Made by a program: the position numbers and the translations under genes. Positions 1 to 64,000 of a DNA stretch of 64,000 nt are shown in pieces (position 1 is the first letter of the stretch; each line of letters starts with the position of its first letter). Origin of the DNA: Candidatus Omnitrophota bacterium (lineage in GTDB: Bacteria; Omnitrophota; Gorgyraeia; Gygaellales; Profunditerraquicolaceae); the NCBI GenBank assembly GCA_025453395.1, contig JALOQK010000002.1:149625-213624 (forward strand), given 5' to 3'. The notes beneath the pieces are model-generated. The model worked only from the letters and a program-made list of their open reading frames with translations, searched no databases and had not been told where the DNA came from.

Positions 1-3
1 GTT

Positions 4-1707
4 TTGAGAAGTTATTGGCATTCTACCGGAGTTTTTAAGAATCAGTTAAAATATATAATTATTGCTTCTATTATATCTTGGCCAGGAGCTGAAGGAGTAT
101 TTTTACCTATATTTAGATTAGATATTTTCTCATTTTCCAATCTTTTGCTGGTATTGTATCCGTTAATAATAGTCTATGTTATTATTAAATACCGCCTTAT
201 GGACATTAGGGTGGCGATTACGAGGGTTGGCGTATTTATTTTTGTTTATACTTTTGTCTTAGGCCTGCCGTTTGTAGTGGCTACAACTTATAAAACTCAT
301 CTAATTGAAATATTAGGTCCGGAATGGTGGTTAATGCCATTAGGGCTTATGGCTGTTTTAGCCACGGTTGGGCCGTTTATCTATATATATGTCCAGCGTA
401 AAGCCGAGGAAACGCTTCTTCGCGAGCAGAGGCAGTATCAGCAAACCCTCAAGCATGCTTCCGTGGGCATGACCCGTATCCGCAGTTTAAAAAGATTGTT
501 GGATCTGATTGTGCATATTATTACCAAGACCGTCAAGATTTCCTACGCCGGAATTTACCTTTATGATTCGCAGAACAATGAGTTTATTTTGCATGTGGCG
601 CGCAACAAAGGCACAGAGCATTTGCGCGCGGTTTCCTATGACAATCCGCTTGTGGCATGGGTGATGGTTAAGCGCGAGCCGCTTGTGTATGAAGAAATCA
701 AGCGCTATATGGAAGATACCCATGACCAGACCTACAAGCATCTGGAAGAAAATATGCGCGTTTTGCAGGCGATAGTGGTGGTGCCGATTTTCCTGGAGAA
801 CCGTTTTATGGGGTTTGTGGTTTTGGGCGAGAAAAATTCCGGCCAGATCTATACCATTGAGGATTTAAACGTCTTCCAGATTTTGGCAAGCCAGGCGGCG
901 CTTGCTATTGAGAACGCCCAGTTTTACGAGGATGCCAAAGAAATGCAGGCGCAGATCGCCCAGGCAGAGAAGATGGCCACCATCGGCACCATGGCCGACG
1001 GATTATCTCATCAGATCAACAACCGTTTTTACGCCTTGTCTTTGATTGCCGGAGACACCATTGACACCATTAAGACTACCGATACCGCGAATTGCTCAAG
1101 CGACATTAAAGAGATGATCAAGAATATTTCTTACGCCCTTGAGCGCATTCAGAATAATGTTATGCAGGGCGGAGAAGTGGTAAAGGGCATCCTTAAATAC
1201 AGCCGCCGCGGAGATGAGAATTTTGGCGCGCTTGCCCTTGATGATATTTTGGATGGGACAATTGATATGGTGCAGTTTAAGATTAAGCTGAAGGAAATTG
1301 ATATTGTGCGCGATTACCCCAAGGATATCCCCAAGATTTACGGCAACCTGGTCCAGCTTCAGGAAGTGTTTTTCAATTTTATTGATAACGCCTATGACGC
1401 CATTGTAGAGCGGCGCACGACTTTGAACGAAAAGGATTATCGCGGCAAGATTGTGATTACGGCTATCCCCAGAGAAAAGACAATTGAAATTATTGTTGAG
1501 GATAACGGTATGGGCATTAAGGATAATAATAATGCTAAGATTTTCACCCCGTTTTTCACCACCAAGATTTCCGCCAGAAAAGGCACCGGCTTAGGCCTGT
1601 ATGTTATCCGCAAGATCATCACCGAGGCGCATAACGGCAGGATCATGTTCCACTCCGTGCACGCCCAAGGCACCCGCTTCACCCTGATCTTACCCATCAT
1701 CTCCTAG
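4..1707 (+). CDS. Sensor histidine kinase with N-terminal multi-TM region, central GAF domain, HisKA and HATPase_c; 5' end truncated by the window edge
   Basis: Translation shows several hydrophobic segments, a GAF-like region, an H-box (GLSHQINNR) and G-boxes (DNGMGI, GTGLGLY). The ORF runs off the window start. Confidence 0.8.
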   Translation: MRSYWHSTGVFKNQLKYIIIASIISWPGAEGVFLPIFRLDIFSFSNLLLVLYPLIIVYVIIKYRLMDIRVAITRVGVFIFVYTFVLGLPFVVATTYKTHLIEILGPEWWLMPLGLMAVLATVGPFIYIYVQRKAEETLLREQRQYQQTLKHASVGMTRIRSLKRLLDLIVHIITKTVKISYAGIYLYDSQNNEFILHVARNKGTEHLRAVSYDNPLVAWVMVKREPLVYEEIKRYMEDTHDQTYKHLEENMRVLQAIVVVPIFLENRFMGFVVLGEKNSGQIYTIEDLNVFQILASQAALAIENAQFYEDAKEMQAQIAQAEKMATIGTMADGLSHQINNRFYALSLIAGDTIDTIKTTDTANCSSDIKEMIKNISYALERIQNNVMQGGEVVKGILKYSRRGDENFGALALDDILDGTIDMVQFKIKLKEIDIVRDYPKDIPKIYGNLVQLQEVFFNFIDNAYDAIVERRTTLNEKDYRGKIVITAIPREKTIEIIVEDNGMGIKDNNNAKIFTPFFTTKISARKGTGLGLYVIRKIITEAHNGRIMFHSVHAQGTRFTLILPIIS

Positions 1708-1708
1708 A

Positions 1709-1733
1709 CCCCTGTAGACGCTTTAGCTAAAAT
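1709..1733. repeat. REP-like element, left copy, inverted relative to the right copy (cccctgtagacgctttagctaaaa)
   Basis: Its reverse complement is found at 2619-2638 and 39521-39538. It contains the palindromic core ttagctaa. Confidence 0.6.
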
Positions 1734-1843
1734 CCTGCAGCACAGAGAATTACAAAACAAATATGGGTAAGGTAAATTTAAGTGTATCTATTTTTGTAAG
1801 ACGCGCGCAGTTGTTTCGTCTAATAGAATAAAAGGAGGATGAC

Positions 1844-2554
1844 ATGCCGTCTTGCGCCCGCAAGTATCAGTTAACCGGATCTTTGTTGTATCACATTTAC
1901 AGCCGCAGCGCCTCGGGCAGGGAAATTTTCCGCTTGCCTCAGGATTACGCGCATTTCGCGCGCCTGGCCAGCAGGTACACCGAGCTTTTTCATGCCAAGC
2001 TTTATCACTGGGCGATTATGCCCAATCATTATCATTTATTGCTTGAAATTGAACAGCCCGAGCAAATTTCGAGCATGATGGCCGGGATAAGCCGCGCCTA
2101 CACGCATTATCATCACAAAGTTTACGAGACTTTCGGATTTCTGTGGCAGGGCAGGTTCAAGATGCAGCCCGTTGAGAAAGAAAGTTATATTTTTGCCTGC
2201 GCGCGGTATATTGAGCGCAATCCGGTTCGCGCCAAGATGGTTTCTTGCGCAGAGCAATATCCGTATAGCAGCGCCGCGTTTTATTGCACGGGCCGGCCCG
2301 ACGCGGTGACTTGCGAGGACCCGATGTTCCACGAATTCGGCGCCGACGCGCGCTCGCGGCAGGCTGCCTATAAAAAATACCTGCGCGAATTTGATTATGA
2401 AGAGGAAAAGTATTATTCCCGCTTAAGCGATCCCGTAGGAGGGGCAAAGTTTATTAATCTGTTGCGCAAAGAGGGCGGCAGGCCTGTGTCATACCGGCGG
2501 GGCAGGGCGCCTGTGCGCAATCGGCGCAAGGTTATACAATTGGGAAAAACATAA
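1844..2554 (+). mobile_element. REP-associated tyrosine transposase (RAYT), IS200/IS605-like Y1 HUH transposase
   Basis: HUH motif (NHYHLLLE), a WQGRF motif and a catalytic Tyr region typical of TnpA-REP/RAYT proteins. An RBS (aaggagg) sits upstream and the gene is flanked by inverted REP-like repeats. Confidence 0.8.
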
Positions 2555-2590
2555 TTATTTTTTACTTTCATATTTATCCTACCCGGAATT

Positions 2591-2638
2591 GTTTTGTAAT
2601 TCATTGCCCCGCAGGAGGTTAGCTAAAGCGTCTACGGG
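2591..2638. repeat. REP-like element, right copy (gttttgtaatt...ttagctaaagcgtctacggg)
   Basis: An inverted copy of the 1709-1733 motif. It shares about 45 bp, including gttttgtaatt and ttagctaaagcgtctacg, with the copy at 39484-39538. Confidence 0.6.
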
Positions 2639-2840
2639 TATAAAAAAGATTTGATTATTTTTTAATTTTGTTGTAATATACTTGCATACTTAACCAAGCG
2701 AGGCGACAGTTGAGGGTGATTATCCAAGATAAATCCGTAGGCAATTCCTTGTGAAAGGGGTTGCCTTTTTTTATAACCTTATATACCCGGCGCTTAATCG
2801 GTATTGCGCCGGTACGCCCTTTCTGGGCAGGGAGGTTGAT

Positions 2841-3161
2841 ATGGATAAACCAATACCGCAAGAGGCCCGCGAAGCCTTAAGAAAATTCGCGGAACAGACT
2901 ACAGGCTGGCAGGTTCAGGACACGCACATTAAAAGGATCCACGTGCATAAATTCAGCAGCCGCATCAGAAAGCTTGTGGAGTCAGAGATACGCGTGGGAG
3001 AAGAAATGGACCTGAATCTGGCTAATGTCCCCCATGAGTCTGTTTTTGCTATTTTTGAATCCAAGGATTACCTGGTTGTTACCCCTGACTATCACAGCAA
3101 AACCGGCGCCACAGTTTATTTGTTTGAGCCTAACGAAGTCACTGAGGTAGAAAAAGAATAA
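2841..3161 (+). CDS. Hypothetical protein
   Basis: ORF with an SD (gggagg) before the ATG at 2841. Its stop overlaps the start of the downstream PilZ gene (taATG). The ORF-track extension upstream to 2751 crosses a small hairpin and was trimmed. Confidence 0.5.
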   Translation: MDKPIPQEAREALRKFAEQTTGWQVQDTHIKRIHVHKFSSRIRKLVESEIRVGEEMDLNLANVPHESVFAIFESKDYLVVTPDYHSKTGATVYLFEPNEVTEVEKE

Positions 3162-3523
3162 TGAATGATGAAAGAAGGTCTTTTCCGCGCTTGCATTTTA
3201 GCGTTGAAGTTATCTGCCAGAAGTTAGATATAAACGCGCCTGAATTCCCAGTTTTAAATTCCCATAGTAAAAATATAAGCGCTACCGGAATTTGTATTGT
3301 CACAAAAGAGCGTTTTGAATCCGGGACTAATCTGGGGATGAATTTCTTCCTGCCGGATTATGATGAGCCTATTTACGCCATAGGGAAAGTGGTCTGGATT
3401 AAAGAAATAAAACTAAGCGATTCTTCCGCGGGCACAGCTTTTGACGCGGGGGTAAGGTTTTTGAAAATAAAACCTGATGACAGGGACAAGATCAACCAGT
3501 ATGTGGTGGCGCGGATTAAATAG
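3161..3523 (+). CDS. PilZ-domain c-di-GMP binding protein
   Basis: RxxxR motif (RRSFPR) and D/NxSxxG motif (NISATG). Confidence 0.7.
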   Translation: MNDERRSFPRLHFSVEVICQKLDINAPEFPVLNSHSKNISATGICIVTKERFESGTNLGMNFFLPDYDEPIYAIGKVVWIKEIKLSDSSAGTAFDAGVRFLKIKPDDRDKINQYVVARIK

Positions 3524-3607
3524 TGTGAGTATCTGCATAAATATGTAACATTCTGCAATACTATTCTTCTATATGTCAATGTATGCCGACAGATGTAAAG
3601 ATTTTCC

Positions 3608-3636
3608 TTGACAGAAAATATTCTTTTTGTTAAAAT
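3608..3636 (+). promoter_or_regulatory. Sigma-70-type promoter (TTGACA-17-TATAAT class), positioned for a leaderless transcript
   Basis: TTGACA at 3608-3613, a 17-bp spacer, TAAAAT at 3631-3636, and an ATG 8 nt downstream of the -10. Confidence 0.45.
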
Positions 3637-3643
3637 CCCAATT

Positions 3644-3847
3644 ATGGTAACAAGTGGTTTAATGACTATTGATGATCTGGCCGGGTATCTTAAAGTCAGC
3701 CGCCGCACTATTTACGAGTGGCTGAAAACTCATAAGATACCGGCGGTGAAACTGATCGGGCAGTGGCGTTTTAAGAGAGATAAAATTGACGCTTGGCTTG
3801 ATAGTTCAAGCGCTTTTAGTACGCCCAATACGCGCCGTAGAAAATAA
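3644..3847 (+). CDS. Helix-turn-helix DNA-binding protein, excisionase/MerR-like family
   Basis: Motif LTIDDLAGYLKVSRRTIYEWLK...IPAVKLIGQWRF is typical of the excisionase-family HTH. The start is chosen as the first ATG after the predicted TSS. An ATG at 3665 is an alternative. Confidence 0.6.
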   Translation: MVTSGLMTIDDLAGYLKVSRRTIYEWLKTHKIPAVKLIGQWRFKRDKIDAWLDSSSAFSTPNTRRRK

Positions 3848-3866
3848 ATTAAAATGGAGATGGACA

Positions 3867-6800
3867 ATGTATTTTAAAAGACTGGAGCTTGTAGGGTTTA
3901 AATCATTTTCAGAAAAGACAGTTTTGAATTTTGAGCCCGGGGTCACCGCTGTGGTTGGTCCAAACGGATGCGGCAAATCTAACATCTTTGATTCTATCCG
4001 CTGGGTATTAGGAGAGCAGTCGGTAAAGGCGATGCGCGGAGCGGATATGCAGGATGTTATTTTTAACGGCACAGACAACAAAGAGCCGCTAAGTATGGCA
4101 GAGGTAAGCGTGGTTTTTGACAACGCCAATCGTTTCTTTAGCGTTGATCACGACGAGGTAATGATCACCCGCCGCCTGTTTCGTTCTGGAGACAGCGAAT
4201 ACCTTTTGAATAAAACCCAGGTGCGGCTTAAAGATATCATGGATATACTTCTGGGCACCGGTATCGGAGCGGAAAGCTATTCCCTGATTCAGCAGGGGAA
4301 AATCGACCTTGTTTTAAGTTCCCGGCCTGAAGACCGCCGTTTAGTTTTTGATGAAGCAAGCGGCATTACCAAATATAAGGCCCAGAAAAAAGAGGCGATC
4401 AGAAAACTTGATGAGACCCAGCAGAACCTTCTTCGCGTAAATGATATTGTTATTGAGGTGAAGCGGCAGATCGGCTCTCTTGAGCGGCAGGCAAGCAAAG
4501 CCCGCCGGTACAAGGAAGTCTTCGAGGAGTTAAAAGAAAAAGAAATAAAAATATCCTGTTTGCAAAAAGATACGCTTCTTAAGAAGCGTGAAGAGCTGGG
4601 CCTGTCTTTGGCTGATAACGAGGCGCGTGAAAAAGAAGTAGCCGCCTCTGTGCAGCAGTTAGAGTCAGAGATATCGCTTCACAAAGATAAGATAAATCAG
4701 TGCCAGCAGCAGATAAGCCTCATAAAAGATCAGATCATGCAGGAAGAAAACAAAAGGTCAGCTGATAGCCAACACATCCTGTTTAATAAGGAAAGAATAG
4801 CCGAGCTTGTAGAGCAGGTGGCCTATTTGAATTCGCAGTCCGCGCAGTTGTCCGCGCGCATAGAGCACGACCAGCAGGAATTTGATAAGTTAAATCAGGA
4901 ATTTGCAAGTTTAAGCAAAAATATAGAAGAAAAGAAGAATCTTCTTTCTGAAAATGAAAGGCAGCTTGAAGAAATAAATAATAAGACCCGCGTATCGCTT
5001 GAGCTTATTGCGCAGTCCAAGAAAGACATACTTGATGTTGCTGCCGGTATTGCGCATCTTAAAAACAGCGTGCACGAATTAACCTCCAAGCAGCATGTGT
5101 TTTTGGCCCGCAAAAAAAGGCTGGATATCGAGAATGCCAAGGTCACCGAAGAAAAGAATACTGCTTTAGCGCAGATGGAAAATACGCGTGTTCAGGTAGA
5201 ACAGCTCCAGCAGGAATTTGCTTTACTAAGCGAAAAGATCTCCGCAGTTAAAAAGCAGATGGATGAGGAATCCTGTTCCATCAAGAATATGGACGCGGAG
5301 ATCGAGGATTTAGAGAAGCAGAGCCTTTCGCTGTTTTCACATAAGGAATTTCTTGAGAAATTACGCAGCGAATATGACGTAATCGGCGAGTCTATGAACG
5401 CGACCATTTACCTTGATAAGCTGCCGCAGGATAAATTGGGGGGCCTTGTCATTAAACTTAACGCTTACCCGCAGCTTAACCCGGAAAATAATTACATCAG
5501 CGAATCAAACGGGACATTCAAGCTTTTGGGAGAGGCAAAGCCGGTGGATCTAAACACCGAGAAGATCAAAGAAAAGATTGAGCAAATCCAGCATAAGCTT
5601 GATTCTTTACAGATGATCAAGCGCATGAAAGAGGCGCATATTTCTGATCTGGGCAGAGACGCGGACCTTTGGCAGGAAAGTTTGCGTTCATCAGAGATCT
5701 CTCTTGCCAATAAAAAAGCGCTTTTTGATAATATAGCATCACAGGTGGATAAAATAAGGTCTGAAGAAGAGGTTATTCTTCTTGAATTAAGCGATGTCCA
5801 GCAGCAGCTTAGCGGTTTTGACGCGGGCATCGTTAAGCTTCAACAGGATTTGGCTTGCGCGGAAAACAAGCAAAAAGAATGTGAAGAGCTTATAACCACA
5901 GAGCAGAATAATATAAGTTTACGCTCTAAGGCAAGGGAGGATTTTCTTGTTGTTATCGCCCAGACCAAAACAGAATTAACCGCCCTGGAAAAACGTTTAA
6001 ACACGGATCAGGATACTTTAAGGCTTCTGGATGAGAATTGCCAAAAAAACAAAAACGCCTTGCTGGGGCTTGAAAAGCAGGTTTTAGACAACCAGGCGCG
6101 TAAACAAAACCTTGAGAAAGAAGTTATTGACCTGCAGCAGGCGGTTAGCATAGCCGTGGAAAACATAACATTAAAACAAGCTGATTTTACCCAGGCCCAG
6201 GAAAAATATGATCTTTGCCTTAAAGACGCGGACGTTTTAACCAACCGCCTCGGAGAAGCCCGTAAATGCATGGAAGACCTGCGGGGTGTTTTGTATGACC
6301 TGCAGATGAGGAATAAGGATCTGGAATTTAAATATCTAAATATCAAGGAAAGAGTCCTTCAGGCGTATAAAGTAGACCTAGAAGCGCTGAGTATGCCTGC
6401 GCAAGAAGATTCGCCTGAAGCCGAAGAAACGCTTTCCGCCTGCATTGATCAGTTAAAAAAGAAAGTTGATTCTTACGGCACCGTTAATTTGGTGGCGATT
6501 GAAGAATACGATGAATTAAAAAAGCGTTACGATTTTCTTGCCCAGCAGCAGCTTGACCTTGATACCGCAAGGCAAGCCTTGCACGATGCCATCAATAAGA
6601 TCAACCGCACCACCAAGAAGATGTTTGTGGAGACCTTTGAGCTTGTGAAGGTGCAGTTTAGGAATTATTTCCGCCTGTTGTTTAACGGAGGCGATGCCCA
6701 GCTTTTCCTGGTTGATGAAAATGATCCTCTGGAATCCGGCATTGAGATTATCTGCCGGCCTCCGGGCAAGAAACTGCAGAATGTGCTTCTTCTTTCTGGT

Positions 6801-7133
6801 GGCGAAAAGTCCATGGCCGCGATAGCTTTAATATTCGCTATCTTTAAAGTCAAGCCCGCGCCGTTTTGCATCCTTGATGAGATTGACGCTGCCCTTGATG
6901 AAGCCAATGTGGATAGGTTTGGCAGGATGCTTCAGGAATTTGCCAAGGGTTCGCAGTTTATTATCATCACCCACAATAAAAAGACTATTGCCAATGCCAA
7001 TGTGATGTACGGCATTACCATGGAGCAGTCCGGGGTTTCTAAGATTGTTTCCGTGAAATTCTCCCAGCAAGCAAATAGCGATGGCTCGGGTATGTCTTCG
7101 GTAAAAACATCTGTCCAGCCGGAACCTGTTTAA
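3867..7133 (+). CDS. smc: Chromosome segregation protein SMC
   Basis: N-terminal Walker A (GPNGCGKSN), long coiled-coil regions, a hinge, C-terminal signature motif (LSGGEKS) and Walker B (ILDEIDAALD). An RBS precedes the ATG at 3867. Confidence 0.9.
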   Translation: MYFKRLELVGFKSFSEKTVLNFEPGVTAVVGPNGCGKSNIFDSIRWVLGEQSVKAMRGADMQDVIFNGTDNKEPLSMAEVSVVFDNANRFFSVDHDEVMITRRLFRSGDSEYLLNKTQVRLKDIMDILLGTGIGAESYSLIQQGKIDLVLSSRPEDRRLVFDEASGITKYKAQKKEAIRKLDETQQNLLRVNDIVIEVKRQIGSLERQASKARRYKEVFEELKEKEIKISCLQKDTLLKKREELGLSLADNEAREKEVAASVQQLESEISLHKDKINQCQQQISLIKDQIMQEENKRSADSQHILFNKERIAELVEQVAYLNSQSAQLSARIEHDQQEFDKLNQEFASLSKNIEEKKNLLSENERQLEEINNKTRVSLELIAQSKKDILDVAAGIAHLKNSVHELTSKQHVFLARKKRLDIENAKVTEEKNTALAQMENTRVQVEQLQQEFALLSEKISAVKKQMDEESCSIKNMDAEIEDLEKQSLSLFSHKEFLEKLRSEYDVIGESMNATIYLDKLPQDKLGGLVIKLNAYPQLNPENNYISESNGTFKLLGEAKPVDLNTEKIKEKIEQIQHKLDSLQMIKRMKEAHISDLGRDADLWQESLRSSEISLANKKALFDNIASQVDKIRSEEEVILLELSDVQQQLSGFDAGIVKLQQDLACAENKQKECEELITTEQNNISLRSKAREDFLVVIAQTKTELTALEKRLNTDQDTLRLLDENCQKNKNALLGLEKQVLDNQARKQNLEKEVIDLQQAVSIAVENITLKQADFTQAQEKYDLCLKDADVLTNRLGEARKCMEDLRGVLYDLQMRNKDLEFKYLNIKERVLQAYKVDLEALSMPAQEDSPEAEETLSACIDQLKKKVDSYGTVNLVAIEEYDELKKRYDFLAQQQLDLDTARQALHDAINKINRTTKKMFVETFELVKVQFRNYFRLLFNGGDAQLFLVDENDPLESGIEIICRPPGKKLQNVLLLSGGEKSMAAIALIFAIFKVKPAPFCILDEIDAALDEANVDRFGRMLQEFAKGSQFIIITHNKKTIANANVMYGITMEQSGVSKIVSVKFSQQANSDGSGMSSVKTSVQPEPV

Positions 7134-8296
7134 CAGGTGGTGTTTTTGCCTTTGTGCTTTGCCTGATAAAGCATTTTATCGGAGTGCAGGATAAGCTCTG
7201 ATGGGTTTTGGGCGTCTTGCGGGAATGTGGCAATACCGATACTGACAGTAAGTTTTTTATTAGGAAGTATCTCTTCGTTAATAAACGGATGCTTGAAAAT
7301 ATCCTGCCTTAGCCTTTCGGCGATTGCATAAGCAGTGTCCTTATCCGTTTGAGGCAAGATCAAAGTAAATTCTTCTCCGCCATAACGGCAGACATAATCC
7401 ATTTTCCGGGAATGATTTTTCAATATACAGCTTAGCTGTTTTAAGATTCCGTCTCCTGCCTGATGCCCGAGTTTATCGTTATAAACCTTAAAATCGTCTA
7501 TATCGATCATAACCAGACTAAGAAGTGTTTTTGTGGCTTTGGCCTTTTCCATTTCCGACTGAAGAAGGTATTGGAAGTGGCCGTGGTTGCACAGGTCGGT
7601 TAAGTAATCTGTGTGCGCGCGCATCACGGTTTTTTCATACAGCTGTGAGTTTTCAATTGCCAGGCCGGCCTGGTTGGCAAGCATGATTAACAGGCGGATA
7701 TCGTCTTTAGTTATAGGTTTTCTGGTGATAAAATTGTCCGCAAGGATGATCCCGTTTACCTTATCTTTGGCTTTTAGCGGCACAACCACGATTTCATTGC
7801 TGTGTAAAGCTTTAATGATTTGGTCGTCTTTATAATTGACAATAGTTTCTTCATTCAGATGCAGCGGCATGCCTTCAGAAACGCTTAACGCCAAAATCCC
7901 TCCCGAATGCTCCCTGAGAGGGACCTTGATCCTTCTTATTTGCTGGTTGAAACTGGATTCTACTATCACCGGCTGGGCGAATTTATAGGCGCTTATTAAG
8001 TCTTCAAGGTCCATCTGCTCCTGTTCAATCCTTTTCCAGACAGTGTGCGCTTCTTCGCCATTCTCCGGGCCGATAGCCATTTTCCCTTCAATTATGCCTT
8101 CGGCGTCATTGACCAGAAAAAGTATGGCGCGGTTAAACCCCAAACCTGTATGCGCGGTGACCCCGGTTAAGATGATGTAGAGGATCTCCTCCAGTTTTAA
8201 GGTCGTGCGCATGGCGTTGGATATCTCGTAAAGGATCGCCAGCTCATTCTTGGTGCGCTCAAGTTCCAGTTTTGCTTTTGTAAGTTCTTCTATCAT
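7130..8296 (-). CDS. GAF-domain diguanylate cyclase (GGDEF)
   Basis: N-terminal GAF-like region and a C-terminal GGDEF domain with the active-site motif RYGGEEF. Confidence 0.85.
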   Translation of the reverse strand: MIEELTKAKLELERTKNELAILYEISNAMRTTLKLEEILYIILTGVTAHTGLGFNRAILFLVNDAEGIIEGKMAIGPENGEEAHTVWKRIEQEQMDLEDLISAYKFAQPVIVESSFNQQIRRIKVPLREHSGGILALSVSEGMPLHLNEETIVNYKDDQIIKALHSNEIVVVPLKAKDKVNGIILADNFITRKPITKDDIRLLIMLANQAGLAIENSQLYEKTVMRAHTDYLTDLCNHGHFQYLLQSEMEKAKATKTLLSLVMIDIDDFKVYNDKLGHQAGDGILKQLSCILKNHSRKMDYVCRYGGEEFTLILPQTDKDTAYAIAERLRQDIFKHPFINEEILPNKKLTVSIGIATFPQDAQNPSELILHSDKMLYQAKHKGKNTTC

Positions 8297-8304
8297 AATT
8301 AGCT

Positions 8305-8333
8305 AATTTAACATATTTTGGCTGTAAAGTCAA
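8305..8333 (-). promoter_or_regulatory. Sigma-70-type promoter for the GGDEF gene, leaderless configuration
   Basis: On the - strand: TTGACT, 17-bp spacer, TAAATT, then 8 nt to the ATG at 8296. Confidence 0.35.
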
Positions 8334-8343
8334 CATAAGAAGA

Positions 8344-8372
8344 TTGACATAAGTTAAAAAGAATGATATATT
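8344..8372 (+). promoter_or_regulatory. Sigma-70-type promoter for rpsU
   Basis: TTGACA at 8344-8349, 17-bp spacer, TATATT at 8367-8372. It is divergent from the GGDEF-gene promoter. Confidence 0.4.
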
Positions 8373-8399
8373 AACAAAAAATATACCATTGGAAGGGGT

Positions 8400-8567
8400 G
8401 TGATTACTTTGTCACAGGTAGAAGTCAGGAAAGATGAGCCGTTCGAAGCCGCTCTTAGGCGTTTCAAAAGGCAGATTGAGCAAGAGGGCATCTTAAGGGA
8501 AGTGCGCGACCGCAAGCATTACGAGAAGCCAAGCGAGAAAAAAAGAAAGAAGCAGAGAAGAAGGTAG
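8400..8567 (+). CDS. rpsU: 30S ribosomal protein S21; not in the ORF track (under 60 aa, GTG start)
   Basis: Translation [55 protein letters not shown] matches the S21 family. SD ggaagggg lies upstream of the GTG. Confidence 0.75.
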
Positions 8568-8573
8568 TTTCAA

Positions 8574-9404
8574 ATGTCCAGCCCCAATTTGAGGCAGGCA
8601 AAGTTCTCCGGAAGATTCTATCCTGCCGACCGGGAAGGCTTAAAAGATCAGATAAACGGTTTTTTAGACGGTTTCTTGGCGGATAAAAAAGAGGCGCTTG
8701 CCTGCATGCTTCCCCACGCGGGATACGCTTATTCAGGTAAGGTTTGCGCTCAGACTCTGGCAAGCATAGATTTAAGCCGGGTAAAAACCGTTGTTTTGCT
8801 GGGGCCAAACCATACCGGCAGAGGCGTTGCTTGGAGCATAATGCCTAAGGGTGCCTGGCAGACTGCGTTAGGGCAGGCCGAAATAGACGAAGAGTTTTCT
8901 GGCCGGCTTATAAAAGAAGCGGATTTCTTGCAGCCGGATTGCTTAGCGCACGAATCAGAGCATTCCATAGAAGTACAGCTTCCTATGCTGCAGTATTTTA
9001 AAAGTGATTTTAGCATTGTTCCTATTTGTATCGGAATTCAGGATATAACTAATTTATTATGTTTGGGTGAAGCCATTGCCCATGCGGCAGAAGAAAGCAA
9101 GCCGCCCGGGTCATTGCTTTTAGCGGTTAGTTCCGACATGACCCATTATGAGCCTCAGGCCCGGGCCAAGGAAAAAGACAAGGCCGCGATAAAAGCAATA
9201 CTTAATATGGATATTGAGGGCCTGATCCAGGCTGTAACCACTCTTGATATTTCTATGTGCGGTTTTGGCCCGGCAGTAGCAATGCTTTCTTACGCTAAGG
9301 CCTCTGGCGCAAAAAGCGCCCAATTGATCAAATATCAGACATCAGGGGATGTTTCCGGCGATAAAGACGCGGTAGTCGGTTATGCCGGCATAACAATTTC
9401 TTAA
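8574..9404 (+). CDS. MEMO1-family protein (AmmeMemoRadiSam system protein B)
   Basis: N-terminal FSGRFYP and the Memo signature HAGYAYSG. Confidence 0.8.
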   Translation: MSSPNLRQAKFSGRFYPADREGLKDQINGFLDGFLADKKEALACMLPHAGYAYSGKVCAQTLASIDLSRVKTVVLLGPNHTGRGVAWSIMPKGAWQTALGQAEIDEEFSGRLIKEADFLQPDCLAHESEHSIEVQLPMLQYFKSDFSIVPICIGIQDITNLLCLGEAIAHAAEESKPPGSLLLAVSSDMTHYEPQARAKEKDKAAIKAILNMDIEGLIQAVTTLDISMCGFGPAVAMLSYAKASGAKSAQLIKYQTSGDVSGDKDAVVGYAGITIS

Positions 9405-9420
9405 AATAAGGCAAAATAAT

Positions 9421-9771
9421 ATGGATAACAATCCGCAAGAAAAAAAAGTGGACGATTCATGGAAAGAAAAGGTAGATAAGGAAAAAGAAGAAACAGCAAG
9501 CAAGCAGGAAGAATTTGCGCCGATTAACCCCGATTTTAAATTTTTTATCACTACCCTGGCTTTACAAGCGGCGATTTCTTTGGGAGATATCCCGAATCCC
9601 GCAACTAATAAGAAAGAGCAGGATCTGGTGCAATCAAAGTTTATGATCGATACCTTGACTATGCTGCAAGAAAAAACAAAAGGCAACCTTAACGAAGAGG
9701 AGAGCAAGCTTTTAGAAAATGTTTTGTATGAATTAAGGATGCAATACGTTTCTAAGGCCAAAAAGGAGTAG
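9421..9771 (+). CDS. DUF1844-family protein
   Basis: Central motif FFITTLALQAAISLGDIPNP...KFMIDTLTMLQEKTKGNL resembles DUF1844. Confidence 0.55.
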   Translation: MDNNPQEKKVDDSWKEKVDKEKEETASKQEEFAPINPDFKFFITTLALQAAISLGDIPNPATNKKEQDLVQSKFMIDTLTMLQEKTKGNLNEEESKLLENVLYELRMQYVSKAKKE

Positions 9772-9773
9772 AA

Positions 9774-9935
9774 ATGCTTGATAAGGAATTGCTGGATATC
9801 TTGGCTTGTCCGGCCTGCAAGGGCGATGTGGAATATGACCAGAAAGACAGTAAGATTATCTGTAAATCCTGTGGGAGGAAATATCCGGTGCGCGAAGGCG
9901 TGCCTGTCATGTTGATCGATGAAGCAGAAAAATAA
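9774..9935 (+). CDS. Trm112-family small zinc-ribbon protein (UPF0434); not in the ORF track
   Basis: 53 aa with paired CxxC motifs (ACPACKG...[18 protein letters not shown]), typical of Trm112/YcaR. Confidence 0.6.
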
Positions 9936-9936
9936 A

Positions 9937-10386
9937 ATGAAAAAAATCTTGGTCATCCACGGTCCCAATCTGGATCTTCTGGGCAAAAGAGAGCCGCAGG
10001 TTTACGGCCGGGTTACTCTGGATCAAATTAACAAAAGCCTGAAGAAAACAGCTAAATCTCTGGGCTTAAGCCTTTCTATTTTCCAGTCTAACCACGAGGG
10101 TAAGCTGGTGGATTTAATCGGCAAGTCAAAAGGAAAATTTAGCGGTATTTTGATAAACCCGGCCGCTTACACGCATACAAGCGTTGCCATCCGTGATGCT
10201 ATCGCCGCCTGTGGCGTTGTGACGGTAGAAGTGCATCTTTCCAATATCCATTGCCGCGAAGAATTCCGCCGTAATTGCCTTATCACCCCTGTTGTCAAGG
10301 GCACGATTTTAGGTTTTGGCGCGGCAAGCTACATTTTAGGCTTAAAAGCTTTAAAACAATGCCTTGATGATACAGCTAATCCATAG
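9937..10386 (+). CDS. aroQ: 3-dehydroquinate dehydratase, type II
   Basis: N-terminal motif [17 protein letters not shown] and overall length about 150 aa. Confidence 0.85.
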
Positions 10387-11419
10387 ACTAAAAGAAAAGA
10401 AGCTTGACGCTATTCTTGTTTCCTGCCAGCAGAATATTTCTTACCTATTAAATTATCCTAGCAGGGATTCTTATTTGATTTTCTCCGGATCAGGGAATTT
10501 CTATTTTACTGATTCGCGTTATACCCACCAAGCGCGAAAAGCGCTTGGCGGTTCATGCATGGTAATTGAATTCAACGGTTCTTTTGCCCAGACGATATCC
10601 TCTTGGATTAAGAAATTAAAGTTCAAAAGCATTGCTTTTGAGGAAAGAAAGCTTTCTTATGCCGAATATCAGCTTATAAGAAAAGGCCTTGATTATTACC
10701 AGGAGATGATCCCTACTTTCGGGATAGTAGAGTCTTTGCGGGCAATAAAGACAGCTTTTGAAATAGCAAAAATACGCCGTGCTGTGGATATCGCAATCGA
10801 AGCCTTTGGTTTTGCCGCGGAAGTGATCAAGCCGGAAGTCAAAGAGATAGAAGTATGTTCTAAACTGGAGTCGTTTATCCGTTGCCGGGGGGCAACTGGC
10901 GCCAGTTTCCAGATTATTGTGGCTTCTGGAGAGAATTCCAGCTTCCCGCACCATATAAGCTCAAGCCGAAAGATAAAGAATAACGAGCCGGTGCTTTTGG
11001 ATATGGGGGCGGATTATCAAGGCTATAAATCCGACTTGACAAGGGTCTTTTTTTTAGGTAAAATTAAAAATTCATTCTCTAATATATATAATGTAGTATT
11101 AGAGGCGCAAAAGAAGGCGATTCAGGCGCTGCAAAATGGGCAGAGGAGGCCTGACAAGATAGATGAAGTTGCCCGGGATCATATCAAAAATAAGGGGTTT
11201 GGCCGTTTTTTCAAGCATAGCCTTGGGCATGGCGTGGGCCTAGAAGTCCATGAATCTCCAAACCTATCCAAATATGAAACTTCTTGCCTTAAGCCGGGCA
11301 TGGTTTTTACCGTTGAGCCGGCAATTTATCTTCCGGGCAAGTTCGGGGTAAGAATAGAAGACATGTGTTTAATAACTAAGAATAAAGTGGAGGTTCTAAG
11401 TGGCGCTCTCAATAAATGA
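10364..11419 (+). CDS. Xaa-Pro aminopeptidase / M24 family metallopeptidase
   Basis: Creatinase/prolidase N-domain plus M24 pita-bread fold with metal ligands ([22 protein letters not shown]). Conserved position upstream of efp. Confidence 0.85.
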
Positions 11420-11963
11420 AGTCAAAGTCGGAGTAACTATATTTGTGGACAGCCAAGTATGGCTTGTAGTAGATACCCAGCATGTAAAGCCGGGCAAGGG
11501 AGCGGCATTTGTGCGCGCGAAACTGCGCAATCTTAAGAATTCCAGTATTCAGGATATGACCTTTCGGGGCGATGAAAAAGTTGAAGAGGCATTTGTGGAG
11601 GAGCGCAAGCTTCAATATCAATATTCAAGCGGCGATACCTTCCATTTTATGGACCAGGAGACATTTGAAGATATCTCTATTCCCGAGGAGGCGTTAGCAG
11701 AGAGAAAGAAATTCCTCAAGGATAACATTGATGTGAGCGCCTATTTCTATAAGGACGATCTTTTAAACGTTAATCTGCCTAATTTCATTGAATGTGTGGT
11801 TAAAAGTTCTGAGCCGGGTATCCGCGGAGATACCGCCAAAAGCGGCACAAAGCCGGCGATGCTGGAAACTGGAGCGGTAATACAGGTGCCGCTTTTTATC
11901 AATGAGGGAGACAAGATCAAAGTTGATACGCGCACTGGCTCATACGTAGAACGGGTACCTTAA
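11400..11963 (+). CDS. efp: Translation elongation factor P
   Basis: GTG start after SD aagtggagg. KPGKGAAFVRAKLRNL motif containing the modified Lys. 187 aa. Confidence 0.9.
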   Translation: MALSINEVKVGVTIFVDSQVWLVVDTQHVKPGKGAAFVRAKLRNLKNSSIQDMTFRGDEKVEEAFVEERKLQYQYSSGDTFHFMDQETFEDISIPEEALAERKKFLKDNIDVSAYFYKDDLLNVNLPNFIECVVKSSEPGIRGDTAKSGTKPAMLETGAVIQVPLFINEGDKIKVDTRTGSYVERVP

Positions 11964-11983
11964 GCCATAAGGGGGGACCAGAT

Positions 11984-12445
11984 ATGAATTTAAAAGAAAT
12001 CAAGGAAATGCTTAATTTGATGAGTGAGAATGACCTGGTTGAGCTTGAGATTGAAAAAGAAGGCATGCGCGTGCGCCTGAAGAAGATGGGCTCTGGCAGT
12101 CTTGAACATCACGCGCCGATTATGATTGAAAGGCAGAATACCGCGCAGCTTTCTTCAAGCGGCCAGCCTGTTGTTAAGCCTCAAGAGCAGGCGGATTCCT
12201 CCCGCTCTGTAGAAATTAAATCTCCCATGGTGGGGACTTTTTATCGCGCTCCTTCTCCGGAGGCGCCTCCTTATATTGAGGTGGGGCAGATAGTTGAACC
12301 GGGCCAGGTTATTTGCATTATTGAAGCCATGAAATTAATGAACGAAATAAAATCAGAGATCAAAGGCCGGGTTGCGGAAGTCTTGGCGGATAATGCCGAA
12401 CCGGTTGAATACGGGCAGTCGTTGTTTCTGGTGGAGCCGGTATAA
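11984..12445 (+). CDS. accB: Acetyl-CoA carboxylase biotin carboxyl carrier protein
   Basis: C-terminal biotinyl domain with EAMKLMNEI (biotinylated Lys). Confidence 0.9.
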   Translation: MNLKEIKEMLNLMSENDLVELEIEKEGMRVRLKKMGSGSLEHHAPIMIERQNTAQLSSSGQPVVKPQEQADSSRSVEIKSPMVGTFYRAPSPEAPPYIEVGQIVEPGQVICIIEAMKLMNEIKSEIKGRVAEVLADNAEPVEYGQSLFLVEPV

Positions 12446-12720
12446 ATTAAGGTTAAATGAGGTTGCATGAAGTTACATGAGGTTAAATGAGGTTGCAAAA
12501 AGCAAAATCAAATAAATATTTTTGAGCAGGTTAAATGAGGTTGCAAAAAGCAAAATCAAATAAATATTTTTGAGCAGGTTAAATGAGGTTACATGAAGTT
12601 AAATAAGGTTAATTGAAGTTGCAGAAAAAAGCGTTAAGATTATAAAAGTAACCTCATGTAACCTCATGTAACGTTATATAACCTCATGTAACTTTGTAAC
12701 TTTATTGAGGGAGTTTTTAT
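12446..12720. repeat. Complex repeat region with a 10-bp phased motif family
   Basis: Units ggttaaatga / ggttgcatga / agttacatga. The 16-bp motif GGTTAAATGAGGTTGC occurs 4 times. A perfect 48-bp tandem duplication lies at 12481-12576. Inverted copies (taacctcatgtaac x3) at 12649-12700 form a large imperfect palindrome. Confidence 0.8.
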
Positions 12721-12721
12721 T

Positions 12722-14083
12722 ATGTTTTCTAAGATTTTGATTGCTAATCGTGGCGAGATCGCCTTAAGAATTATCCGCGCCTGCCATGAAATGGGCATCC
12801 GCACTGTCGCGGTATATTCTGAAGCTGACCGTGAATCGCTGCATGTGCGTTTTGCCGACGAAGCGATTTGCATCGGACAGGCCGCCTCAAGCACAAGCTA
12901 CCTTAATATTCCTTCCATCATAAGCGCTGCAGAGATTACCGATGTTGATGCCATACATCCGGGTTACGGGTTTTTAGCCGAGAATCCGCATTTTGCCGAA
13001 GTCTGCCAGTCTTGTAATATTGCTTTTATTGGGCCTACTGCGGAGAATATACGTTTGATGGGCGATAAGATGACCGCGCGTACTACCATGCAAAAAGCCG
13101 GACTTCCGATTATTCCGGGAAGCCCCGCGGTTATCCGCGACAAGGAAGATGCCTTAAAAATCGCCAAAAAGATCGGTTACCCGGTAATTATTAAAGCTGC
13201 CGCAGGCGGCGGCGGCAAAGGCATGCGTATTTGCCATAATGATATTCGTTTAGTGGCAAGTTTAATGACCGCTAAAAAAGAGGCAGAGGCCAATTTCGGC
13301 AACGCCAATGTGTATATAGAAAAATATCTTGAAAAGCCCCGGCATATCGAGATTCAGCTTTTAGCGGATAAATATGGGCATATTGTGCATCTGGGCGAGC
13401 GTGACTGCAGTATTCAAAGACGCCATCAAAAATTAGTAGAAGAATCTCCTTCGCCGGCCTTGGATGCAAAATCACGCAAGCGCCTGGGAGAAATGGCCGC
13501 GAAAGCAGCCAAGTCCGTGGGGTATTCTAATGTCGGGACAATGGAATTCCTCATGGATGATAAGCAGAATTTCTACTTCATGGAGATGAATACCCGTATT
13601 CAGGTTGAGCACCCGGTTACAGAAATGGTCACCGGAATTGATCTGATTAAAGAGCAGATTAAGTCTGCCGCAGGCGAAAAATTACGCTTACAGCAGGACG
13701 ATATAAAAATAACCGGCGCTTGCATCGAGTGCCGCATTAACGCTGAAGATTACAGCAATAATTTCATGCCTTCTCCCGGGAAGATTGAATTCTTAAACCT
13801 TCCCGGAGGCCCGGGGGTGCGCGTGGACACGCACGTGTATTCCGGGTATCAGATTTCTCCTTATTACGATTCTTTGGCAGCAAAACTTATTTGCTATGGG
13901 AAAAACAGGCAGGAGGCGTTAAAGACGATGCGCCGCGCCCTGGGAGAGTTTATAATTTCCCCAATTAAAACTACTGTAGATTTTCATCAGGCGCTTCTTG
14001 ATAACGAGCTTTTTGTCAAGGGTGACATCTCCACGCATTTTGTGCAGGATAAAATGCTCAAAGAAGAAAAGCAAGAGGAGTAA
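12722..14083 (+). CDS. accC: Acetyl-CoA carboxylase biotin carboxylase subunit
   Basis: Full-length ATP-grasp biotin carboxylase ([21 protein letters not shown]..., GGGGKGMR). Confidence 0.95.
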
Positions 14084-14086
14084 TCT

Positions 14087-14434
14087 ATGAAACAGGAAGA
14101 ACGCTCAGATTTAGGGATGGTCAAGATCCATCGTAATGTTGTGGCGTCCATTGCTTCTTTGGCCGCCCAAGACATAGAGGGGGTAAAGCGGGTGGGGTTT
14201 ATCCGCATGGGTTTTATGGAATTTCTTACTTCTAAGGCGGCATCTTGCATAAAAGTGGAATTTGAGAAAAATGAAGACGTCAAAGTGCAGATACCATTAG
14301 TAGTCAAATATGATTACAATATCGCTGATGTATCGTCTAAGGTGCAGGAAAACGTGCGCTCCAGCTTAGAAAGAATGACCAGTCTTTTTATAAAAGAAAT
14401 AAGCATAAATGTCCAGGGTGTGGAGAGGGGGTAA
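14087..14434 (+). CDS. Asp23/Gls24-family envelope stress protein
   Basis: Motif VKIHRNVVASIASLAAQDIEGV. It sits in the position of B. subtilis yqhY after accC. Confidence 0.8.
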   Translation: MKQEERSDLGMVKIHRNVVASIASLAAQDIEGVKRVGFIRMGFMEFLTSKAASCIKVEFEKNEDVKVQIPLVVKYDYNIADVSSKVQENVRSSLERMTSLFIKEISINVQGVERG

Positions 14435-14437
14435 GAT

Positions 14438-15046
14438 ATGCGCATATTAAGCACTATAGGTATAATCTTTTACGCGGTGGTGTTGATATTTATTGGGTTG
14501 GCTTTAATTATCTTTTCCCTTAATGTTTTCCTGCCGCAGGACATAAACGGGATTTTTACCTCTTTGCAGGAAAATGTTAACAGCCGGGTTATTATCGGCA
14601 CAGCCGGAGTGGTCCTTATTGTAGTTAGCTTCTCGCTGGCCCAGCTTATTTTGGGCAGGTATCAAAGAGAGAAGACAATCGCCTTTGACACTGCATCAGG
14701 AGAGGTGACGGTGGCTCTGGGGGCAGTGGAAGATTTAATCAAGAGACTTGTGGTTTTCTTGCCAGAGATAAAAGAATTAAGGCCGGATGTAGTAGCTAGT
14801 AAAAAAGGCATATCCGTTGATTTAAGGGTGGTGCTTAAATCCGAAACCAATATCCCGGATATGACTATGCGGCTTCAGGAAATTACCAAAAGTAAGATTC
14901 AGGAAGTGTTAGGCCTTGATGAGCCGGTTACCATACGCATACATATAGCCAAGATAAGTTCTATTGAAGATAAAGATAAAGATAGAAGAAAACACGATGC
15001 ACAGCAAATGCCCTCGATACCTTTTAGCGGGTATAACAGGGTTTAA
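14438..15046 (+). CDS. Membrane protein, probably an AmaP-like alkaline shock response membrane anchor
   Basis: Two N-terminal TM helices followed by a soluble domain. Located immediately downstream of the Asp23 gene. Confidence 0.45.
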   Translation: MRILSTIGIIFYAVVLIFIGLALIIFSLNVFLPQDINGIFTSLQENVNSRVIIGTAGVVLIVVSFSLAQLILGRYQREKTIAFDTASGEVTVALGAVEDLIKRLVVFLPEIKELRPDVVASKKGISVDLRVVLKSETNIPDMTMRLQEITKSKIQEVLGLDEPVTIRIHIAKISSIEDKDKDRRKHDAQQMPSIPFSGYNRV

Positions 15047-15062
15047 AAGGAGGAAGTAGAAA

Positions 15063-16091
15063 ATGCACAGGATAGGTATTCTTACCGGAGGAGGAGATTG
15101 TCCGGGTTTAAATCCGGTAATAAGGGCGGTAGTCAGAAAGGCTTTATTAGAGGGCTATGAAATTGTCGGAATCAAAAACGGGTGGAAAGGCATAATTGAG
15201 GCTGATATCATGCCGTTAAATTTAGATGCGGTTTCCGGGATCCTGCCCAAGGGCGGGACAATCTTAGGGACAAGCCGTACCAACCCTTATAAAAAACCCG
15301 AGGACGTGCAGAAGGTAAAAGATAATTTCAAGAAACTGCAATTAGACGCTTTGGTCGCTATTGGCGGAGAAGATACATTAGGGGTGGCTTCAAAGCTTTT
15401 TAAGGAAGGCTTAAACATCGTGGGCGTTCCTAAGACAATAGATAATGATTTGTCTGCCACAGACTATACCTTTGGTTTTGATACCGCGATCAATATCGCT
15501 ACGGAATGCATTGATCGTTTACACTCAACCGCGGAAAGCCATCATCGTATTATTGTCGCCGAGGTAATGGGCAGGCACGCAGGGTGGATCGCCCTTGAGT
15601 CGGGTATTGCCGGAGGAGCGGATGTGATCCTTATCCCTGAAATCCCTATTGATATGGAGCAGGTTTGCCAGATTATTAAAAAACGCCACGCCCGGGGCAA
15701 GACTTTTAGTATTGTGGTTGTAGCTGAAGGCGCGCATTTTAAGCAGTCAGATATGGTTTTGCAGGAGCAGAAACTGGATTCTTTTGGCCATGTGCGTTTA
15801 GGCGGGATAGGCGAGATCTTAGCCGGCGAGATCGAAAAGAGGACCGGCTTCGAAACCCGGGTAAGCGTGTTCGGGCATATCCAGCGCGGCGGCAGCCCCA
15901 CAGCGTTTGACCGTGTTTTAGGCACCCGTTTTGGAGTAAAAGCAGTACAGCTTATTCAGGAAAAGAAATTTGGCAGGATGGTAGCTTTGTCCGGGATTAA
16001 AATAATCGATGTCGCGCTTGAGGACGCGGTAAAGGCCTTAAAGACTGTGGATATGGAACTTTACGATATCGCTAAAGTATTCTTTGGATAA
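15063..16091 (+). CDS. pfp: 6-phosphofructokinase, predicted pyrophosphate-dependent (PPi-PFK)
   Basis: PFK-A family (GILTGGGDCPGLN, PKTIDND). The residues equivalent to E. coli G104 and G124 are Asp (GGEDT) and Lys (PKTIDND), the pair diagnostic of PPi-dependent enzymes. Confidence 0.8.
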   Translation: MHRIGILTGGGDCPGLNPVIRAVVRKALLEGYEIVGIKNGWKGIIEADIMPLNLDAVSGILPKGGTILGTSRTNPYKKPEDVQKVKDNFKKLQLDALVAIGGEDTLGVASKLFKEGLNIVGVPKTIDNDLSATDYTFGFDTAINIATECIDRLHSTAESHHRIIVAEVMGRHAGWIALESGIAGGADVILIPEIPIDMEQVCQIIKKRHARGKTFSIVVVAEGAHFKQSDMVLQEQKLDSFGHVRLGGIGEILAGEIEKRTGFETRVSVFGHIQRGGSPTAFDRVLGTRFGVKAVQLIQEKKFGRMVALSGIKIIDVALEDAVKALKTVDMELYDIAKVFFG

Positions 16092-16117
16092 GAAAACGCA
16101 AAAGAAAGAAGATTAAG

Positions 16118-16690
16118 ATGAGAGATAGAATACAGGACGTGTTATTGGAAAGTATTCATGTAAAAGAAACTATTTTGCGTAATCAGATAAGTGAGATCAA
16201 GGCCATGGCTGAGATTATGATTGAAGCCCTAAGGAAAGGTGGCAAGGTTATTCTTTTTGGCAACGGGGGTTCTGCTGGGGATTGTCAGCATATTGCCGCG
16301 GAGCTAGTAGGCAGGTTTAAAAAAGATAGAGGGGCTTTAGCCGGGATCGCGCTTACCACTAATACCTCTATTATAACTTCTTTGGCTAATGATTACGGAT
16401 ATGATGTTGTTTTCGCCAAGCAGGTTGAGGCCTTAGGCCAGAAAAACGATATTGCCTTGGGCATATCCACAAGCGGCAAAGCCAAGAATGTGGCGTTGGG
16501 TTTAAAACAGGCCAAGAAAATGGGCTTAAAAACCATTGCCTGGAGCGGAGGCGACGGAGGAGAGATCTGCCGTATTGCTGATGTATCCTTTGTGGTCCCG
16601 TCCAGCATTACCGCGCGCGTGCAGGAAGCGCACATTACCGTGGGCCATATCATATGCGAACTGATAGAGCAGGAACTTTGTCAGGCCTGA
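16118..16690 (+). CDS. gmhA: D-sedoheptulose-7-phosphate isomerase (SIS domain)
   Basis: SIS domain with GNGGSAGDCQH and ISTSGKAKN motifs. Confidence 0.85.
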   Translation: MRDRIQDVLLESIHVKETILRNQISEIKAMAEIMIEALRKGGKVILFGNGGSAGDCQHIAAELVGRFKKDRGALAGIALTTNTSIITSLANDYGYDVVFAKQVEALGQKNDIALGISTSGKAKNVALGLKQAKKMGLKTIAWSGGDGGEICRIADVSFVVPSSITARVQEAHITVGHIICELIEQELCQA

Positions 16691-17163
16691 AGATAAAAAC
16701 TCTCTCTGGGCTAAAAAAGAAAATCCTTTTTCTAAAGAGAAAAGGCAAGAGGATAGTATTTACCAATGGCTGTTTTGACATATTGCATTACGGGCATGTG
16801 ATGTACCTTCAAAAGGCTAGAAGCTACGGGGATATTTTAGTGGTTGGCTTGAACAGCGACCTTTCTGTCCGTAAGCTAAAAGGTGAAAACCGGCCCATCG
16901 TCGGTGAAAAAGACCGCGCGCGCGTATTAGCAGCTTTGGCTTGCGTGGATTATGTGGTTTTATTTCAAGAAGATACGCCTATTAAATTAATTCGTTCTCT
17001 TAAGCCTGATGTGCTTGTCAAGGGAGCGGATTGGGAAAATAAATATATCGCCGGCAGCTGCGAAGTGAAAGAGTCAGGCGGCAGGGTTGTTACTGTTAAT
17101 CTGGCGGCTGGCCGCTCAACAACAAACATTATTCAAAAGATCCTTGAGAAAAGCAAAAGCTGA
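16654..17163 (+). CDS. D-glycero-beta-D-manno-heptose 1-phosphate adenylyltransferase (RfaE domain II / HldC-like cytidylyltransferase fold)
   Basis: FTNGCFDILHYGH nucleotidyltransferase motif. Adjacent to gmhA. Confidence 0.8.
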   Translation: MRTDRAGTLSGLKIKTLSGLKKKILFLKRKGKRIVFTNGCFDILHYGHVMYLQKARSYGDILVVGLNSDLSVRKLKGENRPIVGEKDRARVLAALACVDYVVLFQEDTPIKLIRSLKPDVLVKGADWENKYIAGSCEVKESGGRVVTVNLAAGRSTTNIIQKILEKSKS

Positions 17164-17217
17164 TTGCATTAACCGGATACTGGACGCTAACGCTAACCGT
17201 TTAAAAGAGGGCTGGCG

Positions 17218-17602
17218 GGTGTGTGAAGAAGTGTCCCGGTTTATCCTGAATGACCGTCTTTTAAGCGCCGGTTTTAAAAGGATGCGCCACAAGACAGATA
17301 TCCTTTTAAAAGAGCTTTTAAGCTGCGCTTTCTTAGAGTCGCGGGACAGCCTGAAAGACGTGGGCCTAAAATGCAAGCAGCCTTCGGAATTTGCGCGCAA
17401 GAATTGGCAGGATATATTTTTTGCCAATATGCAAAGGGTCAAAGAGTCGTTGCGGGTATTAGAAGAGTTTTCTAAATTAAAAAGCGGCCCGGTTTCATTG
17501 CAATTTAAGCGTATCCGTTATGGCGCCTACGAGTTGGAGAAAAGAACGGTTAAAAAAATCCTTAGTCTGCGTGATATTAGACACAGGGGTGCTGAAAAAT
17601 AA
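17218..17602 (+). CDS. Hypothetical protein upstream of thiE; the 3' end overlaps thiE in another frame
   Basis: ORF with a candidate GTG start after SD agaggg. No family is confidently recognised. The ORF-track version begins inside the upstream gene. Confidence 0.3.
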
Positions 17603-18164
17603 GGATTTGTTTATGGCATCCCGCAGGCTTGCCGGGGGGGCAGCCTGCATGGTCCAGTTCAGGGCCAAAGATAAAACCCCGGATGAGATTTATAGTTTAG
17701 CATCAGAATTAAAAAAGATCTTTGAAGAAAAAGGCGTTATTTTTATTATTAATGATCATCTTGAAATAGCGCATTTGCTGGATGTTGACGGGCTTCACGT
17801 CGGACAAAGCGATACGCACGCGCGTTTGGCAAGAAGTATTTTGGGGCAAGATAAAATAATCGGTGTTTCCTGTTCTAATTTAAAAGAAGCGATTCTTGCC
17901 CAAGAAGCTGGCGCGGATTATTTAGGCGTTGGCGCGGTGTTTGCCACGCCCACCAAATCCGACGCGCAAACGACAAGCCTTAAAACAATAACCGATATTT
18001 CAAGGAAAATAAAGCTGCCATTTTTTGCTATAGGCGGGGTAACCAGGGATAATATATCAAGGGTGGTTTCCTGCGGAGTAAGAAAAGTGGCGGTCTGCAG
18101 AGACGTTCTTGAAGCCAAAGATATGGCAAAAGCAGTAGCCGTTCTAAAGGAAAAACTAAGATGA
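17520..18164 (+). CDS. thiE: Thiamine-phosphate synthase
   Basis: ThiE motifs (LVCVILDTG, VQFRAKDK, IINDHLEIA, DGLHVGQSD, GADYLGVGAVFATPTK, FAIGGV). Confidence 0.8.
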   Translation: MAPTSWRKERLKKSLVCVILDTGVLKNKDLFMASRRLAGGAACMVQFRAKDKTPDEIYSLASELKKIFEEKGVIFIINDHLEIAHLLDVDGLHVGQSDTHARLARSILGQDKIIGVSCSNLKEAILAQEAGADYLGVGAVFATPTKSDAQTTSLKTITDISRKIKLPFFAIGGVTRDNISRVVSCGVRKVAVCRDVLEAKDMAKAVAVLKEKLR

Positions 18165-19444
18165 CTCAATTAGAAGCTGCCAAGAAAAATATCATCACTG
18201 CATTAGTGGAAGAAATAGCCAAGAGTGAATCCATACCCGCAGAAGTTTTATCCTGCCTGATTAAAAAATCCAAAGCCGTAATTCCGCTTAATAAAAACCA
18301 TAGGGTTGCCCGTCCGTTTGCGGTTGGGATGGGCCTTAGGACTAAGGTCAATGCCAATATCGGCACCTCTACAGATCATCCTGACATAGAAGAAGAATTA
18401 AAAAAGCTTGACGCGGCCTGCAGCGCAGGGGCAGACGCGGTTATGGATTTAAGCGTGGGGGCAGATATTGCGCTTATACGAAAAAAAATAATTGATTCTT
18501 CTCCTGTTCCCGTGGGCACCGTGCCGATTTATGAAATCGCGGTAAATTCCGCCAGCAGAAAAAATAAGCCACTTGGTTTTGATATTGAGGACATCCTTGA
18601 GGTCTTGCAGCTTCAGGCAAAACAAGGGGTGGATTTCTTTACGATACACGCGGGAGTTACCATAAAAAGCGTGGAAGCCTTAAACAGATCAAAAAGGATC
18701 ATGGGAGTCGTTTCTCGTGGAGGGGCGATTTTAGCGGCATGGATTAAAACCCATAAGAAAGAAAACCCCTTTTATGAGCATTTTGATAAGATTCTGGATA
18801 TAGCCTATGAGCATGATGTTTGTTTAAGCTTAGGGGATGCCTTAAGGCCGGGTTCGATATTTGACGCTACGGACAAAGCCCAAATCGCGGAATTAAAAAT
18901 TCTAGGAGAGCTTGCCGCAAGGGCAAACAAGAAAAACGTGCAGGTGATGATTGAGGGGCCGGGGCATGTGCCTTTAAATCAGGTGAAGAAGAATATTCTT
19001 TTAGAGAAAAAGATTTGTAAGGGCGCGCCGTTTTATGTCTTGGGCCCTTTGGTCACTGATGTTGCTGCCGGATACGACCATATAAGCGCCAGTATCGGAG
19101 GGGCGCTGGCGGCAAGTTACGGGGCGGATTTCCTCTGTTATGTGACCCCGTCGGAACACCTGCGCCATCCGGATATCAATGATGTAAAAGAGGGGGTAAT
19201 CGCTTCGCGTATTGCCGCTCATGCCGCAGACTTGGTAAAAGGGGTAAAATCAGCCTGGGAGTGGGATAAAAAGATGTCCCTGGCCCGAAGAGCCCGTGAT
19301 TGGAATAAGCAGATAGAGTTATCCATTGACCCTGTTAAAGCAAAAGAATACAGAATGTCATCGCGCCCTGCCGACGAGAAAGTTTGCACTATGTGCGGGA
19401 AATATTGTTCTATAAAATTAACTGAAGAATGCATAGAAGCTTGA
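18161..19444 (+). CDS. thiC: Phosphomethylpyrimidine synthase
   Basis: ThiC radical-SAM family. C-terminal CTMCGKYCS cluster motif. Start overlaps the thiE stop (ATGA). Confidence 0.95.
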   Translation: MTQLEAAKKNIITALVEEIAKSESIPAEVLSCLIKKSKAVIPLNKNHRVARPFAVGMGLRTKVNANIGTSTDHPDIEEELKKLDAACSAGADAVMDLSVGADIALIRKKIIDSSPVPVGTVPIYEIAVNSASRKNKPLGFDIEDILEVLQLQAKQGVDFFTIHAGVTIKSVEALNRSKRIMGVVSRGGAILAAWIKTHKKENPFYEHFDKILDIAYEHDVCLSLGDALRPGSIFDATDKAQIAELKILGELAARANKKNVQVMIEGPGHVPLNQVKKNILLEKKICKGAPFYVLGPLVTDVAAGYDHISASIGGALAASYGADFLCYVTPSEHLRHPDINDVKEGVIASRIAAHAADLVKGVKSAWEWDKKMSLARRARDWNKQIELSIDPVKAKEYRMSSRPADEKVCTMCGKYCSIKLTEECIEA

Positions 19445-19450
19445 TCGCAT

Positions 19451-19521
19451 GCGAGCGTAGTTCAGTGGTAGAACACCAGCTTCCCAAGCTGGATATGTGG
19501 GTTCGATTCCCATCGCTCGCT
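19451..19521 (+). tRNA. tRNA-Gly (anticodon CCC)
   Basis: Cloverleaf: acceptor GCGAGCG/CGCUCGC, D-arm GUUC-AGUGGUA-GAAC, anticodon arm CCAGC-UUCCCAA-GCUGG, T-arm GUGGG-UUCGAUU-CCCAU, discriminator U. No encoded CCA. Confidence 0.9.
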
Positions 19522-19551
19522 TTTAAGCTTAAGCGCGCGTTTTTGTTTTTT

Positions 19552-19962
19552 GTGATTATTTATTTTGCGGCAGGATGTGCCAGCCTGCCGCAGCAGCAGG
19601 ACCAGCCTGAAACGCGCAAGGCAGATATTATTATAGGAGGCTTTATCTGGCCGCTTAAGGGCCAGGTTGTTTCACAGGACAGGGGATTAAATATCCGCGC
19701 ATCTGCGGCAGGGCAGAATGTAGTTTCTTCGCGCTCAGGCAGGGTAGTTTATTTAGATAATGACTTCAGGGGTTATGGCAAGACCATTATTATTGAGCAT
19801 CCGGAAGATTTCTTAACAGTCTATTCCGGCAATTCAGAGATCTTAATTAAGAATGGCGACGAAGTTAAAGCGGGGGACTTGATCGCTAAAAGCGGCAAGC
19901 TGTTGCATTTTCAGATAAGAAAAGGTTACACCGCCGAAGACCCGTTTGTTTATTTACAATAA
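19552..19962 (+). CDS. M23 family peptidase (LytM domain) lipoprotein
   Basis: GTG start with lipobox (FAAGCAS). C-terminal M23 motifs (GYGKTIIIEH..., LHFQIRKG). The ORF-track extension to 19429 overlaps the tRNA. Confidence 0.7.
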   Translation: MIIYFAAGCASLPQQQDQPETRKADIIIGGFIWPLKGQVVSQDRGLNIRASAAGQNVVSSRSGRVVYLDNDFRGYGKTIIIEHPEDFLTVYSGNSEILIKNGDEVKAGDLIAKSGKLLHFQIRKGYTAEDPFVYLQ

Positions 19963-19967
19963 AATAT

Positions 19968-21572
19968 ATGTTAGACGCTAAATTCTTTGGACGTGAAAGT
20001 TACCTGCTTAATTTGCATAAAAGGGTAAGTGACCTTAAGAATGGGTATCGCCATAACATGGCAATTATCGGCGATGAGCTTTTAGGCAAGACTTCGCTTA
20101 TATGCAGGCTTCTCTCCAGCTATTATGACAATAATATAATACCTGTTTATATGCAGGTAAGGCCCGAGAGCTTTTCCGTCTTCGCCCGGAGATTTATCGG
20201 AGCGCTTTTATATAATTTTCTTTCCTGCGGGAATCTTAATCTTAAGGAAGACTTGGATTTCTTGATTAATAAGTCTTCCGGGTACGCCCCCGCCACAACA
20301 GTTAAAATCCGCGAACTTCTCCTCTCTATCCAGAAAAGGAAAAAGATTAATCTTTTCGGCGAATTGATTGCTTTATGCGAGCATCTGCATAAAGAAACAG
20401 GCAAGTACTGTTTGGTTATTTTTGATGAGTTTCATAACCTTGAATCGCTGGGGGTTAATAAAATATATCCTCAGTGGTCCAAGGCGTTGATGTCCCAGAA
20501 GAGCACAATGTTTATTATCACCAGTTCCTTCAAGTTCAGGGCAAAACAGATATTGGCTAAAGACTTGTCTTTGCTTTTCGGGAATTTTGAAGTCTTGGAA
20601 ATCGAGCCGTTTGATACCCGCTTAAGCGCCTTTTATCTTAAGAAGTATTTACCGCAGGCTTCTTCGGGAGCGCTTAGCTTTTTGGTGCATTTTACCGGAG
20701 GGTATCCTTTTTATCTGGATGTAATCTCCGAGGCCCTAAACGCGCGCGCGGATTTAAACGTGGTAGACGCTTTAGAGGAACTTTTATTTGAATCCTCCGG
20801 GATGCTTAACCAGAGGTTTTCTAATTATTTAAAGAGGTTCACCGATTCTTCGGCAAGCCAGGATTTTGTTACCATAATGTACCATATCTGCAACGGACAT
20901 AACCGCGTTAAAGATATCGCGCATCTTATGCATAAGCCGGCCAATGTAATTAATGCACGCGTGAATACCTTAATGGAAATGGACGCGGTGTCTAAGAACG
21001 GCGATTTTGTAAGGATCAATGACCGTGTTTTCGGGTTTTGGCTGAAATTTGTTTATCAGGAGAAACTGAATTCCTTTACCTTTGACGCCAGAAACCAGAA
21101 AAACTTATTTCGCGCTTATGTCGAAGGGATGCTTGATGAGTTTACGCTTATTAATAACCGCCCGCTTTCCGAGAGGATGCAGGAAATACTTAAGCTTTTT
21201 GGCGATGATATTATACAGGTATCAAGCAAGCGCCTGCGCTTGGCAGCCTTTAGGGAGATCAAGCCGCTTGAATTTAACAATAGAAACTTAAAACATGGGC
21301 TTTTAGGCCGCTCAAGCGACGCCTTATGGATCATGGCTTTAAAACAAGACCAGGTCAGCGAAGAATTTGTCGCTGAATTTGCCAAGGAATGCCGCAGATA
21401 CCATCATAAGGCGCAGAAAAAAGTAATTGTAAGCCTTAACGAGGTTGATACTAATGCTCGGCTTAGGGCAATGGAGGAGAAGATCATTACCTGGGATCTA
21501 AACAGTCTTAATCAGATCTTTGATTTATTCTATAAGCCCAGGATCGTGCCTTTATATTCGGAGAAAATATGA
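19968..21572 (+). CDS. AAA+ ATP-binding protein (Arch_ATPase/PF01637-like, probable DUF234 C-terminus)
   Basis: FFGRESYLLNL...AIIGDELLGKTSL P-loop arrangement and a Walker B VIFDEFH. Confidence 0.65.
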   Translation: MLDAKFFGRESYLLNLHKRVSDLKNGYRHNMAIIGDELLGKTSLICRLLSSYYDNNIIPVYMQVRPESFSVFARRFIGALLYNFLSCGNLNLKEDLDFLINKSSGYAPATTVKIRELLLSIQKRKKINLFGELIALCEHLHKETGKYCLVIFDEFHNLESLGVNKIYPQWSKALMSQKSTMFIITSSFKFRAKQILAKDLSLLFGNFEVLEIEPFDTRLSAFYLKKYLPQASSGALSFLVHFTGGYPFYLDVISEALNARADLNVVDALEELLFESSGMLNQRFSNYLKRFTDSSASQDFVTIMYHICNGHNRVKDIAHLMHKPANVINARVNTLMEMDAVSKNGDFVRINDRVFGFWLKFVYQEKLNSFTFDARNQKNLFRAYVEGMLDEFTLINNRPLSERMQEILKLFGDDIIQVSSKRLRLAAFREIKPLEFNNRNLKHGLLGRSSDALWIMALKQDQVSEEFVAEFAKECRRYHHKAQKKVIVSLNEVDTNARLRAMEEKIITWDLNSLNQIFDLFYKPRIVPLYSEKI

Positions 21573-22063
21573 TTAAAATAGGAGTAATCGCGGATACGCA
21601 TATACCGGACAGGGCAAAAGAGATTCCCGCTAAAATCATGGAAGATTTCAAAAATGCGGATATGGTCATTCACGCCGGGGATATTGTTGAAGAGCAGGTC
21701 TTGGTGCAGTTAAGGTCTGTTTGTAAACAGGTTTACGCGGTCGCCGGGAATATGGATTCCGCTAAGCTTCAAGAACAGCTTAAGGCCAAAGAGGTTATTA
21801 AGGCCGGTAAATATTCTATCGGCTTATTGCATGGCGCGGGGCATCCGAATCAGATGATAAAATATATTTCAAGCCAATTTAAGCCGGGCGAAGTGGATGT
21901 GGTGGTTTTTGGCCATTCGCATATTCCGTTTAACGAAAAGATAGGAAAGACGATTTATTTTAATCCCGGAAGCGCCACTGATCAGATCTTTTCTCCGTAT
22001 AATTCTTATGGTATCATAGAATTAGATGATAAAAACATATCGGCGCGTATAATAAAGGTTTAA
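21569..22063 (+). CDS. Metallophosphoesterase (YfcE/MJ0936 family)
   Basis: Calcineurin-like motifs IGVIADTH, HAGD, GNMD, GHSH. Confidence 0.8.
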   Translation: MIKIGVIADTHIPDRAKEIPAKIMEDFKNADMVIHAGDIVEEQVLVQLRSVCKQVYAVAGNMDSAKLQEQLKAKEVIKAGKYSIGLLHGAGHPNQMIKYISSQFKPGEVDVVVFGHSHIPFNEKIGKTIYFNPGSATDQIFSPYNSYGIIELDDKNISARIIKV

Positions 22064-22065
22064 AT

Positions 22066-22548
22066 ATGGATAGGCTTTGGGCACCATGGAGAGGTAAATA
22101 TGTGTCTTGCGCAGGCAAGCATAAAGGTTGTATTTTTTGTAAAGCCTCCAAAAGAAATACCAAAGATTATGTGGTATTTAAAACAAAAAGCAGTTTGTGC
22201 ATGCTTAATATATTTCCTTATAACAACGGGCATTTGATGGTTTCTCCATTGCGCCATACCAAAGATATGGCCAGTTTAACGCAGAAAGAAATATTGGACC
22301 TGTTTTCCTCTTTGAATAAGGCCAAGTCGCTATTGGATAAAATATTAAAGCCGCATGGTTATAATATAGGGATAAACATTTCCCGCGTTGCCGGAGCCGG
22401 CGTTGTGGGGCATTTGCATATTCATATTGTGCCTCGTTGGCCGGGCGACACAAATTTTATGCCTGTGACCGGACAGACAAAAGTTATTTCCCAATCCCTG
22501 CGGGAATTACACAGAAAGCTTAAACATGCTTACGCAAAAAAAATTTAA
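22066..22548 (+). CDS. HIT-family hydrolase
   Basis: Histidine triad HLHIHIV near the C-terminus. About 160 aa. Confidence 0.8.
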   Translation: MDRLWAPWRGKYVSCAGKHKGCIFCKASKRNTKDYVVFKTKSSLCMLNIFPYNNGHLMVSPLRHTKDMASLTQKEILDLFSSLNKAKSLLDKILKPHGYNIGINISRVAGAGVVGHLHIHIVPRWPGDTNFMPVTGQTKVISQSLRELHRKLKHAYAKKI

Positions 22549-23680
22549 AGACTGCGAAGATAATCTTCTTGCCTGTTACGCGATGAAAAGTTATAATACT
22601 CGTGGCAGGATGCATAAAGAGAAAGAGCATCTGTATCGGTCTAGTTATCAGCGCGACCGGGACAGGATCGTGCATTCGGCTGCCTTTCGAAGGCTGGAAT
22701 ATAAAACACAGGTCTTTGTCAATATTGAAGGCGATTATTACCGCACGCGGCTGACTCATACTATAGAGGTAGCTCAGATTGCCCGCACCATAGCGTATTC
22801 TTTGCGTTTGAACATGGATTTAACCGAGGCAATTGCTTTGGCCCATGATCTGGGGCACACGCCTTTTGGGCATGCCGGAGAGGAAATACTCGATGAGCTG
22901 ATGCGAAGAGAGGGAGGGTTTAATCACAACATCCATGGCCTAAGGGTAGTCGATTTCTTGGAAGAAAGATACCCGGATTTCCCGGGGCTTAATTTAAGCT
23001 GGGAGGTTAGAGAGGGCATTGCCAAGCATTCTTCTTGTTTTGATAAGGCCGGCGCGATTAAGGATTTGGCTATTAATGAATCACCGACTTTGGAAGCTCA
23101 GGTAGTGGATATCGCCGATGAGATTGCCTATGATAACCATGATATTGATGACGGTATCACTTCGGGGCTTTTAAAAGATAGTGACCTTGAGGGTGTGGCT
23201 ATCTGGGATAACCTTTGCAGTAAAATCAGCAAAGAGCATCCCAATATAAAATCAGATTTGCGTAAACACCTGCTGGTGCGTTCTTTGATTGACATGGAAG
23301 TAACAGACCTGATCAATTATACTCAAAAACGCCTTGCTGATTTGAAGATCAAGTCTTCCATGGAGGCAAAAAAGCTAAAAGAAAAAGTTGTGTCTTTGAG
23401 CCCTCAGATGCTTTCTTTGAGAAAGCCGCTTCGCGCGCTATTAATGCTTAAGTTGTATAAGCATTACCGCGTGGCGCGCATGAGCATTAAGGCCAAAAGA
23501 TTTATTAGGGAATTATTTAATTTTTATTTAGCATATCCCCAGGCATTGCCGTCTGCTCTGCAGGCAAAAATAAAAGCCCAAGGGGAAAAAAGAGTCATAT
23601 GCGATTATATCGCCGGGATGACGGACAGGTACGCTTTAGATGAATACAAAAAATTATTTGACCCCTACGAAAAGGTATAA
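22526..23680 (+). CDS. dgt: dGTP triphosphohydrolase-like HD-domain protein
   Basis: RDRDRIVHSAAFRRLEYKTQVF and RTRLTHTIEVAQIAR...LAHDLGHTPFGH HD motifs. Confidence 0.85.
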   Translation: MLTQKKFKDCEDNLLACYAMKSYNTRGRMHKEKEHLYRSSYQRDRDRIVHSAAFRRLEYKTQVFVNIEGDYYRTRLTHTIEVAQIARTIAYSLRLNMDLTEAIALAHDLGHTPFGHAGEEILDELMRREGGFNHNIHGLRVVDFLEERYPDFPGLNLSWEVREGIAKHSSCFDKAGAIKDLAINESPTLEAQVVDIADEIAYDNHDIDDGITSGLLKDSDLEGVAIWDNLCSKISKEHPNIKSDLRKHLLVRSLIDMEVTDLINYTQKRLADLKIKSSMEAKKLKEKVVSLSPQMLSLRKPLRALLMLKLYKHYRVARMSIKAKRFIRELFNFYLAYPQALPSALQAKIKAQGEKRVICDYIAGMTDRYALDEYKKLFDPYEKV

Positions 23681-24707
23681 AACCTTAGTATCCGCGATAC
23701 ACAGCGTGTACAGGCTTTTTAATTCTACTTTTGAGCTTACCGAGCTTATCTGCCGGCTGACTAAACTTCTTTGCCAGATTTTCAGCGCTGATTACTGCCA
23801 GATCATACTTTTGGATCCCTCCAAGAAGTATTCAACCTTTAAAAGCGAAGTGTCTCATGGCAGGAGGATAAAATATAATAAAAAGCTGCGCATTGTCGGC
23901 AGGATGGAGAAGAGGATCATTAAGACCCTTTCTTCGGTAAGGTCTGATAGCGCCATCGGGATGCCTTTAGTCTGTGAGGATATTATCGGTTTAATCGTGA
24001 TCAGAAGAAATAAGCAGGTAGGCGGATTTGATAAATTTGATTATGAGCTTCTTACTACCCTGGCGGAACAGGCGATTATCGGCATAAGGAACTTTCAGCT
24101 TTATGAAGAACAGCAAAAGATAGTCTTTGGAAGCATTAAATCGCTTGTGGAGCTTTTGGATATCCGCGTGCCGCAGGAATACACGCATTCACCGTATTTT
24201 AGCCGCCTTGTTACTGCCATAGGCCATCAGATGCACCTTGATGAAAGGCAGATCCAGAGCTTAAAATACGCCAGCCTTCTTCATGATACAGGCAAAGTGG
24301 ATATTCCTCCCGAGATCTTGACTAAGACTTCAAAGCTTACCCCCGAAGAATATAAGATCATCAAGAACCATCCCATGAAGGGAGCGCAGATCTTAAAGCA
24401 TCTGCAGATTTTGCGCCCGGTAATACCGATGATTATGCACCACCATGAAAGATACGACGGTACGGGGTATCCCTCAAGGCTTAAGAAGAAGCAGATCCCC
24501 CAAGGGGCAAGGATTATGGCGGTGGCTGATGCCTTTGAGGCTATGGTTTACGGAAGGCCTTATCGCGAAAGAATGGATACCCAGTCGGCAATCAAGGAGA
24601 TTAAGAAAAAAAGCGGCCAACAGTTTGATCCTAAAGTAGTAGATGCCTTCCTTAAGACCATAAAGAAAATAAACACAAAAAATTACTTGAAATCTATCCC
24701 CAAATAG
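23640..24707 (+). CDS. GAF-domain HD-GYP c-di-GMP phosphodiesterase
   Basis: HD-GYP signature (LLHDTGK ... HHERYDGTGYP) preceded by a GAF-like region. Exact start uncertain. Confidence 0.8.
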   Translation: MNTKNYLTPTKRYKTLVSAIHSVYRLFNSTFELTELICRLTKLLCQIFSADYCQIILLDPSKKYSTFKSEVSHGRRIKYNKKLRIVGRMEKRIIKTLSSVRSDSAIGMPLVCEDIIGLIVIRRNKQVGGFDKFDYELLTTLAEQAIIGIRNFQLYEEQQKIVFGSIKSLVELLDIRVPQEYTHSPYFSRLVTAIGHQMHLDERQIQSLKYASLLHDTGKVDIPPEILTKTSKLTPEEYKIIKNHPMKGAQILKHLQILRPVIPMIMHHHERYDGTGYPSRLKKKQIPQGARIMAVADAFEAMVYGRPYRERMDTQSAIKEIKKKSGQQFDPKVVDAFLKTIKKINTKNYLKSIPK

Positions 24708-24730
24708 TTATATAATAAAGCCCTTTTGCT

Positions 24731-25204
24731 ATGAAAGAAAGCAACCAGCAATTAGAATTATTTTCTCAAAGTTCTCCCCCGCAGGATAATTCCGGCACAA
24801 TGGCGATGCGTTTCTTAAGTTTTGCTGCCGGATATGAAAAGGCCATTGTGTTTATTATTTCTTTGATAGTCACAGGGGTGGTTTGTTTTTCTTTTGGCAT
24901 TGAGCAGGGCAAAAAAAGAATACCGCTTGAAGAAGGCATCACTCAGGCAAGCCTTGCCGCAAGATCATCAACTGATCAGGCATCCTCAGGCGTTTACATT
25001 ATACAAGTAGCTTCTTTCAAGGATAAAACCTTTGCCAAGAAAGAGGCGGATTTTCTTTCCCGCAAAGGATATCCGGCAAGCCTTTGGTCGTCTTCGGGTA
25101 AGTTTGTTTTATGCGTGGGCAATTTCAAGAGTGAAGAAAAGGCACGGGCAGTGCTTTCAAAATTAATAAAAGTTTACAATGACAGTTTCATAAGGAGGTT
25201 ATAA
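24731..25204 (+). CDS. SPOR-domain protein (septal peptidoglycan binding), membrane anchored
   Basis: TM helix, then a C-terminal SPOR-like fold (YIIQVASFKDKTFAKKEADFLSRKGYPA ... FVLCVGNFKSEEKARA). Confidence 0.7.
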   Translation: MKESNQQLELFSQSSPPQDNSGTMAMRFLSFAAGYEKAIVFIISLIVTGVVCFSFGIEQGKKRIPLEEGITQASLAARSSTDQASSGVYIIQVASFKDKTFAKKEADFLSRKGYPASLWSSSGKFVLCVGNFKSEEKARAVLSKLIKVYNDSFIRRL

Positions 25205-25206
25205 AA

Positions 25207-25512
25207 ATGGCTATACATCCGTCTTTACGCATGTCTGATAAAGGCAAAAAACAAAGGTCTGTGTTAAAGCGCACTGAACGGCTTAAGCACATGATAGATC
25301 ATGGTACATGGAAACAGGGCGATGATATCTTCGGCCTTCCCAAGATTAAGACCGTGGCCCTAAAGATCAAAAAAGAAAAAGCCGCAGCCGCGCCTGCCGC
25401 CGGAACTGAAGTCGCAGCAGCAGCTCCCGGGGCCGCCACCGCAGCAGCAGCCGCGCCAGCAGCTAAGGCCGCTGGTAAGCCGGCAGCAACTAAGGCAGCC
25501 GAGAAGAAATAA
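25207..25512 (+). CDS. Small basic protein (Sbp-like) with Ala/Lys-rich C-terminal tail
   Basis: N-terminal MAIHPSLRMSDKGKKQRSVLKRTERLKHMIDHGTW resembles the small basic protein family. The C-terminal 40 aa are poly-Ala/Lys low complexity. RBS aaggagg. Confidence 0.5.
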   Translation: MAIHPSLRMSDKGKKQRSVLKRTERLKHMIDHGTWKQGDDIFGLPKIKTVALKIKKEKAAAAPAAGTEVAAAAPGAATAAAAAPAAKAAGKPAATKAAEKK

Positions 25513-25515
25513 GAG

Positions 25516-26142
25516 ATGACCAGCATCGGCGATCTGATTCTGTCTTTTGGGTTTCTTATTATCGCCATAACTGTGCATGAATTTTCCCATGGGTTTGTTG
25601 CCTATAAATTGGGAGACAATACCGCTAAATATTCCGGCCGGCTAAGCCTTAATCCTTTAGCTCATATTGATCCCTTTGGCACAATAATCTTACCCATTCT
25701 TCTGTATTTCACAACCGGCGGAAGGTTTGTTTTTGGCTATGCCAAGCCGGTGCCGGTTAATACCATGGCTTTAGGGCACCCCAAGAGGGACATCGGTTTT
25801 GTTTCTTTGGCTGGGCCGCTGTCGAATATAACATTCGCCTTTCTTCTAAGCCTCTTAGTGCGCTTTTTGCATCTTCCCGGGGCGTCCAATTATTTCTTGG
25901 TATCTCTAATTAATATCAACGTTATCTTAGGGGTGTTTAATCTATTGCCGATACCGCCTCTGGATGGTTCGGGAATATTGATATCGTTGCTTCCTCAAAG
26001 GCTTGCCATAATATACTCTTCTTTAGAGCGTTATGGATTTATCCTGCTTATAGTGCTTATTTTATTTAATATTACAGACTATTTTGTCTGGCCGTTGGTA
26101 AGATTAATCCTTAATTTTATGTTAGGCGGAGTATCAATATGA
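25516..26142 (+). CDS. Site-2 protease family (M50) zinc metalloprotease
   Basis: HEFSHG (HExxH) in a TM helix, multiple TM segments, and the LLPIPPLDGS motif. Confidence 0.75.
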   Translation: MTSIGDLILSFGFLIIAITVHEFSHGFVAYKLGDNTAKYSGRLSLNPLAHIDPFGTIILPILLYFTTGGRFVFGYAKPVPVNTMALGHPKRDIGFVSLAGPLSNITFAFLLSLLVRFLHLPGASNYFLVSLININVILGVFNLLPIPPLDGSGILISLLPQRLAIIYSSLERYGFILLIVLILFNITDYFVWPLVRLILNFMLGGVSI

Positions 26143-27218
26143 AATCCATAAAAGTAAATTTGGGGAAGAGGTCTTATTCTATTATTGTCGGAAAAGGCGC
26201 GGTTGGTTTATTGGGGCAGAAGGTTAAAAGCCTTAAGCTGGGTGATAGCGCCTACATAGTGACCAATCCTGTTATTAAACGTAAATTTGCTCCGCTGTTA
26301 GTAAAAACTCTTAAAGCAAAAAAGATAGATACTTATTTTAAGCTTATCCCAGAGGGGGAGAGAAGCAAATCGTTTTCTTATTTCCAGGGCCTGCTTGAAG
26401 ACTTAGCGTGTTATGATAAAAACAGGAAAGTGTTTGTTGTTGCTTTGGGTGGAGGGGTTATCGGGGATCTGGCGGGGTTTGTTGCTTCGGTTTACAAACG
26501 CGGGATCGCTTATCTGCAGGTTCCCACGACTTTATTGGCGCAAGTTGACTCTTCTATCGGGGGGAAAACCGGCATAGATGTCTCAAGGGCAAAGAATTTA
26601 GCCGGGGCGATTTATCAGCCCAGGCTAGTTTTAAGTGACCCCTTGTTCTTAAAATCTTTGCATAAGAAGCAGATGGTAAACGCGATGGCGGAAATCGTTA
26701 AATATGCTTTAATTTCCGATTCCATGCTTTTTTCCTATTTGGAGAAAAATTACAAGCGCCTCATCAATAAAGACCCCGCTTGTTTGGAGCATGTGGTTTT
26801 TGTCACAAGCCGCATAAAATCTAAAATAGTAGAAAAAGACGAAGCTGACAAAAAAGGCATCCGGATTATACTTAATTTCGGCCATACCATTGGGCATGCG
26901 ATAGAGGCAGCTTCGGATTTTTCTTACAGCCACGGGCAGGCAGTGGCATTGGGCATGATTTGCGCCTGCCGGATAAGCCAGAGATTGGGATTTCTGGACG
27001 GTAAAGTTGTTTTAAGAGCAGAGAAACTGATCAAGAATATCGGCCTTCCCCGCAGGATTAAAGGAATTTCCTTAGATAAAATAATCAATGCCTATTATAA
27101 AGACAAGAAATTTTCCGGAAAGAAAAACCGCTTTGTGCTTATTCAGGGGATTGGCAGGCCTTTGGTAAAGGAAGAGATCCCTCTGGATTTGGTAAAGCAA
27201 GTGTTAGCTTCTATTTAG
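26139..27218 (+). CDS. aroB: 3-dehydroquinate synthase
   Basis: GGGVIGDLAGFVAS and PTTLLAQVDSSIGGKTGID motifs. Confidence 0.9.
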   Translation: MKSIKVNLGKRSYSIIVGKGAVGLLGQKVKSLKLGDSAYIVTNPVIKRKFAPLLVKTLKAKKIDTYFKLIPEGERSKSFSYFQGLLEDLACYDKNRKVFVVALGGGVIGDLAGFVASVYKRGIAYLQVPTTLLAQVDSSIGGKTGIDVSRAKNLAGAIYQPRLVLSDPLFLKSLHKKQMVNAMAEIVKYALISDSMLFSYLEKNYKRLINKDPACLEHVVFVTSRIKSKIVEKDEADKKGIRIILNFGHTIGHAIEAASDFSYSHGQAVALGMICACRISQRLGFLDGKVVLRAEKLIKNIGLPRRIKGISLDKIINAYYKDKKFSGKKNRFVLIQGIGRPLVKEEIPLDLVKQVLASI

Positions 27219-27687
27219 GTTTACGTATTTTGACCAGCACGCCTTTGTAATCTAATTCTACCCCTTCAAGAGAAATCTTCTGCACTGTCGCCTCATGCAC
27301 TTTATCTAATTTGCGCACTACTTTATTATCTATGATTGCATAGGCGTCATTATCGGCGATAAATATGCCGGATAAAATAAAAGTGGGGGGTATTATCGGT
27401 TCCGGGGCTGCAGCGGGTGTTGGAATAGGCGCAGGCGCTGGTGTTTGTTGCGCCGCAGGCGGTTTTGGGGTGTTTTCAGTTTGCGCGGGCAGAGGTTTTT
27501 TTGGAGCAGGAGTTTTTATTGTAGTTTTCCGGCAGACAGGTTTTGTTATTGGGGCAGGATCGTTTTTTTGTTTGCGCACGTAATTGGAAAAGAAATTAAA
27601 CACGAAATTAGCCAGAATCACCGTGATGATGGCCGCTGAGATATAAATAAGGTATGGGCTTACTTTTTTGTTTTGGCTGCCGCTCAT
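27211..27687 (-). CDS. Membrane-anchored protein with proline-rich linker, possibly GspC/PilP-like
   Basis: N-terminal TM, a Pro/Ala/Thr-rich linker, and a C-terminal 60-aa beta-rich domain. Confidence 0.45.
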   Translation of the reverse strand: MSGSQNKKVSPYLIYISAAIITVILANFVFNFFSNYVRKQKNDPAPITKPVCRKTTIKTPAPKKPLPAQTENTPKPPAAQQTPAPAPIPTPAAAPEPIIPPTFILSGIFIADNDAYAIIDNKVVRKLDKVHEATVQKISLEGVELDYKGVLVKIRKPK

Positions 27688-27737
27688 AAAACATATTATA
27701 ACAAAAAAAATATTATTGTAAAGTGAAGACTCACCGC

Positions 27738-27766
27738 TTGACAGGAAATATCTTCTATGTTATATT
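27738..27766 (+). promoter_or_regulatory. Sigma-70-type promoter for the PilZ cluster
   Basis: TTGACA, 17-bp spacer, TATATT, then 12 nt to the ATG at 27779. Confidence 0.4.
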
Positions 27767-27778
27767 AGGGGCAAATAT

Positions 27779-28132
27779 ATGCTGGAAAAATACCTTAATC
27801 CAAGCAACAAGAGGTGTTTGAACCGTATCAAGGCGCATCAGGCAGTACGCTATCAGATAAGGGGTAATCAGAGCTTCGATAGCGCGGTTACTGATGATCT
27901 AAGCTGCGCAGGACTGTCTTTTACCAACGATAAATTCATCAGTCTTGATACGCTTCTTATGTTTCAGATTAATGTTTTATCCCGCATGATAAGCCCTATC
28001 GGCAGGGTTTGCTGGGTTAATAACGTCCCGTTTTCAGATCGTTTCCGCTACGGAGTGCAATTTGTAGAAGTTGATCCCTCCCAGAAACGCTATCTAAGCG
28101 ATTACGTGGATATGCAAGGCGGTAAATTCTAA
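27779..28132 (+). CDS. PilZ-domain protein
   Basis: KRCLNR (RxxxR) and DLSCAGLSF (DxSxxG). Confidence 0.6.
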   Translation: MLEKYLNPSNKRCLNRIKAHQAVRYQIRGNQSFDSAVTDDLSCAGLSFTNDKFISLDTLLMFQINVLSRMISPIGRVCWVNNVPFSDRFRYGVQFVEVDPSQKRYLSDYVDMQGGKF

Positions 28133-28160
28133 AATTTAAGACACGAAAGGAAAAACAATC

Positions 28161-28319
28161 ATGGCAGATGAAGTAAAGAAACAGGAAAAGCAGACTAATT
28201 GCCCGGCATGCAATAAGCCGATAAAGAAGATACGCCGTTATTACCGTAACGGGATGTATTATTGCACTAAGAAATGCTGGAAAAAGGCCGTAACCTCCAA
28301 GAAGGAAGAGAAAGAATAA
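28161..28319 (+). CDS. Small zinc-ribbon protein (52 aa); not in the ORF track
   Basis: CPACN...YYCTKKC, four Cys in two pairs. SD gaaagg upstream. Its stop overlaps the next start (taATG). Confidence 0.45.
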   Translation: MADEVKKQEKQTNCPACNKPIKKIRRYYRNGMYYCTKKCWKKAVTSKKEEKE

Positions 28320-28699
28320 TGCCTAGTAAAGCGCAAGAACGCCGGCTTCATCCGCGTATTGAGCATGCTTTGCCCCTTAAGATAGCGGCAAACGGCTATG
28401 ATTTTGCCACTACTACTGAGAATGTCAGTTGCCTTGGCGCTTATTGCAATATCGGCAAGTACGTTCCGCCTTTTACGCGCATATCGGTAAAGCTTAATCT
28501 TCCTATCGCCACCAAAAAGGGAGTTAAATCTTCCAAATTGGAATGTAACGGGGTAATCGTGCGTTCCCAGGACGATGCCAAGGGGGGTTTTAACATCGCC
28601 ATATTTTTTAACCGTATCAACCAGGCCCAGAAAAAGTCACTTTCGCGTTATGTGGGGCAGTTCATAAATCCTCCCGTAGTTTCTTCAAAGAAAGCTTGA
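28319..28699 (+). CDS. PilZ-domain protein
   Basis: RRLHPR (RxxxR) and NVSCLGAYC (NxSxxG). Confidence 0.6.
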   Translation: MPSKAQERRLHPRIEHALPLKIAANGYDFATTTENVSCLGAYCNIGKYVPPFTRISVKLNLPIATKKGVKSSKLECNGVIVRSQDDAKGGFNIAIFFNRINQAQKKSLSRYVGQFINPPVVSSKKA

Positions 28700-29226
28700 T
28701 GGGGCAAATAAAGAAACCTTATCCTGCAAAATTATTTTTCGGTTTCATCTATCAAGACGCGTCTTTTTACTCCCAGGCAATAAAAATCATTAACCGAGAT
28801 TTTGGCAGATTTGACTATCAAAGCGTAGAGTTTGGCTTTGATTACACTGATTACTATCAGCCGGAATTCGGGCTTAACTTAAAAAGAAGGTTTGTAAGCT
28901 GTCAGGACTTAATCGATCCCGCCAAGCTTTATAAAATCAAAATATTCTCCAATAGATTAGAGGACAAGTTTTCATCTTTAGGCAAAAGAAAGGTCAATAT
29001 TGACCCCGGCATGCTTGATTTGGCTAAGGTGGTTTTGGCTACTACCAAGGATTTTGCCCATCGGGTTTATCTTAATAAGGGAATTTTTGCTGAAGTAACT
29101 TTATTGTTCAAAGGGAAAACCTATCAGCATTTGCCCTGGACATATCCTGATTACCGCACCCAAAAGTATATTGATCTATTTCTTGAAATGAGAAAATTGT
29201 ATGTGCTTAAGATCAAAGATCTGTAG
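28696..29226 (+). CDS. DUF4416-family protein
   Basis: N-terminal PAKLFFGFIY resembles DUF4416. About 176 aa. Confidence 0.5.
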   Translation: MMGQIKKPYPAKLFFGFIYQDASFYSQAIKIINRDFGRFDYQSVEFGFDYTDYYQPEFGLNLKRRFVSCQDLIDPAKLYKIKIFSNRLEDKFSSLGKRKVNIDPGMLDLAKVVLATTKDFAHRVYLNKGIFAEVTLLFKGKTYQHLPWTYPDYRTQKYIDLFLEMRKLYVLKIKDL

Positions 29227-29944
29227 CTTATTACTGCTTTCTGTTTTATTGGGCGGCTGTGTCACCGTTTATAACCCTGCCACAGGGAAAAACGAGGCCA
29301 TGTTTATTGACACCCCCCTTGAAGTATCCTTTGGGGAAAATATGGATAAGCAAATCAAGAAAGAGATGAAGCTGTCCAATAATCCCCTAATGGTCAGCCG
29401 CCTTGAGAAAATCGGCAACGCTGTAGCTGGCGTTTCTGATAGAAAAGACATAACTTACCGTTTCCGCGTTATTGATGATAAACAGCTCAACGCTTTTACC
29501 ATTCCCGGCGGATATATTTATGTGAATAGCGGTTTGATGGATGCCGCCAATGATGATGAGTTGGCTTGTGTTATTGCCCATGAGCTTGGACATTTGGCAG
29601 CAAGACACCCCGCCAAAAAAATGCAGGCGGCTTTAGGCTATCAGGTAATAGTTGGCATTGCTGCTGGCTTTGATGCCAAAGATTATATGATGCAGGCGAT
29701 GGACGCGGTTTTTAGTATATCAAGCTTAGGTTATAGCCGCAAAGACGAGCTTGCCGCGGATAAGTTATCGGTAAAATACTCCCGCAGGGCCGGATATAGC
29801 CCCTATGGGATGGTGACTATGTTTGCGAAACTTGAGAAAGAAGCTAAGGCTAACGGAAAAAATAATTACCCCGAATTCTTAAGGTCGCATCCTCCCACAG
29901 ACGCAAGAATAAAAGGCATAGAAAATGAGATTAAAGAAGAGTAA
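29201..29944 (+). CDS. M48 family zinc metalloprotease lipoprotein
   Basis: Lipobox LLGGC, HELGH (HExxH) and a downstream Glu. Confidence 0.8.
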   Translation: MCLRSKICSLLLLSVLLGGCVTVYNPATGKNEAMFIDTPLEVSFGENMDKQIKKEMKLSNNPLMVSRLEKIGNAVAGVSDRKDITYRFRVIDDKQLNAFTIPGGYIYVNSGLMDAANDDELACVIAHELGHLAARHPAKKMQAALGYQVIVGIAAGFDAKDYMMQAMDAVFSISSLGYSRKDELAADKLSVKYSRRAGYSPYGMVTMFAKLEKEAKANGKNNYPEFLRSHPPTDARIKGIENEIKEE

Positions 29945-30896
29945 TTATATAGAAGCCTATAGCAGCGGCAGCTTAAAAAAGATAGCTGATAATCTGCTAA
30001 ATAGCCTTAAATCCTGCGCAATTTGCCCGCGCCGCTGCCAGGTAAACCGCCTGGAAGGGGAGAGGGGGTATTGCCGCACAGGCATCCTGCCTAAGATGTA
30101 TAGTTATTTGTCTCACCATGGCGAAGAGCCGCCTGTTTCCGGGGTAAAAGGTTCAGGGGTGATATTTTTTTCAAGTTGTAATATGTCTTGTGCCTACTGC
30201 CAGAATTATCAGTTCAGTCAGTTAGATAGAGGAAATGAAATAACTTTCCGGCAATTGGCTAATATAATGCTGGGCTTGCAGAAACTGGGTTGCCACAATA
30301 TAAATTTTGTCACGCCCACCCATGTTCTGCCCCAGATTTTACAAGGTTTACTGATTGCTATTCCCGAAGGCCTAAAGATACCGTTAGTTTACAATACCAA
30401 TGGCTATGAATTGCCGCAGATCATTAAACTATTAGATGGGATTATTGATGTGTATCTGCCTGACATGCGCTACGCGGATAAAGATGCGTCGGTTAAATAT
30501 TCTGATGCCGCAGATTATCCTTTGTATAATCAGAAAGCAGTAAAAATCATGCATGAGCAGGTAGGCATTGCTAAATTTGATAAAAAGGGATTTATAAGCC
30601 GCGGGCTTATTATCCGGCATTTGGTTTTGCCGCAAGGATTATCCGGCACAGAAAAAATCATGCGTTTTATTGCCAAAGAAATAGGACCGGATACTTATAT
30701 TAGTTTAATGAGCCAGTATTATCCGTATCACAAGGCTTTGCGGGATCCCGGTATCGCGCGAAGAATTACATTAGAAGAATATACCGCAGCGCGAGAAATG
30801 ATGCACAATGCCGGGCTTGGTAATGGCTGGACACAGGATGATAATGGCTTAGAAAGTTTAGCCGGAGCGCATGTGGAAGAAAAATATGAAGCTTAA
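29925..30896 (+). CDS. Radical SAM protein, PflX/COG1313 family (AmmeMemoRadiSam system radical SAM enzyme-like)
   Basis: N-terminal CAICPRRCQVNRLEGERGYCRTG and radical SAM cluster motif CNMSCAYCQN. Confidence 0.8.
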   Translation: MRLKKSNYIEAYSSGSLKKIADNLLNSLKSCAICPRRCQVNRLEGERGYCRTGILPKMYSYLSHHGEEPPVSGVKGSGVIFFSSCNMSCAYCQNYQFSQLDRGNEITFRQLANIMLGLQKLGCHNINFVTPTHVLPQILQGLLIAIPEGLKIPLVYNTNGYELPQIIKLLDGIIDVYLPDMRYADKDASVKYSDAADYPLYNQKAVKIMHEQVGIAKFDKKGFISRGLIIRHLVLPQGLSGTEKIMRFIAKEIGPDTYISLMSQYYPYHKALRDPGIARRITLEEYTAAREMMHNAGLGNGWTQDDNGLESLAGAHVEEKYEA

Positions 30897-31368
30897 CAGA
30901 TTAAGCGCCTTAAGGCTTCTTAAGTTTGTGTATTTAAAATCCCGGAGAATACGCGATAATCCGCACAGGGTGGCCCTGGGATTTGCTTTAGGTATTTTTA
31001 TCGGGGTTATGCCAGCAGTGGGGCCTTTGGCAGCTTGGTTTATTGCCTCGTTTCTAAGAATCAACCGCATAAGCGCTATTTTGGGCAGTCTTATTTCCAA
31101 TACTTGGGTAACATTTATTACTTTTATTTTATCCTTAAAGATAGGATCTTGGATTTTCGGCCTTGATTGGCATAGCCTATACGGAGAAGTAAAAGTTTTG
31201 CTCAAAGATTTTCACTTTAGATATTTATTGGATTCCATTATAATTAGTAAAATTATGCCTTTGATTTTAGGCTATATTGTTATTTCCTTAATTTTCGCTT
31301 TTATAGGATATGTAATTATATTTATTATTTTTAGCCTGCATCGCAAGGGCTCTAAGTTGACAAAATAA
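30871..31368 (+). CDS. DUF2062-family membrane protein
   Basis: PHRVALGFALGIFIGVMPAVG motif followed by TM helices. Confidence 0.6.
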   Translation: MWKKNMKLNRLSALRLLKFVYLKSRRIRDNPHRVALGFALGIFIGVMPAVGPLAAWFIASFLRINRISAILGSLISNTWVTFITFILSLKIGSWIFGLDWHSLYGEVKVLLKDFHFRYLLDSIIISKIMPLILGYIVISLIFAFIGYVIIFIIFSLHRKGSKLTK

Positions 31369-31412
31369 CCCGCTTGTGTTATAGTGCATTTTAAGAAAGA
31401 GGAGGGGATACA

Positions 31413-31874
31413 ATGAAAATAAAGCCCGTTTTAATTTTTGCGGCAATTTTAACTTTTCCTTTAGCAGTTATGGCTTATGAATTCCAGAAAGAATACCCCG
31501 AAGTGCAAACTAAGGTTGAATACTCCAAAAAAGCTATTGATCCGGATGCCGGAAATGTGTACAAGACCCCGTTTAATAAAATGTACCGCGGGCTTATTAA
31601 TATAAGCACTTCTTGGGTAGAAATTCCCGCGGAATGCTTTAAAGTCGGCAGCGAAAAAAACCCGGTTTTGGGCGTGACTTTAGGGGCTATGCAGGGCTGC
31701 GTTTTGGCAGTTTGCAGGATTGTCACAGGCGCCTTTGACGCGGTAACTTTTGTTATCCCGCCTTATGATAAACCGATTATGAAGCCTGAATTTGCCTTAC
31801 AAAGGGCTGACCAGAAATACTGCGAGTATTTTGACCTTTATGATGGCCAACCCAAGCCAGAAAGCCAAAAGTAG
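31413..31874 (+). CDS. Secreted hypothetical protein (possibly TIGR04073-like, exosortase-associated)
   Basis: Signal peptide. Motif RGLINISTSWVEIP. SD aggagg upstream. Confidence 0.45.
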   Translation: MKIKPVLIFAAILTFPLAVMAYEFQKEYPEVQTKVEYSKKAIDPDAGNVYKTPFNKMYRGLINISTSWVEIPAECFKVGSEKNPVLGVTLGAMQGCVLAVCRIVTGAFDAVTFVIPPYDKPIMKPEFALQRADQKYCEYFDLYDGQPKPESQK

Positions 31875-32036
31875 GTCCTAATGGCATAGACCTGTGTTAG
31901 TCTGGCAATCCCTGTTAAGTTTAACTAATCCAAGTAACTCCCAGTAAGTCTGAAATCATAGAAAATCCCCTAAAAACATATCTTTTGTAACTGCTTTAAG
32001 TATAAGGTCTTAGAGGCAGTATTACGTGTATTATGT

Positions 32037-32064
32037 AGTTAACATAAGATATATTATAGGAAGT
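32037..32064 (-). other. dif chromosome dimer resolution site (XerC/XerD) at the replication terminus
   Basis: The - strand reads ACTTCCTATAA-TATATC-TTATGTTAACT, matching 25 of 28 positions of B. subtilis dif (ACTTCCTAGAATATATATTATGTAAACT). It lies in the convergent strand-switch region. Confidence 0.7.
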
Positions 32065-32148
32065 ACAGGTATAGGGCAAATAGGCCTGGCCGACGCTGTT
32101 TGAGTGGGTTTTAATCCTTGGTTTTTTGGGGTTTTGGGCGGGTTTTCC

Positions 32149-32454
32149 TTACTTTGAGCTTAATACGTAGACTCCGCCTTGGATCTTGATTGTCTTTCCG
32201 TTTACTAAACAATCTGCTATTCTTTTGCGCGCTTTCTTAAGTATCCGGCTAAAGGTCTGCTGGGATATATGCATAGACCTGGCAGCTTGTTTCTGGCCTT
32301 CTCCTATAAAGTCTGATAATCTAATGGCCTCAAACTCATCCATGCTTAAATCTGCTTCATCCGGCCTTCCGGGCCTGCCCCTGGGGCTGAATTGGTTGAT
32401 CTTGGGGTCTAATCTTACTATTCGGTATTTTTTAGGGCGTCCGCGGGGTTCCAT
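32149..32454 (-). CDS. DUF134 (UPF0251) family DNA-binding protein
   Basis: MEPRGRPKKYRIV...LSMDEFEAIRLSDFIGEGQKQAARSMHISQQTFSRILKKARKRIADCL matches the DUF134 profile. Confidence 0.7.
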   Translation of the reverse strand: MEPRGRPKKYRIVRLDPKINQFSPRGRPGRPDEADLSMDEFEAIRLSDFIGEGQKQAARSMHISQQTFSRILKKARKRIADCLVNGKTIKIQGGVYVLSSK

Positions 32455-32530
32455 AATAATATTAAATAAGTTTTAAGGAAATTTCTTAACTAAAGTGTTA
32501 CCTATTTTTACCTAAGTTTAACCTGCCGGT

Positions 32531-32554
32531 TATAATGAGTACTTACTCATTATT
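32531..32554. promoter_or_regulatory. Perfect palindrome ATAATGAGTA-ct-TACTCATTAT upstream of the DUF134 gene; candidate operator
   Basis: 10-bp inverted arms with a 2-bp centre, about 80 bp upstream of the DUF134 start. Confidence 0.35.
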
Positions 32555-32619
32555 GATGCCCAAACGCGCGACTGACTCTGGTATTTTATTGCTGTAAATT
32601 ATTGGTAATAAATGGTTTA

Positions 32620-32805
32620 TTAGATTTCCGCGTCTTTGACCAATTTGCGGTAATAATCAATGCATTCCTGGCAAGCCCCTTTATCTACTTTCCACTTGGG
32701 GTGATCCTTCTTAATAAGTTCTAAAATATATTCTTCAGCTTTGATATGGGCAATGCTTACGTAATCGTCTATTTCACGGTTGCAGATCTGGCATTTGTAT
32801 TTCAT
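32620..32805 (-). CDS. Small zinc-ribbon protein (CxxC...CxxC)
   Basis: 61 aa. CQICN ... CQEC. Confidence 0.4.
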   Translation of the reverse strand: MKYKCQICNREIDDYVSIAHIKAEEYILELIKKDHPKWKVDKGACQECIDYYRKLVKDAEI

Positions 32806-32806
32806 C

Positions 32807-32989
32807 TTATTTGATGCAGTCCTCTCTCCAGCAGCAGCTCATCTGAGCGCATGAATGGTTGGCTGTGCCGAAACAGGATGAAAAACCCTCTTTGGCCTGT
32901 ATTTGTTTGATCAAATCTTTTTTAGAATGTTTCCAGGTGTCTTTTAATCCCAGTTGCTTTGCCTTTTTTTCTACTTCGGTCAATCTCAT
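32807..32989 (-). CDS. Small protein with Rho_N/SAP-like helix-extension-helix N-terminus and Cys-rich C-terminus
   Basis: LTEVEKKAKQLGLKD..KKDLIKQIQ, then CFGTANHSCAQMSCCWREDC. SD aggggggaga. Confidence 0.4.
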   Translation of the reverse strand: MRLTEVEKKAKQLGLKDTWKHSKKDLIKQIQAKEGFSSCFGTANHSCAQMSCCWREDCIK

Positions 32990-33012
32990 TTCTCCCCCCT
33001 TTTTTTGTTTTT

Positions 33013-33046
33013 GCTGATAGCTGAAGGCTGATAGCTGATAGCTGAC
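33013..33046. repeat. 10-bp tandem array (CAGCTATCAG on the - strand, x3 plus a fourth copy with one mismatch)
   Basis: gctgatagctgaaggctgatagctgatagctga lies immediately upstream (on the - strand) of the SD of the small Cys-rich gene. Confidence 0.6.
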
Positions 33047-33052
33047 GATTGA

Positions 33053-33772
33053 TTACTCCGGGCTATAAAACGCTTTTTTCAATTTATCCTTGTGCCTTTG
33101 CGCTTGATAGATGTATTCGTAGGTTTCGTCTTGGCTGTAGAGCTTGAATTTCTGGTTTAACGAGCAGGAAGCCAGTTGAATATCTTTTCCTACCTTTCCG
33201 TCCTGTGAAGCAGTTTCAAGTATGGCGTAAGTAGCTAGTTCTAAGGCATGTTTTAAGGTAATTTCCTTGGTGTATAAGGTATTTAATAGATAGGTTGCAA
33301 AAGGCGTAATTCCTATGGACATAAATCCAAGAAGCGTCCAGCGGTGCGGCGCGAAATTGCGTTCGCTGTAAAGAGTGAATATTTCCGGGCAGTTAATAAT
33401 ATTCGCGCCGTTTATATCCTTGCGGTAGCCGCTTATGATAAAATGCAGCGTTGGCCGTTCATCAAAAGTCATCTTGCCGAACCACTCGTTGTATTTATGT
33501 ATCGCGCTTTCCCGGCAGACAGAAAGCATTTCATCTATGCTTAAATTGCGGTAGCCGGGGTTTTTGTGCAGTTGATAATATATAAGGTCAATAATGCTTG
33601 CCCCTAATCCGCCGTCACCGGCAAGGGTGAGGCCGCAGTAATCGCCCAGCTCAAAGACTTTTTTTACCGTGTCGTTTACGGTTGTGGGGCCGCGCGGGTC
33701 GCCGCTTGTAACCCGGCTGTCAGCGGCTAAGGCGATCCCGTCATCGGCGATAATGCTTATGGCAAGGGTCAT
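33053..33772 (-). CDS. Proteasome beta-subunit-like Ntn hydrolase (20S beta/HslV/Anbu superfamily)
   Basis: N-terminus M-TLAISIIADDGIALAADSRVTSG gives Thr immediately after Met (candidate Thr1 nucleophile) and Asp17 in the proteasome-beta pattern. About 239 aa. Confidence 0.6.
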   Translation of the reverse strand: MTLAISIIADDGIALAADSRVTSGDPRGPTTVNDTVKKVFELGDYCGLTLAGDGGLGASIIDLIYYQLHKNPGYRNLSIDEMLSVCRESAIHKYNEWFGKMTFDERPTLHFIISGYRKDINGANIINCPEIFTLYSERNFAPHRWTLLGFMSIGITPFATYLLNTLYTKEITLKHALELATYAILETASQDGKVGKDIQLASCSLNQKFKLYSQDETYEYIYQAQRHKDKLKKAFYSPE

Positions 33773-33773
33773 A

Positions 33774-34157
33774 TTATTTATTTTTATACACTAGATCGTG
33801 CTGCCTTACCCGCGAGATGACCTCTAGGCCTATTTCCTGATTCTTTTTAGCGGTTGATATAGGCGCATGGTCCATCTGCATGGAATTTATGTTTTGGGTA
33901 AAGTCGGTTGTGTGCCCTTTAAAGCGCACTGAATCTCCGGTTGATAACGGCAGTTTTACCTTTATTACGGCTGCGCTTACTTTGGGGAAATAATGCGTGA
34001 CAATCCCCACGATAGTGCCTTCTTGCTTTTTCTTTACGATTTTCTTTTTGGCGGCAGACTTTTTCTTGATTGCTTTTTTTGCCGGCTTTTTTTGGGCTAT
34101 TTTCTTTGCCGGTTTTTTCTTGAGGCGGGTTGTTTTCTTTTTTTTCTTAAGAGGCAT
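33774..34157 (-). CDS. Lysine-rich (histone H1-like) protein with C-terminal EF-Tu domain-2-like beta-barrel
   Basis: The N-terminal 45 aa are K-rich. The C-terminal motif GTIVGIVTHYFPKVSAAVIKV...GDSVRFKG...EIGLEV resembles translation-factor domain II. Confidence 0.5.
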   Translation of the reverse strand: MPLKKKKKTTRLKKKPAKKIAQKKPAKKAIKKKSAAKKKIVKKKQEGTIVGIVTHYFPKVSAAVIKVKLPLSTGDSVRFKGHTTDFTQNINSMQMDHAPISTAKKNQEIGLEVISRVRQHDLVYKNK

Positions 34158-34170
34158 AAGAAACCTCCTT

Positions 34171-34485
34171 TTAAAGGATTATTTTATCTGCGATTTCGGC
34201 AACTACCGGTATACGGGTGTATTTTCCAAGCAAAGCCTGCGTACAGCCCCAAAAGACGAACAGCAAATACAAGAATACAACTATCCTTGATACTATCCAG
34301 CCTAAAAGCGGGATAATATTAATGATCAACCCGGAAACAAGGAGAATGAGAAGCACCAGGCCTTGTTTGCCGTGGAACACAGCGAATTTATTTTCTTTTT
34401 TCAGGATCAAGGGCAGGATGCACAAGAACGGTAAATACCCTGCCATTGCCAGAATTTTAGCTTCCTGAATTTCGTCTTGAGGCAT
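34171..34485 (-). CDS. DUF4870-family small membrane protein
   Basis: KILAMAGYLPFLCILPLIL...FAVFHGKQGLVLLIL pattern and three TM helices. Confidence 0.5.
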   Translation of the reverse strand: MPQDEIQEAKILAMAGYLPFLCILPLILKKENKFAVFHGKQGLVLLILLVSGLIINIIPLLGWIVSRIVVFLYLLFVFWGCTQALLGKYTRIPVVAEIADKIIL

Positions 34486-35582
34486 TATTTAATCTGAAGC
34501 AATGAATTAGTTTGGCCAAAAGGATTTTCTGCTTTTTCCGGATTAGCCGGGTCGTCTGTCCAGGTGCCGTCAATGACAAAGCGGTAATTATATCTTCCCG
34601 GAGAAAGGTTTAATTTTTTCTGCCAGACACCGTTTTCGCGCTGCATAATGCTTGTGTCGTTTAATTCCCAATTGTTGAAATCCCCGACCACATAGACCTC
34701 TTTTGCCTGCGGAGCGCTTAATTCAAATACAAATTCAGCCATTTTGGGAAGCGTTTCTTTAATGGTTTTTTGCATGCGAGTTGCGATTTTTTCCATCTTG
34801 GTTTCTTTTGCGGAATCTTTAGTAGTTGTCGCGCCTGATAAAAGTTCGCGCGATAAGCTGTAATAGTCTTTTGTGCCGCGGCAGTATTTGTCAAAGGCAA
34901 CCACGTGCATACCCTGGGATTGGGCTTCCTTAAGTTTGACGTTGACATGGATAATGGTGTCAAAAAGCCCGCCCTTAAAGTCGGTTTTTATCTTTTCAAG
35001 TATCCTAAAGGAATGCCTAAGCCTTGAATCAAAATTGGTGACCAGTATTTTATGGGTTATCTTATGCCCTAAACGGTCGCGGATAAGCTCTACAATGTCC
35101 ATTAACTGCCCTAAGCCTACTAATGAAAAGCGGCTTGCCTCCACCGGTATAATCACCTCATGGCTGGCGCGAAGCGCGTTAATGGTCAAAATACCTAAAT
35201 TCGGAGGGCAGTCTATTAACATATAATCATAGTTGGATTTAAAATTATTCAGGACTTCCCAAAGGCGCGATTCGCGGCTTATTTCGCCGGCTAATTCCTG
35301 TTCCAGTGTGCTTAGGATAATTCCCGACGGAGCAATGTCAAAATTGGCGGAAACGCTTCTTATGATATCGTCAATGCGTACTTTTTTATTAGTTAATTTG
35401 GAGAGGACATTATAAATATTATATTGGGTATCTATGTTTAACCCAAAAGTCGCGTGCGCCTGCGGATCAAGATCTATTAAAAGGACTTTTTTGCCGTTTA
35501 CTGCCAGGTTTGCCGCCAAGTTGATCGCCGTAGTTGTCTTTCCGCATCCTCCTTTTTGATTCGCCACCGCAATTATGCGCAT
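34485..35582 (-). CDS. ParA/MinD-family P-loop ATPase fused to a C-terminal CBM48 (AMPK-beta-type glycogen-binding) domain
   Basis: Deviant Walker A (IAVANQKGGCGKTTTAINLA) and LIDLDPQ. The C-terminal 80 aa, VYVVGDFNNWELNDTSIMQRENGVWQKKLNLSPGRYNYRFVIDGTWTDDPANP, match the CBM48/AMPK1_CBM consensus. Confidence 0.8.
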   Translation of the reverse strand: MRIIAVANQKGGCGKTTTAINLAANLAVNGKKVLLIDLDPQAHATFGLNIDTQYNIYNVLSKLTNKKVRIDDIIRSVSANFDIAPSGIILSTLEQELAGEISRESRLWEVLNNFKSNYDYMLIDCPPNLGILTINALRASHEVIIPVEASRFSLVGLGQLMDIVELIRDRLGHKITHKILVTNFDSRLRHSFRILEKIKTDFKGGLFDTIIHVNVKLKEAQSQGMHVVAFDKYCRGTKDYYSLSRELLSGATTTKDSAKETKMEKIATRMQKTIKETLPKMAEFVFELSAPQAKEVYVVGDFNNWELNDTSIMQRENGVWQKKLNLSPGRYNYRFVIDGTWTDDPANPEKAENPFGQTNSLLQIK

Positions 35583-35598
35583 AAAGCTCTCCCCCTTT

Positions 35599-36156
35599 TT
35601 ATTTGATAAACCTTACGTTATCCACTAAGACTACGCCTGTTTTAGATTTTGTGTTCCATGCTTCCACGGTAAAATTCAATTTGCTCATTTCTGTCCAGTC
35701 GCTTATATTTTTGAATTCCGAAAGGTTGACGTTGTATTCCTGCCATTTGCGCGGGATGTCCTTTAAATAAACCAAAGAATTCTCCTTGAAAGAATTAGAC
35801 ATCTCTACTTTCATGTTCACGGTGTCGGTGTATTCGTTTTTCTTCAAGGCAAAAGCGATACTTTTATATTTTGTAACATTAAGCCGGTTAAGATTTATAG
35901 TATAAGTTTCTTTTTCCGCCGGGTCAAAATGGAAATTTATTTTGGCGCTTCCCTCTTGAAGGACCAAGGCAATTTGAGTGTTGTTTTTGGCCTTGCGGCT
36001 TCCAAAAGTGAAAAACACCCCCACAATCAATATTATCGCTATGCTAAAGAAAAATATATTCTTTAAGAACGAATAATTCTTTTTCTTCTTGTTTTTCTTC
36101 AGCGACGCGTCAAGGTAGATTTTGGCGAGGTGTTCGTAAATATCCTTTTTTTCCAT
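35599..36156 (-). CDS. Membrane-anchored hypothetical protein (single TM, C-terminal beta-rich domain)
   Basis: K-rich cytoplasmic N-terminus, one TM helix, and a C-terminal domain ending VVLVDNVRFIK (carbohydrate-binding-module-like). Lies in an operon between the GH57 and ParA genes. Confidence 0.45.
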   Translation of the reverse strand: MEKKDIYEHLAKIYLDASLKKNKKKKNYSFLKNIFFFSIAIILIVGVFFTFGSRKAKNNTQIALVLQEGSAKINFHFDPAEKETYTINLNRLNVTKYKSIAFALKKNEYTDTVNMKVEMSNSFKENSLVYLKDIPRKWQEYNVNLSEFKNISDWTEMSKLNFTVEAWNTKSKTGVVLVDNVRFIK

Positions 36157-36189
36157 TTCAAGGATTTATAACACAAAAGTCACTGCCTG

Positions 36190-37743
36190 TCAACAGGTAA
36201 TAGGTGTTTTTAGGTAATCGGGGGGTTGTTTCCCGATGAGTTTATAGAAGTTAGATAAATGCCTTCTAAAAAGCTCATCAAAGGCCTCCGGGCCCTCTCC
36301 GTACCACCAAAACCAGTCGCTTCCTTCGGCAATGTACATTTGCTTCCAGGCCAAATCTGGAATTTTCTCGCCTCTATCTTGCATGTCCTGTAATTCTTTT
36401 CTGGCTATTGCCAGGTATTCCCAGGCGCGCGCCTTGGCAGCGTTTCCGATCCATTTGCCAAATTCCGAATAGATCCAGCTTCCTGCGGCAAGCCGTTTGA
36501 TCTGTTTTTTAGCCGGGAATTTATTCAGGTATTCTTTTACGGTTGTGGTTTGTATATTATCGCTTTCAGAAAGCTTTGTGTAAAGAAGCTCCAAGAAATC
36601 ATGGCCGTCATTTTTATAATATTCCCAGGCGTTTTCTCCGTCCATGGCGATAGTTACCAGGATATCTGTATTTTTAAAAGCGGCGGCGGTATTTTCCAGG
36701 TGCTTCATAAAATCCTCTACCGCGTCTTTGGTGTTCCAGTGGTGGTAAGAAAAGCCGATCATGTCCGAGAGGTTTCGGTCGCGAAATACTACTGCTAACT
36801 CCCCTGCCTCTCTTTTAATTAGATGCGGCTGATAAAGCAATTTAGTGTCTCTTTTTTTGGCGCGCAACGATCTAAAGAGCATAGACTCGTCGGTAACGAT
36901 CCATTTTATGCCCGCGTTCATGATAAAGGGCAAGATATGTTCGCTGACTGCTTCTTCCGAAGGCCACATGCCAACCGGAGAAGCGCCAAATTTATTTTTA
37001 TATAAAGCTACTGCGCTGTCTATTTGGGTTTGGGCGTCTTGGGGATAGGCGAATGCCGGCTTAGGAAGAATAGTTTTGATGTTAGCTTCCTTGGCAACAT
37101 TGGTATTGTATAATAATGGCAGTATGGGGTGATAATAGGGATTGGCAGTAATTTCAATTTGGCCGGTTGCTTGAAACTTGCGGCAGACCGGGATGATCTC
37201 TTCTAAGATATGGGTTTGAGTGTCCAGACAGATGTGCTTATCTTCTTCTGTAAAATCGCGGGCCTTGGCCACAAGCCTGCTTAATTGCGGCAGGTTTTGC
37301 CGGTAATAGGGGTCAATCCAGGCCAGATTAAACCAGACCTGCAGGTCTAGGGTCTCTTGATCGTTGAATTGATGCCCTTGCTTGCGCTTGTAGAAAAGCT
37401 CGTAATAGCGCGGGAAACAGAAGATCACCTTCTCCGGGTTAATCATAAAGAAGTTGTCGCGGATAAAATCGCGTTCTTCCCTTGTTAGTTCAGGCACAGC
37501 CTTATAAGAAAGTTCTAAGAATTTATCTTTAATGGTTCTATTGGTATAATCATCAATTTGCTCTAATAAAGACGGGACAAAATTAAAGGTTTGGTGGATG
37601 CGCGGGAATTTCTCCAGCATCAGGATCATGTCCGCGTAGTCTTTTACCCCATGCAAGCGCACCCAGGGCATGTTGGTTTCCTGTGTCAACAGGTCCTTGT
37701 AATAGGGCTGGTGCATGTGGAAGATAAAAGCCAGATATAACAT
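36190..37743 (-). CDS. Glycoside hydrolase family 57 enzyme (probable 1,4-alpha-glucan branching enzyme / alpha-glucan processing)
   Basis: N-terminal FHMHQPYY (GH57 region I) and a downstream catalytic region. About 517 aa, as for GH57 branching enzymes. Confidence 0.8.
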   Translation of the reverse strand: MLYLAFIFHMHQPYYKDLLTQETNMPWVRLHGVKDYADMILMLEKFPRIHQTFNFVPSLLEQIDDYTNRTIKDKFLELSYKAVPELTREERDFIRDNFFMINPEKVIFCFPRYYELFYKRKQGHQFNDQETLDLQVWFNLAWIDPYYRQNLPQLSRLVAKARDFTEEDKHICLDTQTHILEEIIPVCRKFQATGQIEITANPYYHPILPLLYNTNVAKEANIKTILPKPAFAYPQDAQTQIDSAVALYKNKFGASPVGMWPSEEAVSEHILPFIMNAGIKWIVTDESMLFRSLRAKKRDTKLLYQPHLIKREAGELAVVFRDRNLSDMIGFSYHHWNTKDAVEDFMKHLENTAAAFKNTDILVTIAMDGENAWEYYKNDGHDFLELLYTKLSESDNIQTTTVKEYLNKFPAKKQIKRLAAGSWIYSEFGKWIGNAAKARAWEYLAIARKELQDMQDRGEKIPDLAWKQMYIAEGSDWFWWYGEGPEAFDELFRRHLSNFYKLIGKQPPDYLKTPITC

Positions 37744-37764
37744 TAGGGGGATCCTTAAGGTTAA

Positions 37765-37804
37765 TAAAAAACCCTCGAGGAGTGGCTTCCCCGAGGGTTT
37801 TTTA
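37765..37804. terminator. Bidirectional rho-independent terminator
   Basis: Stem ACCCTCG/CGAGGGT with an A-run upstream and a T-run downstream. It lies between the porin stop and the GH57 start. Confidence 0.6.
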
Positions 37805-37819
37805 TTACATTTTCCGTAA

Positions 37820-39130
37820 TTAGAATGTTACTTTCATTGAACCAACCAATTGATTGGCGTTTTCGCGATAACCATCAGAAAATGCCTTGCCGGGTTTGAA
37901 GAAACCATAGGTAAGCCCTAACTGCACATCTTCAGTGTAATCATAAGCTGCAGTCAAGTCTAAACCATTACCCAGATCTTTACTTTCCATGTTCATTGAA
38001 ACAGCGCTCAAATATACATCTCCGTTAGTATCAAGCTTCTGGCTTGTTAATGAACCAACTCTTTGCGCTAAACGATAATAAGCATAAACAGCTGATAATT
38101 TCAAATCAGCCATAGGCTTAATTGCGCCATTGAGCGAGAATACCTGACAATCCGTAGGAGGTAATATCGCGTTAGCGATATTTGTAGAATTCTGGTCTTC
38201 ATACATATATGTCCATGTTTTGTATTTGTTGTCGCCAGAATTCTTGTCACCCGAAAGGTAAGTATAAGCAAGTCCGATCATGGGTGTCATTTTTACCTTT
38301 GGCATTGCATAATTGGCCATAGCCTGTAATGCCCATGCGCTTATTTTATGCTGTGCAGCATTCGCATTTCCGAATTGATAGGCATATTCCAAAGAAGCAA
38401 GTAAATTTTCAATTTTTGAAGTACTTACAAGGCCGCCTAAGGTGTAGATGTTGGTAGGTTTATTCGCAGTAAAAGTGTGAGCCTTGCTGTCCCAGATATA
38501 ACCTTGAACATTGGTGGTTTTGTCTAAGGCATAGCTAGCGTTGATACCATAAAGATTAGTATCTTGGTTATTTTTAGTTCCTAAAACAGTTTCGTCAATC
38601 TTGGAATAAACTGCGTCAATTACCAATGGGTCATAATTCAAAGTTGCGCGGATAGCATCAAAGGCTTTCCTTAAAGACAGGTCTGAAGGCACGCCATTCA
38701 ATAATGTGCTGCCGGATCCATTTGTATATGTGTTTGATGCGCCGATAATCAGTTTATTGCCAAATGCGATTTCCTGACGTCCGACTTTGACGGTTAAAGG
38801 AGAATATAAAAACTCCTTTAAGGTAACAGAAGCTAAGTCAAGGTTGATGTCAGTGGTGTTTGCTGTTTCTGCGTCCCAGTTTCTTTCGTTAATTAACCTG
38901 ACGGTAGCAGATACCATATCAGTTAGATCAGCATCCACTTTTACGCGGGTCTGGGAAAGAAACATAGATTCAGAAACCTTTGCATTTTCATTTAAATTAA
39001 AGTTATTACGGGCCATTGCAGTAACTGCAAGGTCGCCGCTAACTTTAACATTCTGTACTTCTGCGTATGCCGCGAAGCAAAATCCTACGGCAAACACCAG
39101 CGCCAGAATTACTATTAAGCGTTTATTCAT
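37820..39130 (-). CDS. Outer membrane beta-barrel protein (porin-like)
   Basis: Signal peptide, alternating amphipathic beta-strands, and a C-terminal Phe (VGSMKVTF). Confidence 0.6.
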   Translation of the reverse strand: MNKRLIVILALVFAVGFCFAAYAEVQNVKVSGDLAVTAMARNNFNLNENAKVSESMFLSQTRVKVDADLTDMVSATVRLINERNWDAETANTTDINLDLASVTLKEFLYSPLTVKVGRQEIAFGNKLIIGASNTYTNGSGSTLLNGVPSDLSLRKAFDAIRATLNYDPLVIDAVYSKIDETVLGTKNNQDTNLYGINASYALDKTTNVQGYIWDSKAHTFTANKPTNIYTLGGLVSTSKIENLLASLEYAYQFGNANAAQHKISAWALQAMANYAMPKVKMTPMIGLAYTYLSGDKNSGDNKYKTWTYMYEDQNSTNIANAILPPTDCQVFSLNGAIKPMADLKLSAVYAYYRLAQRVGSLTSQKLDTNGDVYLSAVSMNMESKDLGNGLDLTAAYDYTEDVQLGLTYGFFKPGKAFSDGYRENANQLVGSMKVTF

Positions 39131-39338
39131 TTTTTTAAATCCTCCTTATGAGAATATTCGAGTATGCAAAACTTAATGTTGTGTTCTATTATACTAGGTT
39201 TTTTTAAAAAATATGTACCTAGAGATTTCCATCTATATGTATATCACTGGTATTTGTATGGCTTCAGGCTGCTTTTTTCTTCACCCCCTTTCCCGTCTGG
39301 GATTAAAACCATTACCAATGGTATAGCCTATTTTATCC

Positions 39339-39368
39339 ATTTTTATCACATAACCTCTTTGTTGTCAA
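39339..39368 (-). promoter_or_regulatory. Sigma-70-type promoter candidate for the porin gene, with a long 5' UTR
   Basis: On the - strand: TTGACA, 17-bp spacer, TAAAAA(T). A roughly 200-nt leader contains a 7-bp hairpin (cctggcc...ggccagg). Confidence 0.35.
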
Positions 39369-39483
39369 GAGTTATTTACCTAGAAAAAGGTACACCTGGC
39401 CTTCCGATAGGCCAGGGTGTTAGACTCTAGGGGCACACCGGCGCAATTCAGATAAGCGCGAGGTGCTACACTACCCATATTTG

Positions 39484-39538
39484 TTTTGTAATTATTTATG
39501 CTGGATTGGGTTAGCTAAAGCGTCTACGATTTTTAGAT
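39484..39538. repeat. REP-like element, third copy
   Basis: gttttgtaatt...ggttagctaaagcgtctacg shares about 45 bp with 2591-2638. Confidence 0.55.
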
Positions 39539-40112
39539 TCAATCCAATTTGATTTAGTTCTTCTGGGGCCAAGATGTCATCCGGATGATGGCAGTCCATG
39601 TTAAGCGCAAACTTTGCGCCCAGGGCCAGGCCGCGTTCTGCGACATGGGGGTTGGCTTGATTATGACCTCTTCTGGAAGTGATCTCAAGAAGTACCCCTC
39701 TTTTTATGGCCAAAAGAATATCCTCATCGGTGATTAGGCCGGGATGTGCTAAGATATCTACCCCAGCTTCAATTGCCGCGCGGTTAGTGCCCTTCACTAC
39801 TGGCTCATTGGGAGTTTCTCCGTGTCCAATAATTACCTTTATGCCGGCTTTGCGCGCGTATTTTACCAAAGGTTTAAATTGGCTTGGTGGGATATGGGTT
39901 AATTCTACGCCCGGAAGTACGGTTATCCCTCCACTATGAGGCCATTTATTGCTAAATTTAAGGATTGAGCCAACCACAAAATCAATATTGCTTGTGTCAA
40001 CATGGTCGGTAATGGCCAAGAGTTTATAGCCTTTGGCTTGATGCCGGATGGCTAATTCCGACGGCAAGAGGCATCCGTCGCTTAAAAGTGAGTGCGAATG
40101 TAGATTAACCAT
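39492..40112 (-). CDS. PHP-domain phosphoesterase (histidinol-phosphatase-like)
   Basis: MVNLHSHSLLSDG start and ITDH motif. The ORF-track N-terminal extension overlaps tRNA-Arg and was rejected. Confidence 0.7.
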   Translation of the reverse strand: MVNLHSHSLLSDGCLLPSELAIRHQAKGYKLLAITDHVDTSNIDFVVGSILKFSNKWPHSGGITVLPGVELTHIPPSQFKPLVKYARKAGIKVIIGHGETPNEPVVKGTNRAAIEAGVDILAHPGLITDEDILLAIKRGVLLEITSRRGHNQANPHVAERGLALGAKFALNMDCHHPDDILAPEELNQIGLNLKIVDALANPIQHK

Positions 40113-40188
40113 GGAATTTTTAATTTCTTTAGTTTTGAATTTTGAATTGTAGTTTTGAATTTTTCGCTTTAACTTTTGAATTAATAAG

Positions 40189-40262
40189 TGCCCCTGGCAG
40201 GAATCGAACCTGCCGCACACAGTTTAGGAAACTGTTGCTCTATCCTTATGAGCTACAGGGGC
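40189..40262 (-). tRNA. tRNA-Arg (anticodon CCT)
   Basis: The - strand folds as acceptor GCCCCUG/CAGGGGC, D-arm GCUC-AUAAGGAUA-GAGC, anticodon arm ACAGU-UUCCUAA-ACUGU, T-arm GCAGG-UUCGAUU-CCUGC, discriminator A. Confidence 0.9.
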
Positions 40263-40342
40263 AATTTAGCATAAGAGTGAGTTTTGGGTTGTGGGTAGTG
40301 GGTCTGGGGTGGGGGTGGATTATTCATCCCCACTGCTCATTC

Positions 40343-40870
40343 CTAATATTTTATTATTGAAAATACAGGGTAGCCTTTTAGTTTTTCTTTGCCGTTAAGG
40401 CCTAATAATTCTACTAAAAATAATATGCCTACAATTGTGCCTTGGGCATTGGTGACTAATTTAGTAACTGCCTGGGCTGTGCCTCCTGTAGCAAGAAGGT
40501 CGTCCACAATAAGGACCCGCTCTTTAGGCAAGATAGCATCTTCGTGCATAAAAAGGGTATCGGTGCCGTATTCCAGGTCATAGGTTACTGAAGCGGTCTT
40601 CCAGGGCAGCTTCCCTTTTTTTCTGACCGGCACAAAGCCAGCTCCTATTTTATAGGCTAAGGCCGCTCCAAACATAAATCCGCGCGCTTCCACCGCGATT
40701 ATTTTATCAATTTTCTTGCCTTTGATCTTTTCCGCCAAGCTGTTGACTGCCTGCCTGAAGGTTTTTTTATCGTTAAGAAGGGTGGTAATGTCGCGGAATA
40801 AGATTCCAGGCTTAGGAAAGTCAGGAATATCACGGATAAATTTCTTAAGGTCCATTTTAGACTTTTTCAT
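40343..40870 (-). CDS. apt: Adenine phosphoribosyltransferase
   Basis: PRTase motif VLIVDDLLATGGTA plus a conserved N-terminus. Confidence 0.85.
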   Translation of the reverse strand: MKKSKMDLKKFIRDIPDFPKPGILFRDITTLLNDKKTFRQAVNSLAEKIKGKKIDKIIAVEARGFMFGAALAYKIGAGFVPVRKKGKLPWKTASVTYDLEYGTDTLFMHEDAILPKERVLIVDDLLATGGTAQAVTKLVTNAQGTIVGILFLVELLGLNGKEKLKGYPVFSIIKY

Positions 40871-41692
40871 TTAGAGAAGCTCCTTTTTCTCCTGTTGAAT
40901 TATATATTTGCGGATTTTCTTAAGCGCGTCTTCCTCAATTTGCCTTACTCTTTCCCGGGAAACTTTCAGTTTCTTGGCAACTTCTGCTAAGGTGTAGGTT
41001 TTGCCGTCAGTGAGGCCAAAACGCATCCCTACAACTGTGCGTTCCCGTTCGGGCATATTTTCCATTAGATTTGAAACACGCTCTTTATCCAAAAGTTTCC
41101 TTATGCCGGCGTCGGGGCTGGCGGACGCGGTATCTTCCAAAAGATCATGAATTTGCCCTTCTCCTTCTTCTCCGACGGGCGCTTCCAATGATGATGTGGT
41201 TGTGGCAAGCCAGAAATTTATCTGTTCAGCTTTTGCTTTGGTCAGGCGAAGTTTCTTGGTTATTTCCTGGTCTGTGGGCTGGCGTTTTAATTTGTGAGCA
41301 AGCTGTTCTTTGGCCTTTTTCCATTTAGTGATCAGTTCATTCATATACACCGGAATGCGGATCAGTTTGCCCTGCTCAATGATGGAGCGGGTAATATTCT
41401 GCCTTATCCACCATGCGGCATAGGTGGAGAAACGGTACCCTTTGCGGGGATTGAATTTATCAACCGCCCGCATCAGGCCCAAATTCCCCTCTTCAATTAA
41501 ATCCATAAAGGGAATGCCTAAGTACATATATTTCTTGGCAATGTTAATTACTAACCGCAGGTTGGCGCGGATCATGTTCTTGCGCGCCTGTTCATCTCCA
41601 GCGTGGATGCGATTGCTTAGCTGGATTTCTTCCTGCGCGGTCAATAAGGCTATGCCGCGGATCTCTTTTAGGTAAACCTTTAGGGATTCCAT
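40871..41692 (-). CDS. RNA polymerase sigma factor, sigma-70 family (group 1/2-like, 273 aa)
   Basis: Regions 2 (YAAWWIRQNI), 3 and 4.2 (TLAEVAKKLKVSRERVRQIEEDALKKIR). Confidence 0.85.
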   Translation of the reverse strand: MESLKVYLKEIRGIALLTAQEEIQLSNRIHAGDEQARKNMIRANLRLVINIAKKYMYLGIPFMDLIEEGNLGLMRAVDKFNPRKGYRFSTYAAWWIRQNITRSIIEQGKLIRIPVYMNELITKWKKAKEQLAHKLKRQPTDQEITKKLRLTKAKAEQINFWLATTTSSLEAPVGEEGEGQIHDLLEDTASASPDAGIRKLLDKERVSNLMENMPERERTVVGMRFGLTDGKTYTLAEVAKKLKVSRERVRQIEEDALKKIRKYIIQQEKKELL

Positions 41693-41696
41693 AGTT

Positions 41697-44444
41697 TTAT
41701 TTTTTCTTTGCTTTCTTTTCCTTTAACGCTGCCTGCGCTGCTGCTAAGGTTGCTATCGGGACCCTGAATGGCGAACAGCTGACATAGTTCATGCCTACCT
41801 TATGGCAGAACTCTACGGTCCTAGGGTCTCCCCCATGCTCGCCGCAGATGCCTACTTCAAGGTCTTTGCGTGTCTTGCGGCCGCGCTCAATGCTGATTTT
41901 AATTAATTCTCCAATGCCTTCCTGGTCAATGGTCTGGAACGGGTCTTCGGGCAAGATTCCCTTTTTGATGTAATCCGGCAGGAACCCCCCGATATCATCT
42001 CTTGAGAAACCAAAACCCATTTGGGTTAAGTCATTGGTTCCGAATGAGAAGAATTGCGCGACCTGCGCAATTTTGCCAGATACGAATGCCGCGCGCGGAA
42101 TCTCAATCATGGTTCCGAACATATGTTTGATTTTGGAGAGATTGAATTTCTTTAAAACATCCTCGTAAACCTTTTTGGCAAGCGCCAATTGGTCGTCTAA
42201 TTCTTTGACATCGCAGACAACCGGGATCATGATCTCCGGGTAAGGCTTTTTGCCTTCTTTGAGCAATTCCGCGGATGCCTCAAAGATCGCCTGGATCTGC
42301 ATCATGCTTACTTCCGGATAGGTCACTCCTAAACGCACTCCGCGGTGGCCCATCATCGGGTTTGACTCATGAAGCGCCTCGGCGCGGCTGGTTAGTTCTT
42401 CCATGCTGATATTAAGTTCCTTGGCAAGCGATTCCAGTTTAGCTTGTTCGCGCGGGACAAATTCATGCAATGGCGGATCCAATAAGCGAAAGACAACTGG
42501 GAGCGCGTCCATGGCATCAAGGGTTGCCTTAATATCTTTTTTCACAAACGGGAACAACTCTCCCAGGGCTTTTTTGCGCTCATCCAGAGTTTTAGAAACA
42601 ATCATTTTCCTAAGTAAAAATAGCGGCTGGTCAGAGCCTTTTCCATAGAACATATGTTCGGTGCGGAAAAGCCCTAAACCTTCAGCGCCAAACTGACGCG
42701 CCCTCTTGGAATCTTCTGGGGTGTCAGCGTTGGTGCGGATGCCTAATTTTTTGGATTCCTTGCACATTTTCAGGAATTCAGTTAAGAGCATGTTTTCTTC
42801 AGAAGAATCCATCATGGGAAGTTCGCCTTCATAGACATTGCCTTTGGTGCCATTTAAGGTAATCCATTCGCCTTCCCTTAAGATCTTGTTGTCAATATGC
42901 AGCTCTTTTTTATGGTAGTCTATGTGTATAGAAGAACATCCTACAATGCAGCATTTTCCCCAACCGCGGGCAACTAATGCCGCGTGCGAGGTCATGCCTC
43001 CTCTTGCGGTTAAAATCGCCTGTGCCGCGCGCATGCCCTCAACGTCTTCGGGATTGGTTTCTTCGCGCACCAGGATGACTTTTTTATTCAGTTTTGCCCA
43101 TGCCACAGCTTCTTGGGCGCTAAAGACGATTTGCCCTGTTGCTCCGCCCGGACCAGCGGGAAGGCCTTTGGCTAAAGGTTTGCTGGCAAGCTCTACTTTG
43201 GGGTTGATGATCGGATGCAGTAATTCGTCTAACTGGCTGGGGGTTACGCGCATCACCGCTGTTTCTTTGGTGATAAGTTTTTCTTTGGTCATGTCAACTG
43301 CCATGCGCACTGCTGCCGGGCCGTTACGTTTCCCGACGCGGCACTGCAGCATAAACAGCCTTCCCTTTTCAATAGTAAATTCAATATCCTGCATATCGCG
43401 GTAGTGTTTTTCTAATCTGGCGCGGTATTCAGCTAATTCTTTGTAAAGTTTGGGCATTGCTTTTTCAAGAGTCAACAATGCCTTGTTGTGTTCGGATTTG
43501 GAGTATTCATTTATCGGCGCGGGGGTCCTGATGCCAGCGACCACGTCTTCGCCTTGGGCGTTGATGAGGAATTCGCCGTAGAAATTATTTTCTCCGTTTC
43601 CGGGATTTCTGCTAAAGGCAACTCCGGTTGCCGAATCATTGCCCATATTCCCAAAGACCATGGTTTGCACGTTTACCGCTGTGCCCCATTCATCTGGAAT
43701 GCTTTCGATCCTGCGGTAGCTTATCGCGCGTTTTCCGTTCCATGAAGAAAATACCGCGCTTATCCCGCCCCAAAGCTGCTCAATGGGATCATCAGGGAAT
43801 TCTTTATTTAAAACTTCCTTGATCTTTCCTTTGAATAAAATGCACAGCTGTTTTAAGTCTTCATGGGTAAGGTCAGTATCGGAATTGCAGCCTTTTTCTT
43901 TTTTCATCTGGGCCATGATCTTTTCAAGCTGTTTACGGATGCCTTCTTCATCCTTGGGCTCAACACCAGCTGCCTTTTCCATGACTACGTCGGAGTACAT
44001 CATAATCAGCCTTCTGTAGGCATCATAGACAAAACGCGCGTTGCCGCCGCTTTGCTTGATTAATCCGGGGATCGTCTTCTCGGTTAACCCTACATTAAGC
44101 ACGGTTTCCATCATCCCGGGCATGGATTTTCTGGCTCCAGAGCGCACAGATACAAGAAGCGGATTGTTGGCGTCTCCAAATTTCCTGCCCATGAGTTTTT
44201 CTACCTTTTCCAGCGCCTTTTCCACTTCTTGGCGCAGGCCCTTGGGATAGGTTTTCTTGGCTTTATAATAATAAACACAAACGTCAGTTGTAATAGTGAA
44301 TCCCGGAGGCACAGGAAGTTTTAGATCTTTGTGGCCTGCCATCTCTGCCAAGTTGGCTCCTTTGCCGCCCAGGAGATTTTTCATGCTTTCATTGCCGTCT
44401 GCCTTGCCGCCACCGAAAGAATACACGTTCTTTTTTGTTGCCAT
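41697..44444 (-). CDS. ppdK: Pyruvate, phosphate dikinase
   Basis: 915 aa. PEP-utilising enzyme mobile domain with catalytic His (GGMTSHAALVARGWG) and a C-terminal PEP-binding TIM barrel. Confidence 0.95.
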   Translation of the reverse strand: MATKKNVYSFGGGKADGNESMKNLLGGKGANLAEMAGHKDLKLPVPPGFTITTDVCVYYYKAKKTYPKGLRQEVEKALEKVEKLMGRKFGDANNPLLVSVRSGARKSMPGMMETVLNVGLTEKTIPGLIKQSGGNARFVYDAYRRLIMMYSDVVMEKAAGVEPKDEEGIRKQLEKIMAQMKKEKGCNSDTDLTHEDLKQLCILFKGKIKEVLNKEFPDDPIEQLWGGISAVFSSWNGKRAISYRRIESIPDEWGTAVNVQTMVFGNMGNDSATGVAFSRNPGNGENNFYGEFLINAQGEDVVAGIRTPAPINEYSKSEHNKALLTLEKAMPKLYKELAEYRARLEKHYRDMQDIEFTIEKGRLFMLQCRVGKRNGPAAVRMAVDMTKEKLITKETAVMRVTPSQLDELLHPIINPKVELASKPLAKGLPAGPGGATGQIVFSAQEAVAWAKLNKKVILVREETNPEDVEGMRAAQAILTARGGMTSHAALVARGWGKCCIVGCSSIHIDYHKKELHIDNKILREGEWITLNGTKGNVYEGELPMMDSSEENMLLTEFLKMCKESKKLGIRTNADTPEDSKRARQFGAEGLGLFRTEHMFYGKGSDQPLFLLRKMIVSKTLDERKKALGELFPFVKKDIKATLDAMDALPVVFRLLDPPLHEFVPREQAKLESLAKELNISMEELTSRAEALHESNPMMGHRGVRLGVTYPEVSMMQIQAIFEASAELLKEGKKPYPEIMIPVVCDVKELDDQLALAKKVYEDVLKKFNLSKIKHMFGTMIEIPRAAFVSGKIAQVAQFFSFGTNDLTQMGFGFSRDDIGGFLPDYIKKGILPEDPFQTIDQEGIGELIKISIERGRKTRKDLEVGICGEHGGDPRTVEFCHKVGMNYVSCSPFRVPIATLAAAQAALKEKKAKKK

Positions 44445-44470
44445 TGTCTTTAAAACCCTGCCTTTCTGGT

Positions 44471-44559
44471 TAAGGTTAAATAAGGTTAAATAATGTTACA
44501 TGATGTTAAATGAGGTTGCTTAAAATCTTTTTTTGCAACCTCATGTAACGTCATTTAAC
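44471..44559. repeat. Second locus of the 10-bp phased GTTAAATGAGGTTGC motif family, with hairpin
   Basis: taaggttaaa x2, aatgttacat, gatgttaaat, then gaggttgc-N15-gcaacctc. The glyQS stop codon lies in the right arm. Confidence 0.75.
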
Positions 44560-45854
44560 TTTTCTATTAGGTATTGTTTTAATCTATCCACCTGAATTCT
44601 TTCCTGTAACATTGTGTCGCGGTCGCGCACAGTAACTCGGTTGTCTTCCAAAGATTGCACATCAATAGTTACGCAATAAAGAGTGCCTACTTCGTCCTGC
44701 CTGCGGTAGAGCTTGCCGATGGCCGCGGTATCATCATAAACGGCAGTAAAACTTTTTTTCAAATCTCCGGAGATCTTTTTGGCCAGTTCTACTATCGCGG
44801 GCCGGTTTTTTAAAAGCGGCAAAACCGCTACCTTTACCGCAGAGAGCGCCTTGTTTAATTTCATGACTACGCGGGTATCGTCTTTTACTTTTTCTTCAGC
44901 GTAGGCATCAACCATAAAAGCCAGGGTCGCCCTGTCCACCCCGCCAGAGGGTTCGATAATATAAGGCAAAAACCTTTCCTTAGAAGCTTCGTTAAAATAA
45001 GAAAAATCCTTGCCGCTTGCCTGCGCGTGCTGGCGCAGGTCAAAATCACTTCTATTGGCGATGCCTTCCAGCTCAGACCAGCCAAACGGGAAGTTGTATT
45101 CAATATCCGTGCAGCCTTTAGCGTAGTGGGCTAGTTCGTCCTTGGCGTGCTCTCTTTTGCGCAAGTTTTCCGGTTTGATGCCTAATCCAAGATACCAATT
45201 AAAGCGTTCTTCTACCCATGCTTGGTAAGAGTTTTCGGCTTCTTCCGGGCGCACGAAATACTCAATTTCCATCTGCTCAAATTCACGGGTGCGGAAGGTA
45301 AAATTTCCCGGAGTGATTTCATTGCGGAAAGATTTGCCGATTTGCGCTATGCCAAAAGGCAGTTTCGGATGCTTGGAGTCCATCACATTGATAAAATTGA
45401 CAAAGATTCCCTGGGCTGTTTCCGGGCGAAGATAGATAAGATTAGAGTCGTCTTCTACCGGGCCCTGATGGGTCTTAAACATCAAGTTAAACGCCCTGGC
45501 ATCGGTTAATTGCGAGCCGCATTCCGGGCACTTATTTTTATCTTTCAGGTCCTCGGTCTTAAAACGTTTCTTGCAGGATTTACATTCGCTTTTAAGGTCA
45601 AAGAAATTATCTACGTGGCCTGATGCCTGCCAGACCTTAGGGTTCATCAGAATAGCAGCGTCCATCCCGTAAATATCGTATCTTTGGTGGACGTTTGTCT
45701 TCCACCAGTTTTGCTTCAGGTTGTTCTTTAATTCTACCCCAAACGGCCCGTAATCCCAGGTATTGCTTAAGCCCCCGTATACTTCAGAAGACTGAAAAAT
45801 AAACCCGCGGCGCTTGCAAAGTGACGCAATCTTGTCCATCACGCTGTTATCCAT
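44541..45854 (-). CDS. glyQS: Glycine--tRNA ligase (alpha2 homodimeric type)
   Basis: 437 aa class II aaRS with a conserved N-terminus (FQSSEVYGGLSNTWDYGP). Confidence 0.9.
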   Translation of the reverse strand: MDNSVMDKIASLCKRRGFIFQSSEVYGGLSNTWDYGPFGVELKNNLKQNWWKTNVHQRYDIYGMDAAILMNPKVWQASGHVDNFFDLKSECKSCKKRFKTEDLKDKNKCPECGSQLTDARAFNLMFKTHQGPVEDDSNLIYLRPETAQGIFVNFINVMDSKHPKLPFGIAQIGKSFRNEITPGNFTFRTREFEQMEIEYFVRPEEAENSYQAWVEERFNWYLGLGIKPENLRKREHAKDELAHYAKGCTDIEYNFPFGWSELEGIANRSDFDLRQHAQASGKDFSYFNEASKERFLPYIIEPSGGVDRATLAFMVDAYAEEKVKDDTRVVMKLNKALSAVKVAVLPLLKNRPAIVELAKKISGDLKKSFTAVYDDTAAIGKLYRRQDEVGTLYCVTIDVQSLEDNRVTVRDRDTMLQERIQVDRLKQYLIEKLNDVT

Positions 45855-45863
45855 AGAACTCTA

Positions 45864-45892
45864 TTTTTAGCGCGAAACAGCTTAAAAGTCAA
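45864..45892 (-). promoter_or_regulatory. Sigma-70-type promoter for glyQS, near-leaderless
   Basis: On the - strand: TTGACT, 17-bp spacer, TAAAAA, then 9 nt to the ATG. Confidence 0.35.
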
Positions 45893-45924
45893 GTCTTTTC
45901 AAAATACCTTAAGGCATCCAAATG

Positions 45925-46641
45925 CTAGTTTGTTGATTCAATTGTGGATATGATATCCAATGCTTTATTCAGGTCTAAAGTGGGCGGGATGTCCTTGATA
46001 TAAACACCGAAATAGTCTGCCTTTTCTCCTATAAAATTAAAATTAAAGTATCCGCCTTTTTTGCTCAAATTATAGGTAACAAAGCCCTTTTTGCCTGCAG
46101 AAGCAAACTCCATTATCTTCAAGTTTTCCTGTTCTCCTACGTCAGGGGTGAATATTGTTTTAATGATCAGAAAAAAGGCGTCATGCAGGTTTTTAACCTC
46201 GCTTATTTTTGCCTGCATAGTGCGCCTGATAAACTGGTAGTCGTTTACTACCGCGTCTTTCTTTACTTCCGGATAAAGCCGGATAAAGAAATCTTTAGGT
46301 TGATGCACGACGTAGATGATGGCTTTGTTTTCAGGCTTGTGCCATTTCTTATAATAGCGTTTAGTGGAAGTTTGCTTTACTACGGTAAATTCTTTGGGCA
46401 CGCTTATTTTTACATTTTCGACCTGAAATTGCTTAAGCTGGTCTATATAGCTTTGGTTGGGGACTGGCGCTTGGATCTTGCCTTCTATGGACATAGAAAA
46501 AACCGGTTGATCTTTGCCGTTGCCAAGGCCGGCGCGCACATACATCTGCAATAGCTTTGGCCCGGCGAATATAGCAATAAACCAGCCGCTCAAGCCGATA
46601 AAGATAAGTGTGGAAAATATTTTAAGAGGTTTTATTCTCAT
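45925..46641 (-). CDS. Membrane-anchored hypothetical protein
   Basis: N-terminal TM helix. No recognisable domain. Its start overlaps the panB stop. Confidence 0.5.
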   Translation of the reverse strand: MRIKPLKIFSTLIFIGLSGWFIAIFAGPKLLQMYVRAGLGNGKDQPVFSMSIEGKIQAPVPNQSYIDQLKQFQVENVKISVPKEFTVVKQTSTKRYYKKWHKPENKAIIYVVHQPKDFFIRLYPEVKKDAVVNDYQFIRRTMQAKISEVKNLHDAFFLIIKTIFTPDVGEQENLKIMEFASAGKKGFVTYNLSKKGGYFNFNFIGEKADYFGVYIKDIPPTLDLNKALDIISTIESTN

Positions 46642-47465
46642 GATTGTAATTTTTTCAGTTCCTCTTCTTTTATGGTGAAAGTGTGCTCTTTTCCGGGGAA
46701 TTTTTGCTGGATGACTTCATCTTTATAAAGCTCTACGGCTTTTTGTATTTGCGCGGAGAGATTTACGTATTGTTTGACAAATTTCGGCTTGAACCTGTCG
46801 CATAGGCCTAAAAGGTCGTGGATGACCAGGACCTGTCCGTCGCAATTAACCCCGGCGCCAATGCCGATTACCGGGATTTTTAATTTGTCGGTGATGATTT
46901 TGGCGATTTGTTCCGGCACACATTCAAGAACTAACGCGAAACAGCCTAACTGTTCAAGCTGTTCGGCTTGCTTAATCAGGTTTTCCGCAGCTTGGGCATC
47001 TTTGCCTTGGACTTTAAAGCCGCCGATTTTATCCACGGTTTGGGGGGTCAGCCCAATATGGCCGATAACCGGTATTTTCGCTTTCACGATTTCTTCGGTT
47101 GCCTGAAGGCATTTATCAAACCATTCTAGTTTTACCGCGTCGCAATTAGCTTCATCTATAAAACGCCTGGCATTGTCTTTTGCCTTAAGGTAGTCCAATT
47201 GGTAAGAATCAAAAGGCATGTCCCCCACCACAAGCGCGTGTTTGACTGCCCGCGTTACTGCTTTAGAGTGGTAGAGCATTTCTGTCATGCCTACTTTTGT
47301 CGTAGAGTCAAGCCCTAAAACTACATTGGCCAAGGAATCACCAACCAGGATCATATCTATTCCGGCTTTATCTACAAGCGCGGATGTAGGGTAATCATAG
47401 GCAGTCAACATTGTGATTTTGCGAGAGTGTTTTAGATTAAGAATATCTTGGATAGTGAGTTTCAT
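46638..47465 (-). CDS. panB: 3-methyl-2-oxobutanoate hydroxymethyltransferase
   Basis: Conserved KITMLTAYDY...ILVGDSL motif. Confidence 0.9.
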   Translation of the reverse strand: MKLTIQDILNLKHSRKITMLTAYDYPTSALVDKAGIDMILVGDSLANVVLGLDSTTKVGMTEMLYHSKAVTRAVKHALVVGDMPFDSYQLDYLKAKDNARRFIDEANCDAVKLEWFDKCLQATEEIVKAKIPVIGHIGLTPQTVDKIGGFKVQGKDAQAAENLIKQAEQLEQLGCFALVLECVPEQIAKIITDKLKIPVIGIGAGVNCDGQVLVIHDLLGLCDRFKPKFVKQYVNLSAQIQKAVELYKDEVIQQKFPGKEHTFTIKEEELKKLQS

Positions 47466-47470
47466 ATAAA

Positions 47471-47523
47471 TAAGTAAAAAGTTAAAAGTAAAAAGTCAAA
47501 AGTTCAAGTAAAAAGTCAAAAGT
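47471..47523. repeat. Tandem repeats of GTAAAAAGTCAAAAG (about 3.5 copies) in the panB upstream region
   Basis: gtaaaaagttaaaagtaaaaagtcaaaagttcaagtaaaaagtcaaaagtgg. On the - strand these give repeated TTGACTTTTTACTT units. Confidence 0.6.
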
Positions 47524-47536
47524 GGATCTAAAAAGA

Positions 47537-48901
47537 TCAGAGGTTATGTTTTATATATTTATCGATTTCCTCTGCGGCTTTCTTTCCCGCGCCCATTGCC
47601 GAGATAACTGTGTCAGCTCCGGTAGTGATATCCCCCCCGGCAAAAACGCCTTTAATAGAAGTCATGCAATTTTCATCTACAACAATTGTTCCATTTTTAT
47701 TTATGGCTAGGTCTTTGGTCAAGGCTGGTATAAGCGGGTTAGGATTTTGCCCTATTGCTACAATTAAGGTGTCAGCCTTTATATTAAATTCTGAGCCTTT
47801 AACCGGGACAGGCCTTTTTCTTCCGCTTGCGTCAGCATCGCCTAGTTCCATTTTAATACAAGCTATTTCTTTGATAAAGTTTTTTTCATCGGTAATTATT
47901 TTTACCGGCTGGGTAAGAAGTTTAAGATTTATTTGCTCTTCTTTGGCATGAGTGACTTCTTCGGCGCGCGCCGGCATTTCATTTTCGCTTCTTCGGTAAA
48001 CCAAAGTTACATTTTTATTCAGGCGCTTGGCGATACGGGCGCAGTCAATTGCGACATTGCCTGCTCCCACCACCACGACATTTTCTCCTATGTTTATCGG
48101 AGTTGCGTATTCAGGGAATTGATAGGCCTTCATCAGGTTTACGCGGGTTAAGAATTCATTTGCCGAATAAACTAAATTAGCATTTTCTCCCGGAATGCCC
48201 AATGTTTGCGGCAGGCCTGCCCCGGTTGCGATAAACACAGCCCGAAAGCCTTCTTTAAACAAGCCCTCTATTGTCTGGGTGCGGCCGATAAGCGCGTTAA
48301 GTTTTATATTTACGCCCAAACTTTTTATGTATTCCAATTCCCGGTCTAATATTTTTTTCGGTAAACGGAATTCCGGTATGCCGTAACGCAATACTCCGCC
48401 AGCTTGATGCAGTGATTCAAAGATAACAACCGCGTATCCGGATTTCGCCAGGTCCGCGGCGCAGGTTAATCCTGCCGGGCCGCTTCCCACGACGGCAACC
48501 TTATCTTTTTTGGCTTTGTTTTCGATTATACCCTGTTCCTGGCTTGCATAATCTGAGACATAGCGCTCAAGGGCCCCGATATTAATCGGCATATTCTTTT
48601 TCTGCAAAACACAAGCTTTTTCGCATTGATTTTCCTGCGGGCAGACCCTTCCGCAGACTGCCGGAAGGTTATTTTTTTCCAGAATCTTCTTTAATGCCTC
48701 TTCAGGCCTGTCTTCTTTAATCATTTTTATGAAATCCGGGATCTGAATGTTGACTGGACAGCCACTTATACAAGGTGAGTTTTTGCATTGCAAACAGCGG
48801 CCGGCCTCTTCTTTGGCCTGTTCTTTGGTAAGCCCCAAGGAAACCTCGCTAAAAGAAGAAAGCCGTTTTTGCATTTCTAAAGTAGCAGGATTTTTTCTCA
48901 T
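47537..48901 (-). CDS. nfnB: NADPH-dependent FAD oxidoreductase, GltD-like (NfnB / SudA-type large subunit)
   Basis: N-terminal two [4Fe-4S] Cys clusters, then two nucleotide-binding folds (VAVVGSGPAGL, VVVVGAGNVA). Confidence 0.75.
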   Translation of the reverse strand: MRKNPATLEMQKRLSSFSEVSLGLTKEQAKEEAGRCLQCKNSPCISGCPVNIQIPDFIKMIKEDRPEEALKKILEKNNLPAVCGRVCPQENQCEKACVLQKKNMPINIGALERYVSDYASQEQGIIENKAKKDKVAVVGSGPAGLTCAADLAKSGYAVVIFESLHQAGGVLRYGIPEFRLPKKILDRELEYIKSLGVNIKLNALIGRTQTIEGLFKEGFRAVFIATGAGLPQTLGIPGENANLVYSANEFLTRVNLMKAYQFPEYATPINIGENVVVVGAGNVAIDCARIAKRLNKNVTLVYRRSENEMPARAEEVTHAKEEQINLKLLTQPVKIITDEKNFIKEIACIKMELGDADASGRKRPVPVKGSEFNIKADTLIVAIGQNPNPLIPALTKDLAINKNGTIVVDENCMTSIKGVFAGGDITTGADTVISAMGAGKKAAEEIDKYIKHNL

Positions 48902-48903
48902 TT

Positions 48904-49728
48904 TTACAAAACAGTTTTTTCCTGGGTGTTAAATAATCTTAATCTTTGCGACAATTCGTTAAAATCAACTTTGTGCGCGTCAAAATCCGGCCCATCCACG
49001 CAGGCATATTTAGTTTTTCCGTCCACACTGCAACGGCAAGAGCCGCACATGCCGGTGGCATCTACCATGATCGGATTAAGGCTGGCGATAGTTTTAATGG
49101 AGTATTCTTTGGTCAGATCAGAAACCGCCTTCATCATCACTACCGGCCCGATCACATAAACTAAATCCGGGTATTTGGTGTGGGTGGATTTTTCTATTGA
49201 TGAAAACAATTCTTTTAATGGCTCGGTAACAAGGGATTTTCTCCCTAAAGACCCATCGTCGGTAGTAATGAATAATTCGTCTGAGAATCTTTTTACTTCT
49301 TCCTGGAGAATAAGTAGTTCCTGGGTGCGCGCTCCGATTATAGATAATACGCGGTTTCCCGCTTCTTTAAAAGCCTTTGCCACAGGGTAGATTTCGGCTA
49401 TTCCTACTCCTCCAGCTACGCAAACAACAGTCCCTATTTTTTCTGTTTCGGTGGGGTGCCCCAAAGGCCCCAAGATATGCGCAATAGAATCGCCTGCTTT
49501 AAGTTGTGAAAGTTTTTTGGTAGTTGCGCCGGCTATTTGGGCAATAAGCGTAATTGTCCCTTGCTGTTTATCCCAGTCTGAAAGAGTCAGCGGAATGCGT
49601 TCACCTTTATCGTCTATAAGTATAACTACGAATTGACCGGCCTTGGCGCTTGATGCGATTTGCTCTGCCTTAATAATAAGCTTGTTTACCGCGCTATTTA
49701 AGGGTTTATTTTCCAATATGGTGAACAT
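48904..49728 (-). CDS. nfnA: PyrK-like ferredoxin-NADP reductase subunit with [2Fe-2S] (NfnA / SudB-type small subunit)
   Basis: FAD/NAD-binding fold plus a C-terminal CGSCRC...C cluster. Directly upstream of the GltD-like gene. Confidence 0.75.
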   Translation of the reverse strand: MFTILENKPLNSAVNKLIIKAEQIASSAKAGQFVVILIDDKGERIPLTLSDWDKQQGTITLIAQIAGATTKKLSQLKAGDSIAHILGPLGHPTETEKIGTVVCVAGGVGIAEIYPVAKAFKEAGNRVLSIIGARTQELLILQEEVKRFSDELFITTDDGSLGRKSLVTEPLKELFSSIEKSTHTKYPDLVYVIGPVVMMKAVSDLTKEYSIKTIASLNPIMVDATGMCGSCRCSVDGKTKYACVDGPDFDAHKVDFNELSQRLRLFNTQEKTVL

Positions 49729-50728
49729 CTTTTTCCTCGATGATATTAACCTGCGCGTTTGGGAATTCTTTTAAAAGCTCTGCCGCGGGTTTTTTTCCTA
49801 AAACAAAAATCGCTGTAGAAAGCGCGTCTGCCTCAAGGGCGTTTTCAGAAACTACGCTTACTGATAAAATATTGTTTTGCGCCGGGCGTCCTGTCCGGGG
49901 ATCAAATATGTGCGTATAACGCACACCGTCTAAGATAAAAAACTGCTCGTAATCTCCGGAGGTAGAAATTCCCCGGTCTTTTAATTGCAGCCTCTTGATG
50001 TATTTCTTTGAGCGCGGTTTTTGTATGGCTACTTCCCATGGGATACCAGCTTTATCCCCTAAGCCATAGACCTGCCCGCCTAAATTTATTAGGCAGCTTT
50101 TTATGCCGGCTTCTTTTAATTTCTCTACCGCGCAATCTATAGCGTATCCTTTGGCGATTCCTCCTAAGTCAACGCTTGCTCCGGGAACAGTTAATTTTAC
50201 CACATTATCCTTAAGGTTAAAGATTAATTTTTTGCTGCCCACAAGTTTCAGGGCTTGCTTGATTTCTTCGTTTTTGGGCTTGCGGTATTTTTTGTCGCTA
50301 AAACCCCAAAGCTTAACGATTGGCCCCACGGTAATATCAAACGCGCCGCGGGTTATTTTAGAAAACCAGACTGATTTTTTAAGAAGGTCAAATGTTTCCT
50401 GGGAAACTTTGGCTTGAGAGTTTTTATTAAGCGCGTAGATTTCACTTTGTTCGTCGTATTTACTCATCAGTTTTTCTATGCGCTTTATTTCATCAAAGAC
50501 AATCTTTGCAGCGCGCGGATCATCAGAAGTTACTTCCGCGAAGGTGCCCATCAGTAGTTGAGTATCTTTATGAAAAGGTTCTCCATAACAGCACTGCATC
50601 AAAATTCCAAATCCCAATATCCAAATCCCAAATAAATTCCAAATCCCAATATCCAATCTTCCAAACCATTTTTTAGTTTGGTTATTTGGTGTTTTATGTT
50701 TGGTTATCGGTGTTTGATTATCGGTCAT
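49706..50728 (-). CDS. apbE: FAD:protein FMN transferase (ApbE family); start uncertain
   Basis: ApbE motifs (LMGT, DLGGIAKGYAID). The N-terminal 45 codons are encoded by a 16-bp tandem DNA repeat, so the start may instead be the ATG at about 50598. Confidence 0.75.
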   Translation of the reverse strand: MTDNQTPITKHKTPNNQTKKWFGRLDIGIWNLFGIWILGFGILMQCCYGEPFHKDTQLLMGTFAEVTSDDPRAAKIVFDEIKRIEKLMSKYDEQSEIYALNKNSQAKVSQETFDLLKKSVWFSKITRGAFDITVGPIVKLWGFSDKKYRKPKNEEIKQALKLVGSKKLIFNLKDNVVKLTVPGASVDLGGIAKGYAIDCAVEKLKEAGIKSCLINLGGQVYGLGDKAGIPWEVAIQKPRSKKYIKRLQLKDRGISTSGDYEQFFILDGVRYTHIFDPRTGRPAQNNILSVSVVSENALEADALSTAIFVLGKKPAAELLKEFPNAQVNIIEEKDVHHIGK

Positions 50729-50742
50729 TATTTGATCTTTGG

Positions 50743-52032
50743 TTATTTTCTGATTGTTTTTAGTAATTTCTCTAGTGGTAGCGTATTTAGAACGTCGCTT
50801 GTTTCAAGGCATCCTTTGCGCGCAACCCCAATACCAAGTTCCATAAATTTTAAATGTTCTATGCCGTGTGAATCAGTGTCTATTGATACGCGCACGCCAT
50901 TTTCTTTTGCCAGACGGCAGTGTTCGGGATTTAAGTCAAGACGGTTGGGAAAAGAATTTAGTTCTAAGGTAGTGTTGGTGTCCTTAGCTGTTTTTAATAA
51001 TTCCTTCATATTAATGTCCGAAGGATTACGCGATCCCGCTAATCTTCCGGTGGGGTGCGCGATAATATGCACATATTTATTTTTGCAAGCCAAGATAACG
51101 CGCTTGGTTATTTTCTCTTGTTCCTGCTTAAATCCGCTGTGTATGGCGGCAATGACAATATCAAACTGGGAGAGTATCGCATCGCTATAGTCAAGGCTTC
51201 CATCGCCCTTAATATCGGTTTCAGTTCCAAAAAGAACCTGAATGCCTTTAAGCTTTGCGTTTACTTTATCTATTTCCGCGCGTTTCTTTTTAAGTGCTTC
51301 CTCATCAAGGCCATTGGCAATTCTTAAACCCTGCGAATGGTCGGTAATGGCAATATAACTATATCCTCTCTCTTTGGCGGCAAGCGCCATTTCTTCTATG
51401 GAGCCTGCTCCGTCGGAGAATGTAGAATGCATGTGCAAGTCGCCTTTTATATCTTCAAGCTTGATCAGGTTGGGAAAGTTGCCTTGAGGCTTATAATTTA
51501 TGCTGTAGAGTTCGGTTAATTGCTTAAGGGTGAGTTTATCAAAGGCCTGTTTTTCTTTGGCTAAAAGAATTCCCTCTTTTATATTAAGAATAGTTTTTTC
51601 TTTGAAGCCGGCAACTTCGGAAAGCTTATTTTGCTTGAGCGCTTCTTCTAAAGAAGAAATACTTGTGATATTTAATTTTTGGTATAAGGTTTGCGCGGTT
51701 TTGGGGCCAATGGACGGCACAGAGGTTAATTCTAAGATTCCCGGAGGAAGAGATTTTCTTAGTTCTTCGTAGGTTTTGATGGTTCCGGTTGCGATATATT
51801 CTTTGATTTTCTCGGAGAGATCCGCTCCAATGCCGGGCAATTCACGCAAGGCGCCTTTGTTTGCGACTTCTTCAATTTCTTCTTCTAAGTTTTCTACTGT
51901 GCGGCTGGCGCGTTGATAGGCGCGAATCTTAAAAAAATTCTCACCCTTTATCTCCAATAATTCCGCAATCTGCTGAAATATCTCGGCAATTTCTGAATTT
52001 AACATGTTATTAGGATAAGCTGAATTTGCCAA
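50743..52032 (-). CDS. PolX-family N-terminal HhH region fused to a PHP phosphoesterase domain (no polymerase palm domain)
   Basis: N-terminal helix-hairpin-helix motifs (LPGIGADLSEKI, VPSIGPKTAQ), then PHP motifs (HMHSTFSDG, ITDH). At 429 aa it is too short for a full PolX. Confidence 0.7.
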   Translation of the reverse strand: MANSAYPNNMLNSEIAEIFQQIAELLEIKGENFFKIRAYQRASRTVENLEEEIEEVANKGALRELPGIGADLSEKIKEYIATGTIKTYEELRKSLPPGILELTSVPSIGPKTAQTLYQKLNITSISSLEEALKQNKLSEVAGFKEKTILNIKEGILLAKEKQAFDKLTLKQLTELYSINYKPQGNFPNLIKLEDIKGDLHMHSTFSDGAGSIEEMALAAKERGYSYIAITDHSQGLRIANGLDEEALKKKRAEIDKVNAKLKGIQVLFGTETDIKGDGSLDYSDAILSQFDIVIAAIHSGFKQEQEKITKRVILACKNKYVHIIAHPTGRLAGSRNPSDINMKELLKTAKDTNTTLELNSFPNRLDLNPEHCRLAKENGVRVSIDTDSHGIEHLKFMELGIGVARKGCLETSDVLNTLPLEKLLKTIRK

Positions 52033-52360
52033 TTTTCTCGCTCAGGTCGATTTTGCCCCGCCTTCGGCGTGGCCGGCAAAGGTCTCTCGTATTTTTGGCG
52101 GCTGCTGAACTCGTCGCATTTGCTCTAGCAAATGCTCCTCGGACAGCATCGCCGTCCCAAATTGCCGCGCCCGGTCGGTCGCGGCCTTGGGATTCTCAAA
52201 AATACTCGAGCTGCTTTGCCTAAAATTTCCATTCGCTCGAAAACTGTCAAATTCAGCTTAGTTTCGAGTTCTGAAACTATTTTTTAATTTCTTAATGCGC
52301 CTCCAGCAAAAACCCTTAAGCCACCAATGCTCACTTATATTTAGAACCGTCCCCCTTATT
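52033..52360. other. GC-rich, hairpin-rich intergenic segment; candidate structured ncRNA or decayed foreign fragment
   Basis: By eye GC is clearly higher than in the flanking DNA. It contains perfect hairpins gcatttgc-tcta-gcaaatgc, gccgcg-N10-cgcggc and agtttc-N8-gaaact. No convincing protein-coding signal. Confidence 0.25.
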
Positions 52361-53272
52361 TTAACTTGCTTCAATAGCTTTGACCAAATCTACAAGAAGA
52401 CTATTTACTGGAACTGGTATACCTAATTCCTGTCCTAAGCGTACAATAGTGCCATTTATAAAATCAATTTCGGTTTTTTTGTGACGTAAGATATCTTGAA
52501 GCATGGAGCAGATATTGCAAGCTGTGGTTTCGCAGACCGCCTCTACTTTGGCAAGCGGATCATCATAAATAAGCTTAATTCTTTTTCTCTTGGCTACCTT
52601 TACCGCTTCAATAACTGCCGCGCGCATTATTCTTTTGGTATTCTCAAGCTGCACTAATTTTCCATTCGGTAAACGAGTAATTGCCGCCAAAGGATTGATC
52701 CCGACATTAATGATAAGTTTAGACCAGAGAAGACCTTTAATGTCCCGGCAAAGTTTAGTTTCTATACCTGCTTTATTAAACGCTTCGCGGATATGGCGCA
52801 TTTCAACTGGCATTGAGCCGTCCATCAGGCCGATAGTTGTTTCACCAAGCCCGGCATGGCGGATGTAGCCCGGCTTAAGCCAAGTTGCCCCTAAACTGGT
52901 TGACCCGGCAATAACTTTTTCTTCGCCAAAGGCTTCGGAAATTATCTCAACATTTCCCAAACCATTCTGTAAGGTCAAGATTTTTGTGCGTTCCCCCACT
53001 AACGGGGCTATTTTTTCAATCGCGCTTTTAGTGTCATAGGATTTTACACAGATTATCACCAAGTCTGACGCGCCGATTTCTTTGGCCGATTCATTTACTT
53101 GGGCTTTAACCTGCCACTTTCCAGAAATCCCCTCAACATTTATCCCCTCTTTGTTTAAAGCGGCAGCGCGTGAGCTGTTTTTATCTAAGAAGAAAACTTC
53201 CTGTTTTGATTTGGCCAGTAACCCACCCAAGAGGCATCCTATTGCACCAGCGCCCACAATAGTGATTTTCAT
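52361..53272 (-). CDS. panE: 2-dehydropantoate 2-reductase (ketopantoate reductase)
   Basis: N-terminal Rossmann motif MKITIVGAGAIG and ApbA/PanE C-terminal domain. Confidence 0.8.
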   Translation of the reverse strand: MKITIVGAGAIGCLLGGLLAKSKQEVFFLDKNSSRAAALNKEGINVEGISGKWQVKAQVNESAKEIGASDLVIICVKSYDTKSAIEKIAPLVGERTKILTLQNGLGNVEIISEAFGEEKVIAGSTSLGATWLKPGYIRHAGLGETTIGLMDGSMPVEMRHIREAFNKAGIETKLCRDIKGLLWSKLIINVGINPLAAITRLPNGKLVQLENTKRIMRAAVIEAVKVAKRKRIKLIYDDPLAKVEAVCETTACNICSMLQDILRHKKTEIDFINGTIVRLGQELGIPVPVNSLLVDLVKAIEAS

Positions 53273-53273
53273 T

Positions 53274-54056
53274 TTAAACCTCCTCCACAAGAGCAGTTAA
53301 TTGCGGATCTTCAGTTATTTTTTCCGTTATTTTCTGCGCCTTAAGCTGTTTGTCCAGATGAAAAGTCAAGAAGGCGTTTAATATCGATTCCAGCTCCTTC
53401 TTTATTTCCGGGTTCATGCCTAAAGTTAAATTCGCGCGAAAATCATTTTTCTGAATATGCACAATCGACGCAGTTGTGCCGCGGAATATACTGCGCGCCT
53501 TTAAGTCTTTTTTAAAACACCTTTCGCATAAAAGCCCGCCCATAACAAGGGAGAATTTTGACTGGTCAAAGATCTTGTTGTTGCAGGAAACGCAGGAGTC
53601 AAAATTAGGCTTAAATCCTGACAGGGCAAGCGACTTTATTTTAAAGATGGTCAGGATCTTTTCCGGATTAGGATAGGTTTCCAATTCTTTTAAGCAAATA
53701 AACGCCAGATCAAAAAGCGATTCGTTTTTATCTTCTTCCTGCGTCAGGGCATCCAGAAGCTCTACTATGGAGCTGGCCATGGAGATCTTAGAAAGGTTGG
53801 AGCGGATATTGGTAAAGTTATCCTTTAAGTCGCAGTGTGACACAAGATGCAAAGTGGAATGCCGGCTTTGATAGAAGATGATCTCGTTTAGGGAGAATAT
53901 CTCCACCGTGCTGGCGAATTTCTTAGGGTCCTTGCGGATGCCTTTTAACAGCCCGTGCACTTTGCCAAATTCGCGGGTGTAGAAATGCGCGATTAGCGAT
54001 GTCTCGCGAAAATCAAATTTCCTTAATACGATTGCTTCGTTCTTGAGTATGGCCAT
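53274..54056 (-). CDS. recO: DNA repair protein RecO
   Basis: N-terminal OB fold (EAIVLRKFDFRETSLI) and a C-terminal Cys4 zinc motif (CVSC...CERC). Confidence 0.85.
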   Translation of the reverse strand: MAILKNEAIVLRKFDFRETSLIAHFYTREFGKVHGLLKGIRKDPKKFASTVEIFSLNEIIFYQSRHSTLHLVSHCDLKDNFTNIRSNLSKISMASSIVELLDALTQEEDKNESLFDLAFICLKELETYPNPEKILTIFKIKSLALSGFKPNFDSCVSCNNKIFDQSKFSLVMGGLLCERCFKKDLKARSIFRGTTASIVHIQKNDFRANLTLGMNPEIKKELESILNAFLTFHLDKQLKAQKITEKITEDPQLTALVEEV

Positions 54057-54057
54057 T

Positions 54058-54477
54058 TTAGAGGTTTTGTAGTATTTTTGAAGCTTTGTTTTGCATGAGT
54101 TCCCGCTTCATTGCGGTATTGTCATCATAGCCTAAAAGATGTAAGCATCCGTGGGCCACGTATAGGTACAGCTCATCTAAATCTTCTGTTTTGTAAGCTT
54201 TGGCGTTTATTTTTGCCTGTTGGGCGGATATGGCGATTTCCCCTGTTTCTTCAATGTTAAATGCCAAGACATCAGTGGGATGGTCAGCCTTCAGGTGTTT
54301 TTTGTTAAGCTTTTTTATCTTTTGATTATCCATCAAACAGATATTTATCTTTCGCAATAAGGCATCAGATTGACTTTTAAGCGCCAGTAACACTATCTTC
54401 TTGATGTTTTTTATTTCTTTGGCGCCTAAACGGATATTTTTTTGTAGGTTAAGGATGTTTATTTCTGGTTTTTGCAC
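54058..54477 (-). CDS. ybeY: rRNA maturation endoribonuclease YbeY
   Basis: HGCLHLLGYDD motif. About 139 aa. Confidence 0.9.
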   Translation of the reverse strand: MQKPEINILNLQKNIRLGAKEIKNIKKIVLLALKSQSDALLRKINICLMDNQKIKKLNKKHLKADHPTDVLAFNIEETGEIAISAQQAKINAKAYKTEDLDELYLYVAHGCLHLLGYDDNTAMKRELMQNKASKILQNL

Positions 54478-54486
54478 GTGGCTTTT

Positions 54487-55806
54487 TTAAGCTTTTGGGT
54501 AATTCACTCTTCCGTGGTATATTCCGGATAAGATACGCACGAATACTTTAGCGATTACTTCGATTTCCTTGAGAGTAAGTTCGCATTCGTCAAGTTGTCC
54601 GTCGATGAATTTATTATTAATGATCTTGTGCACCAGTTCTTCTATTTTTGCGGGGGTGGGTTCTTTGAGACAGCGGCTGGCTGCTTCTACTGAATCCGCC
54701 AACATTACTATCGCGGTTTCCTTGGAGCCGGGTTTGGGCCCGGGGTAACGGAATCCGTCTTCTTCTATATTTTTTTCTTCCTCCTGATTTTCAATGGCCC
54801 TGCGGTAGAAATAATATACTAAGCTGGAGCCGTGGTGCTGTTGGATAAAATCAATTATCCGCGGGTTGAGATGATACTTTTGGGCCAATTCTACCCCTTC
54901 CTTCACATGGTTCATGATCACCAGCTTGCTTATGGAGGGGGCAAGATCATCGTGTTTGTTCACGGTTAAAGCTTGATTTTCGCTAAAATAATCCGGCTTG
55001 GAGAGTTTTCCGATGTCATGGTAATAGGCTCCGATGCGCGCTAGAAGCGTGTGCGCTCCCACTGCCTTGGCGGCGGTTTCTGCTAAGTTTCCCACCACAA
55101 GGCTGTGGTGGTAAGTGCCGGGGGCTTCCATGATCATTCTTTGAAGAAGCGGATGATTAAAGTCCGCCAATTCCAGGAGGCTTATGTTGGTAAAGGCGTT
55201 AAATAAGTATTCAAATACCGGCAAGGTCCCTAATATCAAGAAGCTGTAAACTACGGGGTTTAATGCTATAAATATGTAATCCTTGGCCTGGTAATATCCC
55301 GGGCCTTTAATTAAAAAGAGCATCAGCGCCTGCAAGAGCCCTAAGATCACTCCGCTGCGGATGATCACTCCTCTTCTTCTTGCTCCTTTTACAAGCAGCA
55401 CCGCCAGCAATCCGCTTACCAATGACAACAATCCAAAAGATAGGTTGTTGCCATTTATTGCCGCTATAGCCATGGATGATGCCACCACCAGCAATAGCGC
55501 AATTACCAGATTATCAAAGATAAGCATGGATAATATGCCTATGCCAGAAAAAGGGATAAATAACGCCGGCCATCCCTGCTTGGTGATCGTATAGGACAAA
55601 TAAAAAAACAGGGTAAAAAGAAGCGATAAGTTTAAAATCCGGAAATTTTCGTTTTTAAGGTTAGGAAAATATATGCGCGCGTATAATACTAGCGCAAGAA
55701 GCAGAAGCGCAATTAGATTGTTTACCCCTAAGATGTAGCTAAGCGCAAAAAGTATCCCGGAAGCAGATATGAATTTAATGAATATGGAAGTATGCTTGTT
55801 TATCAT
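54487..55806 (-). CDS. 7TM-receptor HD hydrolase (7TMR-HDED / PgpH-like, YqfF family)
   Basis: N-terminal multi-TM region and a C-terminal HD domain (HSLVVGNLAE...YYHDIGK). Conserved phoH-yqfF-ybeY order. Confidence 0.8.
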   Translation of the reverse strand: MINKHTSIFIKFISASGILFALSYILGVNNLIALLLLALVLYARIYFPNLKNENFRILNLSLLFTLFFYLSYTITKQGWPALFIPFSGIGILSMLIFDNLVIALLLVVASSMAIAAINGNNLSFGLLSLVSGLLAVLLVKGARRRGVIIRSGVILGLLQALMLFLIKGPGYYQAKDYIFIALNPVVYSFLILGTLPVFEYLFNAFTNISLLELADFNHPLLQRMIMEAPGTYHHSLVVGNLAETAAKAVGAHTLLARIGAYYHDIGKLSKPDYFSENQALTVNKHDDLAPSISKLVIMNHVKEGVELAQKYHLNPRIIDFIQQHHGSSLVYYFYRRAIENQEEEKNIEEDGFRYPGPKPGSKETAIVMLADSVEAASRCLKEPTPAKIEELVHKIINNKFIDGQLDECELTLKEIEVIAKVFVRILSGIYHGRVNYPKA

Positions 55807-56759
55807 ATGTGTTTTGTTTTATCGTAGGCTTCAATTATCTTTTGCACTAAAGCATGCCTTACTACATCCGACCCGCTTAGTTCTATAAATTTAATCCCTT
55901 CTATTCCCTGCAGTATTTCTCTTGCCTGCAACAGCCCCATGGGCTTGCCGTTAGGAAGGTCGCTTTGGGTAATATCTCCGGTAATAACCGCCTTGGAATC
56001 AAAGCCAAGGCGGGTTAAAAACATCTTCATTTGTTCTATAGTGCAGTTCTGCGCTTCATCAAGCACGATAAACGCGTCGTTTAAGGTCCTCCCGCGCATA
56101 TAGGCTAAGGGCGCTACCTCCACAATGCCGGTTTCCAGATATTTTTCAATGCGTTCCGCGTCCATCATGTCGTAAATGGCGTCGTAGAGCGGCCGCAGGT
56201 ATGGAGAAATCTTTTCGTACATATCCCCAGGAAGAAATCCCAATGATTCTCCAGCTTCAATTGCCGGGCGGGTCAGGATTATTCTTCTTACCTCTTGTTT
56301 GTCAAGCGCCTCTACCGCTGCTGCCATGGCAAGGTAAGTTTTGCCTGTGCCGGCAGGGCCTAAGCCAAATACGATATCGTGCTGTTTAATCGCCTCAAAG
56401 TATTCACGCTGCCCTTGGGTCTTTGGGCCGATGACCCGGTTTTTTCTGTTTGTGTTGCGCAAGATGTTGGCTTCAGGAAGAAAGCTTAAAGCTGTTTTAT
56501 CCGGGTGGCTGTTTCTTAATAAACGATGTATCTGTGTAGAGTCTACCTGGGTTTTATGGTCACCAGTTTGTTCTAAAAGATAGCCGATTATTTCCTGGGC
56601 TTTCTTAAGGCTTTTGGCCGTGCCTTTTATTTTTAAGGTTCCGTCCTGCAGGATGGTTTTTATTTTTAATTCTTTTTCTAAGGCTCGGATATTTTGGTCG
56701 CAGGGCCCAAATATTGCTTGGGCCTGCGCCTGATCACGCAATTTAAAAGACTTTTCCAT
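55803..56759 (-). CDS. ybeZ: PhoH-like ATPase (YbeZ)
   Basis: Walker A GPAGTGKTYLAMA and an N-terminal KH-like region. Confidence 0.9.
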   Translation of the reverse strand: MEKSFKLRDQAQAQAIFGPCDQNIRALEKELKIKTILQDGTLKIKGTAKSLKKAQEIIGYLLEQTGDHKTQVDSTQIHRLLRNSHPDKTALSFLPEANILRNTNRKNRVIGPKTQGQREYFEAIKQHDIVFGLGPAGTGKTYLAMAAAVEALDKQEVRRIILTRPAIEAGESLGFLPGDMYEKISPYLRPLYDAIYDMMDAERIEKYLETGIVEVAPLAYMRGRTLNDAFIVLDEAQNCTIEQMKMFLTRLGFDSKAVITGDITQSDLPNGKPMGLLQAREILQGIEGIKFIELSGSDVVRHALVQKIIEAYDKTKHI

Positions 56760-57337
56760 TACTTGATTTTTTTCATCGCCGGCTCTTTTTTAACTTTCTC
56801 AGCCGGTAGGTCCGGGATCTTTATGGTCTGTCCGGGACGGATCTTGTCTGGTGACTTTAGCACATCCTGATTGGCCTTATATATTTTATACCAGTTTTTG
56901 GTTGTGCCGTATAATTTTTCGGAGATTTTCTGCAATGTGTCACCTTTTTCAACTTTATAGGTACGGAATTGTTCTTCTTTTACAACCGGCTCTGTTATTA
57001 CCGGGGCAATATTGGTATTAACATAGCCCCTGTTGCCGTAGGTTACATCTTCAGGTTCCGGAATGTTGATTACGGGCTCTGGCGCGTTTTCCTGAATCTT
57101 AGGCTTGGTTTCTAAACGGAAAAGCGGGTGCAGCTCTACTTCTACTACTCTTGTGTCGCGGGTAGTTGCGCGGCCCGCAGTTGGTGCCGGAGCATTTCCT
57201 TTTAAATATCCGCGGTTACCCATGGATAGATTCTGGTCTACTCTGTCTCGGGTGTTTTTATAAGTTCTTACCACGCATCCAGAGGCCAGAAATGCCGCGG
57301 CGATTACAAAAGATAAAAACAATTTTTCTTTTTTCAT
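56759..57337 (-). CDS. LysM-domain lipoprotein
   Basis: Lipobox LASGC and a C-terminal LysM (YKVEKGDTLQKISEKLYG...IRPGQTIKIP). Confidence 0.7.
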   Translation of the reverse strand: MKKEKLFLSFVIAAAFLASGCVVRTYKNTRDRVDQNLSMGNRGYLKGNAPAPTAGRATTRDTRVVEVELHPLFRLETKPKIQENAPEPVINIPEPEDVTYGNRGYVNTNIAPVITEPVVKEEQFRTYKVEKGDTLQKISEKLYGTTKNWYKIYKANQDVLKSPDKIRPGQTIKIPDLPAEKVKKEPAMKKIK

Positions 57338-58731
57338 TTGTTCCTCCCTTGGTTTATTGTTAATAGATGCAGCTCTTTTAGTTGTTTATCGTCTACTGTG
57401 GATGGGGCGCTGGTTAACGGACAAAATGCCTTTTGGGTCTTAGGGAAGGCAATTACTTCCCGGATGCTTGACTGGCCAGCTAATATTGCCAAAAGCCGGT
57501 CAATCCCAAAGGCAAACCCTCCGTGAGGCGGCGCTCCATATTCAAACGCCTCCAGAAGGAATCCAAAACGTTTTTGGGCCTCCTCTTTATTTATGCCGAT
57601 GATTTCAAATATTTTTGCTTGCATTTTCGGGTCATGAATCCTGATTGAGCCTGAACCAAGTTCTATGCCGTTAAGCACCAGGTCATAACAGCGGGATTTG
57701 ATTTTATCGGGGTTTTTGCTTAGCGCTTCAAGCTCGCTTGTATCGGGGCAGGTGAAAGGATGATGCTCACTTTCCCAGCGTTTTTCTTCATCATTATATT
57801 TAAAAAGCGGAAAATCCGTGATCCAGCAAAAAGCGTATTCAGCATTAAATTCTTTTCTTAAGTCCGGCTTGTCAGACTGATATTTGCTTTGAGCTTCTTG
57901 ATAGGTTATTCTTTTAAAGGGGATCTGCAGTTCAATGTTTTTTGTTTCTTTAAAAATAAGATACATCAGTTTTTCTATGACATTATAGATGTCTTCTTCA
58001 TCGACAAAAGACATCTCCATGTCAAGCTGGGTGAATTCCGGCTGGCGGTCAGCCCTTAAATCCTCATCGCGGAAACACTTGGCGACCTGGAAATAGCGGT
58101 CAATGCCGGAAACCATCAGTATCTGTTTGAATAATTGCGGTGATTGCGGAAGCGCGTAGAATTCTGCCGGATTAAGCCTTGAAGGCACCAGATAGTCTCT
58201 TGCTCCTTCGGGAGTGGATTTAGTAAGGATCGGGGTTTCCGACTCAATGAAATTTTCTTCGCACAAGGCCTTCCTTATGACCTGGTAAACTTTATGGCGC
58301 AGATAGAAATTATTAAATGCCTTCGGCCTTCTTAGGTCCAGATACCGGTATTTAAGCCGCATCTCTTCGGTAACTTCAAGGTTGTCATCAATCTCAAACG
58401 GCGGAGTAAGGCTTGAATTCAATATTTCCATGTCTTTGGCGATAAGCTCTATCTGACCGGTAGCGAGATTCGGATTGATGTTGTTTGCCGGCCGCTTATT
58501 GACTAACCCGGTTACCTTTAAAACAAATTCGCTTCTTATGCTTTCTGCTTTCTTATAAGATTCTCCGGCGTCTTTAGGCAGGAATGTGACTTGAGTTAAG
58601 CCGTAACGGTCGCGCAAGTCAATAAAAATAAGTTTTCCGTGGTCGCGCCGGGTTTGCACCCAGCCGCAGACGGTAACAGTTTGTCCTGCCAGCGAGGCGT
58701 TTAATTGTCCGCAAGTATGTGTTCTTAACAT
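57334..58731 (-). CDS. aspS: Aspartate--tRNA ligase, short form lacking the GAD insertion
   Basis: N-terminal anticodon-binding OB fold (MLRTHTCGQL...) and class II motifs. At about 465 aa it is shorter than typical bacterial AspRS (about 590 aa). Confidence 0.9.
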   Translation of the reverse strand: MLRTHTCGQLNASLAGQTVTVCGWVQTRRDHGKLIFIDLRDRYGLTQVTFLPKDAGESYKKAESIRSEFVLKVTGLVNKRPANNINPNLATGQIELIAKDMEILNSSLTPPFEIDDNLEVTEEMRLKYRYLDLRRPKAFNNFYLRHKVYQVIRKALCEENFIESETPILTKSTPEGARDYLVPSRLNPAEFYALPQSPQLFKQILMVSGIDRYFQVAKCFRDEDLRADRQPEFTQLDMEMSFVDEEDIYNVIEKLMYLIFKETKNIELQIPFKRITYQEAQSKYQSDKPDLRKEFNAEYAFCWITDFPLFKYNDEEKRWESEHHPFTCPDTSELEALSKNPDKIKSRCYDLVLNGIELGSGSIRIHDPKMQAKIFEIIGINKEEAQKRFGFLLEAFEYGAPPHGGFAFGIDRLLAILAGQSSIREVIAFPKTQKAFCPLTSAPSTVDDKQLKELHLLTINQGRNK

Positions 58732-58840
58732 TTGAAAGCTCCGTTTAAGCGTAAAACGCAAATCGAAAAAGGTAAAACTATAATTTAAAACTTAGAATTT
58801 TTAATTTTGAATTCTGGTTTTACGCTCTACGCTTTTAATT

Positions 58841-60079
58841 TTACATTGATAAATATGTGGCGATTTCTTTTATGCTGATTTCTTTTTGAGTGCTATCCGA
58901 CATGTTTTTTACCGTAATGACATTCTTTTCTAATTCATTGTCGCCTAAGATCAAAACATATTTAGCGGCCTGGTCATTGGCTTGGCGCATGGCAGCTTTT
59001 AGAGACCTGTCTTCCAGATTAGAAACTACTGGTATGGCGTTGTCCCTTAAATTTTCAGTAATTTTTAGAAGCGCTAATCGCGCCTTTTCTCCCATGCCGA
59101 TAGCATAAACTAAATCCTCCGCAAGCTTAGGCGGCGTTTTTTGCGCTGCAAGCATTAACCTTTCTACTCCAAAGGCAAAACCTACCGAGTTCTTATCCGG
59201 CCCCCCGAGTTGCTTGATCAGGTTATCGTATCTTCCTCCTGCTCCTATAGCATCCTGCGCGCCAAGGCCGGAATGCTTGATTTCAAAGACGGTGCGGGTG
59301 TAATAATCAAGCCCGCGCACTAAATACGGTGAAATCTTGAAATTAACCCCGGCATTTTCTAATCCGGCGATGACTTTCTTGAAAAATCCGTCGCATTCAG
59401 CACAGAGGTGCTTATTAGCGATGTCTATGCTTCGGATGATTTTCTGGCAGTTTTCCTCTTTGCAGTCAAGGATCCTTAGCGCGTTGGAATTAAAGCGAAT
59501 GTTGCATTCCGGGCAAAGCTGGTTTAATTTTTCCTGAAGCTTGTCTTTAAGGTTGGCGATTAACTTTTGTTTGTCAGAAGAGCAGCCCAGATTATTAATT
59601 ATTATTTCATATCCCTCTATGCCGTATGCCTTAAGCAGGCGATTGGCAAGCGCGATGGTTTCAACATCAGCTTCGTAACTTGAGCAGCCGATAATTTCTG
59701 TGCCGATATGGTGAAATTGACGCAGTCTTCCTTTTTGCGGCCGCTCCAAGCGAAACATGGGGCCGATGTAAAAGAGTTTAGCCAGGCCGTCTGTCTTATC
59801 AAGGTTATTCTCAATGTACGCCCGGGCGATTGAAGCGGTGCCCTCGGGGCGCAGGACGTAAGATTCATCCTTATTATTTATTACAAACATCTGTTTCTGG
59901 ACGATCTCGGTAAATTCCCCTAAACAGCGGTTAAAAAGCGCTAAATCTTCAATTATGGGAGTGCGGATTTCCTTAAAATTGTATAAGCGGAAAATATCGC
60001 GGCTTATTTCTTCTATTCTTTGCCAATAACAAGATTCACCTGGCAGGATGTCCTTTGTGCCTGAAACTTTTTTAAACAT
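58841..60079 (-). CDS. hisS: Histidine--tRNA ligase
   Basis: Class II motifs and a conserved N-terminus (GTKDILPGES...RPEGTA). Confidence 0.9.
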   Translation of the reverse strand: MFKKVSGTKDILPGESCYWQRIEEISRDIFRLYNFKEIRTPIIEDLALFNRCLGEFTEIVQKQMFVINNKDESYVLRPEGTASIARAYIENNLDKTDGLAKLFYIGPMFRLERPQKGRLRQFHHIGTEIIGCSSYEADVETIALANRLLKAYGIEGYEIIINNLGCSSDKQKLIANLKDKLQEKLNQLCPECNIRFNSNALRILDCKEENCQKIIRSIDIANKHLCAECDGFFKKVIAGLENAGVNFKISPYLVRGLDYYTRTVFEIKHSGLGAQDAIGAGGRYDNLIKQLGGPDKNSVGFAFGVERLMLAAQKTPPKLAEDLVYAIGMGEKARLALLKITENLRDNAIPVVSNLEDRSLKAAMRQANDQAAKYVLILGDNELEKNVITVKNMSDSTQKEISIKEIATYLSM

Positions 60080-60112
60080 GTTTTTCTAAAGAAAGGTGAG
60101 CTTTAAATACGG

Positions 60113-60385
60113 TTATTTTATATCTTGCTTCATTTCTAAGCCGGGCTTGAAGACTACCACTTTGCGGGGCGGGACAGGAACTACTTCTCCCGTGCGGGGA
60201 TTCCGTCCGGTACGGCTTTTTCTTTGTTTTATTTTAAACACGCCAAAATTCCTTAATTCAATCTTTTCTCCGCGAATTAAGGCTTCGGTAATGCATTCGA
60301 ATGTTTTTTGCACTACGCGCTTGACGTCTATTTGCTTTAATTCAGTTTGATCGGAAACTTTTAAAATAATATCTTTTTTTGTCAT
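60113..60385 (-). CDS. hup: HU/IHF-family DNA-binding protein
   Basis: 90 aa. MTKKDII...GEKIELRNFGVFKIKQRKSRTGRNPRTGE..VP..KVVVFKPG. Confidence 0.85.
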   Translation of the reverse strand: MTKKDIILKVSDQTELKQIDVKRVVQKTFECITEALIRGEKIELRNFGVFKIKQRKSRTGRNPRTGEVVPVPPRKVVVFKPGLEMKQDIK

Positions 60386-60459
60386 GAAAAGCCCCCTTTT
60401 TTAAGGCTTAAATATTTGTAACTATAATATAAGCAAAAACTTACGTTGTCAAGGGCTTT

Positions 60460-63400
60460 TTAAAGCACAAGCGACAATCTGTCTTCCCCCACCAGGCTAA
60501 TTGTGTCTTCAATAAGTTTTTCGCTTGGGGAAACGAAAAGGTCTTCTCCTACAAGCATTTGAACCCGGGTCTTGGCAGGAGTATGTATATTAAGGTAAAC
60601 CGGAATGCTGCCGCGGTTAGCGGCAAGAAGCAGTTTTAAAGAGGAAAACAGGCTGTCCGGCATACCGGCAAGGTTTATATTTATCGAAGAGATTAGCTTA
60701 TATGCTGTTTCCATAGGCACAAGGTCGTTGACCAGGACTTTGGGGTTTTCTTCTTTCAGGTTAAGCGTGCCTTTGACTAAGACTACTGTTCCGGGGATAA
60801 GATAACGCGATACTTTTTGAAATGAGCGCGGGAAAACAAGCGCCTCTACCTGCGCCTGCAGGTCTTCTAATTTAAGGATCGCCATTTTTTCCTGTTTGGC
60901 CCTGGTCACAGTTTGTTTTATTTTTGCGATCAATCCCACGAATTTTACCTCTTCCTCGTCTTTGTGCTGGTGCAAAAGGTTTATGGAAGTAGAAGCAAAA
61001 CGTTTTAACTGATTGGCGTAACGCGCTAAGGGGTGGCCGCTGACGTAAAATCCCAGCATTTCTTTTTCAAAGGCCAAAACCTGCGGCTGCGGCCATTCTT
61101 TTACCTCTGTGATCTGGACGTTTCCGGCATCAAAACCAAAAAATGACATCTGTCCGCTTGAGCGGTCTTTTTGCGCCTTGGATGAGGCATCCAGTATTTT
61201 TTCCAGGTTGGCCGCCATTTGAGCCCTGGGCATGCCAAAGGAATTCATCGCTCCGCATTTTATCAGGCTTTCCAAAACCTTTTTATTTACCAGGCGCATA
61301 TCAACTGATGATGTTAATTGCTGCAGCGAAGTAAAGCTGCCGTTATTATTTCTGGAAGCTATAATGGACTCAATCGCCCCTTCTCCTACGTTTTTTACCG
61401 CGATCAAACCGTAACGGATAGTTTTATCGTCTATTACCTTGAACAACAGGTCGCTTTCATTTATGTCAGGGGGAAGAATGGTTATTCCCATGCGGTTTGC
61501 TTCGGTTACATATTCCACCAGCTTATCGGTATTGTTGCGTTCTGAGGTTAAAAGCGCGGTCATGAATTCAACCGGGTAGTTTGCTTTTAAGTATGCCGTG
61601 CGATAGGAAATAAGCGCGTAGGCGGTAGAATGAGATTTATTGAAACCGTAACCGGAAAAATACTCAATCAGGTCAAATATTTTGCTGGCCAAAGATTCCC
61701 GGATATTATTTTTAATGCAACCCTGAATAAAGCCAATGCGTTGTTTTTCCATTACCTCCGGGATCTTCTTGCCCATGGCCTTGCGCAAGACATCTGCTTG
61801 GGCTAAGCTAAAACCAGCTAAGCTAGATGCAATTTGCATGATCTGTTCCTGATAGACCATGATCCCGTAGGTTTCTTTAAGTATCGGCTCAAGTTTCGGG
61901 TGCTCGTATTTTATGGGGATGATATTGTGTTTGCGTTTAATAAAATCATCAAGCATGCCTGAGCCTATGGGGCCGGGCCGGTATAATGCCAGAAGCGCGA
62001 TTAAGTCTTCAAAACGCTGCGGTTCAAGCTTTTTTAAAAGGTCGCGCATGCCGGAACTTTCAACCTGAAAAACTCCCACGGTGTGCGCGTCGCATAACAA
62101 TTTATAAGTATTCGGGTCGTTAAGCGGGAGAGTTTCAATATCCACTTTCTTGCCTTTGGTCTGTTCTATTATGCGCAAAGTCTGGTCTATTACCGTAAGC
62201 GTGCGAAGGCCCAGGAAATCCATTTTTAGTAAACCGATTTTCTCAAGGGCGGACATGCTGTATCCGGTTGTGACCTGGTCGTCGTTAGTCTTAAAAAGCG
62301 GGCTGTAATTATTGAGCGGCTTATCAGCCAGGACTACGCCTGCGGCGTGCACTGAAGCGTGGCGGTTTAGGCCTTCAAGGTCAAGGGCCGTGGTGATAAG
62401 TTCTTTGATTTGAGGGTCGTTTTTATACAGATTATTTAATTCCGGCTCAGAGGAAAGCGCGTCTTTTAAGGTCGTTCCTAATTCAGTAGGGATCATCTTG
62501 GCGATTTTATCCACATCCGCGTAAGGCATGCCCATTACTCTTCCTACGTCACGCACAACCGCTTTGGCCTGCATAGTCCCGAAGGTGATTATCTGCGCGA
62601 CATTTTCCCGGCCGTATTTTTCTGTGACGTAATCAATAACCTGTTGCCTGCCTTCATAACAGAAGTCAATGTCAATATCAGGCATACTCATGCGGTCAGG
62701 GTTTAAGAATCTTTCAAATATCAAGCCGTAGGCAAGAGGATTAATATCAGTAATGCCTAAAAGATAGCTGACTAAGCTGCCGGCGGCGCTTCCTCTTCCG
62801 GGGCCTACCGGGATATTCTTTTCTTTGGCATAGCGTATGAAGTCCCAGACGATAAGGAAATAACTGGTGAATCCCATATTTTTTATGATTCGGGATTCAT
62901 ATTCAAGGCGTTCTTTTATTTCTGGAGTAATTTGTTCGAATCTTTTTTTGATCCCCTCAAGGCACAATTTCTCAAGGTAATTTTCTTTAGTTTGATTTTC
63001 CGGAGGTTCGTATCTGGGTAGATGAAGTTGGTTAAAATCTAATTCTAAGTTGCATCTTGAGGCGATTTCAAGGCTATTAGTGATTGCTTCGGGGTAATCG
63101 TTAAAGAGTTTTTTCATCTCTTGGGGAGATTTAAAATAAAACTCATTAGTTTGCATGCGCATGCGGTTTTGGTCATCAAGGGTGGTCTGGGTCTGGATGC
63201 ATAAAAGGGCCTCGTGGCTTTTGGCATGCTCTTTGTTGATATAATGCACATCGTTTGTGGCGATTAACGGCAGGTTTAGTTCTTTAGCGATTTTTAAAAG
63301 GCCTTCATTGGCTTTTTTCTGGTCGGGGATCATGTTTTCCTGCAGCTCTATGTAAAAATTATTTTTTCCTAAGATGCAGCTTAAATCATCAGCGGCTTTT

Positions 63401-63876
63401 ATGGCATCATTTAAACGCCTCTGCAGGATCAAAGACGGGATTTCTCCTTTTAAGCAGGCGCTTAAAGCTATGAGGCCTTCAGAGTGGCGGCTTAGGGATT
63501 CTTTATCAATTCTTGGGCGGTAATAAAAACCTTCCAGGTAACCCAATGAAACAAGTTTCATCAGGTTTTGGTATCCTTTTTCGTCTCTGGCCAAAAGTAT
63601 CAGGTGGTTGTTTGTCTCTTCCTGGCTGGTTGCGGTTTTATCAAAGCGGCTTTTGGGGGCCACATACACTTCACATCCGATGATCGGTTTTATTCCTGCT
63701 TTTTGCGCTTCAATATAAAAGTCAATCGCCCCGAACATATTACCGTGGTCGGTAATAGCCAGAGAATCCATTTTATAAAGTTTGGCGGTTTGCAAAAGAT
63801 CATGAATTCTGCAGGCACCGTCCAGAAGCGAGTATTGGGTATGTAAGTGTAAATGAATAAACTCGGAATGAGGCAT
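60460..63876 (-). CDS. dnaE: DNA polymerase III alpha subunit
   Basis: 1138 aa. N-terminal PHP domain (HLHLHTQYSLLDGA), polymerase core and a C-terminal OB domain. Confidence 0.95.
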   Translation of the reverse strand: MPHSEFIHLHLHTQYSLLDGACRIHDLLQTAKLYKMDSLAITDHGNMFGAIDFYIEAQKAGIKPIIGCEVYVAPKSRFDKTATSQEETNNHLILLARDEKGYQNLMKLVSLGYLEGFYYRPRIDKESLSRHSEGLIALSACLKGEIPSLILQRRLNDAIKAADDLSCILGKNNFYIELQENMIPDQKKANEGLLKIAKELNLPLIATNDVHYINKEHAKSHEALLCIQTQTTLDDQNRMRMQTNEFYFKSPQEMKKLFNDYPEAITNSLEIASRCNLELDFNQLHLPRYEPPENQTKENYLEKLCLEGIKKRFEQITPEIKERLEYESRIIKNMGFTSYFLIVWDFIRYAKEKNIPVGPGRGSAAGSLVSYLLGITDINPLAYGLIFERFLNPDRMSMPDIDIDFCYEGRQQVIDYVTEKYGRENVAQIITFGTMQAKAVVRDVGRVMGMPYADVDKIAKMIPTELGTTLKDALSSEPELNNLYKNDPQIKELITTALDLEGLNRHASVHAAGVVLADKPLNNYSPLFKTNDDQVTTGYSMSALEKIGLLKMDFLGLRTLTVIDQTLRIIEQTKGKKVDIETLPLNDPNTYKLLCDAHTVGVFQVESSGMRDLLKKLEPQRFEDLIALLALYRPGPIGSGMLDDFIKRKHNIIPIKYEHPKLEPILKETYGIMVYQEQIMQIASSLAGFSLAQADVLRKAMGKKIPEVMEKQRIGFIQGCIKNNIRESLASKIFDLIEYFSGYGFNKSHSTAYALISYRTAYLKANYPVEFMTALLTSERNNTDKLVEYVTEANRMGITILPPDINESDLLFKVIDDKTIRYGLIAVKNVGEGAIESIIASRNNNGSFTSLQQLTSSVDMRLVNKKVLESLIKCGAMNSFGMPRAQMAANLEKILDASSKAQKDRSSGQMSFFGFDAGNVQITEVKEWPQPQVLAFEKEMLGFYVSGHPLARYANQLKRFASTSINLLHQHKDEEEVKFVGLIAKIKQTVTRAKQEKMAILKLEDLQAQVEALVFPRSFQKVSRYLIPGTVVLVKGTLNLKEENPKVLVNDLVPMETAYKLISSININLAGMPDSLFSSLKLLLAANRGSIPVYLNIHTPAKTRVQMLVGEDLFVSPSEKLIEDTISLVGEDRLSLVL

Positions 63877-64000
63877 GGTAAGGATTAAAAATTTAAAATT
63901 AAAAATGCAAAATTATAATTCAAAATCCAAGGCAGTAAAAATTACAATTAAAAATCCCAAAAAAACTTAAATGCAGAAATATTAAGAAAATAATAAATTA

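What the first reader, a model, noticed from the sequence alone, without database searches (positions are those of the whole stretch)
34485..37743. ParA-type ATPase fused to a glycogen-binding CBM48 domain, co-operonic with a GH57 glucan enzyme: candidate glycogen-granule positioning system
The ORF at 34485-35582 has a complete ParA/MinD deviant Walker A ATPase (KGGCGKTT, LIDLDPQ). A linker then joins it to an unmistakable AMPK-beta/CBM48 glycogen-binding module (VYVVGDFNNWE...GRYNYRFVIDGTWTDDPANP). On the same strand it lies 33 bp downstream of a single-TM protein and a GH57 alpha-glucan enzyme, with 16- and 33-bp gaps consistent with one operon. ParA-like ATPases are known to position carboxysomes (McdA), chemoreceptor arrays and PHB granules. 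In those systems an adaptor protein, not the ATPase, contacts the cargo. A ParA with a built-in polysaccharide-binding domain suggests direct ParA-driven segregation or spacing of glycogen granules. I am not aware that this has been described.
Basis: partly seen in the sequence, partly recalled or inferred. Interest (0 to 1): 0.85.

Follow-up and report, generated by a model that had tools for sequence, protein, structure and literature searches.

The report
ParA ATPase with built-in glycogen-binding domain
This Omnitrophota gene fuses a ParA-type cargo-positioning ATPase to a glycogen-binding module and sits beside a membrane-anchored partner and a glycogen-cutting enzyme; the fusion occurs in many bacterial phyla, I found no paper on it, and it may show how bacteria organise glycogen stores.

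Summary
On the minus strand, 34485-35582 encodes a 365-aa protein with a Soj-type ParA ATPase (all catalytic motifs intact), a flexible linker and an AMPK-beta-type CBM48. Its glucan-contacting residues are conserved. A GH57 amylopullulanase-like enzyme and a 185-aa single-pass membrane protein lie directly upstream (33- and 16-bp gaps).

- The fusion is not a curiosity. At least 129 clusters at 50% identity, from about 15 phyla, share the architecture, an invariant NQKGGCGKTT P-loop and the conserved sugar-binding Trp/Lys/Trp/Asn set.
- The system does have a partner. In Omnitrophota it is most likely the 185-aa membrane protein, which has an invariant N-terminal 18-residue amphipathic helix, a TM segment and a CBM11/30-like domain. 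In other phyla the downstream gene starts with a ParB-like peptide (LGRGLEDVSHLFLS).
- The GH57 link holds only in this Omnitrophota subclade.

Best reading: an ATP-switched ParA/MinD-type system that binds and spatially organises cytoplasmic glycogen. The function itself is inferred, not shown. I found no paper describing it. I rate it a new variant of a known kind, of high interest.

The parts
34485..35582 (-). ParA-CBM48 fusion gene (365 aa), cytoplasmic (no signal peptide)
   Evidence: ORF; Pfam AAA_31, CbiA, AMPK1_CBM and CBM_48; an identical protein is annotated 'AAA family ATPase [Candidatus Omnitrophica bacterium]'
34833..35582 (-). Soj-type ParA ATPase domain (residues 1-250). It has the deviant Walker A K10/K15, A' D37/D39 and Walker B D124. 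It also has the hydrophobic partner-peptide pocket (L129, I131, I134, L166, L171) and K216 at the position of the DNA-binding Arg of M. xanthus ParA
   Evidence: PDB matches 8RAY 6e-49, 1WCV, 6IUB; residue mapping using PMC12462528; conservation
34737..34832 (-). Linker (residues 251-282): a disordered stretch followed by a conserved amphipathic helix (about 263-277)
   Evidence: AF2 pLDDT below 50 for 251-264 and helix 263-277; variable length in homologues; hydrophobic moment muH 0.56
34488..34736 (-). AMPK-beta-type CBM48 (residues 283-365) with W305, R334, W341, F355 and N359 at the glycogen-contact positions
   Evidence: Pfam; alignment to AMPK beta1 CBM 1Z0N/1Z0M; pLDDT about 90; conservation across 38 diverse fusions
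35599..36156 (-). 185-aa bitopic membrane protein, the candidate ParA partner. Sub-parts: N-terminal invariant helix (residues 1-18, nt 36103-36156), Lys-rich stretch, TM helix (29-52, nt 36001-36072) and a CBM11/30-like beta-sandwich (63-184, nt 35605-35970), predicted periplasmic
36190..37743 (-). Cytoplasmic GH57 amylopullulanase-like enzyme (517 aa). Conserved sequence regions (CSRs): HMHQP (9), GQIEI (194), WPSEE (260; nucleophile E263), DGENAW (368; acid/base D368), EGSDWFWW (473)
   Evidence: Pfam 4.5e-69; best PDB match is Aquifex aeolicus AaApu 8ZYI/9JLQ at 2e-86; CSRs and dyad by comparison with PMC12106739
37762..37807 (-). 20-bp hairpin with flanking A and U runs (terminator or attenuator-like) between the porin and GH57. 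It ends about 18 nt before the GH57 start codon
   Evidence: RNA fold -31.2 kcal/mol, z -5.5, matched by 0 of 200 shuffles; sequence
37820..39130 (-). Outer-membrane porin (Alginate_exp / DESULF_POR1-like). It is syntenic upstream neighbour; in the sister clade it lies directly upstream of the TM partner
   Evidence: Pfam 7.7e-28; NCBIfam; synteny
34171..34485 (-). 104-aa small membrane protein (DUF4870/MamF_MmsF-like). Its start codon overlaps the ParA-CBM48 stop. Membership in the system is uncertain
   Evidence: Weak Pfam hit; TAATG overlap; present in about 60% of Omnitrophota loci
33774..34157 (-). 127-aa protein with a histone-H1-like Lys/Ala/Pro tail and a conserved ~80-aa C-terminal domain. 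It is conserved downstream in Omnitrophota; membership in the system is uncertain
   Evidence: Sequences; present in most Omnitrophota loci; no convincing Pfam or PDB match

Best explanation
The gene encodes a catalytically competent Soj-type ParA ATPase that carries an AMPK-beta-type CBM48 on a flexible C-terminal tether. It belongs to a two-component ParA/MinD-type system for cytoplasmic glycogen.

Proposed cycle:
1. ATP binding dimerises the ParA domain. The dimer presents two CBM48 modules, so weak monovalent glucan binding becomes avid binding to glycogen particles. This is analogous to how dimerisation makes MinD's weak C-terminal membrane helix effective.
2. The dimer probably also binds the nucleoid through retained basic residues.
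3. The partner is the 185-aa membrane protein encoded immediately upstream. [quoted passage not shown] This triggers ATP hydrolysis, monomerisation and release.
4. Cycling between glycogen/nucleoid-bound dimers and free monomers, with the activator fixed at the cell envelope, would distribute, tether or partition glycogen particles. In this clade it could also gate their access to the co-transcribed cytoplasmic GH57 amylopullulanase.

Shown by sequence or structure analysis: the domain architecture, intact catalytic motifs, conserved sugar-contact residues, a conserved partner pocket, strict gene adjacency and the existence of peptide-bearing partners. Inferred: glycogen binding, DNA binding, peptide-stimulated hydrolysis and any positioning outcome.
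For: - Architecture and motifs.
- ATPase residues K10, K15, D37, D39 and D124 are present in 38 of 38 diverse fusions. CBM residues at the positions of AMPK beta1 W100, K126, W133 and N150 are W in 38/38, K/R in 37/38, W in 37/38 and N/D in 35/38.
- The ParB-peptide pocket of M. xanthus ParA (V116, L150, L152, L155, L187, L192; PMC12462528) maps to Q95, L129, I131, I134, L166 and L171. Five of six are hydrophobic, and all are invariant or nearly so in the close family. The DNA-binding R238 maps to K216, which is K/R in 27 of 38.
- Partner: 15 of its first 18 residues are invariant in 30 of 30 homologues, against 62% mean column identity for the whole protein. AF2 predicts an N-terminal helix, a TM helix and a beta-sandwich. 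The sandwich resembles CBM11, CBM8 and CBM30.
- Adjacency: TM gene followed by ParA-CBM48 in 64 of 67 metagenome loci, and GH57 followed by the TM gene in 52 of 59. The TM gene was detected in all 25 Omnitrophota-type GTDB loci and in the four other-genome loci L003-L006 inspected.
- In other phyla the gene immediately downstream of the fusion starts with [RK]xLx[DE][VI]SH[LF]F[LF]S, often LGRGLEDVSHLFLS. This contains the LGRGL core that I recall from ParB N-termini (e.g. T. thermophilus Spo0J; from memory, not read in PMC12462528). The strict motif occurs in 20 of 52 loci against 3 of 1952 background ORFs (p about 6e-43).
- The fusion family is large and old: 129 of the top 150 50%-identity clusters and about 15 phyla.
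- The GH57 is a complete AaApu-like enzyme; AaApu hydrolyses glycogen.
- Omnitrophota MAGs are reported to encode glycogen synthesis (PMC8542988).
- No ParB and no second ParA in the window, and no ParB in any of 90 loci.
Against: - No experiment exists. Glycogen binding, DNA binding and peptide stimulation all rest on homology.
- In canonical ParA systems the activator sits on the cargo. Here it is anchored in the membrane, with its folded domain predicted outside the cytoplasm, so a simple nucleoid ratchet for granules does not follow.
- The Omnitrophota peptide (HLAKIYL / LADIYF) resembles the SHLFLS/LGRGL peptide of other phyla only loosely (two residues shorter), so their equivalence is an inference.
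- Covariation between pocket residues and partner type is confounded by phylogeny.
- Association with glucan genes is weak outside this clade. GH57 occurs only in one Omnitrophota subclade, GlgB in 1 locus and a PGM/PMM-like gene in 10 loci. No glgA, glgC or glgP lies near any fusion, and none is in the window.
- The R238-equivalent basic residue is missing in 11 of 38 fusions.
Whether active positioning of granules matters in such cells is unclear.
Confidence: 0.5

Rival explanations
1. Glycogen-status sensor. As in AMPK, the CBM48 reports the amount or state of glycogen, and this modulates the ParA ATPase or dimer cycle. The real output would be something else: positioning or regulation of the membrane partner and the envelope structure its periplasmic CBM-like domain contacts, or regulation of replication or division as Soj does.
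For: - The CBM is of the AMPK-beta subtype, which is regulatory.
- Partner bodies are highly variable (degenerate MinD-like, HTH+RodZ_C, AAA_22, TM+CBM-like) while the ParA-CBM48 is constant. This suits a common sensor coupled to different outputs.
- Several partners are envelope-spanning.
- The ParA domain is close to chromosomal Soj/ParA, at about 39% identity to M. xanthus ParA.
Against: The long, variable, disordered linker (8-362 aa) argues against allosteric coupling between the CBM and the ATPase and favours a tether. No regulatory target is encoded nearby. In this clade the operon partner is a glycogen-degrading enzyme.
Confidence: 0.17
2. MinD-like membrane tether. The ATP-dimer binds the membrane (through the conserved amphipathic linker helix and/or the partner's N-terminal helix) rather than the nucleoid. 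It anchors glycogen particles, or nascent or degrading glucan, under the envelope next to the bitopic partner, with no segregation role. Glycogen or the membrane would be the ATP-dependent binding surface, and DNA would play no part.
For: - The partner is membrane-anchored with its N-terminus inside. RodZ_C- and AAA_22-type partners occur in other phyla.
- A conserved amphipathic helix lies in the linker (muH 0.56).
- The DNA-binding Arg equivalent is not conserved in 29% of fusions.
- The C-terminal placement of the surface-binding element mirrors MinD's membrane-targeting helix (established knowledge of MinD).
Against: The closest relatives of the ATPase domain are DNA-binding Soj/ParA proteins, and K216 (with R235 and K238 in the close family) is retained here. 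The linker helix is not conserved outside Omnitrophota. Many partners in other phyla have no TM segment.
Confidence: 0.2
3. It is simply the chromosome-partitioning ParA (Soj) of these bacteria, as the database annotations say, with an accessory domain. It would work with ParB/parS encoded elsewhere.
For: - JGI names it 'chromosome partitioning protein'.
- The best structural relatives are chromosomal ParA and Soj.
- The ParB-peptide pocket is retained.
- I could not inspect whole genomes for a second Soj/ParB pair.
Against: - It is never adjacent to parB in about 90 loci from about 15 phyla. Instead it is fixed next to its own peptide-bearing partner.
- It occurs in Myxococcota MAGs. The one myxobacterium studied, M. 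xanthus, has a separate ParABS system (PMC12462528); whether these MAGs do is assumed, not checked.
- The invariant CBM48 sugar-binding residues indicate selection for glucan binding.
- No NCBIfam partition model reaches its cutoff.
Confidence: 0.05
4. The CBM48-like module binds something other than storage glycogen, such as another alpha-glucan, a capsular or cell-wall precursor, or a protein. The GH57 adjacency would then be incidental synteny.
For: GH57 is absent next to the fusion in the sister clade and in all other phyla. The surrounding gene order (PPDK, sigma70, PHP, porin) is also conserved, so some adjacency reflects general synteny. I recall, without having tested it here, that some CBM48 modules in GH13 enzymes do not bind glucan.
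Against: The AMPK-beta contact set (Trp, Lys/Arg, Trp, Asn) is conserved across phyla. The PDB matches of the CBM segment are AMPK-beta CBMs, starch phosphatases SEX4/LSF1, pullulanases and GlgB, plus the yeast AMPK-beta homologue SIP2. Toxin-antitoxin and AbiEii insertions occur between the porin and GH57 but never inside the GH57-TM-ParA triad.
Confidence: 0.08

Closest known systems
Chromosomal ParA/Soj of ParABS systems (M. xanthus ParA 8RAY, T. thermophilus Soj 1WCV, H. pylori Soj 6IUB)
   Same: Same fold and subfamily, with about 39% identity to M. xanthus ParA. It has the deviant Walker A with the signature Lys, A' and B motifs, a hydrophobic pocket for an N-terminal partner helix, and a basic residue at the DNA-binding Arg position. 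In other phyla the partners carry an LGRGL motif like that of ParB N-termini.
   Different: It has a C-terminal CBM48 on a flexible tether and an invariant Cys in the P-loop (KGGCGKT). It is never next to parB. Its partner is not a CTPase clamp but, here, a bitopic membrane protein with a CBM-like ectodomain. No parS-type cargo is evident.
MinD/MinE
   Same: A ParA/MinD-fold ATPase whose surface-binding element is appended at the C-terminus and would become effective on ATP dimerisation. The activator contacts the dimer interface through a short helix. The partner is at the membrane.
   Different: The surface-binding element is a folded glucan-binding domain, not a membrane-targeting helix. 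The sequence is closer to Soj than to MinD (MinD PDB hits at only 1e-11). There is no MinC or MinE.
McdA/McdB carboxysome positioning, and other orphan ParA cargo systems (PpfA/TlpT, PomXYZ)
   Same: An orphan ParA-like ATPase dedicated to a non-DNA cytoplasmic cargo, with a lineage-specific partner whose N-terminus is expected to activate the ATPase. The McdA structure 6NOO is a detectable relative (1.7e-14).
   Different: In those systems the adaptor, not the ATPase, binds the cargo. Here the cargo-binding domain is on the ATPase, and the activator is anchored elsewhere (in the membrane in Omnitrophota).
AMPK beta-subunit CBM and other AMPK1_CBM proteins (SEX4, LSF1)
   Same: Same CBM48 subfamily, with the W100, K126, W133, L146 and N150 equivalents conserved (the residue roles are from my knowledge of the AMPK beta1-cyclodextrin structure 1Z0M).
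   Different: It is fused to a P-loop positioning ATPase rather than to a kinase scaffold or a phosphatase, and the context is a bacterial cytoplasm.
PhaM/PhaP-type PHB granule-nucleoid tethering
   Same: The concept is shared: attaching a storage-polymer granule to the nucleoid or another cell structure to secure its distribution.
   Different: PhaM is not an ATPase. There is no sequence relationship, and the polymer differs.
BcsQ (ParA/MinD ATPase of the cellulose secretion complex)
   Same: A ParA/MinD-family ATPase linked to a polysaccharide machine at the envelope. The Pfam CBP_BcsQ hit is 2e-11.
   Different: The hit is much weaker than to AAA_31/Soj and below the NCBIfam cutoff. No bcs genes are nearby, and the ligand is a cytoplasmic alpha-glucan rather than secreted cellulose.

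Membership tests
ParA/MinD (deviant Walker A) ATPases | Deviant Walker A KGGxxGK[ST] with an N-terminal signature lysine | tested here: met
   NQKGGCGKTT at residues 8-17. K10 and K15 are invariant in 22 close and 38 diverse homologues.
ParA/MinD (deviant Walker A) ATPases | Walker A' and Walker B acidic residues | tested here: met
   D37 and D39 (LIDLDPQ) and D124 (LIDCPP) are present in 38 of 38 sequences. D39 aligns with D60 of M. xanthus ParA.
ParA/MinD (deviant Walker A) ATPases | Profile match above the curated threshold | tested here: met
   Pfam AAA_31 at 191 bits (cutoff 27) and CbiA at 70 bits (cutoff 25.4).
ParA/MinD (deviant Walker A) ATPases | ATP-dependent sandwich dimerisation and ATP hydrolysis | not testable with these tools
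   Needs biochemistry. Only the motif integrity is shown.
Chromosomal Soj/ParA of ParABS | Operon or functional pairing with ParB/parS | tested here: not met
   No ParBc Pfam domain on the genes called in the three annotated loci, which cover all of the window except its first ~2.7 kb. No tblastn hit to Spo0J in the whole window or in 90 loci. Whole genomes could not be inspected.
Chromosomal Soj/ParA of ParABS | Basic residues for non-specific DNA binding (M. xanthus R238 / B. subtilis R189 position) | tested here: inconclusive
   K216 here, and K/R in 27 of 38 diverse fusions. DNA binding itself is untested.
Chromosomal Soj/ParA of ParABS | NCBIfam equivalog score (ParA_partition, partition_RepA) | tested here: not met
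   107 bits against a cutoff of 180, and 110 against 348.
ParA-type cargo-positioning system (ATPase plus activating partner) | A partner protein with a short N-terminal helix that docks at the dimer interface | tested here: inconclusive
   A candidate was found: the invariant N-terminal 18-mer of the 185-aa protein. The pocket residues are conserved. ParB-like LGRGL..SHLFLS peptides occur on neighbours in other phyla. The interaction itself is not tested.
CBM48 / AMPK1_CBM glycogen-binding modules | Profile match above the curated threshold | tested here: met
   AMPK1_CBM at 52.6 bits (cutoff 26.8) and CBM_48 at 36.3 bits (cutoff 22.4).
CBM48 / AMPK1_CBM glycogen-binding modules | Conserved glucan-contact residues (AMPK beta1 W100, K126, W133, L146, N150) | tested here: met
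   W305, R334, W341, F355 and N359. Across 38 fusions these are W 38/38, K/R 37/38, W 37/38 and N/D 35/38.
CBM48 / AMPK1_CBM glycogen-binding modules | Beta-sandwich fold | tested here: met
   The AF2 model shows strands over 283-364 with pLDDT 81-92.
CBM48 / AMPK1_CBM glycogen-binding modules | Demonstrated binding to glycogen or alpha-glucan | not testable with these tools
   Requires pull-down, ITC or a glycan array.
GH57 amylopullulanase/alpha-amylase-type enzymes | Five conserved sequence regions and the Glu/Asp catalytic dyad | tested here: met
   HMHQP9, GQIEI194, WPSEE260 (E263), DGENAW368 (D368) and EGSDWFWW473, compared with AaApu CSRs and E256/D352 (PMC12106739). PDB match at 2e-86.
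CBM11/CBM30-like beta-jelly-roll modules (C-terminal domain of the 185-aa protein) | Fold similarity | tested here: met
CBM11/CBM30-like beta-jelly-roll modules (C-terminal domain of the 185-aa protein) | Sequence-profile membership or known ligand-binding residues | tested here: not met
   No Pfam or NCBIfam hit for the window protein. The ligand is unknown.

The most novel reading that the evidence does not exclude
ParA-CBM48 proteins would define a third class of ParA/MinD switch, one that uses a storage polysaccharide rather than the nucleoid or the membrane as its ATP-dependent binding surface. Lineage-specific partners bearing a ParB-derived N-terminal peptide would be anchored at the envelope or elsewhere and would reset the switch. 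Together they would form a widespread, previously unrecognised system for inheritance or positioning of glycogen granules, or for access control to them, in at least 15 bacterial phyla.
Probability: 0.3. Interest if true: 0.9.

Novelty: new variant of a known kind. Interest (0 to 1): 0.8.

Why it matters
How bacteria place, inherit and mobilise glycogen is largely unknown. To my knowledge no dedicated positioning machinery has been described for glycogen, unlike chromosomes, plasmids, carboxysomes, chemoreceptor arrays or PHB.

A ParA ATPase that carries its own glucan-binding domain, conserved across many phyla together with peptide-bearing partners, gives a concrete and testable candidate. 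It also inverts the usual ParA logic, because the cargo binder is on the ATPase and the activator is anchored elsewhere. That would broaden the design principles of the ParA/MinD family.

The ParB-like LGRGL..SHLFLS peptide grafted onto unrelated proteins suggests a modular way in which ParA partners evolve.

In practical terms, it would correct the widespread database annotation of these genes as 'chromosome partitioning protein'.

Tried and rejected
The full-length alignment worked.
- The sigma-70 promoter scan was at chance level (18 sites found against 18.5 expected). The terminator scan missed the strong porin-GH57 hairpin (compare).
- Canonical glg genes next to the fusion: only one GlgB (L069), and no GlgA, GlgC or GlgP in about 90 loci. 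I therefore dropped 'embedded in a glg operon' as an argument.
- The second downstream family in other phyla looks NucS/PD-(D/E)xK-like by eye, but the only PDB profile hit is E 0.096 and Pfam finds nothing. I left it as a lead.
- The C-terminal domain of the Lys-rich 127-aa protein has no meaningful PDB match.
- Pocket-peptide covariation is real but follows phylogeny, so I do not count it as independent evidence.
- I could not test whether the same genomes also carry a canonical parAB pair, because the tools give only flanks of 10 kb or less. A literature search for Omnitrophota plus ParB gave nothing useful.
- One Pfam call failed on bad coordinates. As a result, the first ~2.7 kb of the window (ORFs 4-1707 and 1844-2554) was never scanned against Pfam. 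It is covered only by the ParA HMM and the ParB tblastn.
- I rejected a plasmid or phage origin. The context is housekeeping (dnaE, SMC, aminoacyl-tRNA synthetases, sigma-70) and composition is uniform.

Full report
**Observation.** All genes of the finding lie on the minus strand.
- GH57: 36190-37743, 517 aa.
- A 185-aa protein: 35599-36156.
- The 365-aa fusion: 34485-35582.
- Gaps: 33 and 16 bp, as stated.

Pfam confirms both halves of the fusion above curated cutoffs: AAA_31 2.1e-56, CbiA 2.1e-19, AMPK1_CBM 5.5e-14 and CBM_48 7e-9. GH57 scores 4.5e-69. An identical protein sits on a 542-kb contig of a Candidatus Omnitrophica/Omnitrophota MAG. Base composition is uniform and the neighbours are housekeeping genes, so this is chromosomal sequence.

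**Anatomy of the fusion.**

ATPase domain:
- Residues 2-249 match chromosomal ParA/Soj structures best: M. xanthus ParA 8RAY 6e-49, T. thermophilus Soj 1.7e-36, H. pylori Soj 3.9e-36. McdA and MinD are far weaker.
- Identity to M. xanthus ParA is about 39%.
- The deviant Walker A (K10, K15), A' (D37, D39) and Walker B (D124) are invariant in 22 close and 38 diverse homologues.

Partner pocket and DNA-binding position, using the M. xanthus study (PMC12462528) and the HMMER alignment:
- The DNA-binding Arg R238 corresponds to K216.
- The hydrophobic pocket that receives the ParB N-terminal helix (V116, L150, L152, L155, L187, L192) corresponds to Q95, L129, I131, I134, L166 and L171.
- The numbering is validated by D60 aligning with D39.

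Linker and CBM48:
- Residues 251-264 are disordered in the AF2 model and vary in length among homologues. A conserved amphipathic helix follows (about 263-277). Residues 283-365 form a confident beta-sandwich.
- Aligned to the AMPK beta1 CBM (1Z0N/1Z0M, 1.8e-10), the positions I know as cyclodextrin/glycogen contacts (W100, K126, W133, L146, N150) are W305, R334, W341, F355 and N359.
- Across 38 fusions sharing only 34-47% identity they are W 38/38, K/R 37/38, W 37/38 and N/D 35/38. That is the signature of selection for glucan binding.

**The operon.**
- A 20-bp hairpin flanked by A and U runs lies between the porin gene and GH57 and ends about 18 nt before the GH57 start (-31.2 kcal/mol, z -5.5). 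The porin is therefore at least partly a separate unit.
- No comparable structure separates GH57, the 185-aa gene and the fusion. The fusion's stop overlaps the start of a DUF4870-like membrane protein, and a Lys-rich 127-aa protein follows after 13 bp.
- The GH57 has all five family motifs and the Glu/Asp dyad (E263, D368). It is most similar (2e-86) to Aquifex aeolicus AaApu, a catalytic-domain-only amylopullulanase that cleaves alpha-1,4 and alpha-1,6 bonds and degrades glycogen. It has no signal peptide, so it should act on intracellular glucan.
- The window holds no glgA, glgB, glgC or glgP, no ParB and no second ParA.

**The 185-aa protein is probably the partner.**
- It has no Pfam or NCBIfam match. 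It has 548 homologues, and every one that carries a source name is Omnitrophota.
- In 30 homologues averaging 62% column identity, 15 of the first 18 residues (consensus MDKKDIYEHLAKIYLDAS) are invariant. A Lys-rich stretch, a poorly conserved TM helix and a 125-residue domain follow.
- The positive-inside rule puts the N-terminus in the cytoplasm and the CBM-like domain in the periplasm. This is an inference.
- The N-terminal helix has a hydrophobic face (I6, Y7, L10, I13, Y14, A17) with K12 on the opposite side. That is the layout described for the ParA-binding helix of ParB.
- Adjacency is near-absolute. The TM gene lies immediately upstream of the fusion in the four other-genome loci L003-L006 examined. 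By blastp it was detected in all 25 Omnitrophota-type GTDB loci. Starting from the TM protein, 64 of 67 metagenome loci have the fusion within 200 nt downstream.

**The family is large.**
- An exhaustive HMMER search of 50%-identity representatives put 129 ParA-plus-single-CBM48 proteins among the top 150 hits. Their linkers are 8-362 aa.
Of the 80 best loci, 78 cover the query through the CBM48.
- They come from Omnitrophota, Myxococcota, Desulfobacterota, Zixibacteria, Eisenbacteria, Krumholzibacteriia, Gemmatimonadota, Rokubacteria, Auribacter, Margulisbacteria, several Planctomycetota orders, Spirochaetaceae, Anaerolineales, Acidobacteriota and a Thiogranum.

**Partners elsewhere.** In 57 loci from these distant lineages there is no homologue of GH57 or of the 185-aa protein.
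- Instead, the gene immediately downstream begins with a conserved peptide, [RK]xLx[DE][VI]SH[LF]F[LF]S. It is often LGRGLEDVSHLFLS, and in Myxococcota MPRDLADVLHYFLP.
- The strict core motif occurs in 20 of 52 such neighbours against 3 of 1952 other ORFs (p about 6e-43).
- LGRGL is the core I recall from ParB N-termini (e.g. T. thermophilus Spo0J; from memory, not read in PMC12462528). The peptide is grafted onto unrelated bodies: a degenerate ParA/MinD-like domain, an HTH+RodZ_C protein, an AAA_22 protein and unknowns.
- A further, often second-downstream family is possibly NucS-like (E 0.096 only).
- Lineages at 43-48% identity (L035, L037, L040, L045, L048) have an upstream TM protein with LAD[IV]YF or ELAKTYF and a CBM30-like domain. 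These bridge to the Omnitrophota HLAKIYL motif.
- Pocket residues differ systematically between TM-type and SHLFLS-type lineages (T92/L129/I131/I134/I163 against A92/V129/L131/F134/T163), but this follows phylogeny.

**How strong is the glycogen link?**
- The direct evidence is the CBM48 itself.
- Genomic context helps only partly. GH57 is adjacent in the clade with ParA at 56% identity or more (18 of 30 loci, and 52 of 59 in the reciprocal set). In a sister Omnitrophota clade the porin lies directly upstream of the TM gene. GH57 is absent elsewhere.
- A PGM/PMM-like gene lies within about 5 kb in 10 loci from three phyla, and GlgB in one.
- Omnitrophota MAGs are reported to encode glycogen synthesis (PMC8542988).

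**Mechanism (inferred).**
1. ATP dimerises the ParA domain. Two tethered CBM48s then bind glycogen avidly, which parallels MinD's C-terminal membrane helix.
2. Retained basic residues may also hold the dimer on DNA.
3. The membrane-anchored partner's N-terminal helix docks in the interface pocket, stimulates hydrolysis and releases monomers.
4. The outcome would be dynamic tethering, distribution or partitioning of glycogen relative to the nucleoid and envelope. In this clade it might also coordinate with GH57 degradation.

I put 0.5 on this family of readings. The rivals:
- AMPK-like glycogen-status sensor controlling another output: 0.17.
- Purely membrane-based MinD-like tether: 0.20.
- Non-glycogen ligand: 0.08.
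- Plain chromosomal ParA: 0.05. This is disfavoured by the absence of parB in about 90 loci, by the dedicated partners and by the fusion's presence in Myxococcota MAGs, given that M. xanthus has a separate ParABS system.

**Comparison and novelty.** The protein is a bona fide ParA/MinD ATPase of the Soj branch and a bona fide AMPK1_CBM/CBM48 module. It fails the tests for a ParABS ParA, having no ParB pairing and scoring below the NCBIfam equivalog cutoffs. Functionally it is closest to orphan ParA cargo systems such as McdAB, but with the cargo binder moved onto the ATPase. Full-text searches found nothing for ParA with CBM48 and glycogen (237 papers held all three words; none of the 20 listed concerns such a fusion), for ParA/MinD with glycogen, positioning and carboxysome, for ParA-like with 'glycogen granules', for AMPK1_CBM with ParA, or for ParA with MinD and 'glycogen-binding'. 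The library is limited to open-access papers and preprints, so absence is not proof.

**Limits.** There is no experimental evidence of any kind. Whole genomes could not be inspected for glg genes or a second parAB pair. Peptide-pocket docking could not be modelled. My gene calls in high-GC loci are crude. The equivalence of the Omnitrophota peptide with the SHLFLS peptide is a judgement.

Noticed in passing
window 37762-37807 (minus strand): A very stable 20-bp hairpin flanked by A and U runs lies between the porin stop and the GH57 start. It ends only about 18 nt before the GH57 ATG (-31.2 kcal/mol, z -5.5). It looks like a bidirectional terminator or a read-through attenuator. Where GH57 transcription starts is unclear.
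   Followed up: partly
window 33774-34157 (minus); homologues in L003-L006 and L011-L032: A 127-aa protein has a histone-H1-like Lys/Ala/Pro-rich N-terminal tail and a conserved ~80-aa C-terminal domain (GxVTHYFPKVxAAVIKxKxPL...). It is conserved one or two genes downstream of the fusion throughout Omnitrophota. It could be a nucleoid-associated protein. No PDB or Pfam match was found.
   Followed up: partly
window 34171-34485 (minus): A small membrane protein with a faint DUF4870/MamF_MmsF match starts on the stop codon of the ParA-CBM48 gene (TAATG overlap). It is present in about 60% of the Omnitrophota loci.
   Followed up: partly
window 33053-33772 (minus): A 239-aa protein with an N-terminal proteasome/Ntn-hydrolase match (Pfam Proteasome 3e-12) lies one base after the Lys-rich gene. 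blastp found no homologue in any of the 80 GTDB loci, and none is called in the four other-genome loci L003-L006.
   Followed up: no
window 32620-32989 (minus); L003-L005: Two adjacent Cys-rich mini-proteins of 60 and 61 aa (one has CxxC...CxxC) are conserved in sequence and order across Omnitrophota loci, just downstream of the cluster.
   Followed up: no
L047, L050, L052-L055, L062, L072, L079, L082 and others (loci): Outside Omnitrophota the common layout is a three-gene unit. It consists of ParA-CBM48, then a protein with the LGRGL..SHLFLS peptide and a degenerate ParA/MinD-like domain, then a ~200-aa protein of unknown family (IDLLAVD... motif, faint NucS similarity).
   Followed up: partly
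ParA-CBM48 residue 13 (window about 35544-35546) and all homologues: The P-loop carries an invariant Cys (KGGCGKT) in 38 of 38 diverse fusions, where ParA proteins usually have Val, Ser or Ala. This made NQKGGCGK a useful family signature. Its functional meaning is unknown.
   Followed up: no
P0241: A 1812-aa protein with 18 matched stretches to the CBM48 segment was the top-scoring hit of the exhaustive search. Several other CBM48-only repeat proteins (698-1436 aa) also appeared. None has a ParA domain.
   Followed up: no
L003 2914-4898 and L005 1245-4842: Mobile defence or toxin-antitoxin genes (AbiEii, PhdYeFM/ParE, a 23S-rRNA-IVP-like gene) are inserted between the porin and GH57 in two relatives, but never inside the GH57-TM-ParA triad.
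   Followed up: partly
ParA-CBM48 residues about 258-277 (window about 34752-34811): The conserved linker helix (consensus LEKKMxEILKExLPKL) is among the most amphipathic segments of the protein (muH 0.56). It could pack on a domain, mediate oligomerisation or act as a membrane-binding helix. It is not conserved outside Omnitrophota.
   Followed up: partly
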